A stretch of DNA of 64,000 nt from Selaginella moellendorffii. Lineage: Eukaryota > Plantae > Lycopodiophyta. Of this stretch, positions 1-64,000 are shown in pieces (the stretch's first letter is position 1; every line of letters starts with the position of its first letter). A program made the position numbers and the translations under genes. Where the stretch lies: positions 1 to 64,000 of the forward strand of contig NW_003314348.1 of the NCBI RefSeq assembly GCF_000143415.4, written 5' to 3'. The notes below the pieces were generated by a model, which saw only the letters and a program-made list of their open reading frames with translations, had not been told where the DNA came from and did no database searches.

Positions 1-295
1 GTCAGACCCGATCTCGGACCCGATCTCGGACCCGACCTCGGACCCGACCTCGGACTCGGTCTCGGACCCGATTTCGGATCTCGGACTCCGTCTCGAACTC
101 GGTCTCGAACTCGGACTCGAACTCGGTCCCCAAGTCGGTCTCGGATTCGATTCCGGACTCTATCTCGAACTCGGTCCTAGAGTCGGTTTTGGACTCGATC
201 CTCGACTTGGTCCCATCCGATGAACTCTTTGTCATTTCGGTCAAGCTTTTGGGGATCCTTTAGCCTACGACATCTCGGGGAGTCGGTTCCTTACA
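1..295 (-). repeat. Element A 3' LTR (partial, includes hexamer array)
   Basis: Matches ~13470-13761, ends in CTTACA; adjacent 296-308 reads TGGGTGGTGGAGT on minus (PPT). Confidence 0.9.
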
Positions 296-686
296 ACTCC
301 ACCACCCATAGAAGAAGTTCGATGCCCACATCGAACGTCTCATTTTATCCTACGACTTGTTGACCATGTCTCCGGGGGCATCCCCCCACTTAGCGGTGTG
401 CCTAAGTTAGCCTCCCCGGCCAAGAGCCCATGACAACGGAATATAGGTGTCCCTATACTCCTCACCTCACCACGCCCTAGTATGGGGTCGGGACTTGAAC
501 CCAGCCTTGCTTTACTAGGGGGTTGGGACTCGAACCCAACCTCCGTAGAATACGTCTACGGATTCGACATCCCCGCGGGGAGTCGGGCGTAGTGCCCTAC
601 GCCTGGTCGACCTATCCAACCCATGCTAATTAGCTTACCTTTGGCGCGCCTTCGGGGTCCCACATATGCCACTTGCTCAACTTTGC

Positions 687-1151
687 NNNNNNNNNNNNNN
701 NNNNNNNNNNNNNNNNNNNNNNNNNNNNNNNNNNNNNNNNNNNNNNNNNNNNNNNNNNNNNNNNNNNNNNNNNNNNNNNNNNNNNNNNNNNNNNNNNNNN
801 NNNNNNNNNNNNNNNNNNNNNNNNNNNNNNNNNNNNNNNNNNNNNNNNNNNNNNNNNNNNNNNNNNNNNNNNNNNNNNNNNNNNNNNNNNNNNNNNNNNN
901 NNNNNNNNNNNNNNNNNNNNNNNNNNNNNNNNNNNNNNNNNNNNNNNNNNNNNNNNNNNNNNNNNNNNNNNNNNNNNNNNNNNNNNNNNNNNNNNNNNNN
1001 NNNNNNNNNNNNNNNNNNNNNNNNNNNNNNNNNNNNNNNNNNNNNNNNNNNNNNNNNNNNNNNNNNNNNNNNNNNNNNNNNNNNNNNNNNNNNNNNNNNN
1101 NNNNNNNNNNNNNNNNNNNNNNNNNNNNNNNNNNNNNNNNNNNNNNNNNNN
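687..1151. other. Assembly gap (N run)
   Basis: N characters. Confidence 1.
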
Positions 1152-1481
1152 CTGATCCCACTTGGTAGTCTGAGGTTCTTGGTGTTCAGCCACACCTTCT
1201 CCCCAGCTTGGAACTCTACATCTCGACGCTTCTAGTTCGCGTATTTGGTTTGCCTTTGTTGAGCCCGTTCCAAGGAATCCCTCACTAGATTCCAAATGCT
1301 GAGTCTTTCCGCCGTGAATGCCTCCACTGTAGGCAACTCTCCATGATACTTGGCCACGCTGAGTTCCACAGGACCTTCAATAGCTCGCCCATTGATGACT
1401 TCCCATGGACTCACCCCGATACTCGAATGTGGTGAGTTGTTATAACACATTTCCGCAAGTTCCAAATGACTTACCCAATCG
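1152..1481 (-). pseudogene. Element A integrase C-terminal part, downstream of the B insertion
   Basis: DWVSHLELAEMCYNNSPHSSIGVSPWEVING continues ...YLRCYVSGDQT from 8576; premature TAG at 1232. Confidence 0.9.
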
Positions 1482-1486
1482 GTCTG

Positions 1487-2596
1487 TGTAAGCGACTAAA
1501 TTTTCCATTCTACTTTAGTCACTTAACCACACCTCCGACCACTTGGAGGAGTCTCATTCACAACCTCCATAAGTCCAATCCAGGACTTGGGACTTGCTAG
1601 CCCCGAGAATGGCATCCATGCCACTCAACATTTGCACTTGGTCCAAGTGCTCCACGTGTCCGATCCCATGACCGACACTCAAAGGTACCACCGACATAGC
1701 AGCCCGTTACGCTAAGGCCATGCCCCATCACCTTTGCCACACTGGTAGTCCAATACCACTTGCATCACAGTCTTGGCTCCCCAAGACTAGGCAAACCATC
1801 CGTGAGTGGTCATCTCAGATCCACTCCTTAGCATCCTTAGGATGCCCACTGACAAGGGGAATAGCCTTCCCCAATATCCCTCTGTCAGTCCCCACTAAGT
1901 CCCTTTCTGCCCCTGGCCGTGTTTGCCAACACTGCCACTGGACCGAGACCCACAGGCCCGACCACTAAGTCCCACGGTCCTCTGGGACTTCCTCACCACA
2001 CGACTGTGTCCTTGGTCACTACCCCAGAGGACTGCTCCTCTTCCTTTCCACAGTCTGGGCCTTTGGGACGACATTTCGGAACACCGTGGCCTTACGCGAG
2101 CCACCTGGGTACTCTCCCCACCTATCGCCTTTAGGTGCTCTAGCCATGGGCTTAGAGCGAGGTTCCATTGAGCCACGCCTGGTATCCAAGTAGGTAGTGC
2201 CACCCACACTTGGACTGGGAGCATCGGCCAGTCGATCTCCCGGGGGAACTAGAGCCGGCTCTTGAACACTTCACCAAGCTACCCCGCTTGTCGGTCCGTA
2301 TTCACTCTAGTCTTGGACTTCCCAGTGGTCAGTTCATCACCCAACACTGGGTCTGGCCTTCCTGGGCCAAACTGGCCTTTCCTGGCCAAACTGGCTCCAC
2401 TGCAGTCCTCCCCCCTACTATACTTTTGGGGCTCACCAAACCCCCCAGGGTCTGGGAGACGAACGCTTTGGGCTTTCACCCTCTCAGGCTCCGGACTCGG
2501 ACTCGGACTCGGACTCGGACTCGGACTCGGCTTCGGACTCGGACTCGGGCTCGGGCTCGGTCTCGGCCTCGGCCTCGGTCTCGGTCTCGGTCCCGA

Positions 2597-2637
<41 letters not shown>

Positions 2638-3389
2638 ACTTCGGACTCCATCTCGGACTCCATCTCGGACTCCATCTCGGGTCCATNNNNNNNNNNNNNN
2701 NNNNNNNNNNNNNNNNNNNNNNNNNNNNNNNNNNNNNNNNNNNNNNNNNNNNNNNNNNNNNNNNNNNNNNNNNNNNNNNNNNNNNNNNNNNNNNNNNNNN
2801 NNNNNNNNNNNNNNNNNNNNNNNNNNNNNNNNNNNNNNNNNNNNNNNNNNNNNNNNNNNNNNNNNNNNNNNNNNNNNNNNNNNNNNNNNNNNNNNNNNNN
2901 NNNNNNNNNNNNNNNNNNNNNNNNNNNNNNNNNNNNNNNNNNNNNNNNNNNNNNNNNNNNNNNNNNNNNNNNNNNNNNNNNNNNNNNNNNNNNNNNNNNN
3001 NNNNNNNNNNNNNNNNNNNNNNNNNNNNNNNNNNNNNNNNNNNNNNNNNNNNNNNNNNNNNNNNNNNNNNNNNNNNNNNNNNNNNNNNNNNNNNNNNNNN
3101 NNNNNNNNNNNNNNNNNNNNNNNNNNNNNNNNNNNNNNNNNNNNNNNNNNNNNNNNNNNNNNNNNNNNNNNNNNNNNNNNNNNNNNNNNNNNNCTTTTTG
3201 GAGCCTCGCCTTTTGCTCGCTTCGTGCTCGTTCCTCGAGCACTTCGTTGGGAGTTCCACTCCCGCTCTTGACTTTTCAAGTCGGAGCTTTTGGTCCAAAC
3301 GTGTTACGCTCGTTTGGCTCTCGCTTCGGCCACTACCATGTGGCGCCCTTCCGGCTCCACTTTGGGGCCTAGGGATTTTGTGTCTCACA
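1487..3389 (-). repeat. Element B 3' LTR (contains N gap 2687-3193)
   Basis: Copy of 6876-8570 at offset 5389. Confidence 0.92.
2687..3193. other. Assembly gap (N run)
   Basis: N characters. Confidence 1.
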
Positions 3390-5208
3390 ACTCCACCACC
3401 CCTAGACGAAGTTCGATGTCCTCATCGAACGGTAAACCATTTTGTAAAGTAACACTCGTATGTGTTACCATTTCCATCCTTGGCACCTAGCCAATATTTG
3501 TCAATGGTTTGACATTGAAGGCTCACCATGCCTTTTGCATATGCCTCAATGGTTTGACACCAAAGGCTCACCATGCCTTGCCTATCCTCTAAGGAGGGTA
3601 GTCTCCCCAACTTAGAGACTGATTGGACCACAAGGAGTGGTTCTCTCCTTTTATTGGTTTAGTTCTCGCTAAACCTCTTAGAGACCCTTCTCTAAGTCAA
3701 TCCCACTACTCCTTCTCGAGTAGTCTCAATTTCCATCGATATAACCTTTGCACTTTGGAACTTTGAATTTTGACTTCTTGGAGTCAATTTCCTAGGTGTC
3801 TCCGACACCTTGCCTTGCACCTTTTGTGCAACTCCACTTCCCATCCTAGGAAGTTCTCTACTCGAGGGCACCATCATCCTCTCTTCTATTTCGTGCCAAA
3901 GTTCCAGTTATCATACTTTGTGCTAGGGCTGTTCATCGCCCTATCATTTGGCTACCTTACCGCTCCCTCCCTTGGAGCTTCCACTTTTGCCAAATCGGAG
4001 CAATTCGGAATCCCTCCTTGGAAACACACTTCCTTTCCCGCAACTTGTTAGCGTCCAACACATTAGTGTTCCTCGCCTAACTTCGTCACTTGGATTCCTT
4101 CCAAGGGATTCCACGGCCCTATCTTGGCCACTCATCTTTTGCTCCTATCCGTTGATTGTTGCACCAAGTAACATCGAATCTCTACCTCCCTCCTTGAGGT
4201 ATTGTTTCGGTTCCATAGCAAAGACTCTTCTTTGCCAGGTCCGGAGGATGTTCACCCCTAGTACGTCTCTTTAGCATCTTCTGCTATGGGCTCTATCCAC
4301 GGCCCAACTTCGTGACCCTCCCATGGGTCTTTTATAGAGACTACTTTCCTCGGACTCACTATGCCATCGCACGGACATAGTTTATTTCCCTTAGGTGCTC
4401 TTCCCACTTGGTTATCACGACCACGCCACACCACCTTAAATAGTTCAATTTCAACATTTTGAACCAGGAACTTCATTCCTTAGCCAACCAAGGACCTTGT
4501 CCTTTTCTGGCCATAAGATCACCTAGTGATCTCACCTTGGCACCTTAACAGAGTTGCCAAGAGGTACTTGGTTTTCTAGACCTCCAAGTTGTTGACTATA
4601 ACCCCGGGGGCATCCCCCACACTTGGCGGTGCACCCAAGCTAGCCCTTACGGCCAAGGGTTCATAGCAACTGAGATTAGGTGTCCCCATCTCACTCACCA
4701 CGACCTTGGTGCCACTTGCACCAAAGTGTTCAAGTTAGATATGCTGAGCTTTCACACTAAGCAATCTAACCGTGCATCACGACTCCGAGGCATCCCTCGC
4801 TTGGCGGTGTGCCCAAACCAGTCTCCCCACTGAGAGTCCATGACCACCGAAATATGAGTGTCCTCATATTCCAAACCATCACCACGCCCTAGTGATTTGG
4901 GACTCGAACCCAAGCACTAGAGGGTCGGGACTCGAACCCAACCTCCGTATATGCATCTACGGATGGCATCACACAAGATGCCTGGCGTGACTCCCCACGC
5001 CGGTGCACCAACTTATTTTTAAAGCGCGCTACAGATCACAGCTTAGGAACCTAGTTCCTCCACACTGCCAAGTCCTCTCACTTGACATGTCTGTGATCAT
5101 GCATGGACTCCTCCATGCTCGGCCCCATGGCCCACACTTTTTGAAGTTATCACCTTCAACTAGGGTCTTTGTTCCCCCGACGTGCCAATCTCACTTGGCA
5201 ATCCTCCA

Positions 5209-5308
5209 NNNNNNNNNNNNNNNNNNNNNNNNNNNNNNNNNNNNNNNNNNNNNNNNNNNNNNNNNNNNNNNNNNNNNNNNNNNNNNNNNNNNNNNNNNNN
5301 NNNNNNNN
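5209..5308. other. Assembly gap (100 N, size probably unknown)
   Basis: N characters. Confidence 1.
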
Positions 5309-6660
5309 GACTTGTCTCTGGCTCGATCTCGGACCCGATTTCGGATCCGACTTCGGATTCGGTCTCGGACTCGATCTCAGACCCGATCTCGGACCCGATC
5401 TCGGACCCGACCTCGGACCCGACCTCGGACTCGGTCTCGGACCCGATTTCGGATCTCGGACTCCGTCTCGAACTCGGTCTCGAACTCGGACTCGAACTCG
5501 GTCCCCAAGTCGGTCTCGGATTCGATTCCGGACTCTATCTCGAACTCGGTCCTAGAGTCGGTTTTGGACTCGATCCTCGACTTGGTCCCATCCGATGAAC
5601 TCTTTGTCATTTCGGTCAAGCTTTTGGGGATCCTTTAGCCTACGACATCTCGGGGAGTCGGTTCCTTACAACTCCACCACCCATAGAAGAAGTTCGATGC
5701 CCACATCGAACGTCTCATTTTATCCTACGACTTGTTGACCATGTCTCCGGGGGCATCCCCCCACTTAGCGGTGTGCCTAAGTTAGCCTCCCCGGCCAAGA
5801 GCCCATGACAACGGAATATAGGTGTCCCTATACTCCTCACCTCACCACGCCCTAGTATGGGGTCGGGACTTGAACCCAGCCTTGCTTTACTAGGGGGTTG
5901 GGACTCGAACCCAACCTCCGTAGAATACGTCTACGGATTCGACATCCCCGCGGGGAGTCGGGCGTAGTGCCCTACGCCTGGTCGACCTATCCAACCCATG
6001 CTAATTAGCTTACCTTTGGCGCGCCTTCGGGTCCCAACATATGCCACTTGCTCAACTTTGCAAATTGATATTTTTAATTGAATTTTGCATAAGTACATAG
6101 AGTTCTGCCTTGCAGAAATTCCTCCGCTAGATCTCGCGCGTTCGCTAGGTTCTCCTCCGGTTCCTATGTTGCTTCGCAGTGTGGAAATCCTTTCCACTTC
6201 ACATGGAACTCTCTCACCTCGCGTCCTTGTCGCTTGCTCTTGCGCGCATTGAGGATGGCCTCGACTTCATATTCCTCTTCCCCTTGGATAACCTCAGGTA
6301 AAGGTCTCACCTGGTCCTTGCGAAGCGGGTCCTCAAAGTACAGCTTGAGTAAGTTCACGTGGAACACTGGGTGCATCTTCCCCATCTCTCGAGGAAGTCG
6401 GAGTCGGTAAGCCACTTTACTGATTCGTGCCTCAATCTCGTAAGGCCCCGCGAACCTGCTTAAGGAACTCAAGATCAATTCATTTACAGGAATACATGCA
6501 TCTTTACCTTTGGGTCAACTTTCGGCTGATCCCACTTGGTAGTCTGAGGTTCTTGGTGTTCAGCCACACCTTCTCCCCAGCTTGGAACTCTACATCTCGA
6601 CGCTTCTAGTTCGCGTATTTGGTTTGCCTTTGTTGAGCCCGTTCCAAGGAATCCCTCACT
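5309..6660 (-). repeat. Second copy of element A 3' end (LTR end, PPT, 3' UTR, chromodomain, integrase tail)
   Basis: Near-identical to 1-1286 at offset ~5375; LTR ends CTTACA at 5670. Confidence 0.88.
6100..6478 (-). pseudogene. Integrase GPY/F motif and chromodomain of element A
   Basis: FAGPYEI...HPVFHVNLLK...EYEVEAIL...FHVKWKGFPHCEAT*EPEENL (conserved W replaced by TAG). Confidence 0.9.
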
Positions 6661-6860
6661 GTTCCCAAGATCCCAAAGTCGTTCCATTATTGGCACTTTT
6701 CTATCCACCACCTCGTCTACAAGTTCACACATGAACTGTAATGGAGACCCATGTCTTCTCGACTTGCTACTCCCCAAGGATAGACCCACTCCTTGGACCT
6801 TCCGATGCCAACACTAGTGGTGATATACTTGAGCACCAATAAAAGTCGGACTAAGGAACA

Positions 6861-6872
6861 GCTCCGATACCA
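6861..6872 (-). promoter_or_regulatory. Primer-binding site (initiator tRNA-Met) of element B
   Basis: TGGTATCGGAGC on minus, 3 nt from the LTR end. Confidence 0.85.
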
Positions 6873-6875
6873 AAT

Positions 6876-7985
6876 TGTAAGCGACTAAATTTTCCATTCT
6901 ACTTTAGTCACTTAACCACACCTCCGACCACTTGGAGGAGTCTCATTCACAACCTCCATAAGTCCAATCCAGGACTTGGGACTTGCTAGCCCCGAGAATG
7001 GCATCCATGCCACTCAACATTTGCACTTGGTCCAAGTGCTCCACGTGTCCGATCCCATGACCGACACTCAAAGGTACCACCGACATAGCAGCCCGTTACG
7101 CTAAGGCCATGCCCCATCACCTTTGCCACATTGGTAGTCCAATACCACTTGCATCACAGTCTTGGCTCCCCAAGACTAGGCAAACCATCCGTGAGTGGTC
7201 ATCTCAGATCCACTCCTTAGCATCCTTAGGATGCCCACTGACAAGGGGAATAGCCTTCCCCAATATCCCTCTATCAGTCCCCACTAAGTCCCTTTCTGCC
7301 CCTGGCCGTGTTTGCCAACACTGCCACTGGACCGAGACCCACAGGCCCGACCACTAAGTCCCACGGTCCTCTGGGACTTCCTCACCACACGACTGTGTCC
7401 TTGGTCACTACCCCAGAGGACTGCTCCTCTTCCTTTCCACAGTCTGGGCCTTTGGGACGACATTTCGGAACACCGTGGCCTTACGCGAGCCACCTGGGTA
7501 CTCTCCCCACCTATCGCCTTTAGGTGCTCTAGCCATGGGCTTAGAGCGAGGTTCCATTGAGCCACACCTGGTATCCAAGTAGGTAGTGCCACCCACACTT
7601 GGACTGGGAGCATCGGCCAGTCGATCTCCCGGGGGAACTAGAGCCGGCTCTTGAACACTTCACCAAGCTACCCCGCTTGTCGGTCCGTATTCACTCTAGT
7701 CTTGGACTTCCCAGTGGTCAGTTCATCACCCAACACTGGGTCTGGCCTTCCTGGGCCAAACTGGCCTTTCCTGGCCAAACTGGCTCCACTGCAGTCCTCC
7801 CCCCTACTATACTTTTGGGGCTCACCAAACCCCCCAGGGTCTGGGAGACGAACGCTTTGGGCTTTCACCCTCTCAGGCTCCGGACTCGGACTCGGACTCG
7901 GACTCGGACTCGGACTCGGCTTCGGACTCGGACTCGGGCTCGGGCTCGGTCTCGGCCTCGGCCTCGGTCTCGGTCTCGGTCCCGA

Positions 7986-8026
<41 letters not shown>

Positions 8027-8570
8027 ACTTCGGACTCCATCTCGGACTCCATCTCGGACTCCATCTCGGGTCCATCTCGGACTCCACTTCGGACTCCAAC
8101 TCGGGTCCATCTCGGGTCCACCTCGGACTCCATCTCGGACTCCATCTCGGACTCCACTTCGGACTCCATCTCGGACTCCACTTCGGACTCCATCTCGGAC
8201 TCCACTTCGGACTCCATCTCGGGTCCATCTCGGGTCCACCTCGGACTCCACTTCGGACTCCAACTCGGGTCCATCTCGGACTCCACTTCGGACTCCAACT
8301 CGGGTCCATCTCGGGTCCACCTCGGACTCCATCTCGGACACTCCCACGTGTCATGCGTTGGTCCTTTTGGGTCCCTTTTTGGAGCCTCGCCTTTTGCTCG
8401 CTTCGTGCTCGTTCCTCGAGCACTTCGTTGGGAGTTCCACTCCCGCTCTTGACTTTTCAAGTCGGAGCTTTTGGTCCAAACGTGTTACGCTCGTTTGGCT
8501 CTCGCTTCGGCCACTACCATGTGGCGCCCTTCCGGCTCCACTTTGGGGCCTAGGGATTTTGTGTCTCACA
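6876..8570 (-). repeat. Element B 5' LTR (~1.7 kb)
   Basis: TGTAAGCG...GTCTCACA, flanked by PBS and TSD. Confidence 0.93.
7880..8340. repeat. TCGGAC/TCGGTC hexamer and 12-mer (TCGGACTCCATC/CACT) tandem array in LTR B
   Basis: Visible tandem units; related arrays at 1-215, 2490-2686, 5320-5585, 13410-13675 and 21090-21340. Confidence 0.95.
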
Positions 8571-8575
8571 GTCTG

Positions 8576-11500
8576 GTCTCCAGAGACATAGCATCGCAAA
8601 TAATCCTCCAGCTGCCTATTCACCCTTTCCGTTTGTCCGTCTGTCAAGAAGTGTTAGTGCCAACAACTTGACTCAATACCCCATACCTGTCTGTGGGTGA
8701 TAGGCTGTGCTGAATTTCAACTTGGTGCGATACTGTTCCAGGAGAGTCCTCCAGAACCTATTGGTGAAGATCTTATCTCGATCTGAGATGATCTCTTCCG
8801 GTCTTCCCCGCACTCGAACCACTTGTTCGAAGAATAGCTTTGCCACACCTTCCGCATTCACCTCCGTTGTGGTGGGTATGAAGTGTGCCATTTTTGAAAA
8901 TCGGTCCACCACCACGAATATCGCATCAAACCCCTCGCTTGGGGGGAGTCCCATGATGAAGTCCATCGTAAGACATTTCCACGGGCGATCTGGAATTGGG
9001 ATGCTTTGCAACAAGCCCCCACTAGCCTTAGTCACGGCTTTTACCTGCTGACATGTTGGACATGTCTTTACATAGTCTTGGATGTCCTTAGCCATATCTG
9101 GCCAATGGTACTTCCTTTTGAGTAAGCCCATCGTCTTAGGCACTCCACCGTGTCCCGCAAGAGGTCCGTCATGACACTCTTCTAAGGCCACCTTCCTTAG
9201 TTCCCCTTCTGGAACATACACCCTCGTTTGCTTGTAATAAATGAGTTCGTTGTGTTCCGCATAGCCGTTTTCTCTTCCGTAGGCAGCTCACCTCTCTGGT
9301 GAGCTTCCCGCGCCTCTAGATTCCTCAGCAACACTTCCTGTGCTAGACCATCGTTCTCATATGCTGTCCGCACATCGTCCCAGAAGGTTGCTGTTGCGCT
9401 GGATATTGCCAACCTCAAGTTCGCTTTCTGACTTAGCGCATCCGCCATGATGTTGCTCTTCCCAGGCTTGTACAGAATTTCGCAATCAAACTCGGCCAAG
9501 GCATTGGCCCACTGACCTTGTTTCCCTCTTAGGTCGGGCTGTGACAAGAAGTGTTTCGTTGCCACATTGTCCGTGTAAACCTTGAAGTGTCTCCCAAGGT
9601 AGTGTCGCCACTCCTTGAGCGCCTTGACCACCGCAAACAATTCCTTCTCGTGGGCAAGCCACTTCTGTTGAGCCTTGTCCAGCTTCTTCGAGAAGAACGC
9701 TACCGGATGGTTGTCTTGCTTCAAAACTGCGCCCAACGCAAAGTCCGAAGCATCCGTTTCTACCTCAAAGTCCTTACCAAAGTTTGGTAATGCCAATACA
9801 GGAGCCTTCCTCAACTTCCCCTTGAGGTGGACGAATGCCGCCTCGCATTCCGCTGTCCACACCATCTTCCCTTTTCCTGTTTGGTCCGTTAAGGGCAGGG
9901 CTACTCTCGAATAGTGTCTGATAAACTTTCGATAGTAGTTGCATAGCCCCAGGAATGCCCTCAACTCGTGTACATTGGATGGTCGCTCCCATTCCTGGAT
10001 CGCTTGGACCTTCTCCGGGTCCACCTTGAGCCCGTCCTGGCCCACCACATGCCCGAGAAACTTTACCTCTTGTTGAGCAAAGTCACATTTGCTCTCTTTA
10101 GCATACAGCTTGTGTTCCCTTAGTTTCTCAAACACCTTCGCCAAGTGTTCGGCATGCTCCTCTAGCGTCTCGCTATAGATCAGGATGTCATCGATATAGA
10201 CGACCACAAAGTGATCCAGATAGGGTACAAAGATGTGGTTCATTAGCGCCGAAAATGTTGCCGGCGCATTACATAGCCCGAAGGGCATCACCAGAAACTC
10301 AAAGCTCCCATACTTCGTTCGACAGGTTGTCTTCTCGACATCTTCCTCGGCTACCCTGATATGGTAATATCCTGACCTTAGGTCAATCCTTGAGAAGTAT
10401 TTTGCCTTTCCCAACCTATCGAACAAGTCCTCAATCCTTGGCAAAGGGTACTTGTTCTTCTTTGTATACTTGTTGAGCAACCGGTAGTCTATGCACATGC
10501 GCATAGATCCATTTTTCTTTTTCACAAATAACACCGGTGCCCCATACGGCGACTTGCTCAACCTAACATACCCTTTGTCCACCAACTCCTCTAGTTGGCA
10601 CTTGAGCTCCTTGAGTTCTTTTTCATTCAAACGATAAGGGGGACGAACCACTGCCTCAGCACCCTCGACCAGCTCAATCTTATGTTCTATCGGTCGTGCT
10701 AGGGGTAGCCCCGCCGGCAGCTCCTCCGGCATGGTATCCTGGAATTGGTCCAACACCCGCTGAATCACTAAAGGTACTTCTTCCATTCCTGTCTTTTTGT
10801 CACTCTTCACCGAGAGTAAGCACAAAAAGGCCGCCTTAGTTCCTTTAGTGAGTTGTCCTCTCGTGGACACCAGGTTTAAGCAGGAATCTTTGGCCTTGCT
10901 TTGCCCTACCTTTAGATCTTGGGCCTCCACCCTAGATCTTCTTCCTTGGGCATTCGCCAGTACCACAAGGTTTCTACCTTGTCCATGCAAGGCTACCACG
11001 AATCGATTGAACCAGTCCATTCCGAAGATCACGTCAAATCCCGCCATGTCCAACACGGTGAAATCCATGTCCACCTTCCAAGTCCCCACTTCAACTCTCG
11101 CTTGTCGAAGCACCTCATCGGTGCTTTGGCTACCTTGAACAAACTCTATAGTCCTTGGTTCGCCTAGCCGCTGCACCGTTAGTCCGGCTTGCCGGACTAT
11201 GTCTGTAGCCACAAAATTATCCGAAGCACCCGTGTCAATAAGGATTTTAACAAAGCTACCTCCGAGCTTCCCTCGGAGGGCTAGTAGATGTTGCGAACGA
11301 CTCTCTACCAAAGTTGCTCGTGTAATGAGTAACTTTGAGTTAGGGACTGGATCACATACCTCTGTTTGGACTTCACCCGACTTGATGGCCATATTGGCTC
11401 TGGCCTTCTTCGGGTAGGGACATTCCCTCGAGAAGTGTCCCGCTTCACCGCAGTTGTAGCATACGTTGTTTCCCACGCTGCTATATGACTTGACCTTCTT

Positions 11501-12559
11501 ATCCGTGGGTTTGTCTCTTTTCGCTTGACTCCCCCACGTACTCGCTCGCTGGCCACTGGATTTGCCTTTCCGGAACCCCGAGGACTCATTCTTAGAGAAA
11601 CTCCTCTTGAATTTCCCTCTGCTAAACGTTCCCCTTGGTTTGGCCCCTTTGCTAAACGTGGATCCCGACCCCGTCGTGTTCCCCTTTCGCAGGTTATCGT
11701 TGAAATGCACCTTGATGGCCGCATCCAACGCTTCCTTGTAGTTGGTCGGGTTCCACCGCATTACTTCGCCGCGAGCCCAGGTTTGCAAACCTGATATGAA
11801 GGCATGGAACGCATCCATATCCCCCATGTCCGTGACGAGTATCCTCTTTGCCATAAACCCATTCACATACTCCTGAATGGTTCCGGTCTGCTTCAGCCTA
11901 CTCAGCTCGTCCCTTAGGTGCAAAGTAGCATTCGGAGGAACGTAAGTTGCGTGGATCCTTGCCTTCATCATTTCCCAAGTGGCCACCGGTCCTTCGTTGG
12001 CCTCTGTTGTTCTCCACCAAGACTTGGCATTATCTGCCAAATATGGTTTCGCACATGGGACCTTCTCCGAGCTCGGTAATCGCAACGCTCGGAAGTAGTC
12101 CTCCATATCGTAAAACCAATCCTCCACCACCTTATAGTCGTTCACTCCCTTGAAGACCGGTGGGGGCTTTGGTTTGTACTTGGGAACTGCTTGAGAGACT
12201 GATTCCACTTCGGTCTGTTTAACCTTGTCTGGTTTTGCCTCAGTCCCTGCCGATGGGTCCGCACCTTCTGCGCTGCCAGCATCCGCAGTCTTTCGCTTTT
12301 TCTTCCGCTTCTCGTCACGCTTTAGCTTGCGCACGAGAGTCTCTAGCAGGGCATTGGTCTGCGCCAATTGTCCTTCTAGAATGTCCAATCGAGCCTTGGA
12401 CGACCGAACCTCGCCACCGGACTCCTATTTGGAAGTTTCCTCACTGGAGTCCTCCTCATGCAAGGATTCCTCATCCATAGCCTCTTGTTTGACCGGAGGC
12501 TCCAGCTCTGGCGGAGGTTCTGTCTCCGCTTGGGTTCGCTTACGCCCTGCCTTTGCCAT
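8576..12559 (-). pseudogene. gag-pol polyprotein of element A (Gag, CCHC, protease, RT, RNase H, integrase), inactivated
   Basis: [14 protein letters not shown]; LIDTGAS; YIDD; [11 protein letters not shown]; H..H..C..C and DDE integrase core. Lesions: in-frame TAG at 12425-12427, frameshift near 9265, 46-bp insertion at 8646. Confidence 0.95.
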
Positions 12560-12603
12560 CTCCCAGCAATCCGCCTCTATCCTTCACTAGAACTGAGGAA
12601 GAG

Positions 12604-12615
12604 GCTCCGATACCA
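12604..12615 (-). promoter_or_regulatory. Primer-binding site (initiator tRNA-Met) of element A
   Basis: TGGTATCGGAGC on minus, next to the LTR. Confidence 0.87.
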
Positions 12616-12618
12616 AAT

Positions 12619-13761
12619 TGTAAGCCACAAATTTTTCCTTTCCAATTTGCCAGCTTACCTCGTCTATCCGACCAACTCTGCCTTGGCTTGTGCTAAGTTC
12701 CCTCGCCAAGGTTCTCGCTTATGGTACCAGCTCCTACTTGGTCCTACTTGGTTTCAGCTACTCACTACACGAGCAACGGAGTGTTAGCCATCCATCTACG
12801 GATTCTCAAATCTCTCCCAATCCCCCTCCCCGGGTTAGACTGGACTTAAGGTTCGGCTACACTCCCCGCAGGCACAAGCAGCCAAGCACACCAAGCCTCC
12901 AGATTCCTAACACCCCTTGGTATCACAAGACTTGATCATGGGACCCTCTAAATCCCAAGCCTTGGGTGTAGCACTTGCTTCGGGATGTGGGGGCGAAACA
13001 CCGTGGCCTAACGGCCCGGTATGGGTACCTCTACCCCCCCTCTTCCATCCCGAAGGGAAGGCCCAAGCCCCCGGAAGGGCGAGGACCAATGAGCCACAAG
13101 GTACTCAAGTGGGGCACCATTCCACCTGAGCCGGGAGCACCGTAGTCGGTTTCCCTTTCGGGAGTGGGAGCTGCTCTTGAGCACTTCCTTGGATGGCCCC
13201 TCCGGCACCAGCCAAGTCCATGCTCACTCCCACCCAAGGCCCCTCGGTCCCAGTCTCAACCTCAAGTCGGTTTGGAAGCCCAACTGGAGAGTCTCTTCAA
13301 AACTGGTTCCTGGACCTCACTATCCCTACTATACTGCAGCCCCCCCCCCGGGAGACGCACGCTTTGGGCTTTCACCCCTTGACCCGTATTAGTATTTGGA
13401 CTTAGTCTCTAGCTCGATCTCGGACACGATTTCGGATCCGACTTCGGATTCGGTCTCGGACTCGATCTCAGACTCGATCTTGGACCCGATCTCGGACCCG
13501 ACCTCGGACTCAACCTCGGACTCGGTCTCGGACCCGATTTCGGATCTCGGACTCCGTCTCGAACTCGGTCTCGAACTCGGACTCGAACTCGGTCCCCGAG
13601 TCGGTCTCGGACTCGATTCCGGACTCTATCTCGAACTCGGTCCTAGAGTCGGTCTTGGACTCGATCCTTGACTTGGTCCCATCCGATGAACTCTTTGTCA
13701 TTTCGGTCAAGCTTTTGGGGATCCTTTAGCCTACGACATCTCGGGGAGTCGGTTCCTTACA
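12619..13761 (-). repeat. Element A 5' LTR (~1.14 kb)
   Basis: TGTAAG...CTTACA inverted termini; PBS adjacent. Confidence 0.93.
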
Positions 13762-13789
13762 GAACCCCTATAGATCATCTCTTAAGTCA

Positions 13790-14030
13790 TTCTCTTTGAT
13801 TGCATTTGGAAGGAATTCAAATGGCAAAGTTAAGCAAGGAACACTAATGTTTTGGATGTTAACGAATTGTGGGAAAGGAAATGTGTTTCCAAAGATGGAT
13901 TCCCAAATGCTCCAATTTGGCAAAGGTGAAAACTCCAAGGGAGAGAGTGGCAAAGTAGCCAAATGATAAAGCCATGGATAGCCCTAGCACAAATTATAAT
14001 AATTGGAACTTAGTGCCAAAGGTGGCAGGA
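13790..14030 (+). repeat. Diverged fragment of a B-family internal region, opposite orientation to B
   Basis: Reverse complement resembles 3890-4110 (paired spurious ORFs MATLPLSPLEF.../MATLPLPPLEL...). Confidence 0.7.
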
Positions 14031-14209
14031 AATACAAAAGTATTCCTTGGTAGGTTATTGGGTTGGATGACCTACTTTTTAAGAGGTCACCCAACTTAAT
14101 ACTATTCAAATCCAGGGACGCTTAACCTCAAATATTCTAAAACCCTTAACCGATTGAAAAAGGAAGTGCACTTTTGTTTATGAGCCATTTTTCTTTATAT
14201 TTGAACCTT

Positions 14210-17200
14210 TGTCGCGAATGTGACTTCGGGTATCGAAAGTTATTTGTTGGCTAATCCTTACGAACACTCTTACCTTACTGCCATGATGGCAAGAGGTCAG
14301 TATTGCTGGTTCCCTTTATTGGCCCCTCTTGTTCAAGTGTTAGTACACTGGACTTTGGATCTGTACTTGGCTGGATGAGCATAAGGAAGGAATTCCCAAG
14401 TGTCTATTTAGCTGAGCATACTTAGCCCGGCTTATTAGTTCTCTTTTGCTCTGTCTTGCACTAGCTTGACAAGAACCCTCACATATTGAGACTAGTCCCT
14501 GGATGATAGCTTACTGTGTTTGCCAAACACCCTCGCTATTATGCCTTTTGTGTTAGTCTTATTTTGGTCCCAAATGCTATTTATGGAAAGTGTCTAGATT
14601 TGCTCATTTGGCATTTCTACGGAATGTAGAGATCGGCCTGAACACAATGGTGTTTGTCCCGTGTCCAAATTTGCATTCTAGCACCATTCCATATTTAGTA
14701 AGTTTCGAGCTTGTCCCAGAGATTAACTGCAAATACTAAGGGAGGCTTGGGGTGAAAGCCCAAAGTTTGTGTTCCTCAAGGGGGGGGGCTGTGGGGGGTT
14801 CCAAATGTATAGTATGGATAGTGGGTAGGTTGGGCATGGCCAACTAATCTGAGGTATAGTCTAGCTCCCGCTTGCGTGCCTGTCCTTATTCTGCGTCCGA
14901 CTTGGGTCTAAACCCAAGTTCCATTCCATGCTAGCTGGTGGAGTACCCATATCCTCATGTTAGGCCACCAGTATGCCGAAATAGCTCCAGACTTCGTTTG
15001 GCTCCGTTTTGCATGCTGGTCTTGGCATTGGGATGCTAATTGCTCCAGGATTGTTCTAAGTCGCTCCGGGCTCTTATTCCTTCGCTCCTTGGGCTATATG
15101 CTCGGGAGTTGCTCCATGGTTCGATTCCATCACTCCTTGGCTTCACGCTTGGGAGTTTGGCACTGTTCCTTCGTTCAGTGGCCCAAGGCCCTAAACCTCG
15201 GGTTCTGCACCACTATCCTTTAGACATGTGGCATGTGTCACGTGGCATAAAGAGGGTTTAGGTTTCGCTTCGTGGTGTTATCCTATGGTAAACCCCCATA
15301 GGATAAAGGGTCAAAACCACATGCGCTACATTTGGTATCAGAGAATGAGTTTCAGCGAGTACTATTCAATGAGATTGGGTAACTAGTTTCATTGCATACA
15401 CAGAGATGAAAATGATGATCCGAGTGGGTACACGTTTGGGTGTTAAAACTTTGCAATTGTTCCTTAGGTATGGGTTTGGTTACCTTTTTGTACCATATTA
15501 TGTGAGCTTGCTCTTGGGCTCATAAGAAGGATTGAGTTGTTCCAGTAGTATGAGTTTGCGCTTGGGCTCGTGAGTGAGGCGCATTAGCAATTCAAGGTTG
15601 CACTTTGAGTTGGCAGGATTAATGTTAGCCTATTGGTGGTTCCATGAGTTGTTCTATGTACCATGGGTGAAAGTAAACCTTCCCTGGGTTTGCTATAAGT
15701 GGCAAATAAGTTGGTCCATAGCTGTTTAGCACGGCACTAGTGGATCCTTCCTAGGCATGATTACAAGTGGATCAATCAAGATTGTAGGGATGAGTCTATT
15801 GATTCAAGTGATCATTGCTGTGCTTTCTCATCAACTTTTCTTGGATTGGACTGAAAGTAGTGCGAATGCAAGCTTGAGGTTTGGTTAAATATGAGATCGA
15901 AAAGAGAGTTGTCAGGGACGAAGGATCAAACATGTAAATCATCTTCCTTTCTTAAAGAGATGATTTACAACGAGATGTTAACTCATTACTCGTGTTCACA
16001 TCATGGAATCAAGAGTCCCTACCTTGATGCATGTTGGAAATAATGGTTTTACAAATGGTGAGTTATGGGATGGATAGGAGTGAAACACTATACCATTTTA
16101 TCTAAGCTTGCTATTGAAGACTTGGGTTGCAATGCTCAATTCTTTTCTGGAGAATCTTGTTATTTCTCCTTGAGTAACTTGGTGTTGGATTAGTTTTGAG
16201 TTTGGTCAGAAAGAGAGTGGCATGAGCTTGTCCATGTTGTGAATAAAAGTTAGTGGTATTGGGTGTTGTAAATCTCTATTGGTGGAGTGTGGCATTTATG
16301 TTGCATTTTGTCGAATCGAGTTGACACTTGATATTCACATAAACCTTTGAAGTAATGACACGGGCATTACTTATAATGTTGCTTGATTGATGATCAAGTC
16401 ATTGTGATACTTATATCATATCCATGTATAATGAGCAATGTGTTTACGAAGTTGCTTGGTTAAACGATGATTAACCCCAAAGTGGTTGATGGAGAAGCTA
16501 GTCTACTTGCACGAAGTAGCATTGTAATAGATTTGACTAGATTCTTAATGGTGGTCCATTATGCTAAGCTTAAGTTGGTACTTTGTTTCATTGAGTTTGC
16601 CCATTAGGTGTTGGAAAAAGGTTATAACATTCACTTGCTATGAATTGTCGGTTGATCTGTTAGCACTTGGAGTAGATTGTTGGATGGAGAAGATGTGTAG
16701 TTGGGGCATTGACATCACTAGCACTTGTGTTAGTGGAAGTGGCATTGTTATTTCAAGTGATGAGGAATTTTCCTTGGACCTTGATTTTCCATATCATTTT
16801 TCTTGTTAGTGTTTTAGCTTCATATTGGATCTTGAAGATGATTGAAGAAGAGTGTTAATGCAATGTGGATATCCGAAGATATGGTCTTCATGATCAAGCC
16901 TTGGATGTTCATTTTGCACTTTGCAGATGTCGGTGTTGGATATTGGTTAGATGGGCAAAGATGTTCGATGCTTAGACATACTGTTGAATCATGAGAATTT
17001 GTGTTGAAGTGAATTTATGTGAAGTTGTTGGTAGGAGGAAGTTGGTTGAGTCTTGAAAGTTTGTATTCTTGGACTGAGAGTCATTCTTTCTCTAGGATGG
17101 AAATTTTCCACAAATTTTCTTAGGTTTTTCCAATGGCTGATTTGTTGATCACTTTGCTCGAAAACCATTCCATTTTCGTAAAGCCAGTACAAACTAGTGA

Positions 17201-20200
17201 AGGGGTTGGAGTTGACTTCAGTTGGCTTAAACCTTAGTAGATAGTTTGTATGATGCGGCCCGAAAGGGATGTTAACTTTTGGGGCTAAAGCAATTGAGTT
17301 GGATAGAGTCTGGAGTTGGTATAGAAAAGTGGCCATTGCACTTTTCTAAGAAGGGTGACCCTTGTGCCTTTCTTCTATAGCGTTATGCTTGGTGGCAAGT
17401 TGCACTTTGCATTTCGTTAAGACTGTATGAGAGTAGTGAACTCTCACTGATCTTGACTTAGTCTTGGTAGCTTTGTGCCTTGGCTGAGGATGGTGATGTC
17501 CAACTTAGTTGTTTGAGTTTGAGATATTAGTACCCGTACTATAGTTTTGTCTATAAAGAGGTTGTGTACCGATATAAATCCATCTCATGGTCTTCACTTT
17601 AGTTTTGACTGAGTGTTGGTCATGTCTAACTAGCCTCTTCAAAGGCATGCTCAGAGCTATTGGCTAAATGCATTAATGAGCTTATTTCGGTTAAGTTAGA
17701 TTCGAGTGGTCATTTAGTTCATACTTGTTAATGAACCTATATCTCGTATATAGGGTATTATGTTCATGTTGGATAAGTATATAACTTGATCATATGAGTT
17801 TAGTGTTTGGATCTTGTGAAGGCAAGTTGAAGGGTGATTATTAGTTGCTTTGTGACTAATGCTTACTTGTAGACTTCATCAAAGACCGTTAATACTTGCT
17901 TTGTTCGATGATGATTTAGCAGTGATGAGCTTGCTTTATCGGATGGTGTTGCAGAGGATCGTGTTATTAGGCTTGCATGGTTTTTCCATGTTGGCATGTC
18001 AATTTCTTTGTTGATATTATTTGGTTACCTTTGGTCTATAGTGTTGGATTTCATTGAGTCTTGGATGTGGTGATTCACTCCTTGATGATGTGTTATCTGT
18101 AACTGAGTTTTGCTGAAGGATTGGTCTTGGATACTAAGTATAGTATCTTCGACTTTGGTTAGCTTGGTTGTTGGAAAGTTCCAAGTGGTGATTCGCTTTT
18201 GCTTTCTTCTAGCTTTGTATTGGTGTTGATGGCATTGAAGTGATGCCTTATCATTAACATTGTTGATATTGAGACTTGAGTGAAATGAGATGTCTTTCCT
18301 TAGGATTGACATTGAGTTTCATTAGTCTTGATGAAGATAGTGTTGATGATTTGGTTATGGCTTTGTGTTATTGGTATTCATGCATTTGCTAGTTAGCAAC
18401 TGCATTGACATTCAAATGAATTGAGTGGCAAGTTTGAGTTAGTTGTGTTTTAGACGAGATTGTTTAGTAAGGGTTGAGCTTTAAGCTTTTCCTTGAAAAG
18501 TGATTTAGTCCTAACTTTACGAGAGGAAGAATTAATATTCGATATTAGACTATTTGAGTCTTTATTGGATTTGAGTTGGAATATATTGATCATTGATGAT
18601 TCCCCTTGTGCTTGTTACGATGTGAATTACATCTTGCTGTAGATGGATTCATGAAGGATCGTTTGATGATCACTTGTTGAGCATAGCTCCATTGTGCTTA
18701 GCTTTTGGATTGATGCAGAAATGCTTTTCATTAACTTTGGTATTATGAAGTTTAGCTTATAGATGTGTTGAAGAAGATGTTTTGGGTTATAACATGATTT
18801 CTTCTTTAGCATTAAAGTTAGTTCATGCAAGACTTGTGGTCATTATTAAGCAAGACTTGGCTATAGGCTTCTTCGAGCTTTTGGTTCCTTGAGTTTTCAT
18901 GCTTGTGGACCATTTGCTAAAAGTTGTTAAAAAAGGCATTTTGGCTCATTCGCTTCGATGTTGAAGTTAGCTCTTACATCTAACAATATTTGGTGATGAT
19001 TGACTATCATCTAGGATAGTTGATTGTCCTTGTCAAAAAGATTTTGCTTGATTGTTGTTGATATAGAATAATTCACTGTTCTTTAAGATGGTGGATTCCT
19101 TTTTTGACGATGATTATGCATATCTTTTATTAATGGGATGATTGATAATCTTTCATGACAGTTAGTGGTTCTCCTTGGTGGCTTATGGTTTTTTGCAATA
19201 CCACATATTCTATATGGTTTGCTCTGGATTGGTCTTTTGGGTTTGAAACATCAGTAGGATGTTGCTGACACTTGCTTAAGCAACTTGAGTTCCTTCGTAT
19301 TGTTGACCAGGATCTATTCAGATTGGCTTGTGCAATGGTTGGCATGACTAAGTGTTTGTTTGCTTTACAACATTCATTTTGTTCTGTTAATTATTGCTCA
19401 AGTTAGTTCTCATAGATTAGGATGTTATTTCTTTCAGGTGATACATTTGTGAGCATTGTGCTTGTTAGTCAATGATACTTTGTGTTCTTTGAGTTGTGTT
19501 TTGTGAGTTGTTTGGCATGCTATCTGCCATTTTCGGTAGTTCTGTTTCATCATTGATTTTCCTTGATGATTTACTTGTTATTGAATTTTGTTGGATGGTG
19601 ATTCCTATATTTACCAATTATGATGATTTTGGTGGTTCCTATAATCAATTATTAGTTTATCGGATGATAACTTACATGGAATACTTTTGTGTTCTAATCT
19701 AAGATATATTCACTAATAATTAAGACTCTAAGATATCATTGTCTATGACTTTGATATTGTCCATCTATTGATCTTTGAGTTTAGGCCAGTATAGGCAGAC
19801 TGGCTTCGACACTTCGTGTGCATGTTGAAATCTCTAGTCATGGGGTAGCTACTGTCGACTAGTCACATCACCCGCCTCTCTGTCGATGTTCTTTATTCCG
19901 TTGAAAGGGCGTGACCGCGTAAACAACTCTAACTGCCTGTTCACAGTAGTCTATCTAAACCTTACCGACGGGTTTAGTTTCTTTGCTCAGGAGGGTTGGG
20001 GCCTCTAGCTTCTCTCTCTATGTCTTTGCAGGTAGGGGCGTATCACACTTTTGTAGCTGGGTGACACCCAGAGCAGCAAGGGTGGCTGACTCCGTTGGTC
20101 ATTTCCTTGTCGGTGACGGCAGAAAGGTGTCTAAACTGGTAGCGCATCCACGTTAGACAAAGAGGTTACCCTAACTCATTTAAGTTGGTGCATTTCTCAC

Positions 20201-20463
20201 ATAGTGTGAGTACTATGAACTTTTTCTGGAGTTGTTTCCTTAGCAGTATTCTAGACTTGAGTATGCATTGACGAAGACGTCGATCTTCCCTAGGGGGGGA
20301 GAGTGTCACGAATGTGACTTCGGGTTTTAAAAGTTACCTATCGGCCAATCCTTACGGACACTCTTACCTTATTGCCACGATGGCAGGAGGTCGGTATTGC
20401 TAGTTCCCTTTATCGGCCCCTCTTGTTCAAGTGTTAGTAAACTGGACTTTGCATCTGTATTTG
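14210..20463 (+). mobile_element. Degenerate LTR retrotransposon (element C); 3' LTR truncated
   Basis: LTR 14210-15330 (TGTCGCG...CGCTACA), PBS TGGTATCAGAG 15333-15343, PPT AGGGGGGGAGAG 20292-20303; 20304-20463 repeats 14210-14370. Confidence 0.8.
15400..16480 (+). pseudogene. Highly decayed Ty1/copia-like RT C-terminus and RNase H
   Basis: Colinear DNA traces of FLGM, DR.ST.Y, HIDI and (AD).FTK.L motifs at copia-like spacing; many stops and shifts. Confidence 0.5.
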
Positions 20464-21421
20464 GTCCTACTTGGTCCTACTTGGTTTCAGCTACTCACTA
20501 CACGAGCAATGGAGAGTTAGCCTTCCATCCACGGATTCCCAAATCCCTCCCAATCCCCCTCCCCGGGTTAGACTGGACTCAAGGTTCAGCTACACTCCCC
20601 GCAGGCACAAGCAGCCAAGCACACCAAGCCTCCAGGTTCCTAACACCCCTTGGTACAACAAGACTTGATCATGGGACCCTCTAAATCCCAAGCCTTAGGT
20701 GCAACACTTGCTTCAGGACATCAGGGTGAAACACCATGGCCTAACGGCCCAGTATGGGTACCTCTACCCCCCCACTTCCATCCCGAAGGGAAGGCCCAAG
20801 CCCCTGGGAAGGGCGAGGACCAATGAGCCACAAGGTACTCAAGTGGGGCACCACTCCACATGAGCCGGGAGCACCGTAGTCGGTTTCCCTTTCGGGAGTG
20901 GGTGCTGCTCTTGAGCACTTCCCTGGGTGGCCCCTCCGGCACCACCCAAGCCCATGCTCACTCCCACCCAAGGCCCCTCGGCCCCAGTCTCAACCTCAAG
21001 TCAGTTTGGAAGCACCACTGGAGAGTTCCTTCAAGACTGGTTCCTAGACCTCCCTATCCCTATTAGTATTTGGACTTAGTCTAGAATTCAATCTCGAATT
21101 CGATCTCGGACTCGACTTCGGACTCGGTCTCGGACTCGATCTCGGACCCGATCTTGGACTCGACTTCGGACTCGACCTCGGACTCGGTCTTGGACCCGAT
21201 TTGGATCTCGGACTTTGTCTCAAACTCGGTCTCGAACTCGGTCTCAATCTCGGTCTCCGATTCGGTCTCGGCTCGATCCCGAACTCTATCTCGAACTCGG
21301 TCTCAGAGTCGGTCTTGGACTCGATCTTCGACTCGGTCCTATCCGATGAACTCTTTGTCATTTCAGTCATGCTTTCAGGGATCCTTTAGCCTACGACATC
21401 TCAGGGAGTCAGTTCCTTACA
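20461..21421 (-). repeat. Truncated, older A-family LTR
   Basis: Aligns with 12731-13761, ends CTTACA at 21421, more diverged than A's own LTR pair. Confidence 0.88.
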
Positions 21422-21880
21422 GTGAGGAAGAGGTTACATATCTGAGATTGTTACTTCGTTTAATAGACGATAGTCGATGTAGAAACAAATCGTCCCATCA
21501 GGCTTCGTAATAAAATGAAGGTCACATACCTAAGGATTTCGCAATAATGCAAAAGTGTAGCGCATTTTATTTCTCTCCCATTAAGCCAGCTGGAAAAGGG
21601 GCAATTGCTTAATGAGAGAGCCCTTAGTGGCTATTTTATCCCCATTTATCCCCTAAGGTTCCAAGGATTTATGGTGACAATATATCCAAATCTCATCCCA
21701 TGATCACATGCGCTATTAAAAGCTAGATCTAAACAAAAAACAAAAGAAAAGAAATGATAAAAACTAGAAGAAAATAAAGATCTAGACAATGCAAAAGCTA
21801 GATTTAAACCAAAAATTGCAAATCCAAACACTCTTTAGGGACAATCAAAGTTGGCCCTCATCTCCACCAATGTGAATGTA

Positions 21881-22036
21881 TGGAATATGGAAAGAGAATA
21901 CAGGAAATGTATATATTAATTAGCCCAAAAACCCTAATTTATATACAAGAGCAAGTGTGAAACTAATTTGATGACTACCAAAATTTCACTATACTATTAG
22001 TATATAGTATTGTAGCTGTACATTTGGACCTCACAT
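21881..22036 (+). repeat. AT-rich dispersed repeat, copy 1
   Basis: Similar to 63642-63793 (TGGAATATGGAAAG...TATATACAAGAG...CATTTGG.CCTCACAT). Confidence 0.75.
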
Positions 22037-22491
22037 ACACACACACACACAGATATATATATATATAAAAATTAAAAATTAATTTAACTAGTAACTGTCT
22101 TTTTACTAACTTAATTTTTATTTATGAACACCAATGTCAAGCTTCTGCTATATGGAAGAAATTGAAGTTCTTCTTAAACATCCTAGACATTCATGCTTAT
22201 GTGGTTTTATTAACTTTGCCCTTGAAATACATACAAATCTTGCAAAGAGACCAAAGAGGTAAGTTCTTCCTTTTCTTGCATTTGGGTGCTTGAAAGTTAT
22301 GTCAATACCAAAGAGGTCCCACTATTGCTTTTGGTGTTCAAGACTCGTCAGATGACAGTGGAAAACGCCCCACTAGTTAAAACAAAGATAATGCCATTAT
22401 CAAAATTTCAAAGGGATAATTTGTGAAATTTCATCTAGCCACCATGAATGTAATTTTTTTTTATTCTTCTAATTTTTGTTCAATTTGCCAT

Positions 22492-24390
22492 ATGGGCACC
22501 GATCTAGCTCCTCAAATCAAGCTACTCCAGGAGTCTATCGACAGCTTGCACGGCAATGATGACGATTCGCGCATTGTAAGCTTGCTCAAGCAGTGTGGGG
22601 AGTCCAGGGCACTCGCACAGGGGAAGCGGCTGCACGACTATCTTCGCCAGGTTGGCAAGGACACTGAAACTTTTGTTGGAAATTGGATCATCCAGATGTA
22701 TGGAAGGTGCGGTGTCATCCAGGATGCCGCACAGGCATTCGAGAATATCAAGAAAAGGAATCTTTTCTCGTGGAACATCATGCTCGGAGTATATGCCCAG
22801 TCGGGGCATATGCTGGAAGCAAAGATCCTATTTGACAAGATGCCTCAACATAACTTGGTCTCGTGGAATTCGATGATTACAGGTTACGCACAGGCTGGTT
22901 TGTCCGAAGATGTAGGGGTTTCCTATAGAAGCGTTCTTTTGGAGGGATTGAGACCCGATAGGATCAGCTTTGTAGGAGCTCTCCAGTCTTGCTCGTGCCC
23001 AATCGAGGGAAAACGCATCCACTCTCACACAATCCAATCGGGCCTTGAATCCGACATCGTCATCACCACAGCTATTGTTGTTATGTACGGAATGTGTCAC
23101 AATGTTGACGCTGCGAGGCGTTGCTTTGAGATGATTGCCAATCCAGATACTGTGCTGTGTAATGCTCTCATAACGGCATATGCCAGAAATGAGCATCTGG
23201 AGGATGCGGAGCGATTGTTTGGCAGCCTCCGTACAAAGGACGTAGCTTCGTATACCGCAATGGTGACGGGATATGCCGAAAATGGGCATCTGGAAAAGGC
23301 TCGGGACGTTTTTGAGAAAACGCCTCAGAAGAATGTGGTGTCCTGGAATGCCATTTTGGGGGTATATTCCGAGGCTGGGCGCTGCCTTGAGGCACTGGCG
23401 CTATTCGAGAGGATGAAAAGCGATGGCATCTCTCCGAATAGAATCACTTGCATCAGAGTCTTGGACATTTGCGCAAGACTTGGAGCAATCAAGCAGGGAC
23501 GAGAGATTGAATCCTTCGCAATCAAAGCAGGGTTTGCTTTCGACACCGTCTTAAGCAACGCTGTGGTGAACATGTACGGAAAGTGTAAAGATCTCGACAG
23601 CGCGGTGAAAGCGTATAAGAGAATGTCTGTCCTGAACTTGGTTTCGTGGAACTCGCTGCTCGCTGCATATGCCCAAAACGGGCATTGTAAGGAAGCGGTT
23701 CACCACTTCAAGCTCATGGACCTCGAAGGGATCCAGGCCAATGACATCACCTTTAGCACATTTTTCGATGCTTGCGGTGGCTCCAACGCAATCAAAGATG
23801 GGAGGATTGTGCACGAAGAACTGCTCGAAACACACTACTTGCATGAACTCCCCGTGGCGAACTCGTTGGTCTCCATGTACGGAAGCTGCGGTAGCGTCGA
23901 GGACGCAGAGAAAACCTTCTGGGACATGAGATCCAGGAACGTAATCTCGTGGACCGGAATGATAACCGCGTATGCCCAAAACGGGTATAACTCTAAAGCT
24001 CTGGAGATGCTCCACGCAATGAACCTCGAGGGGGTGAGTCCAAACGATATCACCTTCGTGAGCGTTCTCTCCGCTTGTAGCCATGGTGGCTTGTCCAAGC
24101 GCGGCCTGGGATACCTTGCTTCCATGCTCGCAGACTATGGACTCGCTCCAACGATCGATCATTATGTGTGTGCCATCGATGTCGTGGGCCGAAGTGGAGA
24201 AGCGGGAGAAGCTAGCACAATCGCGAAAGCTATGCCGTTTGAGCCAGATCCTGTGGCTTGGACGAGCATCCTAGCGGCTTGTTCCGTCCAGCAAGACGCG
24301 AGCCTGGGAGCAGTAGCAGCGGAGAAGTTTAGAGACTTGGATCCCAAAAACGATGCTTCGTATGTCATGGAGTCCAAGCTATGGTCTTAG
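22492..24390 (+). CDS. PLS-class pentatricopeptide repeat protein with partial E domain (organellar RNA editing factor type), intronless
   Basis: Repeated VSWNxMIxxYAQNG and MYGKCG motifs; C-terminal MPFEPDPVAWTSILAAC; no DYW domain; start could be 22444. Confidence 0.93.
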   Translation: MGTDLAPQIKLLQESIDSLHGNDDDSRIVSLLKQCGESRALAQGKRLHDYLRQVGKDTETFVGNWIIQMYGRCGVIQDAAQAFENIKKRNLFSWNIMLGVYAQSGHMLEAKILFDKMPQHNLVSWNSMITGYAQAGLSEDVGVSYRSVLLEGLRPDRISFVGALQSCSCPIEGKRIHSHTIQSGLESDIVITTAIVVMYGMCHNVDAARRCFEMIANPDTVLCNALITAYARNEHLEDAERLFGSLRTKDVASYTAMVTGYAENGHLEKARDVFEKTPQKNVVSWNAILGVYSEAGRCLEALALFERMKSDGISPNRITCIRVLDICARLGAIKQGREIESFAIKAGFAFDTVLSNAVVNMYGKCKDLDSAVKAYKRMSVLNLVSWNSLLAAYAQNGHCKEAVHHFKLMDLEGIQANDITFSTFFDACGGSNAIKDGRIVHEELLETHYLHELPVANSLVSMYGSCGSVEDAEKTFWDMRSRNVISWTGMITAYAQNGYNSKALEMLHAMNLEGVSPNDITFVSVLSACSHGGLSKRGLGYLASMLADYGLAPTIDHYVCAIDVVGRSGEAGEASTIAKAMPFEPDPVAWTSILAACSVQQDASLGAVAAEKFRDLDPKNDASYVMESKLWS

Positions 24391-24509
24391 CACGTCCAAC
24401 TAGGAAGGAAAATATTGATTAGAACCAAACAAAACGATGGCTGAAATCCAAGGAGTTTTGTTAGCGCTGTCCGTTCATACTCTAAACTTTACCGCATGGC
24501 TATGGAGCT

Positions 24510-25651
24510 TCAAAAAACTTGGGCCGCGGTGTTGAGCTTCTCGGCGAGAGCGAGTTGTGTTCTTGTCAAGTTTGCAAGATAAACGACCAGTAGCAAGTCC
24601 TTGAAAGGAGAAAGGCAAGTGTCAGCGAATGCGAAGGGATTAAACTCTGGGAGAATCAAGTACCTGCATGCTATCGTTGAAGAGCTTGCTGAAGGTGTCT
24701 GGAGAGATCTTGGGCACCATGGAGAGAGTATCGGCCAGGTAGCGACCGACTGTGTTATCTGGTGGGATACGGCCCTCCTGAAAAGTTAATTTATCTCAGA
24801 GATTTCTTCCATTCCAAAGCTCAAAGTTATGCTTACCACGACATCATCCACATACTTGAAGACCGTGTCGATCATGTTTTGCAGCCTTTGCATCGAGGAC
24901 TCCAATCCTTGGAGATCGTTTGGGAGCTTGTCAACGAGTGTTTTCTTCAGGATATCAACTATACCAAGCTTTGAGGTGTCAGTAAAAGGAAAACAAGACA
25001 CGGAGAAGGAACTTACAGCCAACTCTCTCGGCCTCCAAGAGTCGCAGGTCGAGCTGGACCTCATGGAACTGTGCCGCAAGCGGACGCTCGCCGAGAGTTA
25101 ACACCGTGGAAACATAAGCTTTGATGTTTGCGGCGTCATCGCTGAAAGTTGTGTCGACAGTGAGGTGAATGGGATTGGAGGTCTCTCTGGCGTAGAAATC
25201 CTGGATCAAGGCATCGCTTCCAGTTACTCCAGGGCTTGTTGAGTACCTTAAGAGAATCCATTTCTTACTTAAATCACAGAGAGAGTTTGAGCAACTTACC
25301 ATCCGATGATAACTTCTTTGGGATTCACTCGCTGATGAAGCTCAAACATCGACCTATGATAATCGATGTCCACAGCCACCTGCATTGGAAACCCGATTTA
25401 CACGAAATCCACTTCCAGGATCAAATACCGACCTGATCAGACGACTCGTTGTGCGGAACAGCATAAGAATTGCGAATATCGATCGTTCCATCGCTGGAAA
25501 TCGACCCCAGCAGCGTCCCAATCACCCGATCTTGCTGATCGTTGCGGCGAATGTAGGAATCGCAGATGTTGAAGAGGACCGTCGGATGGAGCTTGGCAAC
25601 GACCGCCGTCGGCCCGGAGGGCATGTGAAGCACCGTGCTCCCGATCGCCAT
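24510..25651 (-). CDS. EIF3F: Eukaryotic translation initiation factor 3 subunit F (MPN domain), multi-exon
   Basis: LHPTVLFNICDSYIRR..RVIGTLLG..RNSYAVPHNES; NPIHLTVDT; ends AEKLNTAAQVF*. Confidence 0.93.
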
Positions 25652-26128
25652 CGCCCCGCCCTGCCGCAAGAAACCAAGAACCCTAGAAATCCCCTAGAAC
25701 AAGGTCGGTCCGGCGTTCGATACCGCTTGGCAACAGCCCTACTTTTCCCGCCATACGGACCACTTTATTTTAAGTTTTTTCCACGTCGGCGTTTGCCTAT
25801 ACTCAAGATCAAAACTATTTGTTTCGCGCACTCCCCTGGTGATTCTTCCAATGCTACCTATGTGTGGCCCCAAGACTGCCGCTTGGCGCTTTGTGTTCTA
25901 GCGTTTCTAGGGCGGCAGGGCAAGGCGCAGCGGCGCTACGGCGCAAGCCAAATGCGCTGGGAATCGGCGGGTTGCGCTTGGATGTGATCGCTTGGCGTTG
26001 GATCGGCTGTCGATCGGCTCGCGCTTGAGGTATTTTGTACTTCCTTTCCATATTCCGGAACCCCATCTCTGAAATTATACTTCCTCCATCGCAGTTTTGA
26101 TCCGAGAAGCATGGCGTAGGATCGATCT

Positions 26129-27257
26129 ATGAGAGTCGGATTGGGTCAAACAGGAATCGACTTGCTGCGTAAAGCGATGAGGTGGCTCTTTGGTTGCTTC
26201 AGCAGTCGCAAAGAGAGACCAAATCGACAAAAGAAGGTGGATTGGTGGATTGGTACTGATTTTCTTTGTATTGTTTCACGGCGGTTCTTGCAGCGTGTGA
26301 AGCTTTTTGCGACTGCGTGTCAAGCTCTCCTACAGAAAGGTAGGAGACTATATGTTTTGTTTTTGCGATTTAAATGGTTTGTTCCATCGACAGCTTCAAG
26401 CCGGCCTGACAAGGCACAAGTACTTCCGGACTCTGGATTGGAAAATGACGAGAAAGGAATATCCCGACGGCGTGATCCAGAGGTAAGTTGATTCATCTCT
26501 TTTCTCAACTCCAGTTTATCTCAAAGGCTTCAGTTTTTTCACTCCATCTATTTTTCACTTGCAACAGCTGATCAAGGCACGCGATAAATTGCGAGCTCAC
26601 GATGATCCTGAGTAAGTGCGACTGCTATGTTGACAACTTCACGTAACTCATCTGACGCTGGTTAAATGGATTTGGCATGATGGAACTTCAAGAGCCGGCT
26701 TACCACGTGAAGATCATAACAAGGAAGCGTTTCATAGCGCAGCTCACGAGGGCGACGGAGACCTTTCAGTACCGGCAGAGTCGAGCATTCATGGCAAGGA
26801 CTCCCGTGACGATTATCTCAGCATCGACTCGGTTTTCCCGGCCTCTTTATTCTCGGACGAGAGGTTTGGCTCCTCGGAGGGCGATTTTTCTATTTGCAAA
26901 CCCGCTCCTCGCAGCTTCAAAAAGACCGAGGTCTCAGAGGACTCCACCTCCCTCTCGAGCGAAACCAGGAGCACGCAAACGCAGATGAGCTTTGATGAGA
27001 AGCCGATCATGGGTCTGGTTGCGACCGACTGGCTCGAGCCGGACACTTCGGAAGTAAAGTCTTACAAGGCGTGGGATGGGAAAGGGATCCCAAACTCCCC
27101 CTCCAAATACAAGGAGGTGAGTGAGGACTTTCTCAGCAAAATCTAACGCGATGTGTGATGTATATCTTTGCAGGATCAGACGATAAACTTCCAAACGATG
27201 TCGTTTGAGGCACGGCTTGAGCGTGCACTGGCTGCTCAGAGCGTGATGGAACACTGA
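26129..27257 (+). CDS. JAS: JASON-like protein, multi-exon; second in-frame ATG at 26177
   Basis: N-terminal LFGCF; C-terminal KPIMG..WDGKGIPNSPSKYKEDQ..FEARLERAL matches the JASON C-terminal signature. Confidence 0.8.
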
Positions 27258-27502
27258 GTAAGCCTGGAATACATAATGTAAACTTAGAGCTAATGTTCCA
27301 GCTCTTGTTTTTTAATGGTGTTTATAACTAAAGATGAAAAAAAGGGGAAAAAAACTAACTAAAAACAGAAAGAAGGGTTAGGCCGTTTTTAAAAACGGAA
27401 GCGATACCCAAGAATATGCTCTGCGAAGCCCTAAAATTACTCACTTTGTATGCCACGTGGCAATTTATATACTAGTTTTGAGGTTTAGGGTTAGGTCTGT
27501 TG

Positions 27503-27511
27503 TTAGGGTTT
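27503..27511 (-). promoter_or_regulatory. Telo-box (AAACCCTAA) upstream of RPL12; palindromic G-box GCCACGTGGC at ~27452
   Basis: TTAGGGTTT on plus; telo-boxes are typical of plant translation-machinery promoters. Confidence 0.6.
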
Positions 27512-27544
27512 AGGAGCTTTAGCGCAGCCGCCGCCGCCGCCGCC

Positions 27545-28045
27545 ATGGCTCCCAAGCTCGATCCATCGCAGGTAGTGGAGGTGTTCGTCCGCGTCACGGG
27601 AGGCGAGGTAGGCGCTGCGTCGTCGCTGGCCCCAAAGATCGGCCCCCTGGGTCTCTCACCCAAGAAAGTAGGAGAGGACATCGCCAAGGAGACGGTCAAG
27701 GACTGGAAGGGGCTGCGCATTACCGTGAAGCTCATCGTCCAGAACAGGCAAGCCAAGGTGGAGGTTGTGCCCAGCGCCGCCGCGCTCGTGATCAAGGCGC
27801 TGAAAGAGCCGGAGAGAGATCGCAAGAAGGTGAAGAACATCAAGCACAGCGGCAATATCTCGCTCGAGGACGTGATCGACATCGCCAAGATCATGAAGCA
27901 CAGGTCCATGGCCAAGGAGTTCAAGGGGACCGTGAAGGAGATCCTTGGGACGTGCGTCGCGGTGGGGTGTACCGTGGATGGGAAGAGCCCCAAGGACCTG
28001 CAAACGGAGATCGACGAGGGCGAGGTGGACATCGCCGAGGCTTGA
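27545..28045 (+). CDS. RPL12: 60S ribosomal protein L12 (uL11), intronless
   Basis: [41 protein letters not shown]... Confidence 0.98.
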
Positions 28046-28585
28046 GAGGGAAGGATTATATGCTACTTGTGTGGATGTTCTTTTTTGGTATGTTTGAATC
28101 AATGGAGGCGAACTTTAACCTTTGTTTCAGTGGTGTTCTTGCGATCAAGGATAGAAAGTAAACATTGGGGCTTTTGGAAGAAGATCATTGTATCGGAAGG
28201 ATTGATGGGCAAAAACTTGTGAGAGATTGATCCTTTTATTCCTGCTTGAATAGCGCGTATGAAAACCATTGGACGAGTAGAGTTTCGAAGATGCTTTCAG
28301 CAGCTTTGCTTTTGTCCTTGTCATTGATGTTGCGAGACTTTCCATCGACCATTCTTTCGTCGCAAACCTTCTCGCTCGTTCGAATAGCTCGTTTTCGCAG
28401 CGAATCCATTACAATACCTATGCCAAACCTTCCCAAAGACCTACCTTATATAGGAAAGTGGAAAAGGTATTGTTCGTCGAATATCCTAAAATGGTCAGTG
28501 ACTATTTGTAGAATATTCTTAAATTTTAGTGATTATTCGTGGAATCCTTGAAGTTTCCGGTAAACCCTAATCCACGAACGGGGTC

Positions 28586-29120
28586 ATGGTCGCTACTCCT
28601 CCTTCCTCCTGGATCCTCCTCCCTCTCATCGCCATCGCCGCCACATTGTACGCGCTGCTCTTCTCGACCATCGCACCGCCGGCGCGTGGGATCCAGGAGC
28701 TCGCCGTGGACGCCAATGCGGCGCCTTCTTGCGATTACTCGGCGGGGACGTGGGTGTTGGATCCCTCACGGCAGCCTTCCTACTCGGAAGACTGCCCCTT
28801 CCACAGGAATGCGTGGAATTGCCAGAGGAGCCGGCGGCCGGGAATGGAGAGGATCTCGGCGTGGCGATGGATTCCCAGGCAATGCGAGCTCCCGGCTGTG
28901 GATCCCGCGGGATTCCTGGCCGCGATGAGAGGCCGGCGATTAGGGTTCGTGGGGGACTCGCTCAACGAGAATTTCCTCGTTTCTTTGCTCTGCGTGTTGC
29001 GCCGCGGCGATCCCACGGCGCGCAAGTGGAAGCGCAAGGGCGCGTGGAGGGGAGCGTTCTTTCCTTCTTTCAACGTCACCATTGGCTATCATAGAGCTGT
29101 CCTTCTAGCTCAATACCGCG

Positions 29121-29151
<31 letters not shown>

Positions 29152-30136
29152 ATAAGCTTAGGCACTTATGGAGAGCTCTCGTATAGAGAAGGCTCATCTC
29201 TCTCATAGATCATAGAGCATAGAAGATCATAGAGAGCTCATCTCTCATAGATCATAGAAAGAGCTCGCTTATAGAGTAAGCTCTCCCTCTTATAGGCAAC
29301 TCGCTTTGCTTGTTTCCAATGTTGCCGTTTGTCATGCTTTTGTTTGTTCCTTTTCTTTCTTTTCTTGTAGGAAGGCTACAGCCAAGTGATCTTCCAGGGC
29401 CACTCAAGAACACCAAGCTAAAGAAGGCGTTTCGGGTGGACGTTGACGTGCCTGCTCCAGACTGGGCCAATGTTCTCAGCTTCTACGACGTGTTTATCTT
29501 CAACACGGGGCACTGGTGAGAATCTCTTGCAGCAGCAAAAAATTCTGATTTGATTGCCCAGGTGGAGCCGAGACAAGTTTCCAGATGACGAGCCTCTAGT
29601 TTTCTACAGGAGAGGCAAACCAATCCTGCCACCTTTGGGAATGAGAGAGGGCCTTTCGGCAGTGCTGCGTCATATGGTTCCACGCATCGAAGCCGCGCTG
29701 CCATCCACCGCTCTGGCGCTCTGGAGGCTCCAGTCCCCGCGGCATTTCGAAGGTGGCGAGTGGAATCAGAACGGGAGCTGTATGTCCGAGACGCTGTTGT
29801 CCGATCAAGAGGTGCATGCTTCCTTCCATTTCCTTCCATTCTAACAAGAGTTTGCAGCGGGAGAGATGGTTTAGCAGTGGAACAAACAGCGAAGCACGCG
29901 AGATCAACACGCTCATCCAAGAAGTTCTCCAAACGAGCCAAAAGTTTCGGGTGCTAAACATCACACCTCTGAGCGAATACCGACGAGACGCTCACCCCGC
30001 GATCTGGCTGGGACGAAAAGACGCGCACTTGACGTGGGGGCAGGACTGCTTGCACTGGTGCCTCCCGGGGCTCCCAGACACCTGGGTCGATATCCTTTGC
30101 GAAATCATCCTTGGATTCTTCCATTCCAGAGCTTAA
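28586..30136 (+). CDS. Trichome birefringence-like (TBL/DUF231) O-acetyltransferase, multi-exon
   Basis: N-terminal TM segment, CDYSAGTWV, FVGDSL, FNTGHW, DCLHWCLPGLPDTW. Confidence 0.93.
29126..29151. repeat. (CT)n microsatellite in TBL intron 1
   Basis: Direct reading. Confidence 0.9.
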
Positions 30137-30291
30137 GAAAAAAAAAATTAAAAAATACTTTGTAGCATTTTCTCTTGCGAGAAAATCTCTTTGCCTTGTC
30201 TCTAAACGTTCCTCTTCCTCCAGGAACTTCGGTAAAAGAACTGGCTATGAACAGAAAGAATATGGCGTCAATGTATGTACATGGAAGACTT

Positions 30292-32340
30292 CTACCTCCT
30301 GGTTCTGGAGCTTGACGCGAAGAGCTTCAACTTTTGGGACATGGGAGTGGCGCTCCGCTGCCTCTGCTTTCGTTTCCTCCGGGTCTCCCCCCACCTCACC
30401 AGCCAAGGCAGCGCCGCTCCACCGCCGCCAGGACTCGCCGCCGCCGCCGCCGCGCTCGAGGATCGCCGGGACGCCTTGCTGGGACTAGAGTAGTGATCCA
30501 GCGTCGACACTGGGCTCGTCATCCTCGAGTTGGAGGAGCCTTCCAAGCGTGAGATGTTGCAAAACTTTCCACTCCGCCGGCTAGCGTTGGTCGACGGATC
30601 CACCCGCGAGCCACCGCCAGCGCTGGTCGCGCCGTCGCTGGACCGCAGCAACCCGCTCATGATCTGCCAGTCCTCCGTGATCTCCTGCCTCGACAGCGAC
30701 GTGATGCTCGGCAGCGTGTCGTTTCGAAAGTCCCGCTGCTTCTTGCTCGACCTCGTTGGCCTTCCCGTGCTGGTGGTGGAAGGTTTGGTGTTGTGTCCGC
30801 TTCTGGCCACCGGTTCCTGTTCCACTCGGCTCACTGGTACGTGCTCCGACTCGTCGATGGCTTTAAGTTGGAGTGTGGCGCATTCGAAGTGATCGATCTC
30901 CGGAGAGCTTTCTCCGCCGTCTTCTTCTACGTCCATTCCAACGCCGGCTTCAGCTGGTATGGCGTCCGCAAACCACGCAACGGAGTCCTTCAGCGAGGGA
31001 CTGGATTCCTTCCGTTTGCAGGGTGTCTTGTCCAGCGTGAGGCTGAGTAGAATTGAAGCTGCAAGGCTTGCAACTTCATCTTCACTGATTTTCTCTTCGG
31101 CAGCTTTATCCTTCTCTGGCGGCCGAGCCTGACTGCCTGTGAGATTCCCGTTTCCACCCGAGGATGCGTTTGCCCAGTAGGAGTTTTGTTGTCCTTCAAA
31201 GACTGTGAACATGGTTTCTACTTTGCATGCCGCCTTCGTGCCTATCGTATCCCTGTAAGTATTTCCTCCAACTATGCCATTTGAATCCTTTTTCACACCA
31301 GGGATCGTCACGTAATAGTTCAAACCCATGGTGTTCTCGTACCCGTTCTTAAGCTGACCATTTCTATCTGCTTGTTGCTGTGAGCTATCTGCGTACCGTT
31401 TTGTAGCCAACGAAAACAAGCTACCAGATGAACCATTTACGAGCCCATCCCACGTTACTGGTAAATGAGAAGCAGCTAGCCCGTTAAAATATGCTGTTCC
31501 AGACACCTGCCATGGATGGGGAGTAGCATGCATGTTTTGTTGCATGCCGCCTGCTTGCTGATGCCCATACCATAAACCTGTTCGACCATCCTGCTCTCGG
31601 CTTGAGACTACTGCTGGCGTTGGAAAATCTGTGCTAGCGAACCGTCCAGAAGAATTTTTTGAATCTTCCCAACCATGAAGTGGAGCCTGTGCAAACCCAT
31701 TTGGCATTTGGAGCTGAAAAAATCCGGAGGTGGCCGAAGCTTGGTTATTGTTTCCGATTCCCTGAAGCAATCGAAACTTATAAGCACATAAGTAGGCGTA
31801 GCAAAAGCTTAGATTTACCTCGAGAAGCCATTGTTGATGATTTTTCTGCAAGCACGTCGCCTGCCTTTCTTTTTGGCCGACGGAGAAACTTTGCACATGA
31901 CTTTTCATGTCTGAATAGTCCAGCCTCGGTCGTTTCATCGAGCCGCAGTGCAAGAACAGCTCTAAATCGCAATTGACGTCTGTTGGACAAGGCTTTAGAT
32001 CCAATTCCTGATCCACATTTTCGTCGGGAAGCTTTTCCAGGTCAAAGCCTTTCGGGAATCCTGTTTTGGTCGGCTCCTCTTTCAGAGGGAAAAACTGGTG
32101 ATGCTGAGGAGGATTCCCATTTGGGCTGCTAAGATTTGTGGCACCCAGTTCGTCCATCATTGATTTCTGCACCTCGTACAGGTAATGAAGTGCTTGGACC
32201 TGAAAAGATTAAAAAAATTAGCGAAAACCAACGCGGAAAAAAAAAAAAAAAAATTTGACCTGTTCTCTGTAGATTTTCTCCTGCCTTAACATTGTCTCTC
32301 GGACGAGCATGCACTCGACGGAACTTAGATGACCCTCCAT
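30292..32340 (-). CDS. DUF863 family plant protein, multi-exon
   Basis: Spliced N-terminus VRETMLRQEKIYREQ|VQALHYLYEVQK; C-terminal AWFADAI, RDFRNDTLPSITSLSRQEITED, WGETRRKR. Confidence 0.85.
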
Positions 32341-33214
32341 GTTCTATCTACTCGTGAATCATCCTGGAACAAGGAAGAGAACGCATCCTTTAGTCACATT
32401 GCAATGCTTCTCGAGCGAGAAAGAGAGAGAGAGATAGAGAGATTTTCGAACGCATTCAATGCCAGAATTTAGAGAATGCGACAGCTAATGCTAAGCCAGG
32501 CACCAGAAAAACAAAGAATCGTCTTCCACACCCCACATCCAGACACGCAAGAACACAAAACTCTCACACACGCACACACACACACCTGATAATTCCTTCC
32601 CCACGGCTCCCAAATTCTCCTCCCCGGCCCTAGCAATATCTCCCTAGACAGCTCAAGAACCTGGTCTTTCCACCGCGCCGCGCCGAAATATCCTTCGATC
32701 TGTGCCGACGCCGCGCGATAGAGCGCCTGGAGCGCGAGAATCGCAGAGGAGAGATCAGCCGCCGAGCGCTGGCCGCCGCGATTGAGCCGCGCCGCGAGCG
32801 TCGCGCGAGGAGGCGAGCTCCGCCATAGCCGCTAGGCTTTTGGCCTTCTTGCTTGAGAAGCAAAATACCTATACTTACACTCACACACACAAAAGAGTAG
32901 TAGTCTCGCCAGCATCCAACAGAATGAATGATTCTGACAAAGGGGCGCATCACAAGGGGATTAAACTAAGGCACTTTACGTGCTTTTTTAACCATGGGGC
33001 GAAACTTTTCTTCCCTCGCATTTTTCTATTCTAGGGATTTTACCTGCTACGCCAAGTACAAGGGAATATTACGCGGCGATGCCCCATGTATACTACACGT
33101 GCATGGAATCACTGACAGGTGATTGGCCGGCGTCACGAGTGACGGGTGGGGGTTTGGAACTGACGGCCTCGCGAGTTTTCCTCTGACGGGCCAGACGACC
33201 CTTGGAGAAAACCA

Positions 33215-33746
33215 ACCTTCCCATGTTCGAATCTCACGAGGTTATTTTTCTTTGGTGGCTTTGACAAGGAATATAAGAGAAATATTCATGCTTCTGTCTT
33301 CTCTCATGAGCTTCGAAACTGGAAAAGAAGCTCGATAGAGATTGTGTGACTGACCAAACAAAAAACTCTATAGGCATAGCAGTAAACAAAACTTCATGAT
33401 CTCGGCCATCTCGCGGCCACCTCGGACTCAGTTCATCATCGCGATAGCGATAGCTCGTCCATGGCCGCCTATCCTTTTTCCTCGTTTTCTCACCGTTTTA
33501 GCGAAAATGCTCTCGTCCTCGCGAAATGCCGCGTAGCGTGAGGATGCCGTCTAAAGACTTAGTCATCTCGGTCACCACGTCCACCACAGAAGCCACCACT
33601 GGGTCACTGTAACCACTCATCCACCCCGGAAGCTATACTGTCAAGTCCACCTCGAGGTCCAAACCGGCCACCTTGCCGTTAAAATCGTCGCCATTGTCGA
33701 ATCTGCCACGGGCGGGCACCTCCTCGTCGACGGACCAGACCACCCC
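33215..33746 (-). pseudogene. Decayed partial duplicate of the 3' end (RGG tail and 3' UTR) of the neighbouring OZ/VAR3-like gene
   Basis: 33215-33310 matches 33946-34040; 33560-33746 is a frameshifted match to ~34300-34710. Confidence 0.75.
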
Positions 33747-34101
33747 GAGGCTTATAATTAATCTAGATTTTCCCTGGATCAAGTCCTCAAGGATTCTCTG
33801 ATAATTCCCTTGAATGGCTACTCATCCTTTCCACAATGCCACATTCCTCCCCGTGGCACGAACTTGTCGATTAATAAAGTATTAGATAACTAATTAATTA
33901 AAAAGTGAGGTTTAGACTTTTAAGCTAGATTTAATATAGGAGGAAACCTTCCCATGTTCGAATCCTGCTAGGTTCTGTTGTTTTTTCGTGCTTTGACAAG
34001 GAATATAAGAGAAATATTCATACTTCTCTTCTCTCATGTAGAGATCGTCAAACGAAAAACTCTATAGAAACTTACGCACCAACGCCATCGCCTTCTTCTC
34101 T

Positions 34102-37100
34102 TCAGTAGTCCTGGCCTCTAAAGCCGGATCCTCCTCTCCCCCGGAATCCACCGCGGCCGCCACCACGGAAGCCTCCTCCTCCTCCACGGCCGCCGCCAAA
34201 GTCATCTCGGTCCCGGAAGCCACCCCCACCCCGGAAGTCATCTCGGTCTCCAAAGCCGCCGCGGCCACCTCGGCCTCCACGAAAGCCACCACCACTCCGG
34301 AAGTCATCTCGGTCACCATATCCGCCTCGTCCGCCGCGCCCACCTCGGAAGTCATCACGGTCTCCAAAGCCACCACGTCCACCGCGGAAGCCACCGCCGT
34401 CACGGTCACCGTATCCACCTCTTCCACCTCGGAAGCCACCGTCGCGGTCGCCATAGCCACCTCGTCCGCCCCGGAAGTCATCCCGGTCACCGTAGCCCCC
34501 TCGTCCACCCCGGAAGTCATCTCGGTCGCCATATCCTCCACCACGGCCGCCGTATCCTCCACCTCGGCTTCCAAACCGGCCCCCGCCACGACCACGGCCT
34601 CCAAACCGGCCGCCACCTCCACCGTCGTCATCACTCTCGTCGCTAAAGTCGTCGCCATTGCCGTATCTGCCTCGGCCACCTCCTCCTCGTCCGCGGCCCC
34701 GACCACGACCGAAACGAGGCTCGTCATCCTCGCTCAGGAAATCGTCGCTGTCCAAGTCGGAAGCGTCGTCGCTGGCGTCAAACTTCTTATGGCCAAACCG
34801 GCTGCCTCTTCCTAATGCTCCGCGAGCTCCTCCTCGGCCGCCACGGCCTCCTCTCGAAAAACGGTCGTCTTCGCTCACGTCGTCGCTGTCGTCGTCGAGG
34901 TCGTCGTCAAGTCGCGAACGGAGTCCACCACGGCCTCTTCCTCTGGCTCCTCGACCACGACCACCACGGGAGCTTCCAAAGTCGTCGTCGTCATCACTGA
35001 GATCGTCCATGCTGTCGTCTTCACTGTCAAACCGGCCACCACCTCTGCCTCTTGCTCCTCGACCACCTCGGGTGGTGAAGCTACCACCACGTCCTCCACG
35101 AGCACCCCTGCGAGGCATGTCATCGTCGTCACTGTCGTCCAAACTGTCATCAAGGTCGTCTTCGCTGTCCTTGGCAAAACTCGCACGACCACCCCTTCCC
35201 CGTCCGCTAGTAAAACTCCGGCCTCGTCCCCCACCGTCGTCTTCTCTAAGTGAGGACGCCCTGGATGCAAATCCTGCTCCTCGCCCTCTACCTCTCATCT
35301 GGCCACCACCACGTTTGGAGGACGTAAAGTCGTCATCGTCGTCGGAGTCGTCGTTCCATGCATCATTTTTGCTCTGCTTCTTGCCTAAATTTTTCCTGGA
35401 CCCTACGTCGAAGTCCTTGTCGTCGGAGTCCTCATCTAAGTCACTCTCGGACTCGGACGCCATTCTCCGGTTTTGAAGGGAAGTTGTTCGCTTAGGCGCA
35501 ACTTTGAAGTCATCATCGGAGTCGCTGAGACCATCACTGTACTTGCCTTGCGCTTGTTTGGCTTTCCTCTCGAGGTGTGTGTGCTGCCGGGCAAAATCTT
35601 CTGGACTGCCCTCCCACTTCTCTTTGGTTCCTTTTATTGTGTGGAACACCTTGACTGTGTCAGGCCGCTCGGCTTTGCAGTCGTGGCATTCTTCATTTCT
35701 TGCAAAGTTCACGAACCGGCACCTGAGAACAAAGAAGACGACTCGTTTGAAGTTGGTATAAAAAGCATGAACTTACTCTGGACATTCCCAATCTCCGGGA
35801 CGGAGATCTTGTGGCGGACGTGGTGTATGACACTCTCGGCAATGCCTATTCCTACAAAAATTGATGTAATCACACCTGTAGAAAGAGAGAGAAAAAAAAA
35901 CATCAGAACCAGACGAGGAAATTATTCAATCTTACTCGACGCATTTCCAGTCTCCAGGTTTCATTTCATAGTTCTCGTTTTGTGGACGGCTAGTTTTCGG
36001 TTTTGCAATCACTTCCTGACGGTCACGAGGCAGTGTAGGATCCCGAGAGACGGCACCTAGACTGGTAAGCTGCCTCAAGATGTTCTTCACAGCAGTCTTG
36101 GTTTTTTCAGGGAAATCCGAACCCTCGGACGTACACACCACAAACTGGAAAAGATACTGTAGAGCATCACTGGTTGAAGCCGTCGAGTCTGGAGGCAAGT
36201 ACGCACGACTGCAGTCGTCTTTCTTAGAGCAAGACTTGCAAACCTGGATTAAAGAAAAGGAAAACGACCAGTAAATCTGAAAAAAGGAGCCAGCTTTTGA
36301 TTACTTACTTCTGCTTCCTCGACGTTACAAAATCCTCGCAACCTCTTTCCAGAGTTGACAGCCTTACGAAGTGTAGTCGGACAAGGATGACTGGCCAAAA
36401 CTTTCAAGTCGCCCATTGGAAGCATTCTGCAAAGATTAAGAACAGAAGTCTGAGCTAAAAAGAATATTGGAAAGTAAAGGAAGGAAAAAAAAACTTACTT
36501 GAGGATGTCGTCCCTCTCGGTGCTGAAACGCTTGAAAGCCTCTGCGATGTTTGAGAAGCTTTCATAAGCCGCCTCACCCTTCACAAGCTCCTCGGCATTA
36601 AGCTTGAAGTAATTCTTCTGCTTGAGCAGCGCAACGAACTTCCTCCAGGCGTCCATCACCTCCCCACCAATGGACGAGTCCAGCGTTTGCCTGTGACCAA
36701 CAACTCTCTGCTTCGATGCCAACACGTCTTCGATCTCACTGTCGCTCAAGTCGGACACCTCCTTCCCATTCTCGGCTCTAACATCAAAGTCCGAGTCCGA
36801 CCCGGACTCCAGCTTCTTAAACTCCTTCTCGAGCTCCGAGTCGGACGCCACATCCTCCTCCACCTCCGACTCGGTAGAAGCCCCAAGAGCGTCCTCAATC
36901 TCAGAGTCATCGAGCTCCGAGAAATCGCTTTCATCGTCCGACTCCATAGCAGCAGCAGCGGCCTTTGCAGAGAGCTTGCCGCGCTGGCCAGCCGACGCCC
37001 CCCGGCCTGTGGAGCTATTGATCTTGTCCATCTCTCTCGCCATCTTCATATTCTCCAGCTTGAGCGACTTGGTCTTCTCCTCCTCGCCTTTGAGCGACTT

Positions 37101-37460
37101 GTTGAGCGCTTCTATCTCGCCGTCCTTCCCTTTGACGCGCTCCTTGAGCGACATCAACCCATCCTCGGCATCCTCCTCCTCGGTGGAGACCGCTGCTGAT
37201 TTCCCAGGAGTGTAGCATCTTGTGGAAAGAATCCCAAGCGCCGTTGGGAGGAATCGCGACGCCCCAAACAATGCCGGCATTCCTGCCGTGCTGCTGCTGC
37301 TCCGTCCAAATGCCGGAGCTCCAGCTCGCGGCGCTCTAGTTTTGCGAAGAAGCATACCTTGCGTGGTGATTGCCCTACATTGCCACGAGCGGCTGCTGGC
37401 GGAGACGAGCGAGAGACGCGAGCAAAGGCCCGCCGGTGCCATTGCTCTGGAAACGTTCAT
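34102..37460 (-). CDS. Organelle zinc finger (OZ1/VAR3 family) RanBP2-type RNA-binding protein with long acidic/RGG tail, multi-exon
   Basis: Transit-peptide-like N-terminus; HPCPTTLRKAVNSGKRLR..VCKSC..C.RAY domain; two KPGDWxC..C..NF.RN..C..C fingers. Confidence 0.85.
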
Positions 37461-37602
37461 AGCCGCGCCTTAAACCCTAAACCACCATGGATAAAACCCT
37501 AGACCTAAAGGGTTTAACCCAACCTCCTCCATCCAACGGCTATGGGGGTGTCGAGATTTTTCTTTAAAATTTAAAACTTTTTAGGTTTTAGGGCTCTCAG
37601 CT

Positions 37603-39174
37603 ATGGCGACTTTGGCGCCCACATCGGGATTTCGCCTCGGCGGCAGCATTTTCCAGGCGAAGCCGCGGAGATTTTCGCCGGTTCTTGTGTCGAGCAGGAG
37701 TGGCGGCGGCAATGCGGCGTCGGACATGGCAGTTTTTCTGGAGATCGACGGGTATGGAGGATAATTTCACTGTTTCAGTGCTTGAAAAGGGCTTGTTCTT
37801 CCTGGGCATAGAGTTGTGGCTGATTTGCACAGGCACGGGCATCGGCAAAGCTTCAATGTAGGTACAGAGGTTTTTGTGGCTGTGAGCTGAAAATCAAGCG
37901 GTATTTTTGACAGCTTTCCAGAGGCTGGGCCTCGACTGCGCGAATTGGACTGAGCCTGTCTACCTTGATCTTCTCAGGTTGCTTTTCCTTCTTCTGTTCT
38001 ATTCTCCTCGTTTTTTCCGTGAACGAATTTCTCTGCAGGCAGGCAGGCAGTGATGAAACGCAAATGCTGACCACATTTTTCGATAGAGTATGTTTTTTTT
38101 CTTCGGTTTTGTTCTTTTGTTCTTTTGTAACGTTGGAAAGGATTCCAGATTGGATGGCCCATGTCGCTGCCAACGAATGAGAAGGACACATTCGTAAGAA
38201 AGCTAATGGAATCCAAGGTACAATTCAATCTACAATTTGGTTTCTCTTTCTCTGACAGAATTGAAAACAACTGCTATCTATCAAGCAACACGAACTGGAG
38301 ACTCTGGCAGCATCGGATGCGATTCCAATTCGACCCGACTTAACGAGGTATGTAGCAGAGAGAGCCTTTCGTCACCTTTCATGTGTTTTCACAGCTTTGT
38401 GGACGAGGCCATGGGCGAGCTCGTCCCCGTTGTCTTCATATCTTCCTACAGCAAGAGCGGAGAGCGGGTTGCAAGGTAGTCTTTTACAAAAAGACGAACA
38501 CGAAATGGATATTTGGTGTGACCACAACAGACTGCTACTCGACAAGCTGGGAATGGAGCGCCTCGACTACATCAAGATTGTTGGCTCGCACGAGGTGGAA
38601 AGCAGTGCGTATGGACAAGTTGTCCTCGGCCTCGGCGTTTCTTCCTCTCCAGATGAGCTCCTTGCCACCGAAGTCGCCAAAGCTGGTTTGTGTCACCTGA
38701 CTCTATACTTCGACTCACTACTCTTTTTCCACCAGTTTCCAGCGAGAAGCAAAGGCTTGCCAGTGAGGTTGCTTCCACCTTGAAACTTAAAGTCGATCTT
38801 GACACAACCTCTAGTGTACTGTATGGAAACTTCAAGTTTATATTGCTAAAACGTATCTAAGTCTTTGTTCCTTCCAGATTAAAGACAACAATAGCAGCTC
38901 TAAGAGCCGCTGCTGAGACCGCTGGAGTGCCTATCGATCGGGGCATCCTTCTGGCTGGTGCCTATCTCGGCACAGAAGCAGCCAGCAGAATCAGCCTTCC
39001 CTGCGTTGTTGTACGAAGCAGGTTTGTGCTTTAAAGTTCTTTCCATCCAAACAGAATGAGTTTTTGTCATACAGTCTAACGGCTAGAGCGGAGTTTCCCC
39101 TTGCTAGAGCAACACTGGAAGGCTTTGGAGCTGGAGCTATAACTCTAAGTAGATTGCGGAAGTACCTGGCTTGA
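37603..39174 (+). CDS. HAD-superfamily (CbbY-like) hydrolase homolog, probably plastid-targeted, multi-exon
   Basis: FLEIDG|VV; IGWPMSLPTNEK; YSKSGE; YGQVVLGLGVSS; RAEFP...EGFG. Confidence 0.8.
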
Positions 39175-39226
39175 AATTCTACCCTGTAAGTTGTAAGCTA
39201 TGTCAATATATATGAGCTTGGGCTTT

Positions 39227-40131
39227 CTAAACCACCGCTTCTGTGTGTTTCTCGTTCTTGATGTTCTTGATGAGATCGTTGGTTGATTGCTTCTGTGTGG
39301 ACGAGACTGTTGGCAGGAAGAGGGCAGTGTAGATAAGAGCGGCTGCCGTCGCTCCCAGCAGCGGCGCGGCCCAGTAAATCCAATGGTTCTTCCACTGCCC
39401 CGACCACAGTGCTGCTCCAAGTGATCTTGCCGGGTTCATCGATGCTCCAGTGACGGGCACCCCAACGAGGTGGTCAACAAGTACCGCCATGCCAATTGTG
39501 AGGGGCGCTATAGTCGAGGGGCCTGTTTTGTCCACCGCGGTTCCAAAGATAACGTATACAAGCACGAAGGTGAGCAGCGCTTCCAGTCCGAAGGCTTCGA
39601 TCACTGTGAACTTGGAATTAACAGCATGAGCTCCAAAGTGTCCCTGCAAAGTTGCGATGGGAAATGTAAAGTTGCGTGGAGTTGTACAATGAGACTTACG
39701 GCGATGGCAGATGGAAACTCGCGGTAGAATCCGGCACCGAGCACTGCTCCTGCCAGCTGAGAGATCCAATACATGAGACCTTTGATGATGCTCATGTTGC
39801 CGCTCATCATGAAGCCGAACGAGACAGCCGGGTTAAGGTGGCCTCCAGAAACTCCAGCGGTTGCGGCTACGAGGATAGCGATCGCGAAGCCATGCGCGAT
39901 GGCTATAACGAGAAGCCGGGCAGAGTTAAGCTGGTCATCCACGATTCCTGCACGAAAAGTTTTCGCGTAAGTTCATGATCCTCAAAAGATAAAACAAAAC
40001 AGACCCGAGGACACGACAGATCCGCATCCGAGGAATACGAACAGGAACGTCCCGATGAACTCTGCAGCACAGCCAAGGAGTGTTGTTGGAGAGAAGGGGT
40101 CTCTCACTCCCAAGCTCCAGCTTCTCAACAT
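39227..40131 (-). CDS. HIP1: Aquaporin, hybrid intrinsic protein (HIP) subfamily, 3 exons
   Basis: Two NPA boxes (GHLNPAVS, ASMNPARS); ar/R filter H-H-A-R (IAHG, VDHL, GASM, PAR). Confidence 0.85.
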
Positions 40132-40586
40132 GATGGTTGATGAGGTAAAAGCTTCTCTCTAGTTGAGGTCGCTCCACACCAAGGAACTGCAACGAGGAGA
40201 GCTAAGGTCCCAGAACTTATATACGTCCCCAAGGCGCTTTGTTTGTTTGTACCCCTCTATCTGCGATCGATGGACTATTCCCGAGTCGGCCGAGCAGGGT
40301 CCACGTGGAGGACCGACCGTTAAGAACTGAGCTCCCGGAATAATTCTGCCAATGTTCCATGCTTCATAAGTCCATGCTGTAATGGCCAACCAGCCGCCCT
40401 GACTGGGCCCTTGCCTTGAATTCGTTCTTCCTCATGCGCTGCTCGTTCATTGAAATGCTCCTTAGATAGATTCGAATACCCCTGATTGCAAAACAACGAA
40501 AGTCGAAAGTCTATAGCGAAGGATTCAAAAGCAAGAATGATGAAAACCTGCTTTTAAGTTCTCGGCTGAGCAATAGTAGCTCCCTC

Positions 40587-43500
40587 TCACGAGCACGATG
40601 GCGATGGTGATGACGATGAAGATGACGTCGAGGATGATGTTCTCCGTCTCTTCGACTTGTGGCGTTTATGTCTTTCCTTCCTTTCTCTTCTCTGCAATAA
40701 TGCGTAACGTAATTCAGTCGCATGCTTAGTGCTAATACCAAAGGACCTTACTTTTCGTTTGCTCCGTTCTTTGGAAGACTCCTCCCTCCTGTCCCTGCTC
40801 TTGTCCTTCCTTTTGTCACGGGACCGGCGTTGATCTTTATCGTCCTTAGTAGTGGCGTGGTCCTCGGGTTCACTTGTGTACTGCGCATCCTTGGCTTGTG
40901 CTTTCTCGTCTCTCTCTTTCTGAATATCGGCTTTCGGTTCCTCTCCTTTCCGAGACGGTTTAACGAATTTAATATGACCCTTTGGAATGTCTTGAGGTTG
41001 TCCGCTTGAAGTGTCCTCAGTAGTTTGTCCTTTTGAAATGTCCTCAGGCTGTCCTCCTGAAGTGTCCTGAGTAGTTTGTCCTTTTGAACTGTCTTCAGGT
41101 GCCTTAACTGGAACAGGCATGGGAGGAGGAACTGCAAGTCCCAATTCCTTTCCAAGTGACTCCAAAAAGTCATCCGCCACCAAGCGTGTTAAAGCTGCAT
41201 TCGCAGCATCTACGTTTTTCACCGGTTGGCTTGGAGCTTCTTCCTCTTCATCATCAGAAAAGATAGCCTGCCACCATTCACGTTAGATTCATATCCAATT
41301 TGACGAGGAATAATACCTTGTAAAGATCAACGGGCTTTTCTGCAATTTTCTCCTCGGGTTCCTGTTGTTCACCCTCATCAACAGGAGGTGTGCTTTCCCT
41401 TTGCACTTCTTCATCTTTAGCAGCACTTCCAAGAGCTTCAGTTATCTTCGAGGAAAACAGACTCTCTGACGGCGTAGCAAGCGTCAAAGACTCTATCCGG
41501 CTCTTTGGTTTCGCTAGAGAAGACTGCAAGACGATGTAACATTCAGAATAATAGGCAAAAAGATACTGAGGCGCACCTGTCCAGTGTATGGATCTAGCAC
41601 GTCGAAACGTTTGCAGAGAAGTGGAAGAGGTCTCCATGGCTCCTCAGTCCTCCTAGGATAAGACAAGGATGTGGAAGGCTGAGGTGCATAGTTTGTTGAT
41701 GGAACTGATAGTTGATTTGGTGACTGCTGTTCCTCGATGCTTTCTGAGGAAAAAACGAATATGTAAGCTTTAATGTGCTAAGAGATTGACATGATACACA
41801 CTTACTTACAAATTTGCCTGCCTGTTCAACACCCCCGGACGTGAATCTGTCACTTGAGGCAGCCAACTTGCCAAGTAAATTTGCACCCGACGATGAAACA
41901 GTTCCTCGAGCAGCATGTGCAACAGCCTCAAACTCAAGAATTTCCTGCGCACGTTGGGCTTCTGTCAGCTGTTGAGCACCTTTGTTCATTTTTCTTAAAC
42001 CCCCGGTGTACTTATCCTTAACAAACTGCTCATAGCGTGCTTGCTTAGCAGGGTCATCCTCGAAAGGTAGACGATTTGTCTTAGTTGGCTGCAAGACTAC
42101 AAAGTAAGTGAAAAAGTACACTATCATCGAGCCTACCTCTGCAGATGGCTTCATAAAAGTGTTATTGAGTGTCGCCTGTAACCGAGCACGATCTTCAGCG
42201 GGAATAGCCGGCAGCGCTGATTTTTGCAGAGGCATTTCCCCAAGAGCTTGACCACGTTCGCTTGCACCAAGCTTCGGCCTATCTCGATTAGATTGAATCT
42301 GCAAACCACGCTTCGATCGTTCTTCCCATAGCCTCCTTGTATAGTAGTCACCACCCGGCCCCCCAAAAAGAAACTGAAACAAAGGATTTTCTTTGTTCTT
42401 CTCTTTGGAGAGAGCTTCAAGTTGAGTTCCACTCCTTGCCACAAGGATTGCCATGCCGTCTATCAGCTTCACAAGAGTTTTATCTTCCGGCTGTGGTGCT
42501 TCGAGTGGGGCATTGTCAGATTGTGATTGTGATAGATCCAAGGCTGCAACGAACTTGTGAACTGGAACGTAGTCAGGAGGAACCACAGGAGGGTGAAACC
42601 TGATATATGAAACAATACGTGAGCATAAACAGTAATGAAAATGCATACTACAAACCATTCTGCTTGGTAAGTGTTCTCGCTAGCAAGTTTGAATCCCGGC
42701 AAAGCATCTTTTCCAACTGCCACAGTCGGAAGCCTTGGCCTTGGTGGTGCTTTTTTCTCTATTTTTTCTAGCCGCTCTAGCTCTTCATCTTCGAGTACCA
42801 TCATCTCAGGATGAGGACCTTAGGAGAAAGAAAAGGCAAAAGAAATTAGCTGAAAGTCCCAAGTATACATTTACAACCTGTTGCATAGACGTCCTCATCT
42901 TCATCCCCCATCTCTTCAAGGGCTCCTATGCCGAAGCCCTTCGACATTGTCACAGCTGCAAAGTGCCACGGTTTTAGATTTTATAAAGCAAGGATCGAAT
43001 TACCATTTGGACGAAGCGTTCTCCGCTTGACTTTGTCCTTATCATCATCCAGCCGATAGTCCTTGGCATCTGCAGCCATCGCATTATCATCTGAAGAGAA
43101 AGAAACAACGAATGCCTACGTCGAAATTCAGGAGCACTTTGAAACGGATCAAATCCCAAGCCATGAACGTTGTCCTTTATTTTCCTGACAAAGTCCTGCA
43201 CGGAAACACAAACATGATGTCTGCAAAATCGCCACAAGCAAACAGCTTACAGGAACACTAGTCGGTGGCAAATCCAATTGTTCCTCTGCAGTTTCACTAT
43301 CTTCCAATGATGGACCAGCATCTTGTGAGCTACTGCCTGCACTAGCTAGAGCCAGCATAGCTTTCCTGCCTTCTCTTTTAACCTCTGCAAATGCCCGCAG
43401 TTAGCAATCATTAGAAAAAAGAAACGTACTATTACCTGAAGAGGCTGCTATGTGTTTCGGGCCAATACCCCGACCATGTCGCCATCCCATTTTCCTCAGC

Positions 43501-44216
43501 AGCTTCACACCGATAGAATCTGTCGGAGGTACGATTATCTCATCCGGCACAAACCCCGGAATAACAGCAGGCCTAGAACGTAAATCTTGAGGAAAAATCA
43601 CGAGAAACAATGCGTACCTGTTCGTTTCTTGAGTAGCTTCACGCCGAGCATACTCCGCTGCAGTGAAACCGAACGTGTCGAATTCTTGAGCAGTTCCAAT
43701 TTGCTTAGAATCCATCTCCTGCAAACGGGTTTCCAAGGCGGCCATTAAGCGGACTCCAGCTCTAAAATTCCTACAATGCGTACCCTTCGTTCTTCATCAT
43801 CCATATAATCATAGGCGCTGTGTTGTCGCATATCAGCTCGACTTCCTCGCGACGACTTGAAAGTTTTTGGCTCCCATCCTTGAAATCAAAAACGTTTAAG
43901 CACACGCAACGAATGCAACATTTCTCTTACCGTCTTTGGACCCGACAGTGTTGAAGTAGCCAGCAGAGAAGCCTCCCGTAAACGCTCCATGGAATCTCCT
44001 GCGGCCCTCGCTATCACGAGCCTAGAAACGAAATTTTCAGCAAGAGAAGCGAGAAGAACACATCGATCTTACATCCTGCTTCCACACGGGCTGCTGCTGG
44101 CGAAGCGTCCCCTTATCCAGCGCCTTGGCGCGTTTGCGAGCCGAGAGCTCATCGGAATTCTCGAGTGGAGTGCCATAGACCACCAGGGCGCTTCCATCGT
44201 CATCGCCTCGCCCCAT
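40587..44216 (-). CDS. TGH: G-patch domain protein TOUGH (GPATCH1 homolog; miRNA biogenesis), multi-exon
   Basis: [24 protein letters not shown]; G-patch [17 protein letters not shown]; SWAP-like NPLFQFL; R/S/K-rich C-terminus. Confidence 0.92.
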
Positions 44217-44302
44217 TAAATCCCAGCCCTAAAACAAGAACCCGATCAAAACCCTAATACAAAAGGGGGAAAGAAAGCTAGTGTCGTGCGATCGATCGAG
44301 CG

Positions 44303-45581
44303 ATGGCGGAGGACGGCGACTACACGGCGGCACTGCGCGGCAGCAACAGCGATCAGTGGCAAGCATTGAAGCCTCCAGCTCCAGCGGCGCCTAGGTTTGG
44401 CGGCAATCCAGGAGCTGGTGGATCATCTTCTTCTTCCGACGGTGCGTGCTACCGCTGCGGGCAAGCTGGCCACTGGTCCCGCGATTGCTCGATGCGCCCG
44501 GCGGGAAATGCAAGTGGAATCCAGCCTCCTCCCGCGATGAATCTCTCCTCCAAGTCTTGCCCTTGTGGAGCTGGGATGTGCGTTCTTCGCACGTCCAATA
44601 CTGCCAAAAATCCCGGCCGCCAGTTTCTCACTTGTCCAGCTCCACAGGTAAGCTTCTTTCGTTCTTTTATGTTCTCGCTATAGAACGTAAAGTTCTTCGT
44701 GAAACCATTGGTTCTTTCACGGTTTCTTTAAGCTTGTCAACTTTCGCTAACACGTAGTTCTTGCTTGATAGGGCGCGAAGTGCAGCTTCTTCGAGTGGTG
44801 CGATGCCGCAGGAGCACCCTCTACGAATCAGCCACCGCAGGCACAGCAGCCCGGCGAGCCCGAGTTGAAATGCCGCAACTGTAACCAACCTTGCGTGGTA
44901 TTCACAGCCAGGACCGACAAGAACTCCGGCCGCCGGTTCTACAAATGCGTAAGAACCTGTTTTCTTGTGCTTCAAAGCCTTCGTTATCGATTGATGGATG
45001 GTGTAGAAAAACGAGGACTGCCACTTTTTCAAGTGGTGTGACGAAGCGTTCGCTCCCTCCTCGTCCCCCGGCTATAAGCCTCCTGCTGGCTATGGAGGCG
45101 CGAACTACACTGGAGCAGGATATGGAGGTGCTTCTCCCGGCCATGTGAACCCAGGTATCATCCACCACTACTCACCTCTAATAAATCATTTTGCTTAAGC
45201 AGGAGTATATGGAGGCCATGGAAACGTTTCCTCCGGCTATGGTGGTCCAGGTACCATTGAAACACAGAGAAAGCATTCACTTTCGAAACCTGTATAGGCT
45301 TTGGAGGGCCAAATAACACCGAAGGAGGATATGGCGGCCATGGCTACGGTGGCTCTGGTACCTCTCGACTCTCGTGAAAATGCTTTCAGTCCCAGGCTTT
45401 TTTGCAGGGCCAACATACTCGGGAGGATACGGGGCCCGTGGAAACGCCTCTTCCGGCTATGGACGCCCAGGTACCATCTCTCGACCGGTATAAAACTTCC
45501 AGCGGTTTACAAGCTCCTGCAGGCGATGGACACCCGAGCGCCAGTTATGGTCGTGGATACGGAGACTATGGAAACACGTAG
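44303..45581 (+). CDS. CCHC zinc knuckle + two GRF zinc fingers + Gly/Tyr-rich tail protein
   Basis: CYRCGQAGHWSRDC; CPCG..NPGRQFLTC..CSFFEWCD; C..C..NSGRRFYKC..CHFFKWCD. Confidence 0.85.
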
Positions 45582-45743
45582 CTTGCTGAAGCGATCTAGA
45601 GATATGGATTGAGAGAGGATAGTAGAGAGAAGAATGCTCGTCGAAAGTTTAAAGGTTTGCTGTTAATATTTTGCCCCGGTTTTAATGTATCGCATTTTGG
45701 TTCAATCTTCTCTGTTTTCTAGGGCTTTCCTTGTGAGGGAAAA

Positions 45744-46497
45744 ATGCAGTCTCTCCGAAGAGCGTGGTCATGGCTCAGGCGTCGCCAACAAGAAGACCAA
45801 GGGCCTCAGCTTTCGGCGGAGGACATGGGTTACTACACGGAGAATTCTTTCTTCTCGGCGCGTGAAGTTGCTGTGCTCTACAAAAAATTTCACGTAAGCA
45901 TTCTCTTCCGTCTCTGTTCTTGATGGATGGATTCGTTCTGTTTTTTCTTTTTCTTTTTCTTGTCCCCAGGCAATGTGCAAGGAGGGATGGAATGTGCTCA
46001 CTCACGAGGATCTAACGTCCATTGAGGAGATGCTCGCAAATCCATTTGCTCCGAGAATTCTCGAGCTTTTCAGCGAGGACGGAAGCGGGTTCCTGACTTT
46101 CGAGAAATTCGTAAACATGGCGGGCGTGTTCTCCGCAAAGTCGCCACCCGAGGTGAAAATGATATGGGCTTTTGCGCTGTGGGATTTCGACGGCGACGAC
46201 GTCATTGGAGATGGTAAGGCTCTCGACGTTTTTGGTCTCAAAGCTTTGCTTTAAGCTGTTTTAGAAAGCCTTGCAGACGATCTAAAGCAAGGGATCTCTC
46301 TCATCACGCAAACTGACGAAAGCTCCAATCCTTCGGCTCTTGCCACCCTTGGAGAAGAGCAGATTGACGAGGTCGTGTCCAGAGTCCTGCAAGAGATCGA
46401 TCCAAACAACTACGGGCTAAACTATGCGGACTTCCGAAAAGTGCTACAGAGAATGCCGGATTTCATCAATAACTTCCACATGAACTTTATTGCTTGA
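45744..46497 (+). CDS. Calcium- and integrin-binding (CIB)-like EF-hand protein, 3 exons, ~200 aa
   Basis: NPFAPRILELFSEDGSGFLTFEKFVNM..FSAKSPPEVK..AFALWDFDGDDVIGDDDL; C-terminal PDFINNFHM. Confidence 0.8.
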
Positions 46498-46712
46498 GTG
46501 CGTAAGTAGCTACACGTCAGCTTTTCCTCCTAATCTTTTGTTATTGCGAAGGGCCGTTCGTCATTTCTACAGTGGCCGCCACACAAAGGATACTTCGTCT
46601 GATCATACCCCGTCCTTGCGCCCCTTGCTGCCTAGTTGAAAGTATAAAGGGGACTTCTTGCAACGCTCCTCAAGCATATTTCTCTCTGTTCTTTCCATTG
46701 ATCCACAGACGC

Positions 46713-47719
<1,007 letters not shown>

Positions 47720-47863
47720 TGTTCTTTCCGGCTGGGAATGTCCAGGCGATAGGAATGTAAGCCGACGGACCAGATCGTTTGGAGGATTCTGGGAAGTGAC
47801 AATATAAAGATCTCTTTGAGCCAAACCCCTATTTGCGTGTTCATTTGGTTGAGAGAGAGCGGC

Positions 47864-48538
47864 GATGGCGTCCTCGGCTGTGGAAGAGGGTGCTGTGTCT
47901 GCGTCTGGCGCCGTCATTGGCGATGCTCCTGGCCATGGCGCTCCCGGTGAGATATTTCGCCCTTCGATCTTGATTGCTTTGTGTCGCCATTGAAATTTCG
48001 ATCTCTTTCATCGATATCTTGCATGCACTTGCAGATCGTGTAGCCCGGGTGCTAGATCGGCTCGTTTTGAGTGCTAGATCGTCTTTGTCGGCGCTAAGTT
48101 TCTGTCGGTTTGATTTCAGGAAAGAAAGATGGCGAAGAAGCTCCGGCTGTCAAGAAGGAAGAAACTTCCGCCGTCGAAGCCAAGGTAATGCCACTTCATG
48201 TCTTTGATCTTCCAGAACGAAATCTTGCGCAGGAAAAATCCCTGGAGAATGCTCCGGCTGTCGAATCCAAGGTAATGACATTTCTTTTCTTTGATCTCCC
48301 CTTGTGGACAGGACGAAATCTTAATCAGGACAAAGCGCTGGACCTGGGTGTCAACACGGATGTCAACAAGGTGAAAGCGCCTGGCTTTATGGAGCGTACC
48401 ATGGAGGAAGTCGAGGCCGTGGCGGAGGCTCTTCACGAGAAGCTCGATCTCAAGGGGACCAATGACGAGAACAAGGACCAGAATGAAGAACGCGACGGCA
48501 TTTTCAAGCGGCTTCTAAAGAAGATTGGCTTCAAGTGA
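47864..48538 (+). CDS. Small hydrophilic uncharacterised plant protein, multi-exon
   Basis: Clean splice sites; VKAPGFMERTMEEVEAV resembles the KAPNxFERAKEExEA motif of small plant proteins. Confidence 0.6.
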
Positions 48539-48833
48539 GCGGACTCGCTGGACATGCCGGTCAGTATATCTCTTTAGCTTATCTTTGCCTTGTGTTGCTA
48601 ACGTTCTCTGTGTATCATTTGCAGCTTTCGTCTTAGGCTTTTAAACGTGTATAGAAAAGACTTCGGGCTCTCTGTTTTGTTTTGTACTGTGATTTGTTTT
48701 CACTCAACACGATGCTACAAATTAAACAAAGGTACTGTCCTTGAGGCTGCGATCTTTTGTGACCACTTCCACTTCTCGGCAACGTAATCCAGGTTTATTA
48801 TGGTTCTTTTGTTACTAAACAATTGTCTGTCGT

Positions 48834-50922
48834 TCAAGAGTAGGAGTGACGTCTATCTCTGCTCGGCTTCTGGGAATGACTTCCTTCGGATGCTTTGGAA
48901 AAGGAGTCGGACTCTTTGGAGCTTCTTCTGCTGAACGGGTTGAGGCGATGAAGTCGCCTGGAAACAGTTTGCGCGAGGTTAGCTGAGCTGGTTGTTTTCT
49001 CGATGTCCTGTTTCATGTTGTTGTGACTTTTTTCCAGCTCCGACAGACGCATTCTCATCCGTGCGATCTCTAGCTTGAGCTCGCGGTTCTCCCGTCTCAA
49101 GGACGAGTAGTTGTCTCGGGGAGACATAGCAGCACTCACAGTACCACTTGGTCCACCTCGGCCACCAGAAAAGTGAGACAGGTTCGGGTCGTCCATAAAC
49201 AACGTGCTTCCCATTTCCGTTCTTATTCTCACTTGCTCGAAGTAGAGAACCTGAATCGCAAAGTGCGCGGGCAGCCTGTCGTTCTGAGCTGCATGGCAGC
49301 ATGCTTCTTGGGACAACTTCTGAGCGCTGAGTAATCTGCAAATTTTCTTCCTCTCCTGCTCACCTAGATTCGGATGTGCCTGGAAGATTCAAACTGAGGC
49401 AGTCAGGTACTGAAAGGTTTCTCTGAAGCTCCCTTACCTTGAGATAAATGTCTACTGCTCTGTACAGGCCGTCGTCAATCGCTCGGGCATAATCTGGCAA
49501 AAGTTCTCCTATCGCTACGAACTTGTTGACCTTCAAGTTGGCATCTGGCGCAATCTCGGCCAAGTAGCCATCCATCAACTTGGCCACTTTAGAAACTGAT
49601 GTCTGCGTCGGCGTAGCAAGACCATCCGACTCGTAAGTAGTTTGAGCCTCAGGCAAGTCGTCATTCTCATGCTGCTGTATGAAGTTGGTCAGGATCCGCT
49701 GCACTATGTCAACGTCAAAGAGCGTTTCCCCGTTGTAAGAAAAAGATGGCACAAGCAGGTCGTCCAGAGTTGCCTGGTCCAGCTGCAACGCGATTCTCTT
49801 CTCTATGTCTAGCCTGCAAGCGACCGTCGTATCGAGAATGATGGCCGTCCGCAGCAAACCGAACAAGAAGCTGCACGACGCTATGTTCTTCTCTCGAGGT
49901 AGCAAGCTGACAATTGTCTCGACTAAGATTCTCTGCTCGTGCTCCAGGGCCGCAGTATTTTCCTGGACTTTCATCAAGCCTCGACCGCCAGTCGGAGCTC
50001 TATTGAGGCCCTTCAGCGACTGCTGAGCGTAGTGCATGAGAGTCCCCCAGAGGCTCTCCTCTCGCACGCCTTTGGACTTCATCGCTTCCAGGACCCTCTG
50101 GTAGAAATCTATCCGCAGCAGCGACAGGTCCTCGGCCCACCACTCCGTGAAGGCAGACTTTGGAAGTGTGGCATTCGGCTTGCCTTTGCTGCCCAACCGG
50201 CCAGAGCTACCGTAATCCGAGCTGGAGAGGCTGGAAGCTGGCTTCTGATCCTTGCAAGCGATTGACGCGATGGCATCGATGCACCTGGAGACGAGATTGT
50301 TGTCCTCGGCAATCGGGAGGAGCTCCTCGCAGCTGTGCAGCACACACAGAGAATTGGCGAAGCTGGGTAAGACAACCTCGTTGACAAACGCTTCTGTTCT
50401 TCCCAGCAAGTTTCCTTGCCCGTACTCATCCTTCATTTCCAGGTACTCGGCGGCACAGCGCAGCGCAGCCACATTTGCGGTGGTGATCTCGAAGTTGATG
50501 CCGTAGCAGAACTTGGCGGCTAGCTCGAAAGTCTCGGCTCCTCCGGGAACGTCTGGGAACTCGATGCGGGAGAGGTCCATCTCCCGCGCCTCGGCCACCG
50601 CCCGCCTGATACGCCCGCATCGAGCAACCAAGGGGAACTGCCAAGCCAAGTTCGCTCATTGGTAAGTCCAAGATCTCTGTTTGAGAGAAGTTTCTCACGC
50701 TTTCTTTCATTACCTTGTGAAGGGAAAAGCTGGTGCCGGCTGCCTCAACTACGACGTCTGTGGGAACGTCTGCGGACATGATCCTGCGCAAATAGGGGGT
50801 AAGATTTCTTCTCTTTCTCCTGCCTCTCTACTTCGTACTCACCATTGCCCAGTTCTTTTCTTGTTGTAGGAAGTCCGGGACACCAAGCGTTTGCCTTCCT
50901 GTTTCGGCATGACGCCCACCAT
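48834..50922 (-). CDS. NPH3/RPT2-like (NRL) BTB/POZ protein, multi-exon
   Basis: FSLHK|FPLV; PGGAETFELAAKFCYG; WWAEDL; DGLYRAVDIYLK; HAAQNDRLP; C-terminal RRHSYS; start 50922 or 50910. Confidence 0.95.
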
Positions 50923-51706
50923 CACCGATCGATCCTCTCAGCACTTGATCATATCAACGAGGGGGAAAGGAATTGGAGACTTCTGGAAGCGTCGAATTGG
51001 AATGGGAAAGAGCGTCCAATGGAAAGGCCGTCACAGCACACGAGCACCCAGGATCGCCATAGCCAAACCGGCTTACACACACACGGAATCAAAATGTAAG
51101 TAGCAGCGCCTACTTACTTGCTAGAGCGAGCGTTTGCGCGAACAGACGTTGATCTGGAGGATCCGGCGGTGGTCATGCTTGCACGCCAGACGCCGCGCTG
51201 CCGTTTATTCTGGATCTTGGCAATCCAACGGTCGGGGGCACGAGTCGGATCCAACGGCCACCATCTCGCGTCGTGTGGCGTTCCAGGCCGCTGATTGGTT
51301 CACCTTCTCTGCTGACAACCGTCCGATGGTAGGCGCTAGAGACAGCGGATTGGTCAATTTACACGGTAACTTGTCGTACATTCCGCTGGCAGGCAGGTGA
51401 AAAGAAAATTTGGAGGAAAGTTTCCGCTGTGATCGAAGTTTTTTGATCCACCGGATTGGATGCTTGACGATCGTATAGTAAATCCTTTGTCTTGCTAACA
51501 GCCAGCAGCCTTTCATCAAAGGGAGAGAGACTTTGGCCAAAGGCCTTGTAACGCTGCCAGCGCGGCGTCCAGCTCAGCATTTTCGTTGGGTGTCCATGTT
51601 ATTATGGGTGCGCATGCCCAGATCTGTCTAGTAACGCCCTTCTTTCTACGTAGATAGATGATTTACATGGTTTGTTTGGAACGAGGGGATCTGGAGGAGC
51701 CACACT

Positions 51707-51838
51707 TTGGTAGGCCATAAGTTTTGAAACTCAACATTGGAATCAATCAAATTGGTAGGCCACAACTCTTGAAGCTCAACATTGCGATCAATCAAAAATC
51801 ACACCTTGGTGGGCCACCAACATTGGAATCAACCAAAA
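51707..51838 (+). repeat. ~45-bp imperfect tandem repeat (~2.5 copies)
   Basis: TTGGTAGGCCA...TGAA.CTCAACATTG..ATCAATCAAA repeated. Confidence 0.75.
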
Positions 51839-52349
51839 CGATCCAAAATCGCAAGTGGCTCAACATCTGTAGGAAAGTGAATCTTATCTCGCGAGGGGGG
51901 AAAAGAACCTGGTTTGATCGAGAGGCCACGAAATGCAATGCAAGACGTTAGAAAATGGGAAGGACCACCGCAAAAGTTTAATTGAGGAACACGAGTTAGG
52001 CGACGAGGATCTATCGGAGAGTTATATGTTTGTAGTTTTGTATGTCTAGAGAGCTCTCCTTAAAGTTTGAGGGGAGATGCCTTTCATTTGCCACCTTTCT
52101 CAGACGCGAACGATATTTCTTTGGCATGTGCTGTGGCTACGAGACAAATAGCATGATAGATCCACATAAAGAAACGCTTCACGAGATTAGCGTCAACTTG
52201 GAAAAGATTCGAGCTCTTTTCTGGTATAAGTTTACTTTTCGTTCTAGTTGGAAAGTGTCAAAACTTGCCAGTGCCAACCTTCTCACAAAATTTAGGCAGC
52301 TCCCTTGAGTTGCTAGCCAGCAGCACGGATCCATTCACCATCCTCAAGC

Positions 52350-55300
52350 TTATTTTCGCCGATCTTGTGGTAGTAAGCTTTCCAGCTTCGTCTTGGTGGC
52401 CTTAGCATTGCCGGAGAAAACGTAGTCATTCACGGCCGACGATAGCGCCGCGGTGTCCACGAGCTTGGACAGTGGCCGGCCCGGGAAGAGCACGGGCAGG
52501 GCCTCGAGCCAAGCGACGCAGAAGCGCAAGAACGATGCCTGTTTTGCCTTCTTCAGTGGCTTGGCGAGGTAGAGGATAAGTAGCTCGCTAAGCAGCGGGA
52601 GATGAGGCTCGATATCTCCCGCCATTGACGAAGTCTTGTTTGATCCGGACGGCTTGGAGCCCGACTTGGTGTAGTGCTTGAGAACCGAGGTCGAGAGCTC
52701 CATGGCCTCGGCCTTCTCGTAGTCTGTCCGGCCATCTTTGCACTTGTTGAGTAGCTTTCCAATGGAGACGCCCCGGAGCCAAGGATATCTCATAGCAGCG
52801 TCGCGGAGGAATGACAGCGGTAGCGTGTTCTTCTTCTTCTGAAAGATGTCGTCCAGCGCAGCAAGCATAGTTTTGACAACTTCCTCGTCAGCCGCACCGC
52901 AAGTTGCTTGAGAAACTTTGAGAAGCCAGAAGACAAAACCTTGAGACAAGCCACGGAGCTTTTGGTCTGTGGTTTTTGCGGCCAGAATCAGCAGCTTCTG
53001 AAGCAAGTCCTTGACAGCACCCATATCCACCTCAGACCCCTTGGGATAATTCTTGGCTTTGAGAAGTCTGTTTAGAACGCCACCTATCCTGTCGCTTAAC
53101 TGCTTGTGCCCGTCTGATAAAGCGTCGAGGTAACTCTGAAAGAGTGTTGGCAAAACCGTCAAAACCGCCACACTCTCGGACTGCTTCTGCAGGAACGTGT
53201 CCAAAAGGCCGAGGACACGAAACTTGAATTGCACGAGCTGTGCCTGTGTGTCCGGCTCGCCACTTCTCTTGGCTTTGAGAATCTGCGCGAGGTGGACATC
53301 CATCCTAAACATGGCGTCGTCATCCATGTCCGAAAGCTCTGCATCGTCCATAGCACCTTGGATCTGGTTATCGGTCTGCTGTTTACCATCTGTACCACCT
53401 GTTTCTGGATCTTCTTCCGGATCACTGACTTCACTGGCTTCGTTGTCCGTAACTTCTTCTACACTGAGAACGTCTTCGTCGTCATCAACTTGAATATCAA
53501 ACAGTGGCTCCTGTCGAGTATGGCCAGTTTTCTTGCTGATCACCTTGAGCAAGCTACTTAAGCCTGACGAGGTGATTTCGCCACAAAACAATTCGAACAT
53601 CTGAAATAGACAAACACGAGAAGTGAATATCGTCATACACAGTTGCAATGGTTACCTGCTCAGCGGCAGCACGGATTGGCGCCGGAGACTGCCAGAGTAC
53701 TGAAAGAATTATATCAAGAAGCACATCCCCCATTGATGGTGCCTCTTCCTCGTCCTCCATCTCATCGCTAGAAACGTCGACAACCTTCCCGAATGCCTTG
53801 TTACAGCAAATAAGTAGCTCGTTAACGATATCATCCATAGAACCAGGTTCGAGGTGCGACTGAATAAATAGCTGCGACAAGAAGCTCCGCATGGCTTCCA
53901 ACTTCTTATTGCGACTTTCTTCCTTCTCGATCTACAAAACAAAGAGAAAGAAAAAAGTTGAGTTAAATCGCATGAAACAGATCTTACCGCAGATGAAATC
54001 TGAAAAATCGCATCTCTTAGACTGCGTTGTACGGTTCCCTTGTCCGGTTTCTTCCAAGCACTCCGAAAGAACTCAACAATATCGTAGCTCAAGTCTTCGT
54101 GAACGTCGTCGTCCTTCGAGCGAGGACTCTTCTCCGAAAGTAAGGATCGGAGCTTTCCAATATACTCATCCTTCTCAGAATTGGATACGTCCCCAGAAGC
54201 ACACATTATAAGAGCCTTGACTTTATCAGTGTTCACCGCGTCACTGTTCAGAAATATATGAGCGGCAAGAAACCTCGTAACCTCCTTTGCCGCGGACATC
54301 GACTTTGATACCGATATGGCTTGCTTGGAAAAGCTGCACATAAGTTCAACCATCCAGATTTTCTTGCTAGCTACCATTCTCTGTGTATCATCTGACTCGT
54401 CTGTGGCATTGATAGCGTCACTGACAAAAAGGCGTTGGAAGTTCTGAATAGCGAGAAGGCAGCTCTCTTCGCTGATAACTTTTCCTAATAGTTCTTTCAC
54501 CGTAGAGCTCTTTGTCAGATGATCAAACTTTCCGGAGCTGCTCTGCTGTAAGAAGCCAATCGTCAGAACCAACCTGTCTTGGTCTTCTTCAGCCCATGCG
54601 GATAAATCGGACACGAACTGCTGAGCGGCACTATGGAGAACGTTGTCCATTCCTGATAGAATGTCGAGTAGACAGCGTCCGAACGAAGCAGATAAGATGA
54701 TGGGAGTGCAGGATATCGGCAGCTTCGAAAGGAAGAGTAGCACTAGCCGCATTGCTAAAAACTTCCGTTCGTGAGATGAATCCAAGAGGCTCTCATCCAC
54801 CACTCTAGTCCAAAAGGTTATCAAACTGTGTTCCTTGGAAGCCAAGTCGTTCTTCTGCTTACTCTTCTTTTGGCGGGTTCGAAGAAGCCCTTGATCCAAA
54901 AATATGTCCGCCAGAGCATTCCAGACTAGATGTAGTCGAGGATGGCTCGAAGAAGACTCCTGCAACATATAACGTTAATCTATCGATCGATATTCATGCC
55001 TAGAACGCACCTTTAAGTACGGGATGAGAACGTCTAGATGTGAGGCCTGGACCAAGTGCTCCAGAGATCCGGACTTGGGTAACATACGGCATTTTGAAGA
55101 AAGAGAGTCTGGTAATTTTCGCCACAGCTTCAAGGCAACAAGTAGCGCATCGGCCCCTCCAACTTCGGGACTAGCATTCAACCACTCTAGAAAATTCGGT
55201 AGTGTAAAAACTGATTTTTGTAGAGAAGACGAGGCAAGCTGCATATCAAAACTGTTAGATTATAAACAAGCTGGTATTGTCGATGCTGTACTTACTCTCT

Positions 55301-56208
55301 CGGACAGGTCCAAAAAGATGGAAGCGGCTGGTTCTCGAAGAAACGTTTTCTTAAATCCAAGAGTCAGGAGCTTTTCTGCGACGTGCTTGGCAAGCTTTTG
55401 TTGCTCCTCCGTCATGCCGTTGTCAATCAATCGATCAGCTCGAACAATCGAAGCATAAGCAAAAAGCCTCCCCAACAGCCCATCCTTGATATCCTGCAAG
55501 AATCACACTGCTATATATGAGAAGTAAAAGAAGACTATAACAAAAACGCAGACCTGTCCCTTCATCACGGAAGATACTTCTATTTCCTTGTCAATAAGAT
55601 TGAGAACCATATCACCGGTTATAGAAGGCAATGCATGAATGGCAGTAGAGAGCGCCGCAGCAAATCCTTGCCTAGCACACTAAAAATCACACCACGCTGA
55701 GAAAGAAGAGAGACAAACCAAGAAGTAGAAAGCAAACCTGGTTAGAAGATCCGACTCCTCGAACAAGCCTTGGAAGCGCATACTGGAGCTCCGGAGCACA
55801 CGACTTGAGCGCACCACCACTGTGCTCCTCTCCGAGAAGAATCCTCTCGGCACCACTCTCAACTCTTCCATCGACCGCCTCAAACGTCTGCTGAGCGGCT
55901 TGGAGCTCTCTCACCAGTGCCAATGCCGCTGCCTGTCTCTCCGCCGGATCCAAAGAAGGGAGCTTCCAATAGACTTCCAGCCCTGTCAGCTCAATCGCCT
56001 CAGCGCCGAGCTTCCTCCTCTTGGTTTTCGGCAAATCCGGCCGCTCCTCGCCCGGATTGCCCGACGATGGATCATCCGGAGACGGATTATCAACATTTAC
56101 CTCCGGCGCCCTGGATTTCTTCTTCTTCCGCCTCTGCTGCGGCGGCTCTGGCGATGGATCGACCATTTCTACATCGATCTTCTTCGTTTTCTTCTCCCCC
56201 GTCGCCAT
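52350..56208 (-). CDS. MYBBP1A: DNA polymerase phi / Myb-binding protein 1A (POL5) family nucleolar protein, multi-exon
   Basis: YALPRLVRGVGSS; LLGRLFAYASI; SSHERKFLA; MDDDAMFRMD..L..I; FKFRVL.LL. Confidence 0.88.
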
Positions 56209-56618
56209 GGCAGCTGGGTTTTAGCGTTTAGGGTTAGGGTTCATATGGAAATATGGCTAACGGAATGTGCATAGAGATATTCCGTCCTCGTAAAACAAAC
56301 CCTTGCATTTTGCGGTTGCCCTAAATTTTCGCAAGGCGGGAGGAGAGAGTGGAAGCGAAGGCGGGAGGCTTCTCCGCGCCACTAGCGCGAGGTACGCTGT
56401 TGAAGATCTCGGGGGTGGAAATTCTCGAGCCAAGGCGCCAGCGCTTTGATCTTCGCGGTTTCTTGGAGCGCAATGGTGTAGTCGGGGACAGGGCTGGGAA
56501 ATATGAAGAAAAGAAGGCGATTGGAGTAGTGCTGGATGCTACATTGGTGTGGATCATGCTTGCCGCTGGCGAGCGTGAGCAGAGAGCTGGATGGGGAGTT
56601 TAGAATTTCGGCTAGACA

Positions 56619-59600
56619 ATGGAGGACGCTATACAGCAGCTGTGCGCGAAGGACACCAAGGAGAGGATGGCCGGGGTGGAAAGGTTGCAAACGCTTCTAG
56701 AGAATAGCCGGAAGGGCCTGTCGGTGACGGAAGCTAGCCATCTTGTGGACGCTACGTTGGGTCTTCTCAAGGACAACAACTTTAAAGTATGCCAGGGAGC
56801 TTTGCAAGCGCTGGCTCTGGCCGCGGCACTCGCGGGCGAGCACTTGAAGTTCCATTTCAACGCTCTCTTGCCGGCGGTCGTGGAAAGGCTCGGAGATGGA
56901 AAACAGCCCGTGAGAGATGCTGCGCGACGGTTGCTGCTCGCGCTCATGGAGGTACGAAGAAAAGAAAGAGGGAAGTCTGTCATTCACCCTGTGGTGTTTT
57001 TAGATATCATCTCCGTCGACGATCGTTGAGCGTTCTGGGAATTGTGCGTGGACGCACAAGAACTGGCGGGTGCGGGAGGAATTTGCTCGCACCGCTGCTT
57101 CTGCTATCAACTTGTTCTCTGCGAATGAGCTTCAAAGGCTTCTACTTCCGCCGGTACTATGGCTTTGCCACTTGTCTTCTTATTGAAGCGAATTTTTCTT
57201 ATTACAGATCTTGCCCTTGTTGGAAGACTCAAATACGAGCGTGAGGGAGGCAGCTATGATGTGTGTAGAGGTATGTTTGAAAGTTTTGGAACTTTGTGAT
57301 TTATATAATTGCCTACAGGAAATGTATCGGCAAGGTGGTATACAGTTCAAAGAGGAGCTGCAACGCCATTCTCTACGAGCCAGTCAGGTTAGTGATTGTA
57401 TATGAAGTGAAGTGGAGTTCTTATAATTTGTTGTTTTTTTTTTTTTTTTTTCCGCAGCTCAAGGATATTTTGTCTAGATTTGACAAAATAGTTATCAAGA
57501 CGCAAAATCTTTCGTTGGCGCCGGAGCCCAAACACTCCTCAACTGGAAATCGCCGAAATAGTCCGAAAGCAAAGTCTTCCCTCGAGATTCCCAGTACTGG
57601 TAAGGTATTCTTGCTGTTGTCCTGCTAGGAAGACAAAATTTGCCTTCATGCAGTTGAAGCTGAAGCGAGTGATAAACCTGTGGAACCTATTCGAGTTTCT
57701 TCTGACAGAGATTTGGCAAAAGAAATAGAAAAGGTAGCCAGCATGCTTACTCCAGAGCAAGACTGGTCTGTCCGCATAGCGGCCATGCAACGGGTGGAGG
57801 GACTTGTTGCTGGAGGTTTGTATTTGTGTACTGAAAGCTTGTTTTTTTTTTTCTAATGTTTTAGTTCAGGTGCTGTGGAGCATATGTGTTTTCCATCTCT
57901 CCTCAAACAGCTCGTTGGGCCTCTTTCTCTCCAGTTATCTGACAGGCGGTCTAGCATAGTAAAACAGGTATCACAAGCGTGAGCCTGAAACACATTTGAT
58001 TTCTAATCTCGAGCGAACTGCAGGCATGTCATCTGATGAATCTCTTGTCCAAGAATTTGCTGTCCGACTTCGAAGCTATAGCGGAGGCCATTATACCGGT
58101 ATTTTGTCTGCTATTGAGATATAGAGCTTACAACCCGGGTCTTTTGTTTTTACAGGTTTTATTTAAGCTGGTTGTTATAACAGTATTGGTGATAGCTGAA
58201 TCCGCTGACAATTGCATCAAAACGGTTTGCTTGCAATGGGCTATCAATTCGATAATGTTTTTCGGATATTGCAGATGCTTCGGAATTGTAGGGTGGCTCG
58301 TGTACTTCCTCGTATTGTTGACTCTGCAAAAAATGATCGGAATGCCACTTTAAGAATGAGGTATATGGTCGTAAAACATACTGCTTTTGGGTCTGAAACA
58401 CTTCTTTTCAAGGTGTTGTGAATATGCGTTGGTAGTGTTAGAACGATGGGCGGATTCTCCTGAAATACACCGGGCAGCTGACTTGTTTGAGGATTTGATA
58501 AGATATTGCGTTGGGGATGCCATGAGCGAGGTTCGTGTGATAAGTTCTTCGCAAGAAGTTTTAAACCTGTATAATTTTTCTGTACAGGTTAGATCCATGG
58601 CAAGGTCTTGCTATCGGCGCTTTGCAAAAACATGGCCTGACCGTTCTCGTCGACTTTTTTCAACATTTGATCCTGTCATCCAGAAAGTATACTTGAATTT
58701 CTTGCACTCTTTTCTATATTATCTTCTATTTTGCAGCTGCTTAACGAAGAGGATGGCAGCGTCCCGAAACGGTATACTTCTCCTACTCGCGAAAGAGGCC
58801 ATCATCTGAGAAATTCGGCTTCCGTAACTGTAAATACAGTCGTGCCGCCGCCAACAACGCAGCTGGATAGGAGCGTCAACTCTTCGATGTCGGGAAATTT
58901 TCTCAATCATAGAAGATCCGCGGAACAACTTGCCGAACGTAATTTAGAGAATGTTCTCCAAGCTAGTCAACAACAAGTAAATGCCATCGAGACGATGCTT
59001 AAAGGCATGGACGTTCCTGATAAGGCGGTGGTTTCAACTACGGCTCGATTAATTGGAAAGGATCCAGGTAGTTTTCTGTTCCTGAGTGATGTTATCCTAA
59101 TGATATTTTGATTTGCAGTCGGTGGAAGTTACCGAAAAATTCACGCTCCTGGACGTGTTAATGTGGATCCTCCGTCTGCCCGGGATCCACCCCATCCCGC
59201 ATCTGCGCCAGCAGCAAATATCGTTAGTAATCGGGCACCGTCCTTGCCATCCAATTTCCGTGGGGGCCTGAGTTGTCCTTCCGAAGCTTTGCAGCAGTCC
59301 TTTACGGATCATGGAAGATCAGCGAGGGAAACCAGTGGAAACGTTGCAAAGAGAGTACCGATGACCACTGAAAGATCGAGTCAAACTTTGTCCGGCGAGC
59401 CTATTGACGTGAAGGGGCCGAAGCGCATTCTAAGGACCGAACCTGTGCAAGAAGGCATACCAGGTTTCCAGCGACCTCTCATGCGCAGCTTGATATCTGG
59501 GAAGTCTTCGGTGAGCAGTAGAAGCAGTGTCGAAGAGGCTCAAGCGTCATACTCAGAACCTTTCACCTGTTTGGACGGGCTTATGTCACTGAACGACGCG

Positions 59601-61899
59601 TTAACGGAGGGCCTTAGCATGAACGCGGACTGGTCAGCTAGAGTTGCAGGCTTTACATATCTTCGGAAGCTTCTACAGCAAGGACCAAAGGGGCTACATG
59701 ACGTGAATCAGAACTTTGAGAAGGTCATGAAACTGTTTTACGAGCATCTCGACGATCCGCACCACAAAGTTGCACAGGCAGCCTTGTCAACACTGGCCGA
59801 AGTCGTACCTCCTTGCAGAAAGCCTTTTGAGGCTTACTTGGAGAGAATCCTTCCTCGAGTTTTCGCGAGACTTATAGACGGTAAAGAAGCTATCCGCCAG
59901 CTTGGTACGTCAGCTTTGGAGATCATCGGCAACATATATTCGATCGACTCGCTACTTCCGGCCTTGTTAAGGTCACTGGACGAGCAGCGTTCTCCCAAGG
60001 CAAAGATGGCTGTCATTGAGTTTGCGATTGCCGCTTTTGCGAAGCTGGCTCTCAACGGTGAGGCTCCTGGAGGCAGTGGTATGCTCAAACTCTGGCTTGG
60101 AAAACTAGCTCCTCTTGCGAACGATAAGAACCCCAAGCTAAAAGAGACGGCTGTTACTGGCATTATCTCCGTTTATTCACACTTCGACTCCGCGACGGTC
60201 TTAAATTTCATCTTGGGACTGTCGGTTGAAGACCAAAGTATTTTACGACGAGCCTTGAAGCAGTACACTCCGAGAATCGAAGTCGATCTTATGACATACC
60301 TGCAAAACAGAAGCCAAAGAGCAAGGTCCAAGACGGCAACCAACCATGACGAGCTTCCAACGCCTTCGGAAGATAACTCTGCCGGCATGCAAGTGAAAAA
60401 CTCAAAGGTTCAGCCAGTGAACAACGAAGGTAATGGTTTGAAGCGGAATTCCATGCACTCGGACAGGCTGGGTGACTTCGAGCCAGGCAAGCTTTTCCAC
60501 TCGGACTACGACATGTATGTCAGTACTGAAGATCCAATAGGCCATGCTCGGGAGGTGCACCATGTGGACACAACGAGTCTGGACAAGTCTGTTCGAGACA
60601 GCGACGCAAGGAGTATTCCGCTTAATCCGATGGGATTTGTGGACTCTCGGATGGTTCCTTCTTCGACAGTTGATCAGGATGTCTACAAAACTCATACCAC
60701 CGGGTATGAGTATTTGTACGAAGAATTGCACCGTAAGCCGCACAGGGGGACACATCCGGATACTGGCCCAGGCAGACTGCTGCAAAAGGTAAAGTAAACA
60801 TTACACAGTGACGTGACTGATTTCTCTCCTGCATTGACAGCTCTTAAACTGGATGGAAGTACCCGTTCATGAAAAACGCGAAGCCTTTCAGGAGCTTTTG
60901 CAGTTGCTGCGGTCAAACGACTTTACTCTTTGGTCGCAGGTTTTATACACCTCTGTTTTTCAGCTTCGGTGCTAAACTTCTTGTCCTTGTGTGCAGTATC
61001 CGAACCAGATATTGTCAATGATACTGGAGGCTTTCGATGACCCCGACTCACAATTGAGGGAGATTTCGCTAACAGCGATATCCGAGATTGTCACTATTCA
61101 GGTGCGGCAGATCCTGTCTATGCTTTGTACGTGACATCTTGTTTACCTGATTTGTTTTCCAGAAAGCGCTGATAGAGAACAGCATCGAAATCATCCTAGA
61201 GAAACTTATACATGCCACGAAAGATCTTTCAGTAAAGGTAAGGTCATGGCCATGTTCATGCCAGCGCCAGCTTGACTGTAAAACTTACAGGTTTCTACCA
61301 TCGCTGACCGTTCTTTGAGCGCCGTGCTATCCCAATGTAATCCTCAACGGTGTCTTGGTGTAAGTGTTCTCATCTATTGTTTCAAAACTCTTGAATGACT
61401 TTCTAGCAGGTTGTGATGCCTCTTTTGGTTAGTGACGATGATAAGACTCTTGTCACTTGCATTAGCTGCCTGACAAAGGTAAAGCCGGAATATGTATGTA
61501 CGATTAACAGACACTGTCCATGCAGCTTGTCACTCGACTTCCTCAAGAGGAGCTCATGGCACAACTCCCGTCTTTCTTGCCAGCATTGTTTGATGCTTTT
61601 GGCAATCAAAACGCCGATGTTCGAAAGGTGATTTCATTTATTTTGTGTCATTCGTTTCTAACAAGAGTGTGGAAACTTGCAGACCGTCGTCTTCTGCTTA
61701 GTTGATATTTACATCGTACTTGGGAAAGCCTTTGTTCCGTACCTCGGAAGCCTCAGTAGCACCCAGCTACGACTTGTAACAATTTACGCGAACCGCATAT
61801 CACAGGTGAGATTTTACTTGGTGCATTGCTTCTCGAGCTTTTCGTGTTCTTGCCCGTGCATTCCAGGCCAGAACTGGCGCAACTTTGGACACACAATAA
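56619..61899 (+). CDS. CLASP: CLIP-associated protein (microtubule TOG/HEAT repeats), multi-exon
   Basis: AKDTKERMAGVERL; LLKDNNFKVCQGALQAL; HLDDPHHKVAQAALSTL; QLRLVTIYANRISQ|ARTG. Confidence 0.96.
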
Positions 61900-62157
61900 C
61901 GACTGGCAAACCCAGTCAATCAGTCATCATGTACAGTAACGTGTAACAACACTGACCAAGCCTTCAATTTTTGCAATGAACGGACGTCTTCACGCTTGTT
62001 TTTGGAAGTTCCTCTTGCAGATCTATTCTAAACCATTGCTCAAAGAGAATAAGCTACAAAACTATTCTTCATGCTGATACGAATTCTTGATCACAGTGGT
62101 GCGGTCTGATTGATGATATACCAGAACAGTAAGTAACTCTTGATTTACTTTTAGAGC

Positions 62158-63499
62158 TCACCTTTGCATCTCCGACTCGCTCTTGCGCATGTCAATGACG
62201 AACCGATACTTGACATCCGACTTTGCCAGCCGCTCCATGGCCTCGTTGACGCTGCCCATCGTGATCTGCTCAACGATGGCCGTCACGTTGTGCTCCCCGC
62301 AGAAATCCATCATCTCCTGCGTCTCTTTGATGCCCCCGATCAGGCTCCCAGCGATCATCCGACGTCCTGGGACATAAACCACACAAGATGAGGCACAAGA
62401 GGATTGAAACTCATGTGTTACCAGCAAGGAGAGTTATGGGTGCTATCTGCAAAGGAGCGTCCGGTGCTCCAACCAAGACCATCTTGCCATTTACTTTGAG
62501 AAGCGCCAGCAGGGGCTCCAACGCGTGCTTCGCCGAGACGGTGTCAATGATATAGTCGATCGACATCGCGGCAGCCTGTGCACATATATAGAAGGAAATC
62601 TTGCAAGAAACTAAGGTGATTCTTACCGCCATTTGTTCTTTGTCCGTGCTAACCAGGAAATCGTCCACTCCAAGCAGCTCCCTGGCTTCCCTCTCCTTCT
62701 TTGGCGACGTGCTAATCACCGTGACTTTCATGCCAAAGGCCTTGCCGAACTTGACAGCCATATGCCCCAGGCCTCCCAGTCCCACCACTCCAAAGCTCCG
62801 CCCAGCCTCCGCCATTCCAAAGTGTTTCATGGGGCTATACACCGTGATCCCGGCACACAGCAGTGGAGCTGCGGTGTCCAGCGGCAACTTTGCCGGGACC
62901 TTGATCACAAAGCTGGGAAGTTCCATCAAGGAAAAGGTTGGCATACTGTTCATAGATGGAAGAAAAGCCAAACACTAACCTCTCGTCCACGACGATGGCG
63001 GTCGAGAAGCCTCCCATGGTGTGGCTTCCATCCGGTAAGTGAGAATTGTAAGTCCACACAAGCTTTGGGCAGTAGTTCTCCAGGCCTTCGTTGCAAGAGT
63101 GGCAGTCATGGCAAGAGCTAACGAGGCAGCCCACGGCCACACGGTCCCCGAGTGTAAAGCGGCTCACCGAGGAGCCCAGCTGTTCCACCACGCCAGTAAT
63201 CTCGTGCCTGGAATAATAGAATCGCAAGAAGATATAGTAGCTTACCCAGGAACAACGGGAAAAATCGTTATCCCCCATCCGTTCCTGATCTGGTGTAAGT
63301 CCGAGTGGCAGATTCCGCAGTAGAGGATCTTAATCACCACGTCCGTGGCACTGGGATTCCTGCGGAACTCTTGCAATTCATCGAATCGAGGGAGGGAAAG
63401 CTCCAAGGATTACCTCCGGGCGAGCTTGAAAGGGGCAAGAACACCCGCCGCATCCCTTGCCGCCATCGCCATCGCCTCAAATCCAGCGCTCTTGCCCAT
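62158..63499 (-). CDS. CAD: Cinnamyl alcohol / mannitol dehydrogenase family (Zn-ADH), multi-exon
   Basis: YCGICHSD; GHEITG; C..C..C..GLENYCP; [14 protein letters not shown]; GLGGLG; DVKYRFVID. Confidence 0.93.
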
Positions 63500-63641
63500 A
63501 TCTTCCCGATCGATCGAAGCGAGCACTCTCAGGGACGTAAAAGGACGTCCGGGGAACTCAACCACTACTTTTTGAAGGAATCTAATTGTGATAAAGTATA
63601 TTTTTGATATGATGGTTATGATATCAATAATTATGAGTGCT

Positions 63642-63793
63642 TGGAATATGGAAAGGGAATACAAAACATATGCATATCAATTAACCCAAAAACTTTAAAT
63701 TATATACAAGAGTGAGTGGTTTGGATTGAAATCAATTTGACAGCTATCAAAATTCCATTATACTAATATTAGCTATACATTTGGCCCTCACAT
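63642..63793 (+). repeat. AT-rich dispersed repeat, copy 2 (upstream of CAD)
   Basis: Similar to 21881-22036. Confidence 0.75.
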
Positions 63794-64000
63794 CATCCCC
63801 TCCTCTCAGAACATGCAGATATGTAAATGGTATTAATTGCTCTTAATCATTTTCTATAAAGCATTTCAACTGTTACACATGCACAATCTTTGGAGGATCG
63901 GCCTGCTATACGTTATGCCAAACCTCATAAACTTGTGGTTCGACTTGCCATAACACTCAATATGGTCCTTTCCACTGCACAAGGAGCTCTTTATATAAAC

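Follow-up and report, generated by a model that had tools for sequence, protein, structure and literature searches.

The window, a stretch of 64,000 nucleotides from the spikemoss Selaginella moellendorffii, carries at 45744-46497 on the forward strand a CIB-like gene of three exons, whose reading frame opens with ATG at 45744, passes two short introns with GT..AG borders and closes with TGA at 46495-46497. Coding exon 1 (45744-45893, forward strand; residues 1-50) encodes a basic, Trp-containing N-terminus (MQSLRRAWSWLRRRQQ) and then a CIB-like helix, YTENSFF...YKKFH. It is followed by the T-rich intron 1 (45894-45969, forward strand; 76 nt) and by coding exon 2 (45970-46213, forward strand), the most conserved part of the gene, which carries a degenerate EF2 (46072-46107) and, from 46183, the first 10 residues of the EF3 loop. 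In the form used by RefSeq isoform X2, intron 2 spans 46214-46264 and coding exon 3 spans 46265-46497, both on the forward strand. This exon begins with an inserted ESLA (46265-46276, including the last two bases of a split Glu codon), continues with a displaced Asp pair and a linker specific to the green lineage, and then encodes a short EF4 loop, DPNNYGLNYAD (46399-46431), and a C-terminal helix. The CIB motifs quoted in a preliminary description of this DNA are all present: YTENSFFSAREVAVLYKKF from 45834, NPFAPRILELFSEDGSG in exon 2 at 46039-46089, and PDFINNFHM in the C-terminal helix at 46456-46482.

That description had joined exons 45744-45893, 45970-46213 and 46277-46497 into a product of 204 residues. 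When exon 3 is entered at 46265, the product has 208 residues and is identical, letter for letter, to a RefSeq protein (P0156) titled 'calcium and integrin-binding family member 3 isoform X2 [Selaginella moellendorffii]', and the RefSeq CIB3-like model has its start codon at the same position, 45744. The window is therefore spikemoss DNA, and the CIB name was already in RefSeq.

Twenty public RNA runs contain the CIB-like stretch, and contigs from four of them (X1, X2, X3 and X10, each from a different study) were mapped on 44600-47600. Intron 1 is spliced out in runs X2 and X3, with 45893 bridged to 45970. For intron 2, the predicted donor (46213|46214) is the one used in RNA, and 46213 is joined to 46256 in run X2 and to 46265 in runs X3 and X10 (raw joints 46212>46255 and 46212>46264, cut +1). 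In run X1 the sole contig over this intron is unspliced, and acceptor 46277 was seen in none of the four runs. The intron ends in three tandem acceptor AGs, at 46254-55, 46263-64 and 46275-76, all of them in frame. The first or the second is used depending on the run; the third, unseen in RNA, is the conserved exon boundary. Entry at 46256 inserts seven residues (AVLESLA) just before the Asp pair and entry at 46265 inserts four (ESLA), so that the products have 211 and 208 residues, respectively, and 204 if 46277 is used. The CIB-like gene is transcribed and spliced in frame.

In run X1, the contigs covering 45865-46623 retain both introns and carry mismatches to the window, including those at 45900, 45903, 45927 and 46170. 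The last is the one coding difference seen between strains in this gene, and it is synonymous. These contigs probably represent pre-mRNA or DNA from a different haplotype or strain.

The gene lies between neighbours on the same strand, a GRF zinc-finger gene with a Gly-rich tail upstream and a globin (phytoglobin) gene downstream. In the GRF gene (45007-45581), exons of about 60-145 nt with Gly/Tyr-rich repeats alternate with introns of about 50 nt, all of which are spliced in RNA. Between the GRF and CIB-like genes lies an intron of 68 nt (45655-45722, forward strand), removed in runs X2 and X3 (joint 45652>45721, cut +2, that is, junction 45654>45723). The 5' leader also holds a two-codon upstream reading frame with its ATG at 45604, and once 45655-45722 is spliced out an ATG at 45634 comes into frame that would lengthen the protein by 14 residues (MLVESLKGFPCEGK). 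A further intron (46498-46551, forward strand; joint 46497>46552) begins immediately behind the stop codon and is removed in runs X2, X3 and X10; past it the contigs enter the 5' exons of the phytoglobin gene. RNA contigs across 45520-47600 run continuously through all three genes, which indicates overlapping UTRs or read-through transcription and does not imply a single transcript.

Family assignment and predicted fold

Compared with all solved structures, exon 2 alone matches Caenorhabditis elegans CALM-1 at E=1.3e-17 and CIB3 and CIB2 at about 1e-13; a calmodulin-calcineurin fusion chain reaches 1e-14, stand-alone calcineurin B about 1e-12 and CBL4 3e-4. Exon 3 alone reaches E<0.001 only with CALM-1, CIB2 and CIB3 (CIB1 about 0.02), in a match that spans the terminal PDF..F.H motif. 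Aligned by BLASTP with beetle CIB2, the protein is 32% identical over 187 residues, and the only gap within EF3 falls exactly at ESLA. Judged by its sequence, the resemblance of the Selaginella protein to CIB is far above chance. Pfam returned only weak EF-hand matches below the cut-offs, and no family-level match, for the single exons and for the whole protein.

An exhaustive HMMER search with exon 2 against 1.8 billion representatives returned 120 proteins below 1e-10. The top matches form one family with a near-invariant W-FA-WDFDGDD-IG--D segment. Among the non-green matches that were looked up, those with a source name are all holozoan CIB (Gallus and Channa CIB2, beetle CIB2, a crab CIB3-like protein, Amoebidium and Codosiga). 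No calcineurin B, CBL or NCS protein appeared among those checked of the best 150 matches or in the word-index searches, and P0123 and P0227, both from these 150, each match CIB first. Proteins of 1,200-2,800 residues with at least 20 EF-hands (P0002, P0042 and similar) also rank high against exon 2; we rejected them as relatives, since their repeats are generic and their score is the sum of many domains.

A profile of 19 aligned green members, searched against solved structures, separates the candidate families. CALM-1 scores 153 bits (9e-44), CIB2 133 bits (8e-38), CIB3 130 bits (7e-37) and CIB1 123 bits (9e-35), followed by calcineurin B at 98 bits (6.5e-27), CHP at 76 bits (3e-20), the NCS protein neurocalcin at 56.5 bits (2.5e-14) and CBL2 at 53.5 bits (2e-13). 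CIB-family members thus lie 25-55 bits above stand-alone calcineurin B, and CBL lies 100 bits below CALM-1. The alignment of the profile with CIB runs from end to end, PDF..F included.

Calcineurin B and CHP (p22) belong to the same superfamily and partly share the NP[FL]..R[IV] motif, and in every search calcineurin B ranks next after CIB. However, its match leaves out the C-terminal PDFxxxF helix, with some chains ending at about position 135 of 203, and exon 3 has no calcineurin B match. Calcineurin B has four working EF-hands, whereas EF1, EF2 and EF4 are non-canonical in the Selaginella protein, and we know of no calcineurin A in land plants. The plant CBL/SOS3 proteins, EF-hand sensors too, share the overall fold of the Selaginella protein (Foldseek TM 0.70-0.76) and have a C-terminal P-S-F helix in the equivalent place, but the FPSF phosphorylation motif is absent here (the sequence reads MPDFINNF) and the profile matches CBL2 and CBL4 only at 2e-13 to 3e-11. 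We therefore consider it very improbable that the gene encodes a calcineurin-B/CHP-like subunit of a phosphatase or ion exchanger, or a divergent CBL, even though 'protein phosphatase 3 regulatory subunit' is the annotation of the Klebsormidium orthologue and all of these families have one fold.

The AF2 model of the Selaginella protein (pLDDT 84) has a C-terminal helix predicted at residues 196-200. Its best fold matches in the PDB are CALM-1 in complexes with TMC-2 and TMC-1 and CIB3 with a TMC1 peptide (TM 0.79-0.83), with CIB2 also among the best. In the ESM Atlas, the top five clusters of the shape search are all CIB; the feature search gave equal scores to clusters of CIB, calcineurin B and CBL and did not separate these families. 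The PDF motif is near-invariant across the green family. The gene product is a small cytosolic protein with four EF-hands, a CIB fold and the CIB-type C-terminal PDFxxxF helix.

With CALM-1 and CIB2/CIB3 (auxiliary subunits of the mechanotransduction channels TMC-1/TMC-2 and TMC1/2, respectively), the protein has in common the four-EF-hand fold and a length of about 190-210 residues. It also shares with them the N-terminal aromatic helix Y..[CN][ST]FF, the segment NPF..RI...FSEDG.G.L.F, the degenerate EF2, the C-terminal PDF...F helix and, in the green family, the Asp at position 12 of EF3. Unlike these animal proteins, the green members have an extra linker of 10-35 residues between EF3 and EF4, a Trp in place of Tyr before EF3, and an EF4 loop one residue short. 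The Selaginella member differs further by its extra EF3 residues, four or seven in number. CIB1 (calmyrin/KIP), of the same family and fold, scores slightly under CIB2/3 and CALM-1; it carries a myristoyl group, and its EF4 has the canonical 12 residues.

CIB1-3 have an N-terminal Met-Gly myristoylation signal. This signal is absent in the Selaginella protein, which starts with MQSLRR, or with MLVESLK if ATG 45634 is used, and has a basic, Trp-containing N-terminal helix in its place. Some other green members begin with Met-Gly (Ginkgo) or with a Cys cluster, as in MVGCC (Coccomyxa), MSLCCC (P0160) and MNCDCC; such starts suggest lipid anchoring in some green lineages.

The preliminary description had called the protein CIB-type rather than CBL or calcineurin B, and the sequence, profile and fold searches bear this out. 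The Selaginella protein belongs to a branch of the CIB (calcium- and integrin-binding/calmyrin) family within the green lineage.

Distribution and descent in the green lineage

Members of this branch were found in liverworts (Marchantia, with Mp_1g13580, Riccia and Calypogeia), lycophytes (Diphasiastrum and Selaginella), the fern Ceratopteris and a single seed plant, Ginkgo. Among algae, they occur in the streptophytes Klebsormidium and Mesostigma and in the chlorophytes Coccomyxa (two species), Myrmecia, Trebouxia, Apatococcus, Bryopsis, Chloropicon and Pyramimonas. Word-index and exhaustive searches gave no match in angiosperms, conifers, named mosses, hornworts, Chlamydomonas or Mamiellales, an absence that is suggestive rather than proof given the limits that the word index and sequence length set on the searches. 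For angiosperms, this covers three word-index searches and the 10 non-green proteins, of the best 150 exhaustive matches, for which source names were looked up. CBLs, by comparison, are abundant in angiosperms, where no member of the green CIB family was found.

The view that no CIB was known in plants fails at the level of the databases. Besides the CIB3-like name in RefSeq, one Coccomyxa protein is labelled 'probable CIB2' and JGI records carry CIB names. Our literature search returned nothing on Mp1g13580 or on plant CIBs.

In unrooted IQ-TREE phylogenies, the green family and holozoan CIB are split with support of 100/100. The land plants group together (94/91), Selaginella pairs with Diphasiastrum on a longer branch than that of its partner, and the green-family tree broadly follows the species tree. 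This agreement, together with the deep split from holozoan CIB, points to vertical descent rather than contamination or gene transfer. Contamination, or recent transfer from an animal, has in its favour the animal-type name alone, and we regard it as ruled out by the host-type introns spliced in Selaginella RNA and the plant neighbours on the same contigs, in addition to the tree. The same short introns, neighbours and orthologue tree confirm the original judgement that this is a native plant gene. The CIB-like gene was inherited vertically from a green ancestor.

A JGI metagenome contig (L002; 197 kb, GC 38% over 12.3 kb) carries at 5518-6805 a complete CIB-like gene of the land-plant type; its three exons and intron positions are the same, and the Asp-12 of its EF3 is intact. 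Its source could be a bryophyte, possibly a moss, in which case it would fill the moss gap.

The preliminary description had also raised a possible link with flagellated sperm. The presence of the gene in Ginkgo, which has swimming sperm and is the sole match among seed plants, was counted in favour of such a link. On the other side, Coccomyxa, Chloropicon and Apatococcus, algae in which flagella are not known, have members of the family, Chlamydomonas gave no match, and spliced contigs of the Selaginella gene come from many ordinary runs of several studies. The link is weak, and finds no support beyond the general pattern of loss.

The EF-hands and calcium

CIB proteins bind metal through EF3 and EF4 but not through EF1 and EF2. 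In EF2 (SEDGSGFLTFEK), position 12 has no acidic residue, a feature shared with animal CIBs. Of the 19 aligned members, 17 have a canonical EF3 with Asp-12; the Ginkgo model ends before this position, and the expressed Selaginella isoforms contain the insert. No other aligned member has the four- or seven-residue insertion in this loop, which is also absent in insect CIB2. The EF4 loop has 11 residues in every green member, with Pro as the second.

The preliminary description had relied on the loop DFDGDDVIGDDD with its Asp-12. This loop requires acceptor 46277; the RNA contigs use 46256 or 46265, and RefSeq uses 46265. The expressed loop reads DFDGDDVIGD-ESLA-DD or DFDGDDVIGD-AVLESLA-DD. A family HMM built without Selaginella fits the 204-residue form best, at 251 bits against 243 and 240 for the other two. 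The position and phase of intron 2 are the same in the metagenome gene, whose acceptor yields Asp-12. Given this fit and the conserved intron position, the 204-residue form and its DFDGDDVIGDDD loop, not seen as RNA, look ancestral.

In most green members, calcium control would act through the canonical EF3 loop, DFDGDD-IG--D, with its Asp-12. The Selaginella protein, with four or seven residues added in EF3, may be mainly a structural subunit with little calcium response. Since EF3 is interrupted and EF4 is short, its metal binding is likely to be weak or altered, and calcium sensing is doubtful.

Another possibility is a relic gene on which constraint has relaxed: the fold would have been kept, but with EF3 damaged by the acceptor shift the protein would no longer sense calcium and might have little function left. 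The restriction of the insert to Selaginella among the aligned proteins fits this idea, as do EF-hand scores under the Pfam cut-offs and the longer branch relative to Diphasiastrum. Yet the reading frame is intact with all three acceptors in frame, transcripts occur in many runs from several studies, the sole coding difference seen between strains (46170) is synonymous, and the core CIB motifs are fully kept. We consider a relic improbable.

Candidate membrane partners

According to published reports, Coccomyxa, Klebsormidium, Marchantia, Physcomitrella and Selaginella each have a single TMC gene, and higher plants have none (PMC7003098; PMC12806904, which cites EFJ05970). Four of the five taxa (Coccomyxa, Klebsormidium, Marchantia and Selaginella) also have the CIB-like gene; for Physcomitrella, with its reported TMC, the searches gave no named CIB-like protein from any moss. 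The co-occurrence involves few and related taxa. From it, in four taxa, comes the idea that green plants may have a CIB-TMC module, a reasonable hypothesis that is apparently unpublished. Together with a conserved groove and PDF helix, the co-occurrence lends indirect support to a complex like that of animals, in which the CIB subunit binds the N-terminal helices and the TM2-TM3 loop of TMC.

In animals, D192 of CALM-1 pairs with R780 of TMC-1, and the positions of CIB2 relevant to deafness and TMC binding have been described (PMC9605866, PMC11861898). The green family keeps the equivalents of such positions, namely a Glu ahead of NPF, the Phe in LTFxxF, an aromatic residue ahead of DF and Ile as the eighth loop residue, and the Asp in its PDF motif corresponds to CALM-1 D192. 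Two of the three C-terminal salt-bridge residues of CALM-1 (R195 and R200) are replaced by Asn or Ser in the green family, so that these positions are not basic (cf. PMC9605866).

We suspect that the CIB-like protein may serve as a tightly bound cytosolic auxiliary subunit, as do CALM-1 and CIB2/3 in animals. In this scenario, its hydrophobic groove would clamp amphipathic cytosolic helices of a membrane partner, for which the single-copy TMC channel kept by the same species would be the best candidate. The proposal of an auxiliary subunit with TMC as its preferred partner is plausible but somewhat doubtful in our estimate.

Animal CIB1 works with many kinases and receptors, and it was reportedly first described as KIP, an interactor of DNA-PKcs. 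A true CIB protein in Selaginella could likewise have partners other than TMC, such as DNA-PKcs or kinases and transporters that were lost in flowering plants. DNA-PKcs is found in chlorophytes, charophytes, bryophytes, lycophytes including Selaginella, ferns and gymnosperms, and not in angiosperms (PMC10419180). All named holders of the CIB-like gene fall within this range, and because DNA-PKcs too is absent in angiosperms, the pattern of CIB-TMC co-occurrence is not specific. The profile score of CIB1, close to those of CIB2/3, and the lack of conservation at the C-terminal Arg contacts with TMC-1 are also compatible with a different partner. However, DNA-PKcs is much more widespread than the CIB-like gene seems to be, occurring in conifers, gnetophytes, mosses, hornworts and Ostreococcus, and the narrower distribution of TMC (Coccomyxa being the only reported chlorophyte) fits the gene better. 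In addition, both sequence and fold are matched best by CALM-1 and CIB3 in their TMC-bound structures. A partner other than TMC therefore seems to us rather unlikely, if worth serious consideration.

The best explanation overall, which we hold tentatively and at a little under an even chance, is that the gene is a vertically inherited green CIB whose product is a putative auxiliary subunit of a membrane partner. A bolder version would place the origin of the TMC-CIB complex before that of animals. The complex would then persist as a module of two genes in several green algae and non-angiosperm land plants (liverworts, lycophytes, ferns and Ginkgo), where it would form a calcium-regulated or mechanosensitive channel, and the acceptor shift in Selaginella would have rewired or removed its calcium control. 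This version is speculative, and we think it unlikely as a whole.

TMC channels with their CIB subunits form the core of the transduction apparatus for hearing and touch in animals, and what is at issue is the role that such a complex had before animals arose. New here are the distribution of the family, the detail of splicing and EF-hands, and the pairing hypothesis; the CIB label of the gene was already in RefSeq. In flowering plants no CIB-like relative was found, and TMC is likewise unreported. A conserved CIB branch extends across green algae and non-flowering plants, including taxa with a reported single TMC gene, and Marchantia Mp_1g13580 and the TMC of the same species offer a concrete gene pair in a tractable plant.
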